DNA of 64,000 nucleotides from Adineta vaga (taxonomy: Eukaryota; Animalia; Rotifera). This document shows positions 1 through 64,000 of the stretch, one piece after another. Location of the stretch: positions 11,842,001 to 11,906,000 of the forward strand of contig CP075493.1 in the NCBI GenBank assembly GCA_021613535.1, given 5' to 3'. Positions within the stretch are counted from its first letter, which is position 1, and every line of letters begins with the position of its first letter. A program made the translations under genes and the position numbers. The notes under the pieces were generated by a model. It did no database searches, had not been told where the DNA came from, and saw nothing but the letters and a program-made list of their open reading frames with translations.

Positions 1-87
1 TTCTTGTGCTAATTCGATATAATTGATAGATGTAGAAAGTGGAGAGATTCTTACACTCCATTTATTACGTGAATCTTCAAATCCCAT
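1..87 (-). CDS. 5' end of a probable RRM-domain protein running off the window
   Basis: ATG at 87 opens MGFEDSRNKWSVRISPLSTSINYIELAQE to the window edge. It resembles an RNP2 strand plus helix like the third RRM of the divergent neighbour (YCIHIKGLPNNIDSEILSQNF). Confidence 0.4.
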   Translation of the reverse strand, partial: MGFEDSRNKWSVRISPLSTSINYIELAQE

Positions 88-785
88 TTTTGTTTTGTAG
101 TTTTAATAATGTCAGAAAAGATTTGTCTAGAATTAAAGAGAAATCTAAAAAAAAAATAGTTACAACATAAACTGGTGAAACAAAGAAAGTAAAACGCAAA
201 ATTTTACAGGGACAATATATTTTTCTTATTCTTACCTTAACGTTTATAGTATGACGATAGTGCAGAACGATAAAAAAATAGGCATGGTTATGGGTATTTT
301 TGTTTTTATTCACATTGCTCGCGAAAAAAGACATTCTCAGTTGATCTACACACCCACGCACAAAATTTACCGCAAAAACTTTTTCCCCAGTATTTTTAGT
401 CGCTCTAATACTCTCAAGTTCAAATCACCAGGATTTTCTCGTTATTTGTTGAAACGAAAGAGGCTACAACATTTCTATGTTCTTCGTTCTTCAATATAAA
501 ATCTACGAAAGACAGCGATATTTTTTTTTCATTCCATTTTGAGTCATTCTCTCTCTTTCTCGTCAAGCTTCCTTCTGTTACACTTCTGGGTATTTTTTGA
601 TAGATTGCCTATATAAAGAACTGGAAGAAAAACAATCAATTCATCTTTATTTTCTTTCGAGTAGAACATATGAAAAAAATACTTCTCAATGCATTGGGTG
701 TTTTAGTTTTGTGTTTCTTTTTAGTATTATAGATTGAAAAGTTTTATTTAAAATTAGAAACAGTGATCTGGTTAATATTTGCAAA

Positions 786-3700
786 ATGGCAACAAATGTA
801 AGTCGCATATATATATTTTAGAGAACATTGCCTAGAATTTATTTTCCGTTCATTTATAGCATATTGACGAATTCGATCTTAATCAACGTAGACGAAAAAT
901 CTTCATACAAAATCTAAATCCAAATACAACAAAACAATCATTAGAAAACTATTTTTCAGCCTATGATTTTGAATGGGTTGCTGTTCCAAAAAATGATAAA
1001 GGTACGATTTCAGAGTCTTTTGCTATATAGAAGAGAGTGTTGACGAAACATATTACAAAACTTCTTCTTTTTTTTCACAGGATACAATCAATTACATGGC
1101 ATTGTTACATTTAAAAATAAAGAAAGTGTTGATGCTGTTATGGCACAGCGCATCCATCGAATTGACGATAAAGAAGTTTTCATCCATCGATCCGTTCCTA
1201 AACAAGGATCAGCTAAGGATAGTTATGGAATCAAGAAGCTGATTGTTTCCACCCACAATAATCAATCATTATTGTGCGAAGCAGATATCGAAAATCATTT
1301 CTCATCATACGGTAAAATATGTGATATTGTTACGTACAATAGTGTTGAAAACACGTGGACCATCAATTTTGATTAGTAAGTAACTTGTGCGTGCCTGCCA
1401 AAGTGATTCAATTGATATTGTACTTTTTTCATAGTTATGATTCCGTAGATCGAATTTTATTGGATGCTCCACATCGTATTGGGAAAATCGATGTGTATGT
1501 AAAGAAAGGTGATCGAACGATGACACGTAAACGATCACCCACACCAGGACGATCAGTAATACATGATAATAATAATACATTAGTAATGCCAAAGAAACCT
1601 GCCATGAAACAAGTAACAATAAGTATGCTTCTTTTTCATTTTCTTCAATGATTATATTTTCTCGATTTTCGATTTAGATAGTGAAGTTTCTTGTTTTAAA
1701 CTACCTAAAACGAGATACTGTATACATATAAAAGGTTTACCAAATAATATCGACTCCGAGATTTTATCACAAAACTTCGATTGGGATATCTGTGATTTAC
1801 TCATGGATACTTTATTCGAAGATGGAACTTCACAAACTCAATGTTGGCTGAAGAATGCTAATGATGAAAAAGAAGTGGACGATTTTATCAAGAGATGGAA
1901 CGAGAAAAAAATTGATGGATTAGTCATTCATTGTGAAAAAGAAGAAGATGAATTAGAATTATGTAATAAATTTCAATATGGTCGATGTGGAAAAAATGAT
2001 GATTATTGCCATTGGGAACATATAACATGTACGGCAAATGGTAATTGTGCATCGACATGTCCTTATGGTCATCCATCGGGAATGAAGTCTGAAAATAGAT
2101 CATTGATAGGTGAGTCTATTTTACAAGATTCAAAAGAATAATCTATAGTCTTCTTGGTCGTTTAGATATAAAACCAATAAATAGTTATTATCGAATTAAA
2201 ATGACGGGATTCAAGACAGAAATTACACCAAATTATCTTACTCAAAAGTTTGGTCCATACAATTATTATATCGATCGTAGACATGATCGCATTGGTTATA
2301 TAGTGAAAATTAGAACAATGAAATATGCCAAGCAATTAATGACCAAATGGCATAATAAACCAAGTGATGGTCAAACAATTAAATGTCAGCTAGAACTTAA
2401 TCCAAAATCGGCTGATCATAGCAATCATACTCGATCACGGCCAGCTTCGATCAATGGTGATGACAAAAGTCATGGATCTCAAACTCGTCTATATGATGCC
2501 TATAGTCTTCGCAGTAGTGACGAAACGTCTAGATTTGCAGATACAGATGATACTACCTTATCAACAGTTGACAATCGAGAAATAGATAGAGATCGACTCA
2601 TATCTGGCAGAGCTTTGCGTGATATTGCATCATCACTCACAAGTAAATGTAAGTATTTATATACAGTTATTATAGTTGAAACCGGACTATCGAGTATTTT
2701 CTTGTTGTTTAGATCCATTACCAAGTGATGTACCAGTAAATCAATGGGAAGTGACAAAAAAAGCACCGAATAGCGATGAAAAAGTCTTGTTAATACGGAA
2801 TATAACAGATCGAAAACGTCTTGCCGTGATCAAAATCTATTCAAGACCACAAATTCTGCTGATATCCATCGAGAACTAATTGTAATGAAAAAGCTCAAAG
2901 GTAAGAAGACTTCAAAATACAAATAGCATGAATTCACTATATTCTATTGTAGATGTGAAAAGTGTCAGCCATTTATTATTGAACCACAAAATTTATCAAA
3001 TAATCTTACTCAACAACGTATAAATAATGACAAACTATGGATAATCATGGAACGAGCACCTGGTTGTTCATTGAAAGAATTTATAGAACGAACTAGAAAT
3101 GATCTTGATATATCTATGAACATTCAACTGACTCTGAAGTTAACTGACATCCTTCGAGATGTCCATAAGAAAGGTATCTTTCATCAGAATTTATCACCTG
3201 ATAATATTATGATTGAATGGAATTTAAAATCTTCCATTGATGATGCTCAAATAACTGTAATCAATTTTAATCAAGCGGTGCTCGTATCGGATGGAGCATA
3301 TACCTCAACAACAACAACATCAACAGAAAAATGGTACAATGCATCACAATCAACTCATAAAGCATTCACTACAACAATTGATGCATCAAGTATTTGTGCT
3401 ATTCTGTACTGGTTATTGACTCAAATCAATCCTCGACATGACAATGGTGTACTTCCTCATCAACATACTCGTGATCAACTCGATCGAATTATTTCTCATG
3501 TTGCTAAATCCATCAGTATGTTATTTACATTCATAATTTTATCAATTGATATTTATATAATATGTTTGTGTGTGATTTAGATATGACAGAAGCAATATCT
3601 CTTGAAGAACAACTAAAACGATACTTGATGAATACATTTGATCGTGCTTTTGGTTTTCCTTCTTACCATCCATGGACAATCGATGATCTCGAATGTCGTC

Positions 3701-4227
3701 TCAAGTCTATTCTTCAGTTACTAATACCAACTGAACCAAAATTGAATACAATTGAGAGTATTTTTCAAGAATTAGCTCTAATTTCCAATACATCATCATC
3801 TACCAATGTTGACAATATCTATCGAGATGTGTTTGAAAAAACATCAAAAGCATTTTGTCAAGCAAAACAATATTTCATTGATACTGAAGGCAATCAATAT
3901 GAATGGTCTGATGGACACTGTGGATGGATTTATCATCCACAAAGTTCAATAAATGAATGTTATAACGAAGATATACTCACTTATCATTCAATTCGAGGAA
4001 GAACAACTGTTTCGTATTCCATCATTGTCAAATGTTTAGCAAATTGTAGTGAAGAAGGTCGTATAATTACATTTTCAATGAGTAGTGATGTTAATGGTAG
4101 AACAATTGAAATACCTATTGGTGAATATTCTACAGCTCAAGATTATAATTCAAATGTAGAAGAAAATTTCGGACGTGAATTAAAGAATTTACTTTTAGCA
4201 GTTTACAAAGAACGCAAAGTAATATAA
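786..4227 (+). CDS. Multi-exon RRM x4 / CCCH zinc finger / pseudokinase fusion protein (one frameshift near 2840)
   Basis: Spliced via GT-AG introns (e.g. 798-859, 1002-1080). hnRNP A1-like RRM1 (KIFIQNL...GIVTFKNKESVDAVMAQRIHRID) and RRM2 (FDYYDSVDRILLDAPHRIG), two further RRM-like units, CCCH fingers (CNKFQYGRCGKNDDYCHWEH; CTANGNCASTCPYGH) and a kinase fold (LAVIKIY, HRELIVMKKLK, WIIMERAPGCSL, HQNLSPDNIMI). Confidence 0.8.
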
Positions 4228-4649
4228 TTTTAGTAAAGGAACTATAGCTATTTTTTAACGAAACTTACACTTCGAGAATTGTTTAACTATTTTTCTTGCC
4301 ATGTTATAATTAATCAAGAATAAAATATACAGAAAATATACTAATTCGTCGTTCAAATCAAAGGTATAAATCGGCAAGAATGAGAATGTCTCTCATCTTG
4401 TATGATCCAATAGTGGCATCTTTTTAGTAAATGATTTTAGTATTCATTAAGTAATCATCACAATTGTTGTTTTACTGTAAGAGATTTCTTTGCAGATATA
4501 CATTTTTAACTAATACCCCCATTGACATAAATTTATTGCCTACGAAAAAACTACAACAAAGCTAAACTACATATAAGTATTACAATAATTATAGCGCGTA
4601 TATATATCCAGTCCGTTACGAGATAGGACAAAATTCCTCTACTTAAAAC

Positions 4650-5555
4650 TTATTTCACTTGTGCTACGACAACATTTGTTCGTCGTCGAAGGTTTTTCTT
4701 AATCGATTTTTTCAATGGATCTGTAAGTCGATAGAGTGCAATCATGACCAATACCATCGATATATTAATAAATATATAAGCAATTCGAAGATAATATTTC
4801 GGTTCACGATTAAAAAATGCTAATATAATGAAAAAAGCATAGGGAAAACCATTAATAAATAAAATCATGACAAGTATAACAACTCGTTGAACCATTTGCA
4901 GTTGTTGCTGTGCACGATATAAAATATTAACTGATGCTGCTCGATGACTTATTTGTTTTACATATCGAACTAATTTAAAATAAAGTAATACAATAAACAT
5001 TATTGGAATTGTATAAGCATAAAGTATGGTATAAAGAACTGAAAATGACAAACGAAAATGTAATATACATATCTGATTATTTACATTGTAAATAATTTCA
5101 CCATTGAAAAGAAATACAAATGGATATATCATAGCGCATATCCATATGAAACAAATCAAAACTATTTGTGTTCGTATTGATTGAAAGAATACATATGCTG
5201 GATAAACGACAACTACATATCGATAAATAGATTGAAGTAAATACGAATAATTTAGGGCAGCATATGAAACAAATATAAGATAACCCCGAAAAACACACAA
5301 GGGATCTTGATATTCAATTTGTTGAAAATCATTGATTAACGTAAATGTACTTAAACTAAGTAGAGCTATAGCAGATAATAATGTAGCTGCACATGAATTA
5401 GCCACTAACACCATTGGAATTGTATGACATGCTTTATCCAGAATAATAAAGAATAGAAAAACTAATGAGATCAAGAGAACGAAACTTGTAAACATAACCA
5501 TTAAACTATCTAATGGAATAAACCATGTTTCAAACAATATTGCAGTTGAATTCAT
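4650..5555 (-). CDS. Class A (rhodopsin-like) 7TM GPCR, intronless
   Basis: Seven hydrophobic segments, TM3 Cys (DPLCVFRGY), DRY-like QSIYRY, and TM6 FxxxxxPY. Start taken as MNSTA. Confidence 0.85.
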   Translation of the reverse strand: MNSTAILFETWFIPLDSLMVMFTSFVLLISLVFLFFIILDKACHTIPMVLVANSCAATLLSAIALLSLSTFTLINDFQQIEYQDPLCVFRGYLIFVSYAALNYSYLLQSIYRYVVVVYPAYVFFQSIRTQIVLICFIWICAMIYPFVFLFNGEIIYNVNNQICILHFRLSFSVLYTILYAYTIPIMFIVLLYFKLVRYVKQISHRAASVNILYRAQQQLQMVQRVVILVMILFINGFPYAFFIILAFFNREPKYYLRIAYIFINISMVLVMIALYRLTDPLKKSIKKNLRRRTNVVVAQVK

Positions 5556-6189
5556 TTTGTGACAAATAAATTTCAAGTACGTTTCTTTAAATGTACTAAG
5601 TTTGTATCTATTGAGGAATCTTTATGTGATGACAATGAATAAACGAACTTTTTTTTTGTCTATCGAACTATATGAGATAAGAAAGAAGAAAGCACGATGT
5701 GTGTTCTCTCTTGTGTGAATGTATCTTGAATAATGAGTTTGTGGATGTATCAAGTAAAGATTTTATGAATTCAATATAATAAATCCTTTTCCAGTCATTA
5801 ATATTATATGGCAAGTCTCATTAAAATGTATTTATAGATGATTTGTGAATCGATATAAAACCTTCGTTTGAGTTTATTTATAGTCTTGATGACGGGCTCA
5901 GAACTATGAAGTTATTAATTGATAATTAATTACATCTAATTTAATTAAGAATTGAACCGAAATTCTGGGTTCCCACTAATTTTACTCTCATAAATATGTT
6001 GACTTCGCATCGTCTTGTATGTTAAAGAATAGACAAGTTCAAGTATTTATGTAAACAAGTGATTCATAAATTAGTGAGTGAACATTTAATTGCTATCATT
6101 TCATTGATTGAATACACTCTGATTTTGTTTGTATGATGCACAAATGAATATATGAAAAAGCAAAAGAAAAGATTTTTATTACACGAAAA

Positions 6190-7281
6190 TTAAGTTATCT
6201 CAGGTTGAGTAATACCTCTCGCAGTTACAATGGCGTTGCTGGCCGTATTACTTCCATTGTAATTTTCTATCCATAGCCAATACCGTCCTCCATTACAAAA
6301 ATGGCCTATCATCAATTTCAATTTTTTTCGAAATAGACGAGAAGCTAATGTGAATGAATAGAATGATAAACATGGACAAGTGAAGACTAAGTATTCCACC
6401 AATAAATGAAGCAAATACTTCGATTGATTTGCGTTCATTTGATTTATTCGCTACATCATTCATTGCTAATACACTACATATTAAATTAATTGCATACAGA
6501 TTTGTTGAACTCACACAGATAAATACTTGAATTAAAAGCATTGCTAGAACTTCTTGATCTTTTATTTGTCGTCGTCGTATTTGTATGGTAGCAGGAGTAA
6601 TAGTTCCTAATGGAGGAATCTGATGTTGTCGACGTATCTGCTTCATTTTAAGATTACGATAGATAAGTAGAGAAAATATCAGCATAAGTAAACGTGGTAC
6701 AAAACCAGCTAAGAGTATACCATAGATACTGTTGTAAAGTGCCATTATGTATTCCTGGAAATACACAGGTATTTTCCGAAATATTATAAAAGATCGGTAT
6801 GTGCAATGGTAAAATCAGCCAGATAAGAATAATTGACGGAATAATATATTTGCAAGCAATACTTACTTGACAGATCTTTCCAAAGTTGAGCATTCGTAGA
6901 GCAAAGAGCAAATCGATCAAAACATGTAGCCACAATTAAAAATCGTGACATTTGTTGAGAGATATTTAGTATACATAGTTTCGAGTTTTACAGTATACTA
7001 TAGTCGTAGTTAAAGGTTGTTCATAAACGTAAAGCAATGAGATAATACCAACATTGAGTGCTATCAAGTTCGTAAAAGCAGATGCCAAAAAATCTAAATT
7101 AATCTTTGATACTTTGGGTTTTTGTATTCTTATAGTTGTACTCACATATGTGGCAAGAAGTATTTCGTAAGGTTTTATGGGATAAAAGAAGAATGTTAAG
7201 AACATTACCAAAATCACCAAAGCGCGTGAATATTTGTTGAACTAACACTAACGTTGTAGTAAGCTCAGTCGATGTCGACAT
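6190..7281 (-). pseudogene. Fragmented class A GPCR pseudogene
   Basis: GPCR-like pieces (GDFGNVLNILLL, YCKTRNY, ACFDR, HIPIFY, MLLIQV) are spread over several frames with stops. Confidence 0.75.
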
Positions 7282-7954
7282 TTTTAAGTTTTATATCTTG
7301 GATGTGAAATAATAGTAAACAACATTTCCTAACTAAATATTTATAATATAACTCATGGATAATTCTTTTTGTGAGACCTTGTTTCTCATTAGCTGTTTTG
7401 TATCGAATTTGACATCAGAAGACACTGAATACTGTTTTTTCTCTTAAGACATCTAACAATGACATGCACTCGTAGTGCATGCATTAGATAACTTTCCTTC
7501 TTCTTACTGTATCTATTTCTTTATGACCCTCTTTATCTCTAATTAACAGAATATACTGGAAAAGCCTGTGAAGAAATACGGCTGGAATGATGATATTAGT
7601 CTCTGACTCGACTACAATTTGCGTATAGTAGATGAATGTCATCATTCTGTTAGATAATATTATTAAATGAAATACAAGTCGTATCTTATTTCTCGACGAC
7701 AAACAACACCTCTGATCTATTATAAATTCATGTATATTCAGAAGCATTTCGTTCATCATCACATCGGATATTGCGAATAGTTACTGTGTTGATTAGCGAT
7801 TACCGCATAGAACAACAACGAATTCAAAACTAAGAATGATTGTTCAATGAAATACTATATCTTGGTGGTGAGGATGCGCTTTACATGCTTAGTAGCATCT
7901 TAAACAATATATTTTGTCAATAATTATTAGTTCAAAGTACATATCAAGTTCTTT

Positions 7955-10900
7955 CTACCATGCGGTTTTTGCAGCAATACCGTGAGGAAATTTACGAATA
8001 CATAATTTTCTTAATTCATCAATAAGTAACCAGAGAATACCGAATCCAAATGTTGGTAGTACATATTTTACTGGTACAGGAGCAGTATCAAAAATCTGAT
8101 TGAACCAAGAGACTTGTGTGAGAATTAATTGAATGCCAGTAGATATAATTATGACACCTAAACCATACAAATTTTTACCTTTACCCCAAATAGGATTATG
8201 TTGCAGAATCGATGAATGTCGTGTTCGTGTAGCAAAGAAATTAAAAATTTGAAATATACATAACGATGAATAGTAAATCGATTGTGAAGTAATAATCATC
8301 GTATTCAATTGATCCGAACTAAAAGCTATAATAGGTTTGACACCAAAATCATCATAGGTAAACAGAAATGAATAGAATGGTACACCATTATCAATCCAAT
8401 AGTAACAATAGCAAAAGAATGCAGTAAAACATTCCATATTGCCAACGAAAAGATATGCATGAATTAGTAAATTCATATTGACTAAATGATCTTTTTTTCG
8501 ATTCGAAGGAGTTCGAGACATGATGTCTGTTTCAGCTTTTTCTGTTACTAGAGCAAGTGAAATAGTTAAATCTAAATGAATAGAATAGTAGTTCAATTTG
8601 AAAGAAAAACGATGTAAGCATACCATTTAACATGCAAAATACTATAGCTAGAAATGCTGAGAGAGGCAAAGGAATACCAAACCAAATATTAAAGATAACT
8701 GGCCAAAGTTCTGACCAAGTACCTAGTAAATTAAGAATCTTATATGATAATTCTCTAAATTTGAATTCATATTTACCTGCAGGTAATAAATAGATAACAA
8801 CTTTCTTTAAATTATCACGTAAGAGAGACCTGTTTCAATAGCTGAGATGATCGATGAAAAACGATTATCTAACAGAATCATATCACTCGCTTCTTTCGAA
8901 ACATTTGCACCTGATTGCATGGCAATACCAAGATCCGCACATTTGAGTGATGGAGCATCATTAGTTCCATCACCAATCACTGCTACTGTTTCTTCTCGTC
9001 GTTGAAATTCCATTATAATACGTAATTTTTGTTCGGGTGATGTTCGAGCAAAGATTAATTCCTCATGTGACAATACCCAACTCCACATAAAATCGTCCAT
9101 AGAATCGACCTGAAAACCAGTAACCTATTATAATAGATAACAAGCTGATTATCTAGAAATAAATCATTGAAAACTTACTACAATTGCATAAGGAATCGTC
9201 TTTTCTTCATCGTGTTTAAAACTCAATTTTGATTCACTAATCTGATTTTTACATGATAAGTACCATCGTTTATACCATGGTGGTTCGCTTACAGAGTCAT
9301 TTTTATCGATATTAAGTTCAATATGTTTCATCATGACTCTAGTTGCTCTACTTTCAGAAGTAATTGGTGTCGTTGTGCTAATCGTATGATGTTGTACAAG
9401 TGTTTCATTGCGATACAGTTGAAAAATCGTATGATTTCGGTCCTTTTGTTCAATTTTAAATGTATCGATACCATTTTTTTCCGAAATATCAGTTGATAAG
9501 ATATTTACTTGTTTACCAATGGCTTTAGCTGTAGTGGGATGATCACCCGTGATCATTGCTATACGAATATGAGCTCGACGAATTTTAAGAATGGAATCGG
9601 AAACGTCGATTCGAGGTGGATCCAATAATGAAAAAAAGCCAATAAAACAATAATTATTCGTTGGAAAACCATTGAAATCTTCATCGTTGGCAGTTCTCAA
9701 ACGCTGTCGTGCTTCATATTGTTGTAGCATTTGATCATATTGCATCTTTGTGAAATTCTGCTGACACATACCGATAACATGTAACCATGTTTACAGATAT
9801 TTCGTGACGTTGAAAAAGTTTCTCTTTTATTTGTATTGTTAATGGTAAAATTTGATTACTACTATTCTTATATGATGAGCAACGTTGAATAACATTTTCT
9901 GGTGCACCTTTCAATGTAATTAAAATCGTATTTTCATGAGCAGATGAAAATTGATTGCATGGTTCAAGTTGATTAGCCGAAATCATAAGCTTATTCGTCG
10001 AATTGAATGGTAATAATTTTAAACGTCTATTTAAACAACGTACTTCATTGATATCCATATGACATTGGTAAACGCAAAGATTGTACAGAGCTACATCGAC
10101 AGGATTACCGACCAGGCGTAATTCAGGACTTATTTTTGATACATCTTGATCTAGTCTAGTATCTTGCGCAAGATGTTTTTCAGCATCATTACATAGTGCA
10201 GCACCGAGTAGTAAATCATTGAATATTTGTATATTCGAATTACTATTTTGTTCATTACTAGAATTAGACAATGATTTTTCTACAGCTGGAACTATTCTTA
10301 TTGCCGCACGATGAATTCTTCGTGGTATTGTTACTTGTGTAAGTGGTTTCTCTTCAATGATTTTATATTCACCATCGATATCCCAAAGTATATTTGTCAC
10401 TACCATGTTATTCTCAGTTAATGTACCAGTCTTATCAGTCGCAATTACCGTGACAGAATTAAACTTTTCGATAGTTTGTAAACTTTTTGCTAATATATGC
10501 TGTTGATGTAGTTGTTTCGCCACTATTGTTAGTGCTATAGGGACAGAGAGAGAGAGAGAGAGAATATAAACCTTTTTCGAAACGTGTATGGTACTTACCG
10601 ATGGTAATAGCCGATGCTAAATTGAAAGGTAAGAAGCTAACAATTATTCCGACTGAATTTAAAACATTTCCCGTCAAAGTAATAAAAGTCGGATGAGCAT
10701 ATTGGAGCCATGCTGCCCACGTAATCCATAAAATGACAATACTGATAATAGCAGCCAAAACAATGAAGAGAACAAAACGATTGATTTCACGATCCAAGCC
10801 TGTAATCTCATTACCCGAACCATTTTGCGTTATTCTTGACATTTTACCCAAAACTGTATTTTCTCCAGTGGCAATGACCATTGCTTCCCCGGTACCTTGT

Positions 10901-11608
10901 TCAACAAATGATGAATGAAAACCGATATTGGTTGATTCCATCAAAGTTTGACTGCTGCATTCAACTGTAGGGGTAATAGGTTTTGATTCCCCAGTCATTT
11001 CAGATGTGTTAATCTACATAGATTCGTTAAATAGATGTTTAGAAAAGGTAAGAAAAAAGAAGTATACTTACTTTTAGTCCATCACAAATCAAAAACCGAC
11101 AATCAGCTGGTAAACGATCACCCATCTGTATCAAAATAATATCACCTGGAACAATGTGATCGACAGCAATTTGCTGTTCTATACCATCACGTCTAACAGT
11201 GCATATATTTGGTAGTAACTTCGAAAATGATGCAACAATCTTAATGGATTTCATTTTTTGATACACATTGAGAATTCCATTACAGATGATAACCAAAAAA
11301 ATAACAACACCTAAACCCAAATTTGTAATTGATGGCGTTGCTGCTCCAAGTGGTTTGTAAGCAATAATTGCAAGAATACCAGCAAGCCATAGAACCAAAT
11401 TGAAACTTGTAGTTAATTGTTTCAATAATAGTCGAAAGTGACCTGGTGCTTTAGGTGGTCTGATCACATTACTACCATAACGAGTTTTAGCTTTAAGTAC
11501 AAATTCAGTAGATAATCCAGTATGTTGATTTGTGTGAAAACGTTGAAAGAGAACATCTAACGGAATCTTGTGAACATCTGGATAAAGTTGCGATGTATCC
11601 ATGATCAT
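7955..11608 (-). CDS. P-type ATPase, type IIC (Na,K/H,K-ATPase alpha-like, fungal-type); disrupted by frameshifts near 9790 and 8827, possibly a pseudogene
   Basis: TGES, DKTGTLT, KGAPE, ITGDHPTTA, FARTSPEQK, GDGTNDAPSLK and YLLPAGTWSELWPV motifs. Several short GT-AG introns. Confidence 0.9.
10545..10563. repeat. (GA)n microsatellite in an ATPase intron
   Basis: agagagagagagagagaga run, forming a pyrimidine tract on the minus strand near the 3' splice site. Confidence 0.8.
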
Positions 11609-13994
11609 TATTTCTTAGTTCAAATACTCGTGCTGAGTCGTTTTATACGTTAACTCAGCAATGTGCAGTTTAATGATGATGATGACATTAAAGCTATAAA
11701 AAACGGTCATATGATCAAAGTCAGCTGAATAAAAATGGAATGTAATCCAGAAAATAATTAATAAAATAAGATCCTTAGATATATAATCCATCACATGAAT
11801 CTTTTATATTTAGAATCTATAGCATGTCTTGTGTTGTGATCAAGTGACTTATCAAGCTGATTAGTTGAGTTAATTACAAAGCATTCTTAAGTGAAAATCT
11901 GTTTCGAACATAGGCACGAATGATAAGAAAATGAGAAAAATTTAATTAATTTGACGTCAAAACCATCTAAATAAATTCTCATAATTAATAAATAGACGAA
12001 GAAAAAAATGATAAAGAAGATTCGTTTCGTTCAAATATATTCTATCTCATGAAACCTAACAAAGAAAAAAAACTTGTGATAAATAATTAGCTGAGACAGC
12101 AGTGTGCCATGTCATATAGGATAGAAAATCCAAGACTAATTGTATTGTCAGTTTTTGATTTGTTCCATGGAATTGATTGATAAATATGCTGTTTTATGTT
12201 TAAGAACACGATTAATAGAATGCTGTTGAACTATTGTGCTTCATAATGATTCAATTCGTTTCGTCGGATAACAAGTAATTAAACAACGAAATAATCGATA
12301 ACATGTTGACTATTTGGAAAGAAAATAAATATACCACAGTACATATGGCAGTATAGAGAAGGATTGAACTTATTGCAATCTATTGACTATGAAATATAAA
12401 TAAATGTTTTTCTATAGACGCCCATAATAATGGATATAATTATTGAGAGTACAATGTAATTTCGGATCAAAAAACAAATATATTTATATGATAAGATCAT
12501 AATTTGATGAAATTCAAAAAATTTTCTATTCAAATCGGAGAATTATTGATTCAATGAATCGATCCGAAGATAATCATTTAACATCGAATGACTACTAACT
12601 ATGATAAAATCTGTCAGGATGAGAGTGTCACTTAACAGAAAACACACATCCTCAAAAGTCGCACTCGTTGAATTATGATTTGGAAGTACGTCAGTGTCTT
12701 ATATGCCTATACAACTTATCCAAACATAGAGTTAGGATGCTTGGATTGTTCTAGAACAGATTATAACATTTGTTTATCAAGTGACCTTAAATTCGGAGCA
12801 TTCATCCTTTCTTCTCATATATTTTATCAACAATTATCGTCAAAATCAAAATGTTACGAGCGCGAGTTGGATAGAGCCTTCAATGCCTATCATATAATGA
12901 TCGATGTATGTGCTTTCAACTTGTTCTTATTTTCATGTAAGAAACGAAAAAATAAGACAATATTGCATCAGACCTTTTTCATATTGTTTTTGTCGATCAA
13001 TTGTGATGCACTTAAAATGTTAAGAACTATTGCGATATAGTATGAAACTCAGTACTGAATGATATATCTTATCAGATATCCTACATAAAAGTGACGCAAA
13101 CAATTTTTAAAAGATCATCTTGACCTTTTATAATAACGCATACTTCGAATTTAGGATCTATGTATAATTTATAATTCTTTCTGTAGGTAATGGAAAGAAT
13201 GTATTTTCTTCGTTTACTGTACTAGTTCAAGCATAAATTTTGTGTTCTGTATTTTGATTCCTTCGAGTTCGATCGTATATTTAACTGATAATTCTGATGA
13301 AGGTTTATCTCGAATCACTGTTTCAAGAAAGATTTCAGATGCGTAGAGATTGATATGATGGACGTGAAGAGTATTGGTGGAAAGTGTGGTTCATGTTGTA
13401 GTATGTATTGTGAAAATGATGTTTGCGCACGTTTTCCTGTTCTTGATAATCTTAAAGATCGTTTTAATTGTGAAAGATGCTCTTTAGTTTAGAAAAAAGC
13501 TAAATATGATCGTGATAATTATCGTTGTGACCTATCTAACTTTTACATCTTCATTTTTGTTGCGTAGCTAGCTTTATATCTCTATATTTTTTCACATTTG
13601 ATCACATGAATTCCGCACGAAGTTAACGATATAACTTTGTTCTCATTGAATATGTATTTATACGAGAGATAAAATACAGATGTCGCAAGTAAATAATACC
13701 CAACTAGTTTTCATTTTTTTTATTAATATTTTCTTATTCGATTGAAAGAAAAAACTGATTTTGTTAAGTTATCTCATCATTTAGTGAATAAGTAATTCAC
13801 ATCTCTTGAATTGAAAGCTTTTGATACCATTGGTCTACGCAATTTAACCATATGCGTGAGTGTGTCAACCTATGTGTCATGTAATTTCAACATTTCACTT
13901 CAACAATTTATAAACTGAAAAGCATGGCGTTCTCTGCAGTTGTTGTTGTTCTTCTTTTATTTGAAGTTGCATCACAAGAAAGTAAGACTGAAAT

Positions 13995-16900
13995 ATGTCG
14001 GATCCAACTTCTTCATTTAAAGTTGAATATGCTAAATCTGATCGATCAAAATGCAAAAGTTGTCATTCAACAATTGCTAAAGATAATTTTCGTTTTGCCA
14101 TTATGGTTCAATCATCAAATTTTGATGGCAAAGTCTGTTAAAAAGAACGGGAAAAAAAAGACTAGAAATAAGAAGAAAATTTGATTTTCTTAGGTTCCTA
14201 CTTGGTATCATACCGATTGCTTTTTTCAAAAAGTCAAATTAATTGATGTAAAAATTATCAAAGGTTTCGATTATTTACGTTGGGAAGATCAAGATAAAAT
14301 TCGTGATCTTATTCAACAAAATTCAACGAAATTATCAAGTAAGTCCAACTGCCGAAAATTCTTTCGACTTGAATTTTTTAAATATCGAAGATGAAAATGA
14401 TCCGGATGAAACATTTACTGTTGAATATGCAAAATCCAATCGAAGTCGATGTCATGGTTGTGATTCATCTATTGATAAAGATACTTTACGTTTATCGAGA
14501 AAGAATTTTACAAGCAGAAGAGCACGACGTTATGGACCTGTGGATGAATGGTATCATGTTGATTGTTTTAATCAAATGAAAACAGATTTAGCATTTGTCG
14601 GTACTGCTGAATCGTTCGTATTGTATTTTGTGTAAGATTGATTTGAGATTTGTTCGATTTTCTTAAGATTTTCCGGTTTTGCTGATCTGAATAATGGTGA
14701 TCAAAAAGAATTGAGAGATAAATTTGGAACATCAACAACTTCAAAACGTAAACGAAGAGGAGCACAGAGAAATGATGATTCAACAAAAGCAAAACAGGCG
14801 AAAGTTGATGAAACAGATGATTCCGAAGATACACGTGGTCGAAAAGAACAATGTGAACTCTTATGGAATTATAAAGATAATTTACGTAACGACGTTCCAA
14901 ATCATATTTTAAAAGAATTATTAGAATTTAATGGACAAAAGATCATTTCTGGAGAATCAAATGTAATTTCATTGATGTCAATTTTCAATATACGAAAGTA
15001 TTCTTATTTTAGTTAATTGATGCTGTCACTGATTGTATGGCATTTGGAGCACTTGAACCATGTTCGGATTGTACTGGTCTGCTTGTTTTCAAGTAGATTA
15101 TTCTTATTTTCTTTTCAAAGCGAATATTTCTCTTTTGAATTCGATATTTAGTTATACTAATTATCGTTGTACAGGAAATCTTACTGAATGGACAAAATGT
15201 TCATATTCAACACAATTACCGAAACGAAAACCCTTTGAAATTCCTGATCATATTAAAGAGAAATATTCCATCTTGTAAATTTTGATTTTTATAGTAAAAC
15301 AATTTCCTTCTATATTCCTATATTTATAGTGAAAATTACAAATATACAAAACAAGATCGAATACTGACACAGATTGCCAAAAAATTACCGTTAAAGAATG
15401 AAATTCAAGAGTATAAATAAACTTGAGATTTTTCATTTCAAACTGTTCATCTTTAGACCGAATTATGATTCAAAAATACCTTTGAATGGTTATTCTATTG
15501 GATTAGTTGGTCGTTTATCGAAAAAGCCAAGTACATTAGAAAAACGAATCAAACAATTAGGTGGGACCGTAGTCCATAATCTTGATAAACAAACTATGGA
15601 TGTTATCATTAGTACACAAGGTAGATATTCTTTTGAATGATTTTTCTTAATTCTTGTTAGATTAAATAGATGAAATCAATAAAGGAACGATGAAAATTCA
15701 ATATGCACAAAAATATGATATTCATATTGTTCCGGAAGAGTTTTTAGATGAAGTTCAGAATGATCGACCATCGATTGTTATGGATAAAATCAAAATCTCA
15801 TCATGGGGTGTGTTACCACATATTCGAAAACAAAGAAAACGAATTAAAAAACAATCATCAACTACGTCAAAATCTTTTGGTAAGTTTATTTATATGAATT
15901 ATTTCAATCAGTTCATTCAAATCTTTCTCATAGGCCGATGAAAGGATTTACAGCAGAAAAAGTAACGATGAAATTAAAAGATGGTGCCGCTGTTGATCCA
16001 GATTCAGGTATAAAGATCTTCTTCATCTAAGTAAAAGTTATGTGTGCGTTTTATAGCCTTGGAAGAAACATGTCATGTATTAAAAAATCGTGAAACAGGT
16101 GATTTATATACTGCAGTACTTGGTATGGTCGATATAACACGTGGTACAAATTCTTATTATAAAATTCAATTACTTGAAAATGATAATGGCAAACCATGGT
16201 TTCTATTTCGAGCATGATAAGTTTTATTTTTCTTTGATAAATCTCGTTGATCTATGAGATTTCTTTTTATTTTTCGCTTATGCAAGGGTCGCACAGGGAC
16301 AACATTTGGCGGTACAAGAGTCGACGAACATGACACTAAATCAAAAGCGATTGATGCTTTTCATAAAACATTCTTCGATAAAACAGGCAATCAATGGACA
16401 GATCGTGGTTCATTTAAAAAAATAGCAAATAAATTATATCCATTAGAAATTGATTATAATAATGATGATATTGAGAAATTTTCCAATGATACTGACTCAA
16501 AAGTTCGATCAAATCTTCCACAATCTGTACAAGATTTAATTGGTCTTATATTTAACGTTGAATCAATGGAAAAAACCCTATTATCATTTGAAATTGATTT
16601 AACGAAAATGCCTTTAGGGAAACTTTCAAAAAATCAATTAAATATGGCTTATAAAGTTCTTACAGAATTACAAACATTAATCACCAATGGTTCAACAAAT
16701 AAAAATTTGATTATCGATGCTAATAATCGCTTTTATACATTAATTCCACATGATTTTGGTTTGAAAAAACCGATTATTCTCAATGATATTGAGTCAATAC
16801 AATCAAAAACACAAATGATTGACAATTTACTTCAAATTGAACTTGCTTATTCCATGTTAAAACGATCAAAAGATGATGAAAATGAACATCCAATTGATGT

Positions 16901-17748
16901 ACATTATAAAAAATTACAAACTCTTATTGAACCAATCGATAAAACGACAGATGAATTTCAAAGAATTGAACAATATATGATAAATACTCATGCATCAACA
17001 CATAATCAATATAAATTGAAACTAAATGAATTATTTCGAATTGTGCGCGAAGCAGAAAATGATCAATTGGAAAAATGGAATCAACTTTCCAATCATCAAC
17101 TATTATGGCATGGTTCGCGAACGACAAATTTTGTTGGAATACTTAGTCAAGGATTACGTATAGCTCCACCAGAAGCACCAATGGTTAGTGAGAAAAAAAT
17201 ATCTAATTCAATTTTCATCTATTGCAAATTTGAATATTTTAGACAGGATATATGTTTGGTAAAGGTGTTTATTTTGCTGATATGGTTTCAAAAAGTGGTT
17301 AGTTGATTCTCTTTTCTTTTTTTATGTAAAGAATATTTTTTTTTGTTGATTTTATTAAAGCGAATTATTGTTTTGCAAAAAGAGAATCACCAGAAGGATT
17401 GATGCTTTTATGTGAAGTTGCTCTTGGTAAGATACATGAATGTTATCATGCAACAAAATTTTCTGCAGATACATTACCAAATGGAACACAATCAACCAAA
17501 GGCTGTGGACAAACTATTCCTGATCCAAAACGTACGTTTTTTTCTGCCTTATTTAACTTCTAATCGATTGCTCTTTTTTTGCTTTAGAAAATTATTATAC
17601 AGAGGATGGAATACTCGTACCAATGGGTCGTGGTGTCAATGGAAATATCGCACATAGTTCATTATTATACAATGAATATATTGTCTATAATACGGATCAA
17701 ATTCAAATTAAATATCTCTTACGCGTAGAATTTCAATTCGAAGATTAA
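13995..17748 (+). CDS. PARP1: Poly(ADP-ribose) polymerase 1-like, multi-exon
   Basis: Two zf-PARP fingers ([14 protein letters not shown]...WYHTDCF; [14 protein letters not shown]...WYHVDCF), PADR1 ([23 protein letters not shown]), BRCT, WGR, regulatory domain ([18 protein letters not shown]) and a catalytic domain with intact H-Y-E triad ([30 protein letters not shown]). Confidence 0.95.
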
Positions 17749-17822
17749 TAACTATTTTTCATTTATTTTCTTTTTTGATCAACAGACATAATGATTTCAA
17801 TAAAAAAACAATAAAGATTCGA

Positions 17823-19246
17823 CTAATTAACAATTATACTACCATATGCTTTTTTGTCTTCATGTTGATCGAGTAGTTTTTTCTGATCTTCATTGCGTCT
17901 TTTATAGATTACTTTCGAAAGGCAAACCATTATAATACAGATACCAATGACTATCAATACGAGTAGATTCATAAGTTTATATCGATTAGGTGCAAGGAAA
18001 AGAAGAATGAGACCGGAAACATTATTCCATTGATTGATTGCTAATGCTGATATCGATTCAGGTAACGGAAACATCAGTTCAGCCAGAGCTTCGTAAGCCA
18101 ATGGTGATGATGCTCCTTGGAAAAGACCAGCAAGTGCGATCGAGAAGCCAATCGAGAGAGGAGTTGATGAAAGAAGAGGTTTGTCATAAAATAATGTATG
18201 AACAGAAAGTTCAAACCAGATGATCGATAGAAAACAACCAATAAGTGACAAAATCATAGTATTTTAAGTGAATGTTGGAAGCGACGCATGTCAGCAAGAG
18301 CACCTAGACAGAAGCCGCCAACAATACCAGCAAGAATCGAACTAAAACCAAACCATCCTGCTTGCTCTTCGGTATAATTTTCAGGTGCGAGGATAACGTC
18401 ATATAAGCCTGTCCATGTACTAAATGTACCTGTTGTCAAACCGCCAACAATGGAAAGAAGCATAAATGATGGTGTGATCATACATTGCCAGAGATCTTTC
18501 GCAAAACGTTGTAGAAAGCTCGAGTTCTTCTTGTTATCGAATGAATAAGAAGTAAGACGTTCAGCAGCGGGTGACGGTGGTGTTGGTGGATATGATGGAA
18601 AATAAGCCAGAACTAAAACACAAGCCAAAAGAGCAAGACCTGAATGAATATAAAGAAGACGAGGAACATGTTCAGGCGTATCTACTATATATGGACTAAT
18701 AAAAAAACCAACAGCAGCACCCAAATTATTGATCGTTATTGCAAATGTTGTTGCACGTGTTCGCTCATTCGGACCGAACCATATACAAGATACTTGTGAT
18801 ACGGACACTTGTACAAGAGGAGCACAGGCTGCATTGAGAATTTGACCAGCATGTAGAAATGGTACTGCAATCGAACTGAATTGAGGACTTGCTGCAGAAC
18901 TGATTATTGATGGAATAATGCGTAATAGACAAGCTACAAGAGAAACACCAGCAAAGAGTATCATAGAAAGTCGAAGTCCGTGCTGTTTGTTTAGTAGAAG
19001 ATATGCTATAGGAAAAGTTGGTATACAAATGATATTTCCCCAATTTAAGAGAAGATCAATTGACGCTTCCGTAGTATTGTAATAGATTTCGGCATTTCTA
19101 GCTATGGGAGAAAATGTTAGCCAAAAAAGACATTGATTGAAAGCAAGAAAACCGAAAATAGATATGATATAGAATCGACGTCGATACAAATGATAAATCG
19201 ATGATGAACTTGATAATAAACTAACTGTTGTATCCAAATCAGACAT
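17823..19246 (-). CDS. MFS transporter, SLC49/FLVCR-DIRC2-like; single frameshift near 18258
   Basis: YRRRFYII, FNQCLFWLTFSPI, GQILNA and WFGPNERTRAT motifs. Two overlapping ORFs join into a 12-TM protein with a 1-nt correction. Confidence 0.85.
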
Positions 19247-19729
19247 CCTTTAAATGCACTAAAGATCTTTCAAACATGTGATATAATATAGTGTACTTTT
19301 ATCTCTTCAAATGCAAAATAACAGAAGAAATGATCCAAAGGTAAGAGATAGAGAACATTCACACTCATACCTCCGATATTGTTATTTAGAAAAATAAATA
19401 AACAACTAAAATAAATAAAAGAAAAATAATTGAATGTGTAAAACTAAAATATTCTGATACCCAATTGCTGGTTCGATGTAATGAAACAGTCTTTGTCGTA
19501 CTATATCTGTTAGTTTTATTATGTATTCGATGTCTTTTTTTCTCATAAAATACACACGCAACTTTCTTTTGTGCGATACAAATGATATATAAGATGAAGA
19601 AAGAAGTATAAGCAAAAATATAAAAAGTAAAATTCGATATTTAACATCGATGTTGACGTGTATGGAGAAAAAGAGAAAACGTCTATGTTCTGTTTTACAT
19701 GCACATCAAATTCTATTTATAATTGAAAT

Positions 19730-21498
19730 CTAAGATTTATTCTCAACATTGTCTTCGTTTTGAAATGCACCATTTGCTTTTTGTTTTTCATCTCTTCTTT
19801 CATCGTCTTCTTCTTCTTCTTCTTCGTCATCTCCTTCCTCATCCTGAAACGAGCGATTACGAGTTTCTGGTAATGTCGCAATTACACAAGCTAAAACTAC
19901 AGCTAAACCGGCGTAAACATAATTTGTAATTGATTTATATTTTTCTCCAACTGCAGTATCAATAATTGGTGCTAACATTGAACCAAAACTACCAACAAAT
20001 ACAAATATTGCATTCGCTAAACCACGCATATATGTGGGGAAAAGTTCAGGAACAAAAAGCCATGAAACTGAAACAGCTGCGCTAACACCAAATTTTCCTA
20101 CTTGAGAAATCACAGTGGCTACAACCGGATAAAGTCCCGTTACAAATGGAATTGCTAAAACAGCACCGGACGTTAATAATACAAACATAATCAAGGAATA
20201 TTTTCTTCCTAGAAATGTAATAATACACAGACCAGCTGCTAAATATCCGAGACCTTCTACACCAGCTCCAATAATAAAATTTGTATAAGGACTAATTGCT
20301 TCACTTTTTTGACCTAAGTCATATGAAATCGTCGTATATAATAACATTGTTACAAATTCGATGCAGCCACACATAAACAATCTTGGTATCAAACGTAAAA
20401 TTCGAATTATTTTCTTTTTTGGTTTTTTCTTTTGTGTTGCTGCTACTTCGAGACGAGATTCTTCAACTAATTGCGTAAACATTGGATACCATTCACTTTC
20501 TTCTCGACGATTCGTTTTAGCAATTTTCCGTAAACAAACTTCTAATTCATCATATTTCTTTCGAATAAATAACCAATATGGTGATTCCGGAAGACAAAAC
20601 AGATATGGTACAGTTATAGCAAAATAAATACTCATAAACCATTTCAAATTCAACCAATTACGTGCTGCATATGCAAAACCAGTAAACATGATTTCTCCTA
20701 CTGTATAGGCAACCATAGAAACACCACCAGCAAAACTTGTATGTGAAGATGAAGTTAATTCCATAAGAAGAAGAAAAACAATACCATATGGATCAATACC
20801 AGATACAGCTTGATTGATCATCAGAAGAACGATTCTGAAAAGAAAAGAGATCACCATGAAATGTACCAATGATATCTGTATCTAAATTTACTTCATATTG
20901 ACACTCATATTGACAAATTGAAGTAATACTTGAGTAATAGCAGTCACAATATAAAGTCCCAAACTTAGCACTTGTAGAATTCGTCTTCGTCCGATTTTAT
21001 CACTGATTGGTCCAGTAATTAGTACGGTGAATCTATTCAATAATGATAATATTTATTTTGAAATAAATCGAAAAAGAAAAACATAAATAGTATTCCTTAC
21101 GTTCCAATTTCATATATAGTTGACATCCATGTTTTTCTTATTGCATTATCACATATAAATTTTGCTTCCTCTGTAAATGTTTTTCCATAAACACTTCGAT
21201 CAAAGACAAAATCTTGACATTCAGATCCATTGGTATATTTACAACTCGATGAAGACATAAGAAAAGTATCTATTAATTGTTGATGAGTAGAATTTGATGA
21301 ATAATATTGATTATCATTGGGCCAAACATCAGACGGAAGTCGACAACGAAAATCGGGTTCGGCAAGACCGAAAACATAATAGAATCCGGCCATACCACTG
21401 CTGAAATTCAGTAAACATAATAAACTAAAATGTATTAGTTGATATCGACCAAAATCTCCACAGCGTCTTAACACATTTTCTAAGGATACTTCATCCAT
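19730..21498 (-). CDS. SLC22-like organic cation/anion transporter, spliced
   Basis: GDFGRYQ, CQDFVFDRSVYGKTFTEE loop, SDKIGRRR, PESPYWL and ELFPTYMRG motifs. Two introns. Confidence 0.9.
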
Positions 21499-24400
21499 AG
21501 TAACAAGTATTCTTTTAGAGATTTACAACTTTGAGTAATTAAATAATAGTAGTTGTACTTTTTTGATTTTAGTATTATATGAACTTGACCTTTTTTTGAA
21601 TCTTCTATATATATATATATGTCATTATTTCAATCTTTGTTAAATCCTTATTCAACATGATTTTACATTATCTAGCTGACATGTTTTATTAAGAAAGATC
21701 AGTTCCTCATGTTAAATCCCTTGTTGTTCTCTTTACTTTTTCAGTAATGAATATTATATTTTTTCAATATTTACTCGTGGCTTTATTCTCAAGATTAGTG
21801 TATCAATGTTGACGTCAATGAAAACTAGAACGAACGTATCTGCACTTGAAAATTCTTTCAATATTTAAATAAAAACAATCGTAGCGTACTAGATTTCTTT
21901 ATAATAATTAAAATATGAATGAATCTATGCCTGTCTCTTACTATTCAACGAATAATATTCAAATAGTCAAATAAAGTTTAAAGATTACTTTGTTTACCGT
22001 GTTTGATAAACTCATACTTAATTCACTTACATCTATCTTCAGAATCAAATGAAAAGATCATTAGTCATTCCAATAATCGAACTAAACGATAGATTCTGAT
22101 ATATTTGTTGTATTAAAATCGAAATAAGTCATATCAATCAAATCAATACTAGTTTTAGTTGGTAATCATTCAGTCTAATATAATATATTATTGTCCTGTA
22201 CCTTGAAGTGATCAGATATGTTTTTCAAAAAGCTCGACCATATTGGAATTATCCCATTGATAACTTCCAACTTTGAATGTTGGCCAATCGAATTTATATT
22301 TGTTTCTAGCATTTCCTACTAATCATAACGATGGTACTAACCCTTAAAACGCCATTTTTTCAATTCATGTGTATCAACATGGATGGTAAGATTAAAAGAT
22401 GACATAGGTTGGAAATAAGCCATTCATGAATATCATGTACTATTTTTCTCTATTTGAAAAAGCACGGATTAACGTATCTATGAATTTCCATAATGTGTAC
22501 ATCGTCTTCTTAAAGTACATCGAAGCTCAGATAATACACTTAGACAAATCTATCGGCAAGCAAAAATCTTCAAGGTATAAGTGGGTGTTTACAGGTTTCA
22601 ACGAATATGGCTGTTTAAATAGTGAAAATTTTGAGTGTTGGTGCGAGCAAGAGCCTGAATGGAGCGTGTGAGGATACGAATGTATGATCACTTCCACTTA
22701 TCGGACACATCTACATTTTCATACAAAACGTCACGCACATACTTGCTTATTGTTAATGATAGAAAATAGGATGCTGTATTTTCTTAAATAAATTAGCGTT
22801 ATATCGGTCGGATGATTGTGACTGGTGAGAAAATATTGACAGACATTTACATCGCTATTTTATTGTTTGATTATTCTCAAGAAACAGATTTATAATTATT
22901 TCTTGATTTTAATTGAAAAAGTAAAAGTTGTCTTCTAGGTCAAACAACTTGATATGTTAATATGTGATTTTTCGGCTCATATGATAATTTATCTTTTATC
23001 AACTTCATAAAAGGTGAAAATAATAAATATACAATTCAATAGTTACTTCACTTATCACAGAATACTACTATATAGAAATGTATTTTCTCTTGACTTCACT
23101 TATTATTTCTTCGATTAGTGCAATTCTAATAACCGAAATTCATCAATTTACATTCTTCCACTCCAACTCTTCTTGTGCTTTTCTTGGAAATGTGAGCATG
23201 TCGAAACGTCAAGGTAAATTGATTTTGACATAATTGACTTTTGGTAGACTCGATTATTTCTTGTGTTAATCAAGTTATGTATATTATATTATTTGTAGCG
23301 ATTAGTTGACACATAGAATTGATACAAAACGATGTTGTATGCATAGAAGTTGAGTGTAGATGAATAGGCAATTATGACTTGGTTCAGAAGTGAGTATGAC
23401 ATTCACTTTCTAACATAATTCTTTGAATGGTTTGCCTATAACGAGTAAGGATTTATAAAATACTTATCTAGTTCAATTATTTTTGAATTTCAATATACTT
23501 CTGATGATATTCTGACAAGAGTAGACAAAAGATTCTTAAAACTTTTGAGATCAGTTATAGTTAATAATGAATAGATAGGCAATCGAAGTATATATGATTA
23601 GTTTCGTTCTGTTCTGTGTTAATCGATAACATAACTATATGTGTACTGTTTATACTTCTATATTTTTTGTTATTTTCTCTCATGATGTCCGATGCATCCA
23701 TATAACCAAACTCTACTTCTCAGATGAAATACACTAAAATACAAACTAAGTCGACATTCGTGATGTCATCTTTTTCTTACATTGCATGTATATAATTATC
23801 TCTAGAATCATTTTTGGGTAGCTCATTTATCTAACTCTGATCTTATAAATTATGAGTGATAATCCTCGTCTTTATACACTTTCGGAAACAAAAATCATTG
23901 AAATCAGAAGTGCATTAAGAGTATGATACGAATACGTTCTGAAAATAGGTGTTGTTTAGATGTGCTTTAACCAATAGCGATGGTATTATGTTTAAATGAT
24001 GAACTCATCCATCCTTGGAAAGCTCATTTTGTCAGATATGTAAGCGAGAGTATTCAATAATATAGTAAGCAACTTAAATGATAAGTATTTTTTGATAAAA
24101 TGTTTTTTTTAAACTGTTTTCACTAATATAGTTTCGTTGACAAATTTTGAAATTGGTTGACTGGTCAAATAAAATGTTTATATGAGAGTGGAACAGTGTA
24201 ACGTTCTCATACTGGAATACATTCTATACCTATGATATGCACCCAATCTCATGATTTCTTCTAGTCTTCCCCTATCATTTCTCATTCATGAACTGCATTA
24301 TATTCTTCACTGATCCATTTTCATTACATATATTGTCTGATCTTATTCATAGATCATATGTTGTTTTGAGAATAATATTTCACAAGCACAAACATATATC

Positions 24401-25016
24401 GAAGAATAGACGAATAACAAAACAAATGATTCGACGCATGATAAGTATTTGTACTGTATCACACGATGAATTAATATATAATGCTTGGATCATATTTTAA
24501 TATGATAGAACCATAATTTTTTCTCTTATGTATCTTAAAGGAACACTACCTTCATTGATTTTGAAAAAGATATTGATAAGACTCAGACAATGAAAGTTCT
24601 TCATCGCATAAGGTCTACTGTATTCAGTACAGACTTTCAAATTATACGATCGTTAATGAATATATGTTGCAAAAAGTGGTAGTGCTAACGTACGATAAAG
24701 AATGAGACTAGAAAACAAAAACTGATTAAATGATTGAATCTTCGAATCGTGGAAAGAACATCACTTTATATAAAAAAAAGAGCTAGAGCAAAGGCAGAAG
24801 ATTAATCATGGATGTGACAGTACATCACTTTATCATTGATTGTCTCGAATAGTTTCATTAGTTTGTACGTTGGATGACCTTATGCACTATAACTGATCTC
24901 CCTCTTTCAATATTCTCTGCTATATAAATGTGTGATGAAAAAACGGCAAAGTAACCAATTTTATTGCAAAGATATTATGTTTCTTCTTGCATACTCTCCA
25001 AAGAAAGACTTGTTAA

Positions 25017-25457
25017 TTAATGTGCCTTGTTAAATTGTGGTTTTCGATGATTTTTGTAAGCATATGGAGAAACTCGTTCTTCATAATGAAGATGTGGTCC
25101 AGTTGATCTTCCTGTATTACCACTTTTGGCAATTACTTCTCCAGCCTTGACCTTTTGTCCAAATTTGACTAATTTCTTACTCAAATGTGCATAGATTTCT
25201 CGAATTTTATTTGCTGATTCAATAACAACATGAGTGCCATAAGAACTACCCCAGTTTGTATTTATTACCGTGCCGCTAACCGTTGCGCGAACATTTGTTC
25301 CAACTGGACATGCATAATCGGCACCGGTGTGATAGCCAGCTGCCCAACTACCTTTTTTGCCAAATGGAGTAGTGACTGGTTTACCTGGAATAGGTAAATG
25401 AGTGCAGACTACTGAACATAATGTAAGAAATGAAATGAAGAATAAGATTCTCGACAT
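25017..25457 (-). CDS. Secreted M23 family zinc metallopeptidase (peptidoglycan endopeptidase type), bacterial-like
   Basis: Signal peptide MSRILFFISFLTLCSVVCT. HxxxD (HTGAD), YAHLS and HxH (GNTGRSTGPHLHYE) motifs are all intact. Confidence 0.92.
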   Translation of the reverse strand: MSRILFFISFLTLCSVVCTHLPIPGKPVTTPFGKKGSWAAGYHTGADYACPVGTNVRATVSGTVINTNWGSSYGTHVVIESANKIREIYAHLSKKLVKFGQKVKAGEVIAKSGNTGRSTGPHLHYEERVSPYAYKNHRKPQFNKAH

Positions 25458-26105
25458 TTTTTTGGGTGTTCGATGTGAAATGAATGCATACTTTGTATTT
25501 ATTCTTTCAGTAAGGAGCAAAACAAAGGATTATACAATATAATTACTTCTCTCTAATTAAAGAGTATTAAATAGATTTGAATATTCTTTTGTTTTTAGAA
25601 ATATAATATCATTTTTTGGAGATTAAGAAATAAATTTAAGATGGACACTAGAGTCAATTTTCAAAATGAATTTTTGTATTACTATATATTAAAATAAAAG
25701 ACAAAAAAGGAGGGGGTCGAATAGTAGATATATCTTGTGTTCGCAATTTTATTTCTAAATATAATCAAACTTTGTAAACATCAACTACACAAATAAATGT
25801 TAATATTTCGAAAATAATCTCTGTTTACTATTATGTATTGTTAGCAATGGAATCATGAATGATTGAGTTTGCTATACAATCGAATCAAATCTAATATTTC
25901 TAGGTGCGATCCGCATTTTTCGATATTTTTACGCAACATATTACATTTGTTATTGAAGGAGGAAGGAAAAATTGATTGATGAGAAGTAATCGATCGAGAA
26001 AAAGAACACCTTAGCGAAAGGTGTGTTAGAATTTTATGTCAACAGAGTATTGTAAGGTATAAAATCGAATTTTCTTTTGTCTTTCTAATAGATTAAAATA
26101 CAAAT

Positions 26106-27650
26106 ATGGTGTCAAACGAAAATACGTTGTCCTCCTCAATAAATCATCTAGCAGTGAGTATTTCAGCGGATGATGATGATGATGATGAAATGGACCGACT
26201 GATGCATTTATCTCCAGTGGACTCTGTGATTTCAAATTCCGGATCATCAAAAACGAATAATATAAATCCTCTTGAAGTTCGTTTTGAATCAAACCAACAA
26301 GCTGCAGATCAATCAATAACAGCAGTAAAAACTCGGATGATATCAAGAAAATTTTTACAAAATCGACTGTAACAAATTTATGATATTGATTTCTTTGTAA
26401 ACTCTCATTTTTTTTTCTAGTGCATTTCTCACCCATATAATGTGTTTTCCTGGTGTATTAGGTATTGCTCTTACGATTATTGTAAACGAGATCACTTTTA
26501 CTCGTGTGAATCATGAAGATACTCAAATTAGTTGGATAATTAGATTAGTTATTACGATTACTACAGTGATTCTTGTTTTTCTTGTTATCTATTATCATGA
26601 TTTAAATTTGAAACTTTATTGTATTTAAAACTCACTCATTAGTTACCATTTTGCATTAACAAAAACAAAATTATCTTGTATTATTATTCAAGTATTAGTT
26701 TGTATGATTCTCCTGTTCCCCGAGCCTTTACTTTGGAAAATCTTGAACAAATAAGTACGAAATATTTATATTCATATCCTCTTCCTTATATACCTACTGA
26801 TGTTGCACTCGGTTTACCAAATAAATTCTTTTCTTTAATTTATTCTTCATTATAGAGAATTGTTTTTCTTTGATCTATAGTGTTCCTTCGTCTTTATTTA
26901 ATTGGTCGTTTAATAATGTTTTATTCATATTTGTATCGTGATGCATCTTTACGATCAATTAATTGTCTCAATCAAGTATCAATTAATTTCCATTTCTTAA
27001 TGGAAACTTATCTTGAACAATGGCCAACACGATGTGTATTAGCATTTTCTATTATGTTTTGTTTTATTGGTAGTTGGTGTTTACGTGCATGCAGCTATCA
27101 AAATACCGGTGAGCATCTAGGATTTCTCGATGCGTTATAGTTATTTGTCATCACCTGTATGACTGTCGGTAAATATTATTCGTAGATGTTTTTGTTCTGA
27201 AAGAAAAATGCATCAATCATGAGTTTTTTTTCTCTAGGTTATGGAGATGTTTATCCATCAGCATATTGCGGCTGTGAAGAAAAATATGTACATACATTCG
27301 TGTTAAATACCGAGTTAGCGAAAGAATATCATTTATGTGCAGCAAATGTAGTGAAATTTGCTGTGAAAGTTTGGTATTTAAAGTGAAGAAATGTATACGA
27401 AAATAAATTACGCTTGCGAGCACGACAAGAATTATTTCATTCAATATCTAGTTTACATGAATTAATGAATATATAAAACGTCATACAAACGACAGATGAT
27501 CGAGGTGAAAAATGAAATGATAACCTTCGCATTGCAATTGAAGAATATAACAGACAAGATGGATGGTCTACAAATAACACTGAATATGTTACAGTCAATA
27601 AATAGATGGCGAAGAATTTTCACTTTATAAAGGATGACTAATACATAATT
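26106..27650 (+). pseudogene. Small-conductance Ca-activated K+ channel (KCNN/SK-like) pseudogene
   Basis: MFLRLYLIGRL...DASLRSINCLN, pore TVG|YGDVYP and CaM-binding AANVVKF. In-frame stops (26628; TGG>TAG at 27138), a mutated donor at 26821, and S6 apparently deleted. Confidence 0.85.
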
Positions 27651-27855
27651 GACTTCATTCAATTTCAACTTTATTATTTATGTGATAGAAGCACTTCTTT
27701 TTATTAGTATATAGATATCGCTTGCAACTTTCTATTCATTCATATATCTTTTGGACTTTTATAGATTTGGAAAATAAATACAGAAAACATGCAATAAAAA
27801 GAAACAACAAGTTCATTATGAACGGTGACACTTTGCAATGAAAGCGAAAAATATC

Positions 27856-28863
27856 TCAAACAATATTAGAATACTTCTTTAAGATACTGTAATCACGTGG
27901 AGTCTGCTCAAAAACCCAGTTTTCATTGTCATGTTCCCGCCCTTGAATAGTAATCGGAGGTATGATGTCAAACATGTCAGAATTCGAATTCCTTTTCCAT
28001 GTCATTTGAACATAGACGATCGTTGTTTTGGCAATATTCATATTGCATTCTCTGACGAGATCATTATAAGGCAAATGGCTGTACGGCTCAATAATCGTAT
28101 GCAAATACACGAGATTTGGTGCTGCTTTTGCGAGATTTTCGAAACAAATGTGTCGTCCCATGAAGATCGTACATGCTCTCTTTGTAATTTGCGGCAATGA
28201 AAATTCACTCCAACCATCCATATCATGACGATAAAGATGAACATTAAGAGCGCGTAGCGAGGGCATACATTGAACAAGACGATGGATAGAAGCAGAAGGA
28301 ATTGATGCATCCAGATGAAAACGTCGCAAAGAAGTACTAATTGCTAGATTCAGTTCAGAATCGCTTGAGTAGAAAACATTGCGTGATAATCGAATTTTAC
28401 ATATTCGTAATTGTGGCAGTTGAAATATTCTATTGAAAAGAGGTTCCACAGATTTATTAAAATTGAACATCGCACAAGAGACTGCTAGATATTGTAAAGA
28501 TGGAACTTGTGGCAGGAGAGATTGTAGCAAGAGATAATTTTTTTGTCGTCGAATATGAAGTGATAATGAGCGAAGGTTTGGGAATGAGCTGATACTATCG
28601 AGAAACAAAAGAAGATCAGAAGTGCCATAAAGATTTGCGTGTAATGCTTCAAACGTTTCAGGACAAAAAGGAATCCGAGATGCTTTAAAAACGTTACATC
28701 CTCCTGTTTTAATATTTAAGCAAATACGAAGACGAGGTGAATTAAGAAGGCTGGTAAAAAATGTATTGAGGTTTGAAAAAGCTTTTCGTACATCATTTCC
28801 GTCGATTTGTGAAAGGATTATAAACCATATTTCGACGGGTAAACGTTCGATGGACGATATCAT
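27856..28863 (-). CDS. F-box protein with LRR-like repeats
   Basis: N-terminal IERLPVEIWFIILSQID...AFSNLN F-box, followed by LxxLxL repeats (PNLRSLSL, PSLQYLAV, PSLRALNV). Confidence 0.8.
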   Translation of the reverse strand: MISSIERLPVEIWFIILSQIDGNDVRKAFSNLNTFFTSLLNSPRLRICLNIKTGGCNVFKASRIPFCPETFEALHANLYGTSDLLLFLDSISSFPNLRSLSLHIRRQKNYLLLQSLLPQVPSLQYLAVSCAMFNFNKSVEPLFNRIFQLPQLRICKIRLSRNVFYSSDSELNLAISTSLRRFHLDASIPSASIHRLVQCMPSLRALNVHLYRHDMDGWSEFSLPQITKRACTIFMGRHICFENLAKAAPNLVYLHTIIEPYSHLPYNDLVRECNMNIAKTTIVYVQMTWKRNSNSDMFDIIPPITIQGREHDNENWVFEQTPRDYSILKKYSNIV

Positions 28864-29746
28864 TCTTTATGGTACGAATACGAAATGAGAAATAGTTTAA
28901 TATTAACTACGAACAAGTATTGAAATATCAGTTAACCAATTAATAGACGATATAACAGAGGTCTCTCGATGCTACATTAGGTTATAAAACAAATGCGCCA
29001 CAAAAGGATTGACTTAGGGTGTGAATATTGTTAAGAGATATTTGCAATCTATTCTCTGAGAAATAGAGATAGTATTGATTGTATATAGAATGTCAAAAAT
29101 CAAGTCGATGTAAAAGACAAACTGACACAATGTGGTTCAGCAACGTTGTATTTTTTTAAATTTACAAGGGATTTATTTTGATTTAGCAATAGAAAAGACG
29201 AAAAGAACAACATCAAAGTGAAATATTCAAAAAACGTTTGAACTCAAGATATGATATCATACGAATGACATATAAAAGGAAGTATAGACAAAAAAATCGT
29301 TTAAAATTGATTTTTGTTTTGACATTTATATTCGTTCCAACACTCTGTCATCAGAGATTGTTTGAAGGATAAATATAGTTATATCTCACTCATACTCACA
29401 GAATCGTATGTATTTTACCATCTTGAGGGTGGGTGTGGATATCTTCTCTTCGATTATCCACACCCTCATGGAGATATTTGTAGTTATGACAACAGAAAAG
29501 ACAGTACGCGTATAAGTACTATTTTATTCTGGGACGAGTATTATGATATTTTTGACGTTTCATAACTTAATATGAAAAAGGTTCTTGTGAGATGAGATCT
29601 CAAAACACATGAATAAAATATTCTTGAACTACTATATACAGAAATAACTTGTTAAATTTAAATCCAGAGGGTATAGTACAAATTTTAGTAAATCTTATCA
29701 AGTATAATATATTTATTTATAGTCTTTCAATGAATTTGACATTTTT

Positions 29747-30340
29747 CTATATTTTTGCAGTTAAAATATCAATCGGCCACTCTGGTGTGTCATAATCGGG
29801 ATGTTGATAATTAATAATTTTCGATGTGTTCAATCCATCCGCCTCTTCGGTTGTCTTTTCTACTTTTACATCTTTCACCTTTGCCCATTCTCCCATACAA
29901 CTTTCTATTCCAATTTGAACTTCAGGTTTTCCAAATTGTTGAGGTCGATCAAAGCTACCTAGAAGTAATTGTATCAATGGTTCATAGTTCAATTTATATG
30001 CTAAAGGTGTTCCACAGTGCGAACAAAACACACGACTTGCCATTGATGAACTTTGAAACGATGATGGAATACCACGTGTCCATCGAAAATCTTCCATTTT
30101 AAAACAAACAAACACACCAAATGCAGCTCCCAAAGCCTTTTGACACATGCGACAATGACAGATTTCAACTGGCTGAGCAAAACTACAAGAATAAATTGCA
30201 TAACGAATAGCTCCACATTGACAACCACCACTGTAACATGGTGATTGATTTGACCAATCTAGACTCTCAGGATGGACAGCCTCTACAAATAAAGAGATAT
30301 CAAGGATATGTCTTCAGACTTCACTATTACCAGTTGACAT
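29747..30340 (-). CDS. GFA/CENP-V family zinc protein, bacterial-like, one intron (30283-30330)
   Basis: Spliced MSTEAVHP...SGGCQCGAIRY...ICHCRMCQKA...RVFCSHCGTPL, with C-terminal NYQHPDYDTPEWP. Confidence 0.9.
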
Positions 30341-30643
30341 TTATTTTCAAATAGTATCTGCGTAAACTAATGATTCAAAATTAAAATGATTTTGACGATA
30401 GTATTTTCATGTTAGACAGAAACAAATATGTTAATTCTTATTGCATAAAATTCCACGTGCATTGTTATCTCTTTGTTTATCTGTTGGTGTATAGTAAAGA
30501 AAACAAATGACTTTATAAGTAAACCAACGATCGCATGGCGTCTGTTATAGACGATGTTACCAATAATGGTTTGAATGTAAGTTATTCGAGCTCTTCTTTT
30601 ACTCTAATTTTTATTGATTTAAAAGAATATACAATTAAATTAT

Positions 30644-32338
30644 ATGAGTGATCCAACAACAAGATCTTCGTCATCATCAGCAGCAAAAAAGCCACCTACA
30701 CTTGATAGTATCCTACGATTATGTGGTGATCTTGGACTCTATCAATTTATACATATTTTCTTTCTGAATCTCATTTCAATGAGTGCCGGAATGGTTGCTT
30801 TCTATTATGTATTTGGTGCAGCTGATCTTAATCATCGATGTCAATTGCCATCGTCTGTATGGCCAAATGATGTGCACTATCAAGCATTTAATCAAACACA
30901 TGAAAATTTGATTACTGCTTACATTCCAAAAGATAAAGATGGCAAATGGGACAAATGTATGCGCTATACAACAAATAATCGGAGTCGAACACTAGTCAAC
31001 TGCCCTAATGGTTGGGCATATGATCGATCTGTTTTCGGTTATACATTTACTGAAGAAGCTGATCTTGTATGTCGCCATGAACCGAAGAAAAGTTGGGTAT
31101 CTACATTGATGCAAAGTGGTGGTTTTTCATTAGTTATCATCGGTTCATTAGGTGACAAATTTGGACGAAGGAGAACAACAATTATAACAACTGTACTTTT
31201 GTTTATACTATGTATTATTACACAAATCTTCATGCAATGGATTCCAATGTCAGTAAATACAAGGTAAGTTGACGAATTTGATTGGAATTGTCTTTGCTAT
31301 TGTATGTCTTAACTTGATAGGTTTGCTCTCTTACTAGTCAATCAGTTAATATCTGGTTTGACTGTTTCAACATATAGTATGGCTTTTATTCTTATGCTCG
31401 AATTAACATCGGCAGCTCATACAAGTCTCGTTGGAAATACAGCACTCATTTCTTTTACAATTGGTGAAGCAATTTTGACTCTTTTTGCTTATCTGACACT
31501 TGATTGGCAAAAACTTAAATGGGCTACTACAGTTTTTATTGGTTTAGTTTTACCGTATCTGTATTTTATACCCGAGACACCACTTTATCTTTATTCTAAA
31601 CGGCAATATACTGCACTCGAAACAATACTACGTCGAATTGCTACAGTAAATAAACGCAAAGAAATCGATTGGTATCCATCGTATGAAGAACTTGTGTGTA
31701 ATCAATCGCTTGTCGAACTTAACATAGAAACTAAGACATCATTTAGAAAAGAAGTTCGTCAACTTTTTTCACATAAATCGAGTCTTATTAAACTATTAAT
31801 TACATGTTTTCTCGGTTTCACAACATATATGCTTTACTATGAAATAAGTTATGATCTTGAAGTCATTAATATATCACCCTATCTTGGTGTTCTTATTGGA
31901 GCGGTTGTTGAAGCGATTGGTTACATATCAGGTTCTGCACTGATCGTAACACGACTTGGTCGTAAAGGTACATTTGCTATTATGATGAGTCTTACTGCAG
32001 TATGCATTTTAATTATACCATTTATTGTTAAACACAATGCTATTGGTACTATACTTGTTGCACAATTAGGAAAATATGCTGTATCAGGAGCAATTGCTGT
32101 CTCTTGGATATTCATACCTGAACTTTTTCAAACATCAATTCGAAGTACTGCCAATGGACTTTTCATTACTTTTAGTCATCTTGGAGCTATCATTGCACCA
32201 GTGATTAATACTTCTATTAGTGACGAATATTTACCTATCACATTTTATGTATCATCAGCTTTAGCCGTGATTGTTCTCTTGCTAACTATGATACTACCAG
32301 AAACAAAAGATAGAACAATGGATGATGAACAAGATTAG
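30644..32338 (+). CDS. SLC22-like transporter, paralog of 19730-21498, one intron (~31264-31320)
   Basis: GDLGLYQ, YDRSVFGYTFTEE, GDKFGRRR, PETPLYL, ELFQTSIRS and LPETK motifs. Confidence 0.9.
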
Positions 32339-32844
32339 TCCAATAAACAGACTGACATAACATGATTTTTTTATTGCTATTATCTCTTTTTTCTTTCATA
32401 TAACTGTTTACAAATGATACCATTGATTGTTAGAATTATTCATTCAGCATTATATTAATATTATGCATAGCCAGTTTTTTCAAAGTGCATAAGAAAGTCA
32501 CACAAAAATGCAGTTCTGATTGTGATATCTTTCATTCCACGATTTTTCTTAATGACAGTCGAAGTCAAATCAATAACGAGGCATGTCTGAGATGATTTAA
32601 TTAAATGAAGATGAAAATGTTTAATAGTGAATATAGTAATATCAAAACTTCGAACGTAATAATTGTTTGGTACATTTGTTTAAAATTATATGGTTCAACA
32701 ATTTGTAAATACTAATCAAAGATTACAAGACATACAGAAGCAATTTATCCAGCAACAAAAAGAACTTATGTACTCAAAATAACAACACTGATACAATATA
32801 TTTGAAATCAAGAATTCTGTTAAAATTAAAAGTATTCTATAGCA

Positions 32845-33997
32845 TTAACTTAAGTTCGTTTTCGTATATGCGGATGTGATGTTTATTGTATTTCTTGTCT
32901 GTGGGACATGATGAATATGATTATCCCCTTTACTTTTCACGGTGATAACATTAATCGCACCTGTTGGAGCAGTATTCGGCAATATTTGATGTGGTCTGAT
33001 CGGATCAAATCGAACTAAACCCAATTTAGTTAACACAGCATTAAATACCAAATGAATGCAACGTTTCATTTCAGTACGAAATTTGGGACTTGTTAGCGTA
33101 TAGATATAAAATCCAGTGATAGAATTCGTGTAAAAAAGAAACATGGTTAAAGTTTTGACACATTGATAAATCATTTGTTCTAATATTGAAGGTGTATCAT
33201 TAAATATAGTTAGGCCAAATGCATTGTACATAGTAGTACCCACATGTGGAAGGGAAATGAGAATAGTAATGAGTATTTGAAATAAAACCATCATAATCAT
33301 TTGACGATCATCAGAACGTATACGTTCATTTCGTGCATTACTAGTATGTTGAAAACACGATTACGAGTACTACGAACATTATGTATAATTAAAATAGTAA
33401 AAATACACATGAAGAATATGGGTAAAATACAAGCTACAATAGGTCCAAAAAAGGTAAAGAAAAGAAAGTATTCATAGGAATTTATGGCACAAACAAAGTG
33501 CGATTCCTATCCCAAATCGATTCATAGTATATTGACATGTGCACATGACTTAGTAGAGAAACTACACAGATACCTACGATCACTCGTCGTGCTATTGACA
33601 AACGACTTAATTGACGAAACTGCACATTTCATGAACTTGATAGAAAGCGATCGATACTGGCGAGAACAGGGAACCATATAAGAAGTGAGAATGGTAGATA
33701 TTGAATAAGAATACTTATTTTACATAAAAAATTAGTACTTTCGAAGAAATTCAAATTCCAAATTAATGAAATATAACGAACGAAGGTGAGTAGATAAATG
33801 AATAAAAAATTGTTGACTGAACTGGCCAAAAAATATGCTGAACATGGATTGGTACGTAGATTAGGACGAGTGAAAATGATGATGTTAAACATATTTCCAA
33901 ACGTTCCCAAAACACTTTGTATCGGTGGAATAATTTCATACATTTGAATTGTAGCAACATAGATGCTCATAAGTAAATCATACATTGAATTCGACAT
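32845..33997 (-). pseudogene. Class A GPCR pseudogene
   Basis: GTFGNMFNIIIF...RTNPCS, ASIDRFLSSS, then an in-frame TGA at 33629 and later frameshifts. TM6/TM7 FYIYTLTSPKFR is present. Confidence 0.85.
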
Positions 33998-34967
33998 GAT
34001 AAATAGGGATAAGAATCGCGCAGCGAACGTTGAACTTACAAATAGACAAGTTGAAATATTGATATACTATATAGAACAATGATCGTCTCGTCTTCTCTTA
34101 TTAAACTCCTATTTATTCTCTTTTTCTCTGTTTTATTTAAATTATCAAACAAGGAATAATTTCAACTACGTAGTAATTTTCTATTAAAAATAGTACTTAG
34201 TTGTTCTCAGAAAAACAACTTGACAATAATTTTTTACAAAAGAAATTTAATTTCCTGTATTCTTCTAAGAATCTTATTTTATTCACAAGAAGGCACAATG
34301 TCATGTGCATATATTAATGGTAGAAATGAATAGATTGTATTTTCACATACATTTCAATTATTGGCAGATATAGTGATTTTAATACAAGAAAATAGAAAAA
34401 ATATCTTTATTTTCTTTTCGTCTATTTTATTTTGAACATTTATTATCTACGTGAGAATATGGCATAAATACTTATAATTAAAGAAAATTTGTTGCAAAAA
34501 ACAATTGTCCGATTTAGAAGATAAACAGTATAATGAACAATACGAATGTTTGTATATATAGAAACTCAATGACTCATCGTTGAAGACGAATCGACGCCTT
34601 GTATAGAATTATTCGACAAGACAAGAATGGATTTTCCAGTTATATATTTTTGATTACAAAAGAAAAGAAAAAAATACTTACGTCATAATAGACTCTTCCT
34701 TTTTTTTCTTTCCTTTCTGTAACATTAACGCAGTATAAACGTGTCTGACATGCAATTGCATCATATATAGTATGATTTGTCAGTCATGGATATTATTTTC
34801 ACCAAGTGGTGCAATATTTTTCCCTTCTATTTCACAATCTTTCTTGATTTCATGTAAAAAAACTGAAAAACTGACCGTCATCATTGCATCAACGAGAGGT
34901 AAAAACCAACTATGAAGACGTATATAAATACGGCATTAGCTTGTATTTAGATACATTCTTGTTAATA

Positions 34968-35823
34968 ATGACAACCATACGACCTACGGACAGAATTCTT
35001 CTTCATGGCGTTGATGTTGATTTATCTGAAGATGAATTAAGAAAAGAATTGGTAGCAAACTATCGTGGTATTAAAAGTATTGAACGATTATGCAAAGATG
35101 ATCAATACAAAACACCAAGAGAAGTGGTTCAAATTCAATTTACATCAGTAAAATATACCGAAGATATACTTAAAAATGGATACGTCAACATTGGTTTACT
35201 TCGATGCTCAGTACGAGGTGTAAAACCGAGTATCTCCGCCCTAAGGCAAATCAAAGATAATAATGGATTGGATGTATCAGAAGATACAGAGCAACCATCG
35301 AATAAAATTCTTGTTCATGGCGTTCCAACAAACATTCCCGTCAATGAATTAGGAGAAGAATTATCGAAAATTTATGATGGTATTAAATTTGCTAAACGAT
35401 GGTATGAAAATGCTGAATCTCAAGTTCCAACAGACCGTGTTCAAATTGATTTCAAATCATCGAAAGACACTGAAAGTATCCTACGCAATGGTTATATACA
35501 AATAGGTAAATTTTATTGGTCTGTAACAGCTTATAAACCACATAATCGTCAACGAAATTACATTGAGTATGATGATTCTCAGTCAGATAATCATTCAGAT
35601 TACCAATCCGATTATCAATCAGATATACTCACCGAGCAACAAATTCTTCAAACATTTGAAAAACAGAAACAGTAAGTGAATTTGTTTTTCTATTCGAAAT
35701 TTATTCTTTAAATTCCATTTGAATTCTAGGCAATTATCCGAGTTGATAAATCGTTTTGATGCTCGCCTCAACAATGCAATTGGTTCTCAAACCAAAAATC
35801 GGGATTACTCATTGCCTGCATAG
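34968..35823 (+). CDS. Protein with two tandem RRM-like domains resembling non-LTR retrotransposon ORF1 (gag-like); one 3' intron
   Basis: Internal repeat RILLHGVDVDLSEDELRKEL...VVQIQF...ILKNGYVNIG / KILVHGVPTNIPVNELGEEL...RVQIDF...ILRNGYIQIG. GT-AG intron ~35672-35729, TATA-like tatataaata at 34921. Confidence 0.6.
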
Positions 35824-36017
35824 GCAAACGATAGATATTTTTCATTCCAGATTTTTTTATGACCAATATTCTTAGAGGTTTTTTTTTTCAAATACAGAAT
35901 GATAAAACAAAGAAATTTTATTTGATTGAAATTAAAGAATCAAGTTCAGATAATTTATTTGTATACGCAGCATTCAACCATTTGTCAATTTGTTTATTTC
36001 TAATATCATTCGTGACG

Positions 36018-36503
36018 TTACATCGTCAGCTCAGTTAATTCACATGAAGTTCTGTTACATAAAAATGGTATATCATCTAAATGAATCTTTTGATGAAAGA
36101 GACGTAAACCCGATCGTCGTTCAATATCTTTAATTGAAACTGAAAAATCAGTTAAAGGATGGTTTCGATCAATTGATTGATTGGGTACAACAAAACATCC
36201 AGCACTCATATCTTTTTGATGGAAGATCAGCATTTTCATCATCAGAATATTTAGAGAATAGACGTTAAGAATGTTTTCTAATATATACTATAATACTTAC
36301 TGATTGTTTTCGTTCGATTGAAATAAATAAAGGACCAGTAATAATATGAACAAAATCAAATTGTTTAGCTAAATCTCGGATAAAACATTTAATTCGGCAC
36401 CAATAATTTCCATTATTATCAAGATCTTGAGAAACAATATTAGCTGATAAAATAAAAGTTTCATTCATGGCTTGTTGATTACCATATCTATGATCACCCG
36501 CTG
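36018..36503 (-). pseudogene. 3' fragment of an EndoG/EXOG-type DNA/RNA non-specific nuclease
   Basis: AGDHRYGNQQAMNETFILSANIVSQDLDNNGNYWCRI...IITGPLF and CFVVPNQSI...IERRSGLRLF. No upstream exon with the RGH active site was seen. Confidence 0.75.
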
Positions 36504-36639
36504 AATAAATATATAAATGTGTAACGAATAATTTTTCCTTCTATCTTTCATTATGGCGTTGAATAAAGAAAGTAATCTTTGTATTTCATGTCACATTCTT
36601 TTGGTGAATAATAAATACGTTTAGTATTTGAATTAATTT

Positions 36640-37700
36640 GACGAGATTCATCGTGTCACAGAATCAAAAGAACTAATATAGTTTTGTGATTGATAAATGA
36701 TCGTATACTTAATGTAAGGCTAACACGATCAGCTTGATATTGACAACGATTACCATAGTAATTTGGTGAACAAAAGCATACATGTTCGAAGAAATTCTTA
36801 TGCGTTGATGAAACCATTAATATATCAATGCCACGATGACAATGTGAATGTACATCTATTTGATAGATTGTTTTCTAACATTTTTATTTGCAATGCGTTT
36901 ACTCTGAAATTCTGATAATATGATGTATGCTCCTACAGTATATAATTCTTTATCTTGCTTTCGTTTCGCAAGTGGATAGAATATCGGATTTATAGCAGGA
37001 AAAGAATACAATTTTGGATGGTCAGGTTTGAAACATTTAATCGACATGCCACTATTGGGTATAGAAAGAGATTGACTTCCATATTGAATAAAGGTACGAC
37101 CTAGTTCAGATGAAAACTCATTGCACAAACGTTCATCTTCATTATTGGAACAATCAGATTGACCATTACATAATTGATTATCGCGTATGTTTTCACCTGT
37201 AAAACAGAGAATTTTGTAGAAATAATGAGCTGTTCTATATTAGCAATTATTTCCGAGCCATGTAAACTTACAATAAGACCTACAAAATATTTAATGTACG
37301 TAATAGTGGTAAACATTGAAGTAATGTACAGTTGAATTCATCCTCGCCGTTTGCATAGTTTATACGACCATTTCATCTAGTATAAATATGATTACAAAGC
37401 CATTCTTCACAATCAGTTTCGTCATTTTCAGTATTCAAATCTTTTTTTCCGCCACAAAGAACTGAAAATATTGAGTTTTTGAACGAATATTGTTTCCATA
37501 ACTTAATATCCGTTTTGAAATGAGTATGTACCAGATAGGGAGCTATTCTTTGATGATTCATTTTATCTGTAGTGTTAGGTGTTAGTTGATACGGTTCATC
37601 TTGTAAATACATCATATCTGCGACAGATTTTGCAAAAAAACATGTTCACAAAACGATGAATAGTAGCAGTCAAATCTTTTCGTAAATACGAGCCTGTAAT
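36640..37700 (-). pseudogene. Degenerate remnant of an LDLa/EGF-7TM receptor gene related to 56943-61647
   Basis: TENDETDCEEWLCNHIYTR and CFCSPNYYGNRCQYQADRVSL pieces parallel ETDETNCEYWPCNNPYTRC and CLCPPSYFGDRCQWQNQRISL. Many stops and frameshifts. Confidence 0.7.
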
Positions 37701-38527
37701 AGCTGTCACTAATAACATTGGTTTTTATTTCTCAAACATATTCTTACCGATGAAAAAAACACTATGAATATAAAATGAATGTAGGTTTTATCCTTCAATA
37801 AACTTTATTCTTATATGTCAGGAATGTTGTTCATCTGATTTTAATCTCTAACTAAGAAAATATCACGATAAATATATTTGATTTTCTATTCAGGTAATGA
37901 AAGATATGAATGATGGATAATTTATTCATATAAAATTTTTATGAAGACAGATAATTTTATTCTTGGCGAGTTCTTTTCCTTTTCATTTGTATGCTTAGGA
38001 AAAAGACGTCACATGTTTTGAGAAAAAAAAATTCCTTTTTTCTATGAGTTAGAAAAAAAACAGCTTCGAAGAGCAATTCTTTTCTTTTACTTTTCCATAA
38101 CTAAACAGTTTGTATTTCTAATTCAAAAGTATTCAATGCATTTTCACATCGAAATAGTGGATAACCATTTTAACAATAATTTGATTATGTCTACTTCGTA
38201 TATTAATCACGTGCACTATCTATCATGGATTGTATAACATGAGTGTCTAATATTTTCTTTTGATGTTTACTATGCTATGATGAATGTAGTTTTTTGTGAG
38301 CATCTTGTTCTCATATAGTGTTTCTTTCCTTCGGGTATTCTTTCTTTCTGTTTGTAATTAGTTTTTTCTTCGCCGTAAACATTACCTTTGGTAAGTTGTC
38401 TTTGCCGTTTGACTCTATATAAGTATGATCAGCTATTACTATCAATAACGAATAATGAAATATAATATCGTGATTTAAATTATTCTATTTTCAAAGGAAA
38501 CGATATTTCCATCGATCAATATTCTAG

Positions 38528-41500
38528 ATGACAACTTTGTCAGGACCCGAACGAACTGATCTTTTCAAAGATGAACTTCTTCATGATATTTTTATTCAGA
38601 CAGCACGACGTTTTCCTGATAAAGTCGCTCTTCGTTGGCAAAATGATGAAATTATGTATAGTCAACTCTATCAACGTGCATCGCATTTAGCTCTTATCTT
38701 ACAACAAACAAAAAATATTCGTACCAATGATCGAGTAGGTATCTGGTTATCACGTTCAGCTCAATTACATGTCACAATACTTGCTGTTTTGATGACTGGT
38801 GCAACGTATGTTCCATTTGATGCTGATGTGCCACAAGAACGTGTCAATGAAATACTCGATGACTTACAAATTGTAGTTCTTCTCATCGATTCTCGTATTT
38901 CAATAAGACATCCATTGGCATTTAATGTTCAACATTTACATGAAGATTTATATATTAACGGTAGTATTGCTCAAATAAGAACAGATATTCATAGAAATCT
39001 ACCAGCTTATATCATTTGTACTTCGGGTTCAACTGGAAAACCTAAAGCAATTGCTATCAGTCACCGAAGCATCTGCCATTTTGTACGTGCCGATAATGAA
39101 ATTATGCAAATTAGATATGAAGATATTGTTTATCAAGGTTCATCAGCTGCATTCGATATGTTTCTTGAAGAAACGTTTCTTTCGTACTCTGTTGGTGCAA
39201 CACTTGTTATCCCGTCAAAAATGGACATTCTAAATAGTGATAAACTACATCAGTTCTTTATTCATCATTCTATTACGGTATTATTTTGTGTACCAACATT
39301 ATTACTTCTTATGCATAACGATCCAGCACTCAAACTTCGTCTTATCAATACTGGTGGTGAAGCGTGTCCACAGGTATATAATATAGATTAGATTATCCAT
39401 ACATTGGAAAATAATTCATTTAGACACTAGTTGATCGATGGTGGAAAGAAGATCGATTGATATTCAATTCTTACGGTCCTACTGAAATAACAGTTGCAGC
39501 TACAGTTCAATCTCTTCGTCCTGGACAACCAATCAGTATTGGTGTTCCCTTACCTAATTATGTATGTTGTTTACTCGATGAAATGACTGGCCAGCCAACG
39601 TTTGAAAATACCGGTGAATTATGTATACATGGACCAGGTGTTGCTCTGGGTTATATTAATCATCAATCATTAACAAAAGAAAAATTTACTAAATATGGTT
39701 ATCGTACAGGTGATCGTGTGTCAATTCAAAATGGACAAATCTTTTTTCATGAAAGAATTGATTCTCAAGTCAAACTTCGTGGGTATCGTATGGAACTTGA
39801 TGAAATAGAACAAGAATTAGTTCGATTAGAAGATAAAGTTGTATCAGCTGTTGTAACTGTTCTTAATGAACAATTAATTGCTTTCGTTGTTGGTCATTTA
39901 AATGAATCACAAATGCGTGAAGAACTTCGACAAAGATTACCTTCGTATATGGTACCAGATCGATTAGTAACAATTGACGGCGCAATGCCTCGTTTATCGA
40001 GTGGAAAGATCGATCGAAAAGCTATCGCTGCTCTTCTATTAAAAGATGATATTGACAAATCGAAATCTACAATAATAGAACTTGATTCGGGTAAGATAAT
40101 TATGTTCGTATAATGTATTTTATGTTATATCTATTTCAGTAAGAAACAATTTCAATGAACAGAATGATAATCGGCAACCACTTGACGTTATTCTCAGTGT
40201 TTTTCAAAAGAGTTTTGTACATCAACAACCAAAAGCAAATGATGATTTTTTTATTGATCTTGGTGGTCATTCGCTGATTGCGACACTGACGATAACTGAA
40301 CTACGTAAATGGTTCCATGGTATTGCTCTACATGATTTGTATGAATGTAGAACTGCCACTAAACTCGCTGAACGTTTAACAAATTTATTGAATGAGAAAA
40401 AAGACGTGAAAAGTTTAAAACTTTCTATTCATTTTGTCAAACCATCGTATACGAGAATTATTCTCTGTAGTCTATATCAAGCACTCATAATTCTTATTCT
40501 TAGTGGTATAGCGTCACTTGAATTCATTCTACCGTATATTATATTTATTTTATTTTTACGCGAAGATAATATTGGCTATGCATGTCTCGCTGCTTATGGG
40601 ATATTTGTTATTGTGCCTGTGTTTCGACATATTTTGTCACTGACAGCAAAATGGTTTCTTATTGGTCGATACGAAGAAGGTGATTTTCCATTGTGGGGTT
40701 GGATGTATGTTCGATGGTGGACTGTCGAAAGATTACGAACTCTCGCTATGCCTTCGACTCTAGCTGATAGTCCATTGATGAGTATTTATTATAGACTGTT
40801 TGGTGCTAAAATTGGTCGAAATGTTCATCTTGGTTCCATTAATTGTGAGGCTCCTGATCTTTTAGAAATTAATGATGAAACAACTATATCATCAGAAGTT
40901 CATTTTCAGACTGCTTTCGTAGAAGATTATACATTAAAATTTCGTCGCATTTATATTGGCAAAAATAGTTATATCGGTAGTCGTAGTGTTATAAGCGGAC
41001 GAACGAAAATGAATGAGTATTCGGAATTGCATGATTTCTCTTTTCTTCCCCCTAACACATGTGTACCTGAACATGAAGTTTGGCATGGGTCACCAGCTAT
41101 TTATTCGCATCATGCTGATTTAACAGCGCCACTACTGCCTAACAATTCAATGCACATGAAATTTACATCTATCGGAAGTACGATAATTTTTGCAATAATT
41201 ACTCTGCTATTCATGCCATTGTTCCATTTCATTCCAATTATTCCTGGTCTACTTCTTTTCGAATATATTGATATAAAATCTATAGACAATACACTGGAAG
41301 TCTTTATCTTCTGTCCATGTGTTGGAATTCTATATACATGTTTAGTAATTATACAAATTATTATCATTCGTTATTTGATTACCAGAAAGCTGGAAGTAGG
41401 TGTTTACAGTACAAAATCATTAATATATATACAAAAATGGCTATTTGATCGAGTTCTGGAAGCTGCCTTGCATGTTATGCATACGTTTTATGCGACTCTC

Positions 41501-42565
41501 TACATGGTACCTTTTCTTCGTGTATTGGGAATGAAAATTGGTCGACATTGCGAAGTATCAACAGCAATAGGAATGATTTATTCATTAATAGAAATTGATG
41601 ATGAATGTTTCATTGCCGATAATGTTCTCCTTTGTGAGCCATATATTCGGTACGAGCAGATACATTTGGAAAAAACAACTCTTGGTAAGCGTGTTTTTAT
41701 CGGAAATTCAGCAATCATTCCTAATGGAAAACATATACCGAATGAATGCTTAATTGGATGTATGTCATTGTTAGCAGATGAATTACTAGAAAAGCAATCA
41801 TGTCTAGGTTCGCCTGCCTTCATCTTACCAAATCGAGAACACGCTCCAGCTGGCACGTTAGAAATTTCGACATATCGACCAAGTACAGGAATGATTGTTC
41901 AACGTTTATGTATCGATACAATACGTATATTTTTACCAAGAACAATTATCGTTTTGGAAATTGGTCTAGCTACTGAAATTTTCGATCATTTTAATCAATT
42001 AATTAATTTTAGTTATTGCTTACTTACATTACCTATTTTATATATAGGTATACTTGCATTACCATCTTTACTTTTCTGTATTTTACTCAAATGGATATTA
42101 ATGAGAAAATATCGAACAAATCATTATCCTTTATGGAGCTGGTTTGTTTGGATATCAGATTTTATCACGGTAACATTCGAACAGTTGACTGTTCCACTTA
42201 TTCTAGATTTTCTTCAGGGAACTTACTTTATAGCTCCAGCTTTACGTTGTTTTGGTGTAAAAATTGGTCAACACTGTTTTGTTAATTCCATTCAAATAAC
42301 TGAATTTGATTTAATCAATATTGGTGATCAAGTTGTAATAAACACGGGAGCAGAACTACAAACTCATCTTTTCGAAGATCGTGTTATGAAACTGGGAGAG
42401 ATTCATGTCGAGAATCAGACAAATATTGGTTGTTTATCAACTATGTTACCAAATACACGATTAGGATCGAGTTCAAAACTAGGTCCATTAAGTTTAGTTA
42501 TAAAAGGCGAAAATATTCCTCCAAATACTTCATGGCAAGGTATTCCAATTCGAGAATATAATTAA
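38528..42565 (+). CDS. Pls/PosA-family single-module NRPS-like homopoly(amino acid) synthetase (A-T-TM/terminal domains), 3 exons, ~1312 aa
   Basis: Exons 38528-39373, 39424-40090 and 40140-42565 splice in frame. A-domain motifs (TSGSTGKPK, AFDMFLEE, NTGGEAC, NSYGPTE, YRTGD, QVKLRGYRMEL, SGKIDRK), T domain DDFFIDLGGHSL, then three TM-hairpin plus GAKIGRNV/GMKIGRHC/GVKIGQHC units ending QTHLFEDRVMK...WQGIP. Confidence 0.93.
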
Positions 42566-42953
42566 GTCGGTTTTTACAAAAATGAATTATTGAAAAATGA
42601 TGTAACTATGTAATTACATTGATTTGCTAATAAATCCGAAATAAAATGTCTTTATGATATTGAAAATTGTCAAGACTAAGCACAATTGATTCATCGATGT
42701 TGTTCCATCAATGATTATCGTGTAAAAGTCGATATAGCCTGTCAAAAAGTTTTTGTAGAAAAGTATCGACATTAGTTAATAAGATCTTCGAGTGTGAGTT
42801 TTCAAAGATTAAATTTCTAAAATCTCTGTATGTGACATATTCACGCAGGACAAAGACATCATTCAATTATGATTTCATCTTAAAAGTACAACTCTGTCAA
42901 AAAGAATATACACCATGCATGTTTGAATAAACGCATTCTTCTACAATCATATA

Positions 42954-43973
42954 ATGTCAGCTCTCGATGCAAACGCGGATGTGATTCTATCATGGAATAC
43001 AGCATCTGATATTCTCAATCGTTATTTTCCAATCGTTATCTATGTTTTTGGTATAACTGGCAATGTCTTAAATATTTTGGTTCTTATTCAACGACCACTT
43101 CGTTCAAATCCATCTGCTATTTTCTTTATTTGCTCATCGATAGCTGGTCTTCTTGCTATTATAAGTGGTTTAACAACACGAATGATGGCTGGATATGCAA
43201 CTGATATGACAACAACAGTCGGATGGATTTGTAAAATGCGTAATTTTGTTTTATATAGTGCTAGAACAATAACTCTATGGTCAATTGCATTAGCTACAAT
43301 TGATCGATGGTTAGCATCGAGTACCAATGTATCTAGACGACAAACGAGTTCAATAAGGAATGCTCGACGAAGTGTAGTCCTTGTTCATATCTATGCGTGT
43401 GTTATCAATAGTCCAATACTTTATTGCTATGAAGCTAATCTGAGTGATGCTCTTCGTGGATGTTATGGTTTAACATATATTTGTCGTTTGATTACCGATC
43501 TTATATATACAATCATGACCACATTAGTACCATTATTAATGATGATTATTTTCGGATTGTTGACTATCAGACATGTACGTCATACACAGAATCGTATTGA
43601 AAATATAACGATGGTTGACATGAGTTATAAGAATAAGAATACATTACCAACGTCGACTACTCGTGAAAGATCAAAGAAAAAAGTCGATAAACATTTATGT
43701 AAAATGCTTACTGTACAAGTAACTCTATTTGTAATACTAACATGTCCACATGGTATTCAAAAATCTTATTCATCCATCATATCATCGAATGAACCATCAT
43801 CTCAATCATTGAAAAATGCTGTCGAAACTTTTATTTTTAATTTAGTTACTCTTCTAAATTTTACAGCAAGTGGCATACCATTTTATATTTATACATTAGC
43901 AGGTGGTAGTTTATTTCGAAATACATTGTTTCATCTTTTGAAAAGAACTATTCTAAAGATCTTCTGTCGATGA
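42954..43973 (+). CDS. Class A 7TM GPCR, intact, intronless
   Basis: GITGNVLNILVL...RSNPS, WICKMRNF, ATIDRW, and PFYIYTLAGGSLFR motifs. Confidence 0.9.
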   Translation: MSALDANADVILSWNTASDILNRYFPIVIYVFGITGNVLNILVLIQRPLRSNPSAIFFICSSIAGLLAIISGLTTRMMAGYATDMTTTVGWICKMRNFVLYSARTITLWSIALATIDRWLASSTNVSRRQTSSIRNARRSVVLVHIYACVINSPILYCYEANLSDALRGCYGLTYICRLITDLIYTIMTTLVPLLMMIIFGLLTIRHVRHTQNRIENITMVDMSYKNKNTLPTSTTRERSKKKVDKHLCKMLTVQVTLFVILTCPHGIQKSYSSIISSNEPSSQSLKNAVETFIFNLVTLLNFTASGIPFYIYTLAGGSLFRNTLFHLLKRTILKIFCR

Positions 43974-44286
43974 TCATTTAGTTATACGATCTAGATAAAA
44001 ATTCTACAGTTGATTATAGTTATTCAAATCTTTCTTACTCATTAATAAACTTATCCTTTCAAAATAATGACACTAGATAATGTCAGCAGAAAAATACCAA
44101 TATAAAAGTGGAAGTGATGAAATATTCAATGTACATACTCTGCAAAAGAGGAATAAGGAAAAGGCGTAGTCGTCATTGTTGTTAAATGTCATGTATCTAT
44201 CTTATCGCGTCTATAAAAGAAACGCTTCGTTTTTTCTCTGAACAGCAGAATCACAATCGATTCATTTTACATTTCAAATATACAAG

Positions 44287-44490
44287 ATGCGTACAATAAT
44301 AATTCCGATTATTTTTGGTATTATCAATGTGCTACTGTTTATTTATACTCCACTTGTTCAAAGTCGATCATTTGTTGTTGATAACATAAAGCATAGCATG
44401 AAACATAGACTACATACCGTTGTTGTACAATGTGTATTCGTGATGTTCATGGACGTCGTTTTTGTGGGCCTTATTGTCCATAATATATAG
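44287..44490 (+). CDS. Small secreted peptide precursor, probably cysteine-rich after a frameshift
   Basis: TATA (ctataaaag ~44211), signal peptide MRTIII...LVQS, and AATAAA ~44550. The -1 frame carries TYRCCTMCIRDVHGRRFCGPYCP* (stop 44481-44483). Confidence 0.5.
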   Translation: MRTIIIPIIFGIINVLLFIYTPLVQSRSFVVDNIKHSMKHRLHTVVVQCVFVMFMDVVFVGLIVHNI

Positions 44491-44989
44491 ATATATATTT
44501 TTGTTATTTGCTAAATCTAAACTAAATATAAAATATGAGTGTGAGATACAATAAAAACTATAACCTCACATTCTTATTGGAAAACCAAAAAAATAGAATA
44601 CCATAATGACAACTCGTCTTTCTAGTTCGATTATGACATATTTTGACTTTTAGTAGAATAAGAACAAATACGATTGAAACTAATAATATTTGATGGTCAT
44701 ATTTCTGGTTATAAGTATCAGTTAATGTTCAAATTGCTAATAAAAAACGTGCAATACTTTTGGATCCAATATATTAAAAAGTCACAATATATTTGTGAAT
44801 AAATATTGATTATTAAAGTATGATAACAAGCAATACGATACCGATGAAAATGTCAATAGTTGTTGTTTTCTCTTCAATCATTTTTTTTTGTATTGTGATA
44901 TAACATGCAACCATAGAGAGTCGTTCACTAAACATTGAATAAAACGATCAAGATTCTCTTATTATCAATAGAATTATTCAATTTAACAA

Positions 44990-47101
44990 ATGGGTCAAGG
45001 TTGTTGTAAAACGAATACAATAAACTCGTCTAGTACAGTAGTAAATAGCTTCAACCAACAGGATACTGTCATCAGTCAAAGAATAAATCTTTTCGTAACC
45101 GATGTTGGTTTCTTTGGACAAGCTATACCTTACATTATGGAAAATTTTACTCTAGTATGGTTTGATCCAGATATCAACATGATCGATACAGAAACGAAAA
45201 CGTATATAAAAGATTTTCGACGAATAATTAATTCCATTCAAATCTTTACTGATCTTTTCGAGTGTTGTAAATATGCTCTTGCAGTGAAAGATACTCAAAT
45301 GATTCTTATTGTTTCGAAATCATTCAAACAAGACTTTGCCGAAATGTTTTTTATGATGAAAGAACTTCGATCAGTCTATATTTCATCGAAAAATATATCA
45401 ACATCTTTGGAATCAAATCAATTCAGAAGTAAAATGAAAGGTACGTTTAACGATATACAGGGATTATCTAGTACAATAAAAGATGATATTTATCGATTTG
45501 AAAATAATCAAATACCAATCGATGTTATTACATCAACAACTTTAATTCAACTGATGGAAACTGAACCAAAATTTTATTATTCAATACTAATTAAAGAGAA
45601 TTTATATGAAAAAGGACAACGTTTTGAACAAGGAAAACAAGCATTTATTGATTCTTGTCGAGTTTATTATGCTAACAATGATGAACAAATAGAAGTAATC
45701 AATGAATTTAACGATAAATATGCTCTTTCAACATCGATATGGTGGTATACACGTGATTGTTTCATCTCTCGAATATTGAATAAAGCATTCCGAATTCAAG
45801 ATTTTGAAACAATAATTAAAATGAATTTTTTCATTCGTAATCTTCATCGACAAATTGAACAGGTCTATTTAGAAACAATTCCACATTGTCAAATAACGAC
45901 TTATCATAGTCAAGGTATCACACATGCTATATTAGAAAAACTCAAACATAATAAAAACAATCTTATTTCTTTCAATACATTTTTATTGACGAATACAAAT
46001 CGTGATCTTGCTCTTAACATGGCTCGTCATCTTCAAGAAAGTAATGAATTAATAAGTATTCTCTTTCGAATCACAATCGATCCATCAATTTCACAAACGC
46101 CATTTGTTACCTTGGATGGAATTGCTTATTCACAAGAAATGCAGAATAGAATATTATTCTCATTTCAACCCATTTTTCGCATTGGTGAGATGAACAAGAA
46201 TGATAATAATATGTTCGAAATTGAACTCACTTTAATTGATCATTATGATGAGCAAATGAAAGATTTTATTAGACATAATCTAAAACCAAATGAAACAAAC
46301 CCAGGATTTATTCAAATAGGAACATTGATAAATGAGAAAGGTGAACTCGATAAAGCTGAAAAGATATTTACTGCATTACTTCAAACAACATCTGACAAGT
46401 ACAAAGAAGGACTGTTGATTTGCCATCTTCGATTAGCGAAGATCAATTTAGATAAAAACGATTTACAAGTCGCATTGTTGCATTTTCAAAAATCGATTAC
46501 CATACTCTCCATTGTTTTTTCAGCAGATGATCGTCAACTAGCATTACCATACGATCAGATGGGTCTTATCTATCAACGACAAGGTGATGATGAAAATGCA
46601 TTAAAACATATGCAAATAGCTCTCAAATTAGAAGTTCAAGGGCTTGAACCTATGCCTTTACATATTGTACAAATTCTCGAAAATATCGGTTCAGTATACC
46701 AAAATCAACGTAGGTTGACTGAAGCTTTGATATATTACAAGCGTGCACTTCAAATTGCATTAGTTTACATATCATCTGATTATCTGATGTTGAGTACTAT
46801 TCATAATAATATTGGTGTAATGCATCTATGGATGAAAAATTATACAGATGCGCTTTCGTATTTTGAAAAAACTCTTGAAATTCAAAACACACATGTTTCA
46901 TCGGATCACAGATCATTGGCCACAAGTTACAGTAACATGGCACTAGCACTCGATGGTCTTGATCGTACTAACGAAGCTGTGGAATATTCTGTAAAAGCGG
47001 TTAATCTCGCATGCCGTATATTGGGGTTCAACCATCCTGATACTGACTCTTATCTCTGTCAACTAACAGAACTACAGAGTAAAACGAGGCACCGGATCTA
47101 A
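44990..47101 (+). CDS. ADP-ribosyltransferase-like domain plus TPR repeat protein
   Basis: LVWFD N-domain, IWWYTRDCFISRILNKAFR, LISFNTFLLT, ILFRITID and IFRI segments, followed by ~6 TPRs. MGQGCC N-terminus. Confidence 0.85.
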   Translation: MGQGCCKTNTINSSSTVVNSFNQQDTVISQRINLFVTDVGFFGQAIPYIMENFTLVWFDPDINMIDTETKTYIKDFRRIINSIQIFTDLFECCKYALAVKDTQMILIVSKSFKQDFAEMFFMMKELRSVYISSKNISTSLESNQFRSKMKGTFNDIQGLSSTIKDDIYRFENNQIPIDVITSTTLIQLMETEPKFYYSILIKENLYEKGQRFEQGKQAFIDSCRVYYANNDEQIEVINEFNDKYALSTSIWWYTRDCFISRILNKAFRIQDFETIIKMNFFIRNLHRQIEQVYLETIPHCQITTYHSQGITHAILEKLKHNKNNLISFNTFLLTNTNRDLALNMARHLQESNELISILFRITIDPSISQTPFVTLDGIAYSQEMQNRILFSFQPIFRIGEMNKNDNNMFEIELTLIDHYDEQMKDFIRHNLKPNETNPGFIQIGTLINEKGELDKAEKIFTALLQTTSDKYKEGLLICHLRLAKINLDKNDLQVALLHFQKSITILSIVFSADDRQLALPYDQMGLIYQRQGDDENALKHMQIALKLEVQGLEPMPLHIVQILENIGSVYQNQRRLTEALIYYKRALQIALVYISSDYLMLSTIHNNIGVMHLWMKNYTDALSYFEKTLEIQNTHVSSDHRSLATSYSNMALALDGLDRTNEAVEYSVKAVNLACRILGFNHPDTDSYLCQLTELQSKTRHRI

Positions 47102-47588
47102 GAACTATTCTACTAACTCATATATCTAGTGCTTTGCTTTGCTTTTATCAATATATTTTTCTGTATTTAAGGCTTAAAACAAATGAGAATAATTTAATTT
47201 TGAGTTTTCATCAGATATACGATAAATTTATTATATTCGTAAAATTTTTGATTTACCTTCCTAACCATACAGGTTATACTGACATCTATTAATCGAGTGT
47301 ATCTCAATAACCACTCGGATACGACTTAAGGCAGATAGGATGATTGAAATCCAATAACAGTTTGATATATGTTATAAGTTTTAAATGCCATGTCAGTAAT
47401 CTGATGCAATAATCGAACGCTGTTTTTATATGAAGAATTACTCAATTTCTATTGCACCATCCTCGATAACGATTAACACGTCTTTGACTGATAATAACAA
47501 TGCTGATGAAATCCTAAAAAAATATGAACTGAAGTGAAAAAATATTCATAATTCCTTGTATTTCTTGTAGATTTTCAAAAATAAATTT

Positions 47589-49817
47589 ATGTTGCGACAG
47601 CAGTTTTTAGGTACTCTTGATTTGCAAATCAGCATTCCATTATTAACCAATTATGATGCATGTATTGAAGCGAATCATGATCAAAAGTGGAAAATCATCA
47701 AACATCAAGATGATCTATTGTTAATGGAATTAGAAAGCTTGCTTAGTTCCAATGAATGTAAGGAGCTTCTAGATCATCTTCATCGAGAAACATTCGAAAA
47801 TATGTCAGAAAAATACGTCACTGAACAACGAAACAACTCAAGATTAATCGCGGTCGATAAGAAATTAGCTGATCTTCTCTGGCAACGTTTAAGCTTTGAC
47901 AATCAATTTAAAGAGTTTGTACAAGATACAAGGCCATTAGGTTTCAATGTTCAAGGTCAATGGAAATTGAGTGGTGTCAATCCTGCTATGCGACTAAATA
48001 AATATCAAACCAATCAACATTTCTCACCACATAAAGATGCACAATATGCTCCCAGTGGTGACGAACGATCATTGTTTAGTTTGATTATTTATCTTAATGA
48101 TAATTATGAGCATGGTCAAACTAAATTCTATTTTCCAAAACAAACGCCAACATCAGATACGAAAGGATTAACAATACAAGAAGAAATCAATGCTTATGGT
48201 GGATTACAAAATGGATATGAATGTGTTACTATTCAACCAAAGAAAGGTTATGCTATTCTATTTACACATAATCTTTTACATGAAGCTGTGGCACCACAAG
48301 GAATCGATGCAGAACGATTTGTTCTTCGAAGTGATGTCCTTGTTAAACGAGAAGAAAAAGAATTAGGTTTTGCAGTTTGTGCAGAAGAAGAAGAAGATTA
48401 TTTTGCATGTCTGAATTTCTTTCGTGAAGCACAACAAAGAGAATTAGACAAATCAATGGATAGTGGAGAACTGTATGAACGATCATTATCGATTCGATAT
48501 TGTTATCCACGTTTACTTCAATCCAAAATGAAACAAACTATTGTCGAAGAAGAAGAAGAAGTATTAATTGATCGATTGCCGTCAGAAATTTGGCTTCATA
48601 TTTTTGGATATGTTCATGAACAAGATATTCGAAATTTCGTATTTGCTTATCCACAATTTCAATTGTTGAAAATATTTTGGGAAGCAAAAGAAAAACAACA
48701 TTTAAAGAGCGATCCATATCAACCAAAATTTATTCCAACTATCCATGTGCAATATGGCAGTCGAACATTATTTCGTTTTTCGGATGCTGATTTCTTCTAT
48801 CAACATGTCAATGCATGTTGTCGTGTTGCAGCTGTCTATGCTTTCTTTCTACTAGGACACAGCAAAGATTCTCAAACATATACTGTTCGATATGATCGAA
48901 ATACTCAACAAACTTGTGAAGTTAATATGGAACAACTCTTAGCAGATGCATTCTATAATCGAAATTGCTATGGTTCATTATATCGTGTTAAACAAAAAGA
49001 TGAAAATAAACGAGAACCAATGATTGATTTAGATCATAGTGTTGATCGAACATATATGACCAATCGACATCAGTCACAATTTATTGGACAAGATCTATTA
49101 CCGAATCTGCATCTTATATTAGAAAATCACCAATTATCTGAATTAGATGGACATAACAGAGGAAAATATGAAGATCACTTCAATGAACAAGAATTTCTTG
49201 CTTGGCAACGTAGACATGCTCTATATGATCGAAATGAAAAACTTGTTGATGAATATTTGAATGCTAATACACATTTAACTTATCGTGCACAATGTTCAAA
49301 AGATTCTGTTCTTGGTTTTCGTGAACATGTATTCAATCAAATCGAAAATAAATCAGGTACGAGTTTGTTTCGAATGCTTTCGGCTAAAGATCATGTTATA
49401 TATGGATTCTGTGATTGTCCTGGATGTTATTATCAAATTTATACAGTTCAAGATTTAATTACTATTTATAACCATTTAATATTTGACTTTGATACACATC
49501 GATTAGCAATTGAACATTTAGCTGATGAATCGTCTTGTGAAGATTTTAATTCTCTTCTATATGATTGTGTTCAAATACTACAAGACAAAGTTCCACAAGA
49601 AAATCCTGTTTCATTCTATCGTGTCAATATTGAAAAATTAGCTGAAGTAACACAAGGATTCAATCATGCTGGATGTCAATGTCAATATCCAACTGTAAAA
49701 GTGAATCAATTTTCATTTCTTGATTACACTTATTTATCGCATGTTCATTTGAGTGTTGCTCAAAATAATGAACATGTCTATGTTCTAGCTACCTATGGTG
49801 GAATCGCTGTTTTGTAA
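47589..49817 (+). CDS. 2OG-Fe(II) oxygenase (prolyl-hydroxylase-like) fused to F-box-like motif and unknown C-terminal domain
   Basis: MRLNKY...FSPHKDA, SLIIYLND, LLHEA and RFVLRSDV (HxD...H...R) motifs, plus IDRLPSEIWLHIFGYV F-box-like segment. Confidence 0.85.
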   Translation: MLRQQFLGTLDLQISIPLLTNYDACIEANHDQKWKIIKHQDDLLLMELESLLSSNECKELLDHLHRETFENMSEKYVTEQRNNSRLIAVDKKLADLLWQRLSFDNQFKEFVQDTRPLGFNVQGQWKLSGVNPAMRLNKYQTNQHFSPHKDAQYAPSGDERSLFSLIIYLNDNYEHGQTKFYFPKQTPTSDTKGLTIQEEINAYGGLQNGYECVTIQPKKGYAILFTHNLLHEAVAPQGIDAERFVLRSDVLVKREEKELGFAVCAEEEEDYFACLNFFREAQQRELDKSMDSGELYERSLSIRYCYPRLLQSKMKQTIVEEEEEVLIDRLPSEIWLHIFGYVHEQDIRNFVFAYPQFQLLKIFWEAKEKQHLKSDPYQPKFIPTIHVQYGSRTLFRFSDADFFYQHVNACCRVAAVYAFFLLGHSKDSQTYTVRYDRNTQQTCEVNMEQLLADAFYNRNCYGSLYRVKQKDENKREPMIDLDHSVDRTYMTNRHQSQFIGQDLLPNLHLILENHQLSELDGHNRGKYEDHFNEQEFLAWQRRHALYDRNEKLVDEYLNANTHLTYRAQCSKDSVLGFREHVFNQIENKSGTSLFRMLSAKDHVIYGFCDCPGCYYQIYTVQDLITIYNHLIFDFDTHRLAIEHLADESSCEDFNSLLYDCVQILQDKVPQENPVSFYRVNIEKLAEVTQGFNHAGCQCQYPTVKVNQFSFLDYTYLSHVHLSVAQNNEHVYVLATYGGIAVL

Positions 49818-50580
49818 CTTTTTTTTGTTTTTCTTGAGAGTCTGCGTTTAAAACTAAGTATGACTATCTATATTAATTAATACTGTATCAGATTTCTCAG
49901 TTGAAATATAGTTAATAAAATCTATTGGTTTGTGGATATTTTTACATGATGTCTCAATTCCGCATAAGACAGATATAATTAGCATAGCGGAATAGTATCA
50001 CTACCCCATTTTTCTGTTACAAATGTCAATAAGCATGCTTTGTTTTTCAAGTCTTTTTTGATTGAGATAAACGATCATATTTTTTATTTTACATAAACAT
50101 ATATTTCGGTAGAAAACATCTCAATTCTTTTGTAAATATATTAAATGTTAATCTAACACATTATATTCTATTTTTCATTCAGTGGGTTAATATCGATTTA
50201 GACCTGATTTTTTACCAGATTTTTTTTCCAAATGGGTAAAATATAGAAGTACTTTCTTATAATTAATTTTTTTATTCACATCTTCGAAATTCTATTGGAT
50301 TTTTCAAAACTAACGAGTATATTATGTGTTTTTCATTGTCGGCTATTGTTATTGCACAAATAAATCAGATAATATGGCTCACTAACTTGAATAAAGAAGA
50401 AAAAAATTTTCTTGTTCTACTGACGATGACGTCAGTGGGTTTTTTTGATAGTTGTAACTGGAAGAAAAACTTCCACATCATTATTTCTTTATGTAAGTAT
50501 AAAGAAAGAAATCTATTTATTGTATGTGGTATTTCTAAGAACAACTAGAATAAAAATTTAGAGTTTGATTAAAGATTATC

Positions 50581-51375
50581 ATGGAACAAGAAATTGTTAA
50601 GATCAATAAAAAGTTTAAAAAAATGATTGATAAATCTGAAATGGATGAATGTGTTGCTAGAGCATCACTTGTTCGTCTCGAAGAGTTAAATATTTCATTA
50701 ATGGTTTTGCAGAAGACTGGTATTGGGAAAACCATTAACGAACTACGGCGTGGTACGAACAATGAAAGTGTATCGACAATGGCTAAGAACTTGTTAAAAA
50801 AGTGGAAAAAACTTCTTTCTAGTCCATCTCAACTAAAATCTTCTCAAACAACCACTACGACTACAAACTCTTCATGGGAAACAAATGATGCAACAAGACT
50901 GAAATCACGCGAATTGTTAGCAAGCGCATTGTCGATTATGGGAATTCCCGAAGGTTCAAATGATCCGGTTGAATTATCTGCTCGCATTGAAGATGCTGTA
51001 TACAAAGAAATTAAAGATACGAAAATTAAATATGGACGTCGTATCCGCAGTCAAATATTCAATTTAAGAGATTTGAGAAATCCTGATCTTCGCACCAAAG
51101 TACTTCTCGGTAGTATTACACCAGAACGATTTGCTATGATGACTACCGAAGAAATGACTAGTGATGCTTTGAGAGAGGAATGTGCGAAATTTAAAGAAAT
51201 ATCTCATCGTGAAAGTCTATTGGCAGTCGATGAAGGCGTCGGCAGTGATCTTATTCAATGTGAACGATGTAAACAACATAACTGTTCATATTCTGAACTT
51301 CAAACACTCAGTGGAGACGAACCAATGACTTTGTTCGTTCTATGTAGAAACTGTGGTTATCGATGGAGAGGATGA
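50581..51375 (+). CDS. TCEA: Transcription elongation factor TFIIS (TCEA-like), intronless
   Basis: LQKTGIGKTIN...LLKKWKKL domain I, RIRSQIFNLRD...NPDLR domain II, and Zn ribbon CERC...QTLSGDEPMTLFVLCRNCGYRW. Confidence 0.93.
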   Translation: MEQEIVKINKKFKKMIDKSEMDECVARASLVRLEELNISLMVLQKTGIGKTINELRRGTNNESVSTMAKNLLKKWKKLLSSPSQLKSSQTTTTTTNSSWETNDATRLKSRELLASALSIMGIPEGSNDPVELSARIEDAVYKEIKDTKIKYGRRIRSQIFNLRDLRNPDLRTKVLLGSITPERFAMMTTEEMTSDALREECAKFKEISHRESLLAVDEGVGSDLIQCERCKQHNCSYSELQTLSGDEPMTLFVLCRNCGYRWRG

Positions 51376-51723
51376 ATTAATCATTACTGGCAAATGCATC
51401 CACTGAATTTGAATACAATGCAGATTTGTCTCGTTCCTCTGGAATAGGATCATGCTATACCATGTCGTAACAGCTATATCGATATCTTTTTATGTTGACA
51501 GTTTATTTTATGCTATTCTTTTCAGACTGAAACGAATTCACAGATTGTGATAAATAAAATAAATTGATGAAAAGTAATGAATATGAATCAAACATGTCTA
51601 CATTCTTGTTAGTAGAGGAGAAGAAACACTCGAGAAGAAAAAACAAACTTATAATGAAAAAAAATGTGAGAAACGAAACACTACGATTTCCGGTCCGACT
51701 GAGTCGTTAAATTTATTGTCATG

Positions 51724-53802
51724 TTAATTTGGACAGAAACCAGTACCTTGGTTTGAGCACGCACGTAATTCAATATCATCAAGAACGATATCATTTCCAA
51801 GTCCGCCTGGAGCATCCGAAATCATCAATAAAATCACTGTACTACTTGGTGCTACGAATGAAAGACCATACTTTTTCCAGGTCAGCACAGGGCTTACTAA
51901 AACGTTGCCGGAAGACATTTGAGCAAGTAAAGGATTTTCAGCAGCAGGACTTCGAACTTCGAATCGAACATTTGGTTCGATTCGGTCAGGTCCTTTGCAG
52001 ATATTAGCCAAGTAAACAGAAAGCTCATATCGTAGACCAACGCATAGATTTCTGACGGTACTGTTATAGAACTGTCCAGGGCTAATGTCTGCATTGACCA
52101 AGAACATATATCCACCAGTATTTCCTGTATGATCCGTTGCACCAGTATGCCATGTATCGTTAAAATCATCATGAATGGAATTGATAAAACTGAACATACC
52201 ATCATTTGTAACAGGTTCAAATCGTTGTGTATATGTTGTACTGAAATTGAAGTCTGCAGTTGTTTTGGTAGAATATTGATCTGGACCACTTCCAAAGGTG
52301 ATTGAAAAAATAGGATTTCCAACGAGAGTATCATTATCATAACACAATCCAAAAGATTCTTCAAGAATAAACAACAAAACAGATGAGTGCTAGTCATATA
52401 AAATCTTTTCAAGATTTAATACATACGGATTTCACAAGTGGCACCAGTGAAACCATCTATACATGCACAAATGTCTTGGTTAATACATGTGCCATTGTTC
52501 TGACATGCTGGAACGCAGCTAACTAAAATAATACAACACTTTTTATTTTAATCGTCTATGTTACTCGTGAGAACTGTCAACAGTAAATACGCTATGACGC
52601 AGAATTAAACTATATATAAGCAAAACTTTCACAGTTATGTTTACATCTCAGTTTGTATTGTAATGAATGAAGGTAAATTCTTTTAAACAGATTTCTCAAT
52701 TCAGCTTTTTCGTTTTTCTGTTCCACTCGTAGTTAGTCTCAAGATGTAAAGGCATACTCACTGGAACAAACATGATCGTCGTTACAATAATCGCTGATAC
52801 AATCGGATGCATGATAACAGTACTGAGTATTTTCACATTTTTGACAATGTGGACCACCGCAGTCGATATCGGTTTCATTTTGATTTTGAATTCTGTCGTC
52901 ACATGTGGCAAATGCTACAAGAACATCATATTCCATCTGTTAAATCGAATAAATTCTACAATACTTACGAATACATCTATTATATTCACAGACATAACTC
53001 AAACAATCATAGTAAGTTTCGCAATTTCTTCCGTTTTCACATTTAGGGCAATGCGGACCACCACAGTCCATGTCAGTTTCATTTTGATTTTGTATTCTGT
53101 CGGTACACGTGGCAAAAGCTACAAAAATATCGTATCTCATATGTCATATCGGACACATTTTGTAACACTCACGGATACATCTATGATCGTCACAGACATC
53201 ACTGGTACAATCATAGTTAGCCTTACAATTTCTTCCGTTTTCACATTTAGGGCAATGCGGACCACCACAGTCCATATCAGTCTCATTTTGATTTTGCATT
53301 CTGTCGTCACATGTGGCAAATGCTAAAACAACATACAACACCTATCAGAACTAACGCATTCTGGAATACTCACGAATACATTTATGATCTTCACAGACAT
53401 CACTCACGCAATCACATTTAGTCTTACAATTTCTTCCATTTTCACATTTTTCACACATTCGACCACCACAATCAACATCACTTTCCATTCCATTCTTCAT
53501 ACCATCTGTACAATTTGGTTCTAAAAATAATCACATCATGAAAGTACACTTAGATACTGTACGAATAACATACCTTTGCTTTTCCATGGTGCATGTTCTT
53601 CTGAACTCGATGAATCAATGGAAATCACTACTTTACTTTCAATCGGAATCACGTACCAACAACAACAAAAGATCAATCCACATGCCCATGCATAGCTGTA
53701 AGAGAAAGACAAAACATACAAAACATCTATAATTCTTGTTCTTTTTTCTCTCGCATATCGCAGCGTCATCAACACTGTGCAGATGACACAACGATTCCAC
53801 AT
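51724..53802 (-). CDS. Secreted protein: four Cys-rich ETDxDCGG repeats, EGF domain and bacterial-like C-terminal beta domain (start codon uncertain)
   Basis: Hydrophobic leader YAWACGLIFCCCWYV, four ~150-nt repeat exons, EGF exon CVPACQNNGTCINQDICACIDGFTGATCE, and last exon WHTGATDHTGNTGGYMFLVNA...GNDIVLDDIELRAC. Confidence 0.8.
52761..53521 (-). repeat. Tandem exon+intron duplication, ~200-207 bp period, 4 units
   Basis: Repeated DNA such as caatttcttccgttttcacatttagggcaatgcggaccaccacagtcca at ~53022 and ~53226, with related copies at ~52830 and ~53427. Confidence 0.9.
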
Positions 53803-55749
53803 TTAAAGAGTTCCAGCAATCACACTCAATCAATAGTTCATTATAGTTATACATTACCTCGATACAAGATGCATCGTTCAAAAGTTAATTCTAATTCAAT
53901 CAATAGAGTGCTGATATATTCAGACAAAAATTTAATCTACAAACAAATATCACATTCATTTCAATTATGGAAATAAGAGTAACATACGTTTGGGAAGTAA
54001 TCATCTTCATATGAGACTGCAAATCAATCAGTTCAAGTTTATAAGTCTATCTAACAACGAATGCTGGTCGTGTGAACTAATCCGATCGAATATAGTTTTG
54101 TACTGTGAAAAGAACTGGAACCTATCTTCTTGAAAATTATTGATGAGCTAACAATTGTATCCTGAAAATTCTCAGGGATATTCACCATGGGTGTTTTATG
54201 CGTTCTTCAGTGAATTTCACACATGCAGTATGAGGAGATCATAACTACCTTAATATCAATATACTAGGCACCAGATGTCGAAAATCAAATACCAAGGTAT
54301 CCTAAAGGATGATCAATGGAAGTCAACTCACTTTTATATCACATATTCTACATACAATCAATGGCTTCTTTACGCTAAAACTGACCTATATATTGAACAA
54401 GTTGAGATATATGAGTTGATTTAGAGTATTCATGTCGTTAACTTTACCTATTAGGTGAGTACCGAACCAAAACATTCCAAAACGAAGGTGACTGCGAAAA
54501 TCAGAGTAAAAGAGAGCGTACCGGTGCGCACCGTTCTAACATACGTTTGATACCCATACTGATCTTCAAGAAAGTCCTTATTCTGTAATATTATAATCTG
54601 TTAAAATTTTGGGTATCTGATGTGATGGGATTATGACATCACCCCTATGAAAAATCCCTCAAATGCGTATCGAACATACCTTGCAGAACTCTTCTATACC
54701 AAACACTGTTCAGAACCCTATTGATCTCATCATCGTTCACTGAAGATCCTCTCAATTGATCGAAAACTGAACTGATTAATGTGCCTTTCAAATTCATCGT
54801 TATACCTCGTTATTGCTTCCATACTAATGATAAATAGAGTAAAACTGAAGCTTTTCTCGTCAACTTATAAGAACATTCAACTCATTTTTATAACTTCACT
54901 TATTTACCGAACATAATAATACAACATCTTATTTTCTCCGGTGACAAAATAAATTCAACACTTTGTTCGTTATTTCGTTTCTCAATTGGCCAACCGAAGC
55001 AATAAATCAGGCAAAAGAGTTTTTATGGTTGCATTAAAATAAACAGCCAGAAAAAGAAAAATAACTATCGAAACAGCCATCTTTGCAATTGTATTTTTCA
55101 AACATAAAAAATAGTATTTAACTTAGTGGAATATATCCTTTTCTGCGATGTTGAGCATTGCGGAATCAGTTTCTACCTCGTTTCCGGAATTTCATCATTC
55201 AGCTACAAGCGAGATGTATTGAATTTTGATCGACTTCCACGTAATATCGGCTAATTTCTGAATCTGTAGAAATTTCGGAATTCCTAAATAAAATCACGTC
55301 TCCTCCCACATCCTTATAGTTGAAAGAACATTTCGATTAGAAAAATGAGTAATTTTATTTTTAAATTTGATTGCGCTGTCGATGGCAAAAAGAAATTATT
55401 TTTGAAGCCCTACAGAATCACGAACACACAAATTTGTACGTACCGACATTAACCTTCGTATAAGAAGATTTGATTCATTATTGTTGGAAGCGAACGAAAA
55501 CAACATAAAGTTGTTTATACATTTCTTGATAAATTAACGAAGATTTTCAAGTGAGTCCACTCTCATAGTCATTCGATGGAACATGCTTGAAATTCAGAAC
55601 ACTCCTCATTAGTACTAACACAAGCATCACAACAGAACTGAAGTTTATATACAAAAAACAACAGCCATTTCTCTTAATTCTGTACATTTAAAAAATGACA
55701 TTTCATTCTTATTGCCTTTCTAGTTTCTCAATACTATTATCTTCAGATA

Positions 55750-56510
55750 ATGCATCTCCTGTCCAGGTAAAGGAAAATGAACGAACCATTCATATTTATA
55801 TCGGACAGTTTCAAAATTTTCTCGTTCTTATACAGTTATGCATGGCCGTTTTGGTTGATCTTTTTCTGTTGTTGGTATGCAAATGGAACTGCAGGTCGAA
55901 TAGTGATTTCGATTGAATCATCAAATTCAAAAGAAAGTGTCTCATCAAACAACAAAGGTATGTTTTCAACTGAGTCTAGGTCTGAGAATACATCTTAGTA
56001 TAGATAAATGAGTGGAGATAACCATTTTTATCATTCGATACCAATAGTTGGCTTCATTGATCAAGTACATATATTTGCGTCATTGAAGTTGTCTTGAATA
56101 AATATAGTACATACACAAGTATGTGTAATGATCTCATTTTTTCTAGGATCATAGTGTTCAGATGAAATCAAAAATGGAGATGAAACCGACGTTTATTGCG
56201 GTGATCCTGAATGTTCAAAATGTGTCGATGCAAAACTGTGCAAGAGAAGGTGCGATTGTCTCAGTGATAAATGTGAAAATAATAAATGTCTTCGTGAGTA
56301 TTTAGTGCGTTGAATAGAAACTATATCGGTATGGTTTATTCATTTTGTTTTTGCAGCATTCATTTTATGTCATAACAAGAGTAGAAATGGAGATGAAACA
56401 GATACTGATTGTAGTGGTCGCATGTGTCCAAAATGTAAAGAGAGACAAATGTGTAGACAATCATTGGATTGCATGACCAATTATTGCAACGACAATCATA
56501 TTTGTTCGTG
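55750..56510 (+). pseudogene. Inverted, truncated paralog of the 51724-53802 gene
   Basis: Spliced MHLLSSYAWPFWLIFFCCWYANGTAGRIVISIESS, then two repeat exons (NGDETDVYCGD; NGDETDTDCSG). In-frame TAG at ~56152; no EGF or C-terminal exon seen. Confidence 0.75.
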
Positions 56511-56942
56511 TAAGTACTTAATTAATCAAATACTAAACATCTGTATGGGAGTGGAATTCGTTGTATTCAGCCCTGGCAGAGTTTATTTACAGAGTGAGCT
56601 AAAAGTATGATAATATTAAAGTGACTTGGGCTTTTATATTATCTTCCTTGATAGATAGTTACGTTGCAAGTCAACAGATAGCATATGCTAGCACTCTCAT
56701 TAAAGAAAATAAAAGCAGAAAAGATGATATGTATACTATCACTTAATTTCTAACCATACTAAAGTTCGATAAGGTGCGATATGCTTGTTGATGTTCACTG
56801 GCATCATCCTTGAAAAATCTTTGAAAGCAGCAAAATCGAATTTTATTCAAATTAACATTGAAAGTAATTTTACATGACAAAACTTATTAGCATTGAAGAT
56901 AGAATAGCATTTGAAAAATATTTATATATTCGGTTCTTATTT

Positions 56943-59900
56943 TTATAGTTGTTGTTGATACAATCGACTACGAAGTCGTCGAACAGTTTGTTTGAAGATT
57001 ACATTAAATTCTTCTTTATATTTTTTAGCTGTTAAAACAAAGATAAAAAAAGTCATCATCGATGGTATAAATGATATGAAATAACCCAGAAGAAATAGCC
57101 ATGGATCTCTTGATGATTTCATACATCCACTAATAAATGAAATAAGAAGACGTGGTAAACTTAATAATAATAATGCACATAAAGTAATTAAATGATGTTT
57201 ATATTGATAGAATTGTTGCTGTAAATGTTCTCTAAATGTATTTTGAGATTGAATTCTTGAACGAGTACGTGCCATTAATAAAATAATAAGAAATATTGAT
57301 ATTAAATTAATTGAAAAAGGCATAAGAAAATGAAATAAATTCATGAATTGATTAAATGTATTGATTGAAGAAGAATATTGAACATTACACCAAATTCGTT
57401 GTTCATCAATATCAATATCATCAATTAAACGACGATGAATAGGATCTTGAATGTGCGTCAAAATTATCATAAGAAATACACATACAGTTATCCATTTCGC
57501 TGTTTTTTTACTTTTTGTTTGATTAAATTTGGTACCTTGATATACAGTAAATACTCGTTCAATAGAAACACATCCATAAAGCCAATCATTTGTTGAAATT
57601 AAAACATTAACAATCATATCTAATACAACACAATTAAATTTCAAATATGATCGATTAGTTAAAAATAACATATGTGATAGAATTAAATGCCAAAATTTCA
57701 AATAAAATAAAATAATTAAACATAACGAATTCCATGATGAAACTAATAAATACACAGCACAACCAATATTGTTGATTTTTTCCGTACGAAATGTTATAAT
57801 TGATAGTACTCCATTAATTAAACCAAAAAGAAGCATCAATGTTGTCATAAAAATACTTATTTTAATGATAAATAATTGTTCATGTATTGGAATATTTTGT
57901 TGAATATGAGGACCAATAATTGAATCAAGTGAAAAAACAAAACTTTCCGTTGAAAATTGACATTTCGTACCATAATAACATTCGGGACATGCGCAGACTG
58001 ATTTTATTGGACATTTCGGATCATCTTGAAAACAGAGACCATTATTTTCACATATATTTTCACCACGACAATCATATGATAACGAAGTATTAAATGTAAA
58101 ACAATTCGAAAATCGATTAATATCACATATACACATATATCTTTCATCATAAAAACACTTCAGATGTAAATGTTGTCGACATAATGATGGATAATATTTA
58201 ACTCGATGTAGAAATGAAGAGTTTAAAAAAGTAATATTCATTAATTCATGTATCTTTAAACATCGATGATTTGATATTACCTTCGTTCGAATATGTTCCG
58301 ATTCAATAAATTTCTCTCGTAAAACTACTAAATAATACGTATGATCAATTAATTCAATAAATACAATATGAAATGCATGTTTGATATAGACGGTAATGAT
58401 ATTTTGTCCAATACGAATCTTTTTTAAAGATGTTGTGTGTTGATGAGCATAAATTTCATTGATTGTAATAAAATGAACATAGATAAATGGCATAAGATTA
58501 ATTTTATCATTATCAAATTCAATATCAATACGATTCTTATAATATTCACATGTTAATCCATAGAAATTTTCTTTACATAAACAAATAAATTTATCTAATC
58601 CAATACGATCATCAACAGGTGCACATAGGCCATTATTTTGACAAGGATTTATTTGACAACTCGAATGATTTAAATAACATTTTGAACCAAATTTATTCAA
58701 TGGACAAATACAGATCGATGGTGATAGACAAATAGAATCTGGTGAACAAGAACAATGATGTTGAATATCACATAATAAACCAGAATATCCTCGATTACAT
58801 CGACAAAAATATGAGGAATTTCTATTGATATATTCAATACAATGACCATGTTGACCACAAGATAAAGGACATATTTTTGAAATCATTAATGTATTTGGTA
58901 GGAATAAATGACTTGCAATTCGACTAACAGGTAGAAATTGAAATGGTATCGATAGATGCCAACTTGCTAGATATGTTAAGGAGATTTTATTATATAAATC
59001 AATATGTATTGAATAATTCGCTGAAAGATTCTTTGGTTTAGTTGGATAGAGTAAATAAATATTGTATTTTCTACCGCAATCATTTTTTGGTACATATGTA
59101 ATTTGTTCATAATAAGGTATTATTTGTCTTTCCTCATCTAAGCATAATAACAATCTGAAAAATTGTATTCATGTAAACATCTGTACGATATTCGAATTGA
59201 AGTGTTAAACTAATACGTTGATTTTGCCATTGACATCGATCACCAAAGTAACTAGGTGGACATAAACATTTTGTTGTATTAATATTGTTGGACCGAACGA
59301 GAATTCCTCGATTACAAAACCAATATTTTTCATTTTGTTTTGGTGATTCGATAGTTGTTGGTTTTTCAATTTTAGAATTACTATCATTAGTTGATAATGT
59401 CGATGATATTAATTGTGATGGAAAATAACCCAAGTCAGATGATGTAAAAGTTAATTCTGATTGTATTTTAAGACTCGAATCACCGGATTGAAAAGGACAA
59501 AATTTTGTCCTAGTTAATAGTGCCCAAAGTATATGTTCCAAAATGCAATAATATCCATTTAAATTACATACATTGATCTGTGGCATGTAAGTTACAGAAT
59601 ATTCACATAATTCACGTATAGATAAACATGTCAGCGGCGAGATACATTGTACGTCACTAATATTTGTCATACTATATAAAGAGTTATTATGTTCTGTATG
59701 AAAGATTGTAATTGGAAGTAGTTTTTCCAATATATGCATTGTACGTTCACAAAATACGTTTGTTGATACTGTTTTAAAACATTGACCTTCACTCATTGTA
59801 TAGCGCATTCGAGGACAGTTCAATTCATCAGAAAGATCTTTACAATTCCGAAAAGTATTACACCGAGTATAAGGATTGTTACATGGCCAATACTCACAGT

Positions 59901-61647
59901 TTGTTTCATCCGTTTCATTTGCTTTCAATAGTAGTGGATGATTTATACCATCACATATAAGACCAATGGATACATATCCATTTAGAATATTTTGTTCAAC
60001 TTCACTCAGTTCATCTTCTTTATCTTTACATTCAGCTTTTCCATTGTGTAATGCTATGAGTGACAAACATTTGTTTGGTTCAGATTTACAACTAAATCGT
60101 TGCGAATCATTTAATTGACAAGTAGAAAATGTTTCATCTTCGTTGTAATAACAATCGGAATTACCATCGACGAGACGATGTTTTGAAATGCATTTCATGG
60201 ATAGCGGACAATAAAATAGAGATGAATGTGAACATGTTTGTTCGGTACCAGTTGCTGTACAACGAAAGTATAGTTTGTTCAAAACTTCATTCACGTCGTA
60301 ACTATTGGTCAATGATTCGTTAGTTATTTCCTTAGAATGAAAACAAACGAGTCCATTTGTTAATCCGATATCTGTAGAGTATTTGATCAATCCAGGACAA
60401 CTCTTTTTATAAAAACAAATAAAATCAGGGTTTTTAGAAAGAATAGCATCTTCAATTAGACTATTGGGTAGATAAATAAAATGAAACATAGAATATGCAT
60501 TAAATAATTCAACTTTAAAATACCATTTTGATAAGCATTCTTTGTTGGTGGATTCACAAAATATCAATGAGTAGATCGTGTTAGAATTTGTTAATGTTTG
60601 ATTTAAAATGCCTGTAATCAAGTTTAATGTGGGTTCAGATACTCCTGCTATGATTTCATGTGGAATATTTAACAATGAAGATTTCTGTGATAATGCCAGT
60701 TGTATATGTCGGCCATTGTTACAGAATCTGTTAGTTTCTATAGTTTCATGAAGAGGTATATATTGTCCATCACCACATTGAAAAGAATGATGAAATCGAG
60801 CAGTACGTTCTTCGCATCGAAATGTCGGAGCGCTGTAACAAAAAATTCCAAATATATCCTTGTGTTCTGCATGTATTTGTGTTTCATCTGTCGTATCAAG
60901 ACACTCGACATTATCACGTTCGTCTCGAACAAATGTCAACGGTATACATTCTCCACTATAATGGCATCGATAATGATCATCTGGACATATACTTACTTCC
61001 AATATTTGACAATATTGTTCATCTTCTCCATTAATACAATCCCATTTTCCATCACAAATTTCACGCCAATCAAGACACATTAATCTATATTTATATTGAC
61101 AATTAGTTAAAAATAAGTAACATGTACCAATATTGAAAGATGGTAGTGTATTTTTAAATACTGAACGTGCGATAAAATTCGATTGAACAATCTCATCAAA
61201 TGACAATGATAATTTATTTTCAAAACTATATTGACATTTCGAACCGAACCATGGGAATGAACAATTATGAAATATTTTCATTGGATCTGTATGATTTATT
61301 ATATAATGTTCAACTAGATCGATTGGTGCTTTCCAATTGAGTAATTGTTCACTTGTCACATTATCGTTATAGAGATCATTAAATGTAGTACTTTTGTATA
61401 TATTATTCGATGAAATAAATGACTCTTGGTCTTGTTCTTCATTATCCATTAATCTTCTACAATAAGGAATTAAATGATAAGTCGTGTCAGTAGAAGTAAT
61501 ACGATATTCGTCATCTTCTGTCAAATGAGCATAAAGGCAATCAAAACCGAAGTTAACTAATGATAATTCATCAGAATGATATACAGAATATCGTGTATTG
61601 AATATATTGATCGATATGAAAAATATCAGTAAAGATAATACCGTCAT
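56943..61647 (-). CDS. Giant receptor: signal peptide, LDLa repeats, EGF repeats, 7TM class A GPCR; single frameshift near 59140
   Basis: CLDWREICDGKWDCINGEDE LDLa, multiple CxCxxxYxGxxC EGF units, and a 7TM region with CVSIERV. Two adjoining ORFs (837 and 736 aa). Confidence 0.9.
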
Positions 61648-63695
61648 ATTTTATGAAAATAATATCAATTAACTGAAGTTTTTGGACTTTTTTTAATTAT
61701 TTAATAGGCCAGAATGTGTTTTATGTAACAAGTATACAATGCATTTTAGCATTTCCGTCTATGATGAGCGCTAAAACTGTGATTTAAAAATATTATGGCA
61801 TACAAATTAATTCTTGATTATATTAATTAAATGAAATTGATTTATGAAATAATTATCTATCTTTAGCATGACATATTATTAGATATCAATTATTAATATA
61901 TTTCGTAATTGTGTTAGTTGTTTCCAACGTTAATATATACGACAGTTTTATTCTAATCGGATAATCTCCTATTTAGCGGAAAGTGAAAAACATCTGTTCT
62001 GTGTCACTCATTGACGTCAATTTATGTTCATTTTAACAACAATTACTCATTTTGTTTTATTTCCGTATCCATTAAACGACTTTGTCCTTTTAGTTTTTGT
62101 TGTAAGTCGTCACATGCATTATAATGCATAAAACTAATCGAGATAAAAGCCAGTTTATGTGCCTTTTTCCTATGGATTCAGTTCCTGCAAAAGCTATAGC
62201 GCCTGCATGCTTATCATGACTTTTTCCTGATTGACGATATTTTGATTTTTACAATTCATTTTACAATGAACAATTCACTCTTGAAAAGAATATATCGCAG
62301 TATAAAAGATTTGATTAACAATTGTTTGACATCGTGAATAAATATTCATACTTTTTGTTACGCATACTACCAATGGAAATAACCACGTGTAAAGTAATCA
62401 CATAATCACAATTCAATGAGAAAACACCCTAAAAGTCTTCACTTCAGAGGAAGATTGAGTACCAATGAATTACTGTCTAAGAAAAATATTTCCTTAGGAT
62501 TTAACTCAGTTAGTTAAATTCTAAGATGTAAACCCAATTTATCATGTATTGAATAATGGTAATATTAAACGAACCAATGATGTTGTTAAATCGAAAAGAC
62601 AGTTTGATACGTTTCCAGTAATTTCATATTGGTTACTGATAGTTTATTCATTCGAAAGATCATCTCAAATTTTAGTATTTGCAGTTGAGATATATGATTC
62701 ATAATCTATGTTACCCATTCCTTTCCACACCAATAGAAATCTTTTACTTTTAAAGTCAATCGAATCTAACTCGGCATACTCTTAAGTATGAGTATCAACA
62801 TTGATAATGATCTTTTATAGGACAATTTAAGTGTTAATATTGACGTATAGTGCAAACATTCGAATGATATGCAGCAGTCAGTTTTATAGCAAAATATTGA
62901 TGATTCTGTAGGATACTACTATGAGTTCTCACTAATCTAAGGACATTTTCTTCACAGTTAAAGATTCAAGATTGCGAAATTTTGATATTAGGAACGTAAT
63001 CTGACTAGTTCATTGAGCAGATCCATCAAAATAAAGATGTTTAAATAGACTCAAACTTCTATTTGAGTTCTGATCGTAAGAAAGATCAAATTGGATTAAG
63101 TAAGGTTTGATTGGAAACATTATATAATGATAGATGTGTATCTCAAATATGAATTGAAATAATTGGCTCAGTCAACAAGAGAAAATAATTTTTATAGAGC
63201 ATATTGTATTGAGCCATTAATAATGAACGAAAATCGAGTATACATAATTGATCGATGTGTTTTTAGAGAAGTGCATTGAAACGACTATTCCAACCATGAA
63301 AAGATTCAAGAAGATCAGCAATATTTAGATATGTGAAAATATCTAATAATAATTCGTTGACCAAATTTTCCAATGCTACTTTTTTTTTTATTTTGATACT
63401 TTGGTCTTGTCAACTCGTTGGGTAATATTGGATTGGTGTTATAGATAAAAATCCACGTTATAATTTATTTTTCCTGTAAGATAGCCAAAAAATTCTCTGA
63501 ATCATTTTCTAAAATAGATATGAAAGGAAAACAAAAATATATATAACAACAGCGTGGCGCAGTGAAAAAATGGGTGAGAGTGTGAGTTCGGTATGTATCT
63601 TATAGCAATTCTGCACCTACATACTCACATCATCACTCATCTTTATCAAGTTTATTATGCTTTTCTTCGCAGTTTCAAAACAAAAATATTCCCTT

Positions 63696-64000
63696 CTAAG
63701 AATCGAATTTAAAAGTTGATTTTATGAACTTTTTCAAGCGCATTCTTTTTGTAGAAATTCGACGAATAGTTTCTTCAAGATTGGTTCTATCTGGATGATC
63801 AATTGATAGTCGGGTTTTATAAATCGCTAGAGCTTGTTCATAGTAATCAAGAGCATTATTTTTCATTCCTTGATCTTGTAAAATAGTGCCAATTTTAGTT
63901 AGACTAGTAGCTGTCTTAAGGTGACCAGATGGGTATATATTATCTTCAACCATAAGTGCTCGTTTGTAGAAGTCATATGCTTCATCATAGTTTTCTTGAT
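63696..64000 (-). CDS. C-terminal TPR repeats of a gene starting beyond the window
   Basis: HLKTATSLTKIGTILQDQG...ALDYYEQALAIYKTRLSIDHPD, kinesin-light-chain-like TPR. Confidence 0.8.
   Translation of the reverse strand, partial: QENYDEAYDFYKRALMVEDNIYPSGHLKTATSLTKIGTILQDQGMKNNALDYYEQALAIYKTRLSIDHPDRTNLEETIRRISTKRMRLKKFIKSTFKFDS

Follow-up and report, generated by a model that had tools for sequence, protein, structure and literature searches.

The gene at positions 38528–42565 (+ strand) of the window, a stretch of 64,000 nucleotides from Adineta vaga, encodes, as judged from its sequence, a full-length, single-module and predicted membrane-bound non-ribosomal synthetase of the Pls/PosA family, whose microbial members are membrane enzymes that polymerise diamino acids into cationic products with antimicrobial activity. 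It is genuinely integrated in an A. vaga chromosome. The reading that is favoured here, and that we consider probable, is that of a genuine host copy of such a synthetase, with its mechanism, activity, monomer and role assigned by homology. The family itself is known; what is new is a full-length member in an animal that bears introns, is conserved across species and has been duplicated.

The coding sequence is divided between three exons. Exon 1 (38528..39373, +) comprises 282 codons (aa 1–282) and encodes the N-terminal part of the adenylation domain, including the A3 motif TSGSTGKPKA and the pocket residues D210, M211, E214, F253, N274 and G276. Exon 2 (39424..40090, +; 667 nt, ending in phase 1) encodes aa 283–504 and the first base of codon 505; it supplies the remaining adenylation domain with the YGPTE motif, the pocket residues S298, V306 and A307, and the A10 lysine K477. 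Exon 3 (40140..42565, +) covers aa 505–1312 and the stop codon, and carries the carrier domain together with the entire Pls/PosA terminal domain. The two predicted introns, at 39374..39423 (+; 50 nt, phase 0) and 40091..40139 (+; 49 nt, phase 1), are of the GT..AG type, and without splicing each exon frame meets a stop just within the intron. Direct reading of the sequence confirmed that the intron coordinates in the preliminary description are exact and that its uninterrupted open reading frame of about 1312 residues has, once spliced, a coding length of 3939 nt including the stop (1312 aa). The product is identical to the GenBank ‘hypothetical protein’ UJR16975.1 of Adineta vaga. This protein, designated P0001 in the database, was the query for the whole-protein analyses, whereas the exons were searched separately; its identity was 100% both to exons 1 and 2, with the first junction included, and to exon 3.

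Both intron positions are common to the A. steineri ortholog, to an A. vaga paralog of 50% identity and to a metagenome relative (a contig). Both introns are presumably spliced in vivo. Contigs from four A. vaga runs of 2013 (X1–X4, a single study) read through both introns without joints, and because the contigs are unbroken there, the runs that cover the locus are DNA. Runs judged likely to be RNA contained next to none of the locus, which does not speak for a silent gene. Published A. vaga expression tables (PMC10809525) were consulted for the gene and set aside, since the FUN_ identifiers used there cannot be matched to the I4U23 locus tags; in those tables, FUN_000171 is a natterin-like gene.

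The domain content was examined with a Pfam scan of all three exon products (E ≤ 0.01). AMP-binding was matched in exon 1 (E = 8.5e-47) and exon 2 (E = 5.3e-15), AMP-binding_C and PP-binding were also found, and neither a condensation domain (PF00668) nor a thioesterase was returned. The adenylation model TIGR01733 matched exons 1 and 2. The arrangement is that of the family, with a single N-terminal adenylation domain followed by one carrier domain that contains the GGxS serine. The thiolation (PP-binding) domain lies at 40232..40378 (+) and its phosphopantetheine serine, Ser549 (40271–40273, +), sits within DLGGHSL, read at 40256–40276. This agrees with what had first been noted for this half of the protein, namely an A domain, a T domain with the LGGHSL serine and no condensation or thioesterase domain.

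The terminal (polymerisation) domain extends over 40475..42550 (+), as judged from a TIGR02353 match, an AF2 model and fold matches. The TIGR02353 profile, proposed at the outset as a check of the C-terminal half, scored 512.2 bits against a cut-off of 423.1 (E = 2.1e-153) and aligned over its full length (model positions 2–695 of 695); a six-frame genome search with TIGR02353 gave the same result for the gene. Six hydrophobic 19-mers, predicted to be transmembrane, fall into three pairs at 40457..40624, 41183..41368 and 41927..42085 (all +), which precede the beta-helix domains C1, C2 and C3, respectively. The AF2 model of aa 590–1312 (pLDDT 91.7, pTM 0.90) has a threefold repeat of a long helix pair, helices and a beta-helix, with C1–C3 as three left-handed beta-helix domains. 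A PDB sequence search with the terminal domain gave no match; the best PDB folds in Foldseek were galactoside and maltose O-acetyltransferases (hexapeptide type), each covering about one-third of the model. The preliminary description had three units of transmembrane hairpin and soluble domain ending in QTHLFEDR: the three units are present, but the motif occurs once, in the third unit only (42359..42382, +; aa 1245–1252, in C3). It is near-invariant across the family, and its retention as QxHLxEDR in C3 agrees with the invariant columns of alignment A1. Together, the domain hits, the TIGR02353 match, the six hydrophobic segments and the AF2 model uphold the proposed Pls/PosA-type architecture and membership.

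The substrate pocket of the rotifer protein reads DMEFNGSVAK, from columns that were validated by reproducing the published codes of Botryobasidium, other fungal and Bacteroidota sequences. D210 (position 1) and E214 (position 3) are kept; Asp and Glu at these positions are conserved in all characterised members, and the combination is diagnostic of cationic substrates (PMC10522769). The Orn-type code DMEHNG[TS]V[ST]K is matched at 7/10 positions including the chain-length Met, with Ala instead of a hydroxyl residue at position 9, and the Lys-type code DAESIGTV[VI]K of Pls is not matched. On sequence, then, the pocket looks like that of PosA (ornithine) and not like that of Pls (lysine). The code is identical in three Adineta sequences. 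Phe at position 4 and Ala at position 9 are found in all bdelloid copies and set them apart from all the characterised enzymes that Table S2 of PMC10522769 lists; indeed, D[ML]EFNGSVAK was present in no non-bdelloid family member whose pocket was read, the nearest being a bacterial DVEFNGTVAK. Position 9 in PosA is Ser313, and the S313A mutant suffers a 183-fold loss of efficiency (PMC10522769). Moreover, every bdelloid copy has another residue in place of two near-universal glycines of the A domain (GKPKG to GKPKA in A3, GR to ER in A8). Because positions 4 and 9 depart from the characterised codes, the assignment of an ornithine-like monomer is uncertain, and the glycine and pocket changes mean that activity as well as monomer could differ.

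The trees were rooted, by choice, on Lys-type sequences (P0076, P0083, P0100, P0106), which fall outside the branch that contains the rotifer gene. The bdelloid clade is monophyletic and has as its sister a clade of sequences from ascomycetes and basidiomycetes, within a bacterial grade. Support for the bdelloid–fungal pairing was SH-aLRT 99 (LG+G4, 64 rows) and 93 (LG+C20 PMSF, 29 rows), and forcing the bdelloids together with the nearest bacterial pair was 7.2 lnL worse (AU p = 0.044), a marginal rejection. These values argue for passage of the gene to bdelloids from a fungus, eukaryote to eukaryote, and not directly from a bacterium. This route is a serious possibility, to which we give somewhat less than an even chance: both stems are long (0.69–0.89 and 0.36–0.51) and composition varies among the sequences, so that long-branch attraction is a danger; the bdelloid intron positions are absent from the Mollisia and Botryobasidium genes; identity of the rotifer protein to fungi (36–38%) is no higher than to bacteria (about 35–38%); and two separate acquisitions would fit equally well if the donors were related and proteobacteria-like. 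The fungal sequences beside which the bdelloids stand do not include the epsilon-PL synthetase of Epichloe, the characterised fungal case (PMC7179176). The gene had also been described as a domesticated bacterial one. The animal host context and an intact gene under purifying selection are supported, whereas the bacterial donor is not settled because the trees put the bdelloid clade beside the fungal clade.

A different reading of function is that the enzyme is active and yet makes no diamino-acid homopolymer, either because it takes another substrate or because the acyl group goes to another acceptor (for instance a lipid, polyamine or short product). The unusual residues at pocket positions 4 and 9 and the replaced A3 and A8 glycines are in line with this, as are signs that the terminal domain is being reused. 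The same A. vaga genome contains a large radiation of Pls-like terminal domains that have diverged and are joined to other modules, and the bdelloid terminal-domain family (Adineta, Rotaria, Didymodactylos) is lineage-specific, with fusions to condensation, methyltransferase and spermidine-synthase-like modules. However, the code keeps its Asp at position 1, its Glu at position 3 and the chain-length Met, and the terminal domain, which scores well above the equivalog-domain cut-off, retains 42/44 of its invariant residues. We regard this alternative as unlikely, and a homopolymer synthetase remains the preferred reading.

Orthologs of the gene are found in A. steineri and A. ricciae, so that three separately assembled Adineta genomes contain it. 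Against A. steineri, dN/dS was 0.14, 0.15 and 0.19 for the individual exons and 0.17 pooled, at a dS of 0.71 (computed exon by exon, with the split codon 505 omitted and the counts alone pooled). This is indicative of purifying selection and is not near the value of 1 that the preliminary description had named as a refutation. Among the family-invariant columns, defined by an identity of 97% or more across 166 members from outside the bdelloids, 93/99 residues are kept overall. Variants within A. vaga in the 2013 runs number 19 synonymous and 18 non-synonymous, which points to less constraint than the comparison between species does. Such a near 1:1 ratio would suit a gene left over from horizontal transfer that is silent or in decay and has no present function, a notion made very improbable by the uninterrupted 1312-codon frame after splicing, the interspecies dN/dS, the identical pocket code in three Adineta sequences, the invariant residues kept and the retention of two paralogs in several species.

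The gene sits mid-chromosome (the window is C1:11.84–11.91 Mb) in an assembly of 6 contigs and 100.8 Mb. Its neighbours are metazoan-type genes, an MFS gene among them, and within about 10 kb the GPCR (rhodopsin-type), TPR, 2OG-oxygenase and TFIIS genes are intact open reading frames. The preliminary description had the gene staying intact while many neighbours were broken; the gene is intact, but broken neighbours were not seen within this distance. GC3 of the gene (0.15–0.21) is close to that of its neighbours (0.17–0.30), and total GC of the relatives' loci is 0.66–0.69 in bacteria and 0.50–0.57 in fungi. The independent 2013 DNA runs cover the locus at even depth. Synteny with the A. steineri locus consisted of just one weak (22–26%) TPR match and was not informative. 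The animal-like host genome that had been recognised from the letters is thus that of Adineta vaga, as seen from UJR16975.1, the metazoan-type neighbours and the neighbour-like GC3, and the GC3 fit, the shared introns, the dN/dS of 0.17 and the kept invariant residues mark a host gene, not a contaminant. Although the family is overwhelmingly microbial, the bacterial or fungal contamination or chimeric join raised earlier as a concern is barely credible for a gene with predicted spliceosomal introns at conserved positions, a GC3 equal to its neighbours' and far from the donors' GC, a mid-chromosomal site among metazoan genes, orthologs in three separate assemblies and even coverage in independent DNA.

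By homology with Pls and PosA, the A domain would adenylate a cationic diamino acid, with Asp210 holding the alpha-amine and Glu214 the side-chain amine, and Met211 would favour a chain of ornithine length. The amino acid would be loaded as a thioester onto the phosphopantetheine arm of Ser549. This arm could come from one of two PPTase loci in the A. vaga genome, both intact PF01648 loci, which were found in the genome search that had been suggested for an Sfp-type enzyme. The terminal domain comprises three predicted transmembrane pairs, with a left-handed beta-helix domain after each, and is probably packed as a pseudo-trimer. It would pass the acyl group, in repeated rounds, to a free acceptor at the amine of the acceptor's side chain, and the result would be a polycationic homopolymer with isopeptide links. 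The gene was presumably acquired before the Adineta species split and before the duplication into two paralogs, and both introns would likewise have been gained before that duplication.

Microbes and fungi are the known producers of cationic homopoly(amino acid)s, epsilon-polylysine and delta-polyornithine among them; should the rotifer gene prove active, no animal before bdelloids would have been shown to synthesise such a polymer. We put forward, tentatively and with rather less assurance than the family assignment, the suggestion that bdelloids may make a polycationic isopeptide polymer, delta-poly-ornithine-like or built from a monomer as yet undescribed for this family, with an antifungal or protective function, and that the radiated terminal-domain family implies more such products. 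If this is true, that radiation would point to an entire class of polymers or conjugates that animals make and assemble at membranes. The distinct pocket code is also a candidate for a monomer specificity that is new. It is plausible that the product acts against fungi or other microbes, since delta-poly-L-ornithine is antifungal and fungi attack bdelloids; the defence or protective polymer proposed in the preliminary description is to this extent a conjecture. Should the gene be active, antifungal delta-poly-ornithine would also tie in with reports that acquired biosynthetic genes are used against pathogenic fungi.

Horizontally acquired NRPS and PKS genes of bdelloids (PMC11258130; PMC10531068) resemble the present gene in that they occur in the same group of hosts, are of foreign origin and have been proposed to act against microbes. 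The surveys that described them relied either on the presence of a canonical condensation domain (PF00668) or on NRPS calls by antiSMASH, and a three-domain screen of this kind excludes Pls-type genes, which explains why the gene was missed; neither paper mentions Pls or polylysine. A literature search for a connection of polylysine synthetase or NAPAA to bdelloids or rotifers returned nothing relevant, and the sole metazoan homolog listed in the family survey is a Nematostella protein, given without analysis (PMC10522769).

The fungal homologs (Aureobasidium, Mollisia, Rhynchosporium, Botryobasidium, Tilletia) are eukaryotic and intron-bearing, as is the rotifer gene. Both trees place them as sister to the bdelloids, and their identity to the rotifer protein is 36–38%. 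Their intron positions differ from those of the rotifer gene, and most have the Orn-like code DMENNGTVTK, which differs at pocket positions 4, 7 and 9. Pls, the epsilon-poly-L-lysine synthetase of Streptomyces albulus, has the architecture and TIGR02353 terminal domain of the rotifer protein and, by extension, probably the same iterative isopeptide mechanism; its code DAESIGTVVK is not matched, and the A-domain match to Pls 7WEW is the weaker one (9e-61). The best single-domain PDB match of the rotifer A domain is 8G95 (6e-83), from PosA, the delta-poly-L-ornithine synthetase of Acinetobacter baumannii (PMC10522769; PDB 8G95–8G98), with which the rotifer protein shares the A-T-(TM pair + LbH) x3 organisation. 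Relative to the PosA code DMEHNGTVSK, 7/10 positions are shared (D1, M2, E3, N5, G6, V8, K10), and the differences are Phe for His at position 4, Ser for Thr at position 7 and Ala for Ser313 at position 9. A PPTase gene adjoins the family gene in the bacterial relatives L016 and L019, whereas none adjoins the rotifer gene. PosA and the rotifer gene fall on the same large branch of the tree, that of the DMEHNG-type codes; unlike PosA, the rotifer gene sits in an animal genome and carries two predicted spliceosomal introns.

The gene model put forward in the preliminary description, with two GT-AG introns, is in exact agreement with the DNA reading. Exons 1 (38528-39373), 2 (39424-40090) and 3 (40140-42565) of the gene at 38528-42565, all on the forward strand, are separated by intron 1 (39374-39423, +; GT..AG, 50 nt, phase 0) and intron 2 (40091-40139, +; GT..AG, 49 nt, phase 1), and the predicted spliced frame comprises 1312 codons. 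If the transcript is left unspliced, a stop is met within a few intron codons in the frame of each exon. Searching the database with exon 3 retrieved P0001, a protein of 1312 aa (UJR16975.1, 'hypothetical protein I4U23_003873 [Adineta vaga]'). When the exon products were searched one by one, all three proved 100% identical to this protein, unbroken over the first junction, so the gene model is also that of the public annotation, where it carries no functional name. Whole-protein analyses were performed on P0001.

Pfam matches to AMP-binding (on exons 1 and 2), AMP-binding_C and PP-binding, with no condensation or thioesterase domain found in the gene, bear out the adenylation (A) and carrier (T) domain architecture that had been read from the DNA. 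The carrier serine, Ser549, lies in a DLGGHSL motif (codon 40271-40273, +). The C-terminal half was checked with TIGR02353, the NCBIfam model of the Pls/PosA terminal domain, and exon 3 indeed matched positions 2-695 of 695 with 512 bits (curated cut-off 423). A hydropathy scan revealed six hydrophobic segments arranged as three pairs. Moreover, an AlphaFold2 model of residues 590-1312, built from a 44-sequence alignment (pLDDT 91.7, pTM 0.90), contains a unit of long helix pair, short helices and beta-helix, repeated three times. This predicted structure matches the pseudo-trimer of beta-helix domains, C1-C3, described for the family (PMC10522769). The top Foldseek matches in the PDB were galactoside and maltose O-acetyltransferases, each of which aligned to about one-third of the terminal-domain model; the PDB copy searched held no solved Pls/PosA terminal domain.

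Among 166 full-length family members from outside the bdelloids, 99 alignment columns reach 97% identity or more and were taken as invariant; of these positions, 93 are retained in the rotifer protein, including 42 of the 44 that fall in the terminal domain. The sequence QTHLFEDR, thought at first to close each of the three terminal units, is a near-invariant family motif present in a single copy, in C3 (42359-42382). Taken together, these results identify a genuine and conserved Pls/PosA-family gene in an animal, an unexpected host, and its predicted pocket is distinctive.

The window lies at 11.84-11.91 Mb of contig C1, in a genome of 100.8 Mb in six contigs, and the genes adjoining the synthetase are intact and of metazoan type. 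Open frames encode a rhodopsin-family 7TM receptor (GPCR; 42954-43973), a TPR protein (44990-47101), a protein with a 2OG-Fe(II) oxygenase domain (47589-49817), TFIIS (50581-51375) and an MFS/sugar transporter in two pieces (30644-32338); therefore the broken neighbours mentioned in the preliminary description were not seen within ∼10 kb. Third-position GC is equal in the gene (0.15-0.21) and its neighbours (0.17-0.30), while total GC is 0.66-0.69 at the loci of the nearest bacterial relatives and 0.50-0.57 at fungal ones. DNA runs of A. vaga from 2013 span the entire stretch and show differences that resemble alleles; all runs found to contain the locus are DNA runs.

Close relatives at 75% and 68% identity come from A. 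steineri, and one at 66% from A. ricciae. A. vaga itself has a further canonical Pls/PosA gene, I4U23_000171 (contig C1:880858-885431, reverse strand; L015:4838-9431 and L002 among the extracted loci), which encodes 1310 aa that are 50% identical to the product of the gene studied here and score 508 bits against TIGR02353; it lies near a chromosome end, and a separate ortholog of it is present in A. ricciae. The intron positions (after residue 282 and within codon 505) are common to the A. steineri ortholog, to this paralog, where the introns measure 461 and ∼190 nt, and to L014, a metagenome locus. Because both positions are shared by paralog and ortholog, the introns are older than the duplication. 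L014 (JGI metagenome 3300049216, contig Ga0495313_0020358) is AT-rich (GC 0.37), and the relative on it, 60-72% identical, is interrupted at the same two points, where gaps of ∼1.2 kb and 0.37 kb separate the pieces that match exons; the contig probably comes from an unsequenced bdelloid in the environmental sample. Several AT-rich metagenome contigs contain 57-60% relatives in the same three pieces.

A dN/dS near 1 had been named beforehand as a counter-indication; the value against the A. steineri ortholog (Nei-Gojobori) was 0.17 pooled, with dS of 0.71, and 0.14, 0.15 and 0.19 for the exons. In the 2013 runs, the listed variants divide into 19 synonymous, 18 non-synonymous and 3 non-coding changes, a non-synonymous:synonymous ratio still below the ∼3.5:1 expected from site numbers.

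An exhaustive profile search gave 553 cluster representatives (E <= 1e-30), none above ∼39% identity outside the bdelloid-like group. In both trees computed (LG+G4, 64 sequences; LG+C20 PMSF, 29 sequences) the bdelloid sequences are monophyletic with support of 100 and form two subclades, and their sister is a fungal clade (SH-aLRT 99 and 93, respectively). Next comes a bacterial metagenome pair, whose locus (L019) contains ABC-transporter, OprB and PPTase genes, followed by Granulibacter. Constraining the bdelloids with the bacterial pair cost 7.2 lnL units (AU p = 0.044), a marginal result, with long stems and skewed composition also at work, and the fungal introns differ in position from those of bdelloids. 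The ultimate origin of the gene is microbial; its direct donor may have been a fungus or a bacterium, both being candidates.

At least ten other A. vaga loci (L003-L012 and more on contigs C1-C6) gave sub-threshold TIGR02353 matches of 92-134 bits. A search with one member found relatives in bdelloid genomes only (Adineta, Rotaria, Didymodactylos) and in look-alike metagenome contigs. These proteins, only 21-24% identical to bacterial Pls/PosA, are often joined to methyltransferase, condensation or spermidine-synthase-like (PABS) domains; on these comparisons the group looks like a bdelloid-specific radiation. At one locus (L009:1-2628; contig C5, 2.48 Mb) an adenylating domain precedes the Pls-like terminal domain, and its top score is to a fatty-acyl-CoA ligase, not an amino-acid A domain.

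A PF00668 condensation domain was a requirement in the bdelloid NRPS/PKS study, which thereby excluded the Pls/PosA architecture; neither the text of that study nor that of the animal NRPS survey mentions Pls or polylysine (PMC11258130; PMC10531068). Homologs in 'Metazoa' are mentioned in the PosA paper, whose table has Nematostella as its only metazoan entry (PMC10522769), and a full-text literature search for rotifers with polylysine synthetase or NAPAA returned nothing relevant.

By homology with Pls and PosA, the A domain would load a cationic diamino acid on Ser549, and the membrane-embedded triple beta-helix domain would polymerise it via side-chain amide bonds. Two bacterial relatives have an ACPS-type PPTase gene immediately 3' of the synthetase gene (L016:12145-12735; L019:11906-12559, with a 4-nt overlap), whereas the rotifer locus has no such neighbour. 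The genome search suggested in the preliminary description did yield two intact PF01648 phosphopantetheinyl-transferase loci, L020 (contig C2:8650604-8650870; open frame of 293 aa) and L021 (contig C5:9958259-9958495; 298 aa), which are candidates for carrier-domain activation.

The pocket was read at ten positions with the help of 101 aligned homologs, each 1150 aa or longer. At the columns used, the published codes are recovered for the hits from Botryobasidium (DIESIGTVTK), other fungi (DMENNGTVTK), Bacteroidota (DMEHNGSV[TS]K) and the lysine type (DAESIGTVVK). The code is DMEFNGSVAK in the gene studied here and both A. steineri sequences, and DLEFNGSVAK in the paralog. In addition, all four bdelloid copies have other residues in place of two glycines, encoded within 38528-40090, that are each at least 97% conserved in the 166 other members: A3 GKPKG becomes GKPKA (residue 174) and A8 GR becomes ER, DR or QR (residue 392). 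A bacterial MAG protein, P0095 (L016:8001-12017; DVEFNGTVAK), shares the unusual Phe4 and Ala9 yet branches far from the bdelloid genes, which suggests that this pocket is convergent.

The top single-domain PDB match of the A domain was PosA (6e-83; Pls, 9e-61). As in the ornithine pocket of PosA (DMEHNGTVSK), the rotifer code has the Asp, the chain-length Met and the Glu, but it departs from PosA at positions 4 (Phe) and 9 (Ala). In PosA, position 4 makes no contact with the substrate, and the S313A substitution at position 9 causes a 183-fold loss of efficiency (PMC10522769). Judged from its code, therefore, the rotifer pocket is ornithine-like rather than lysine-like, with the monomer uncertain.
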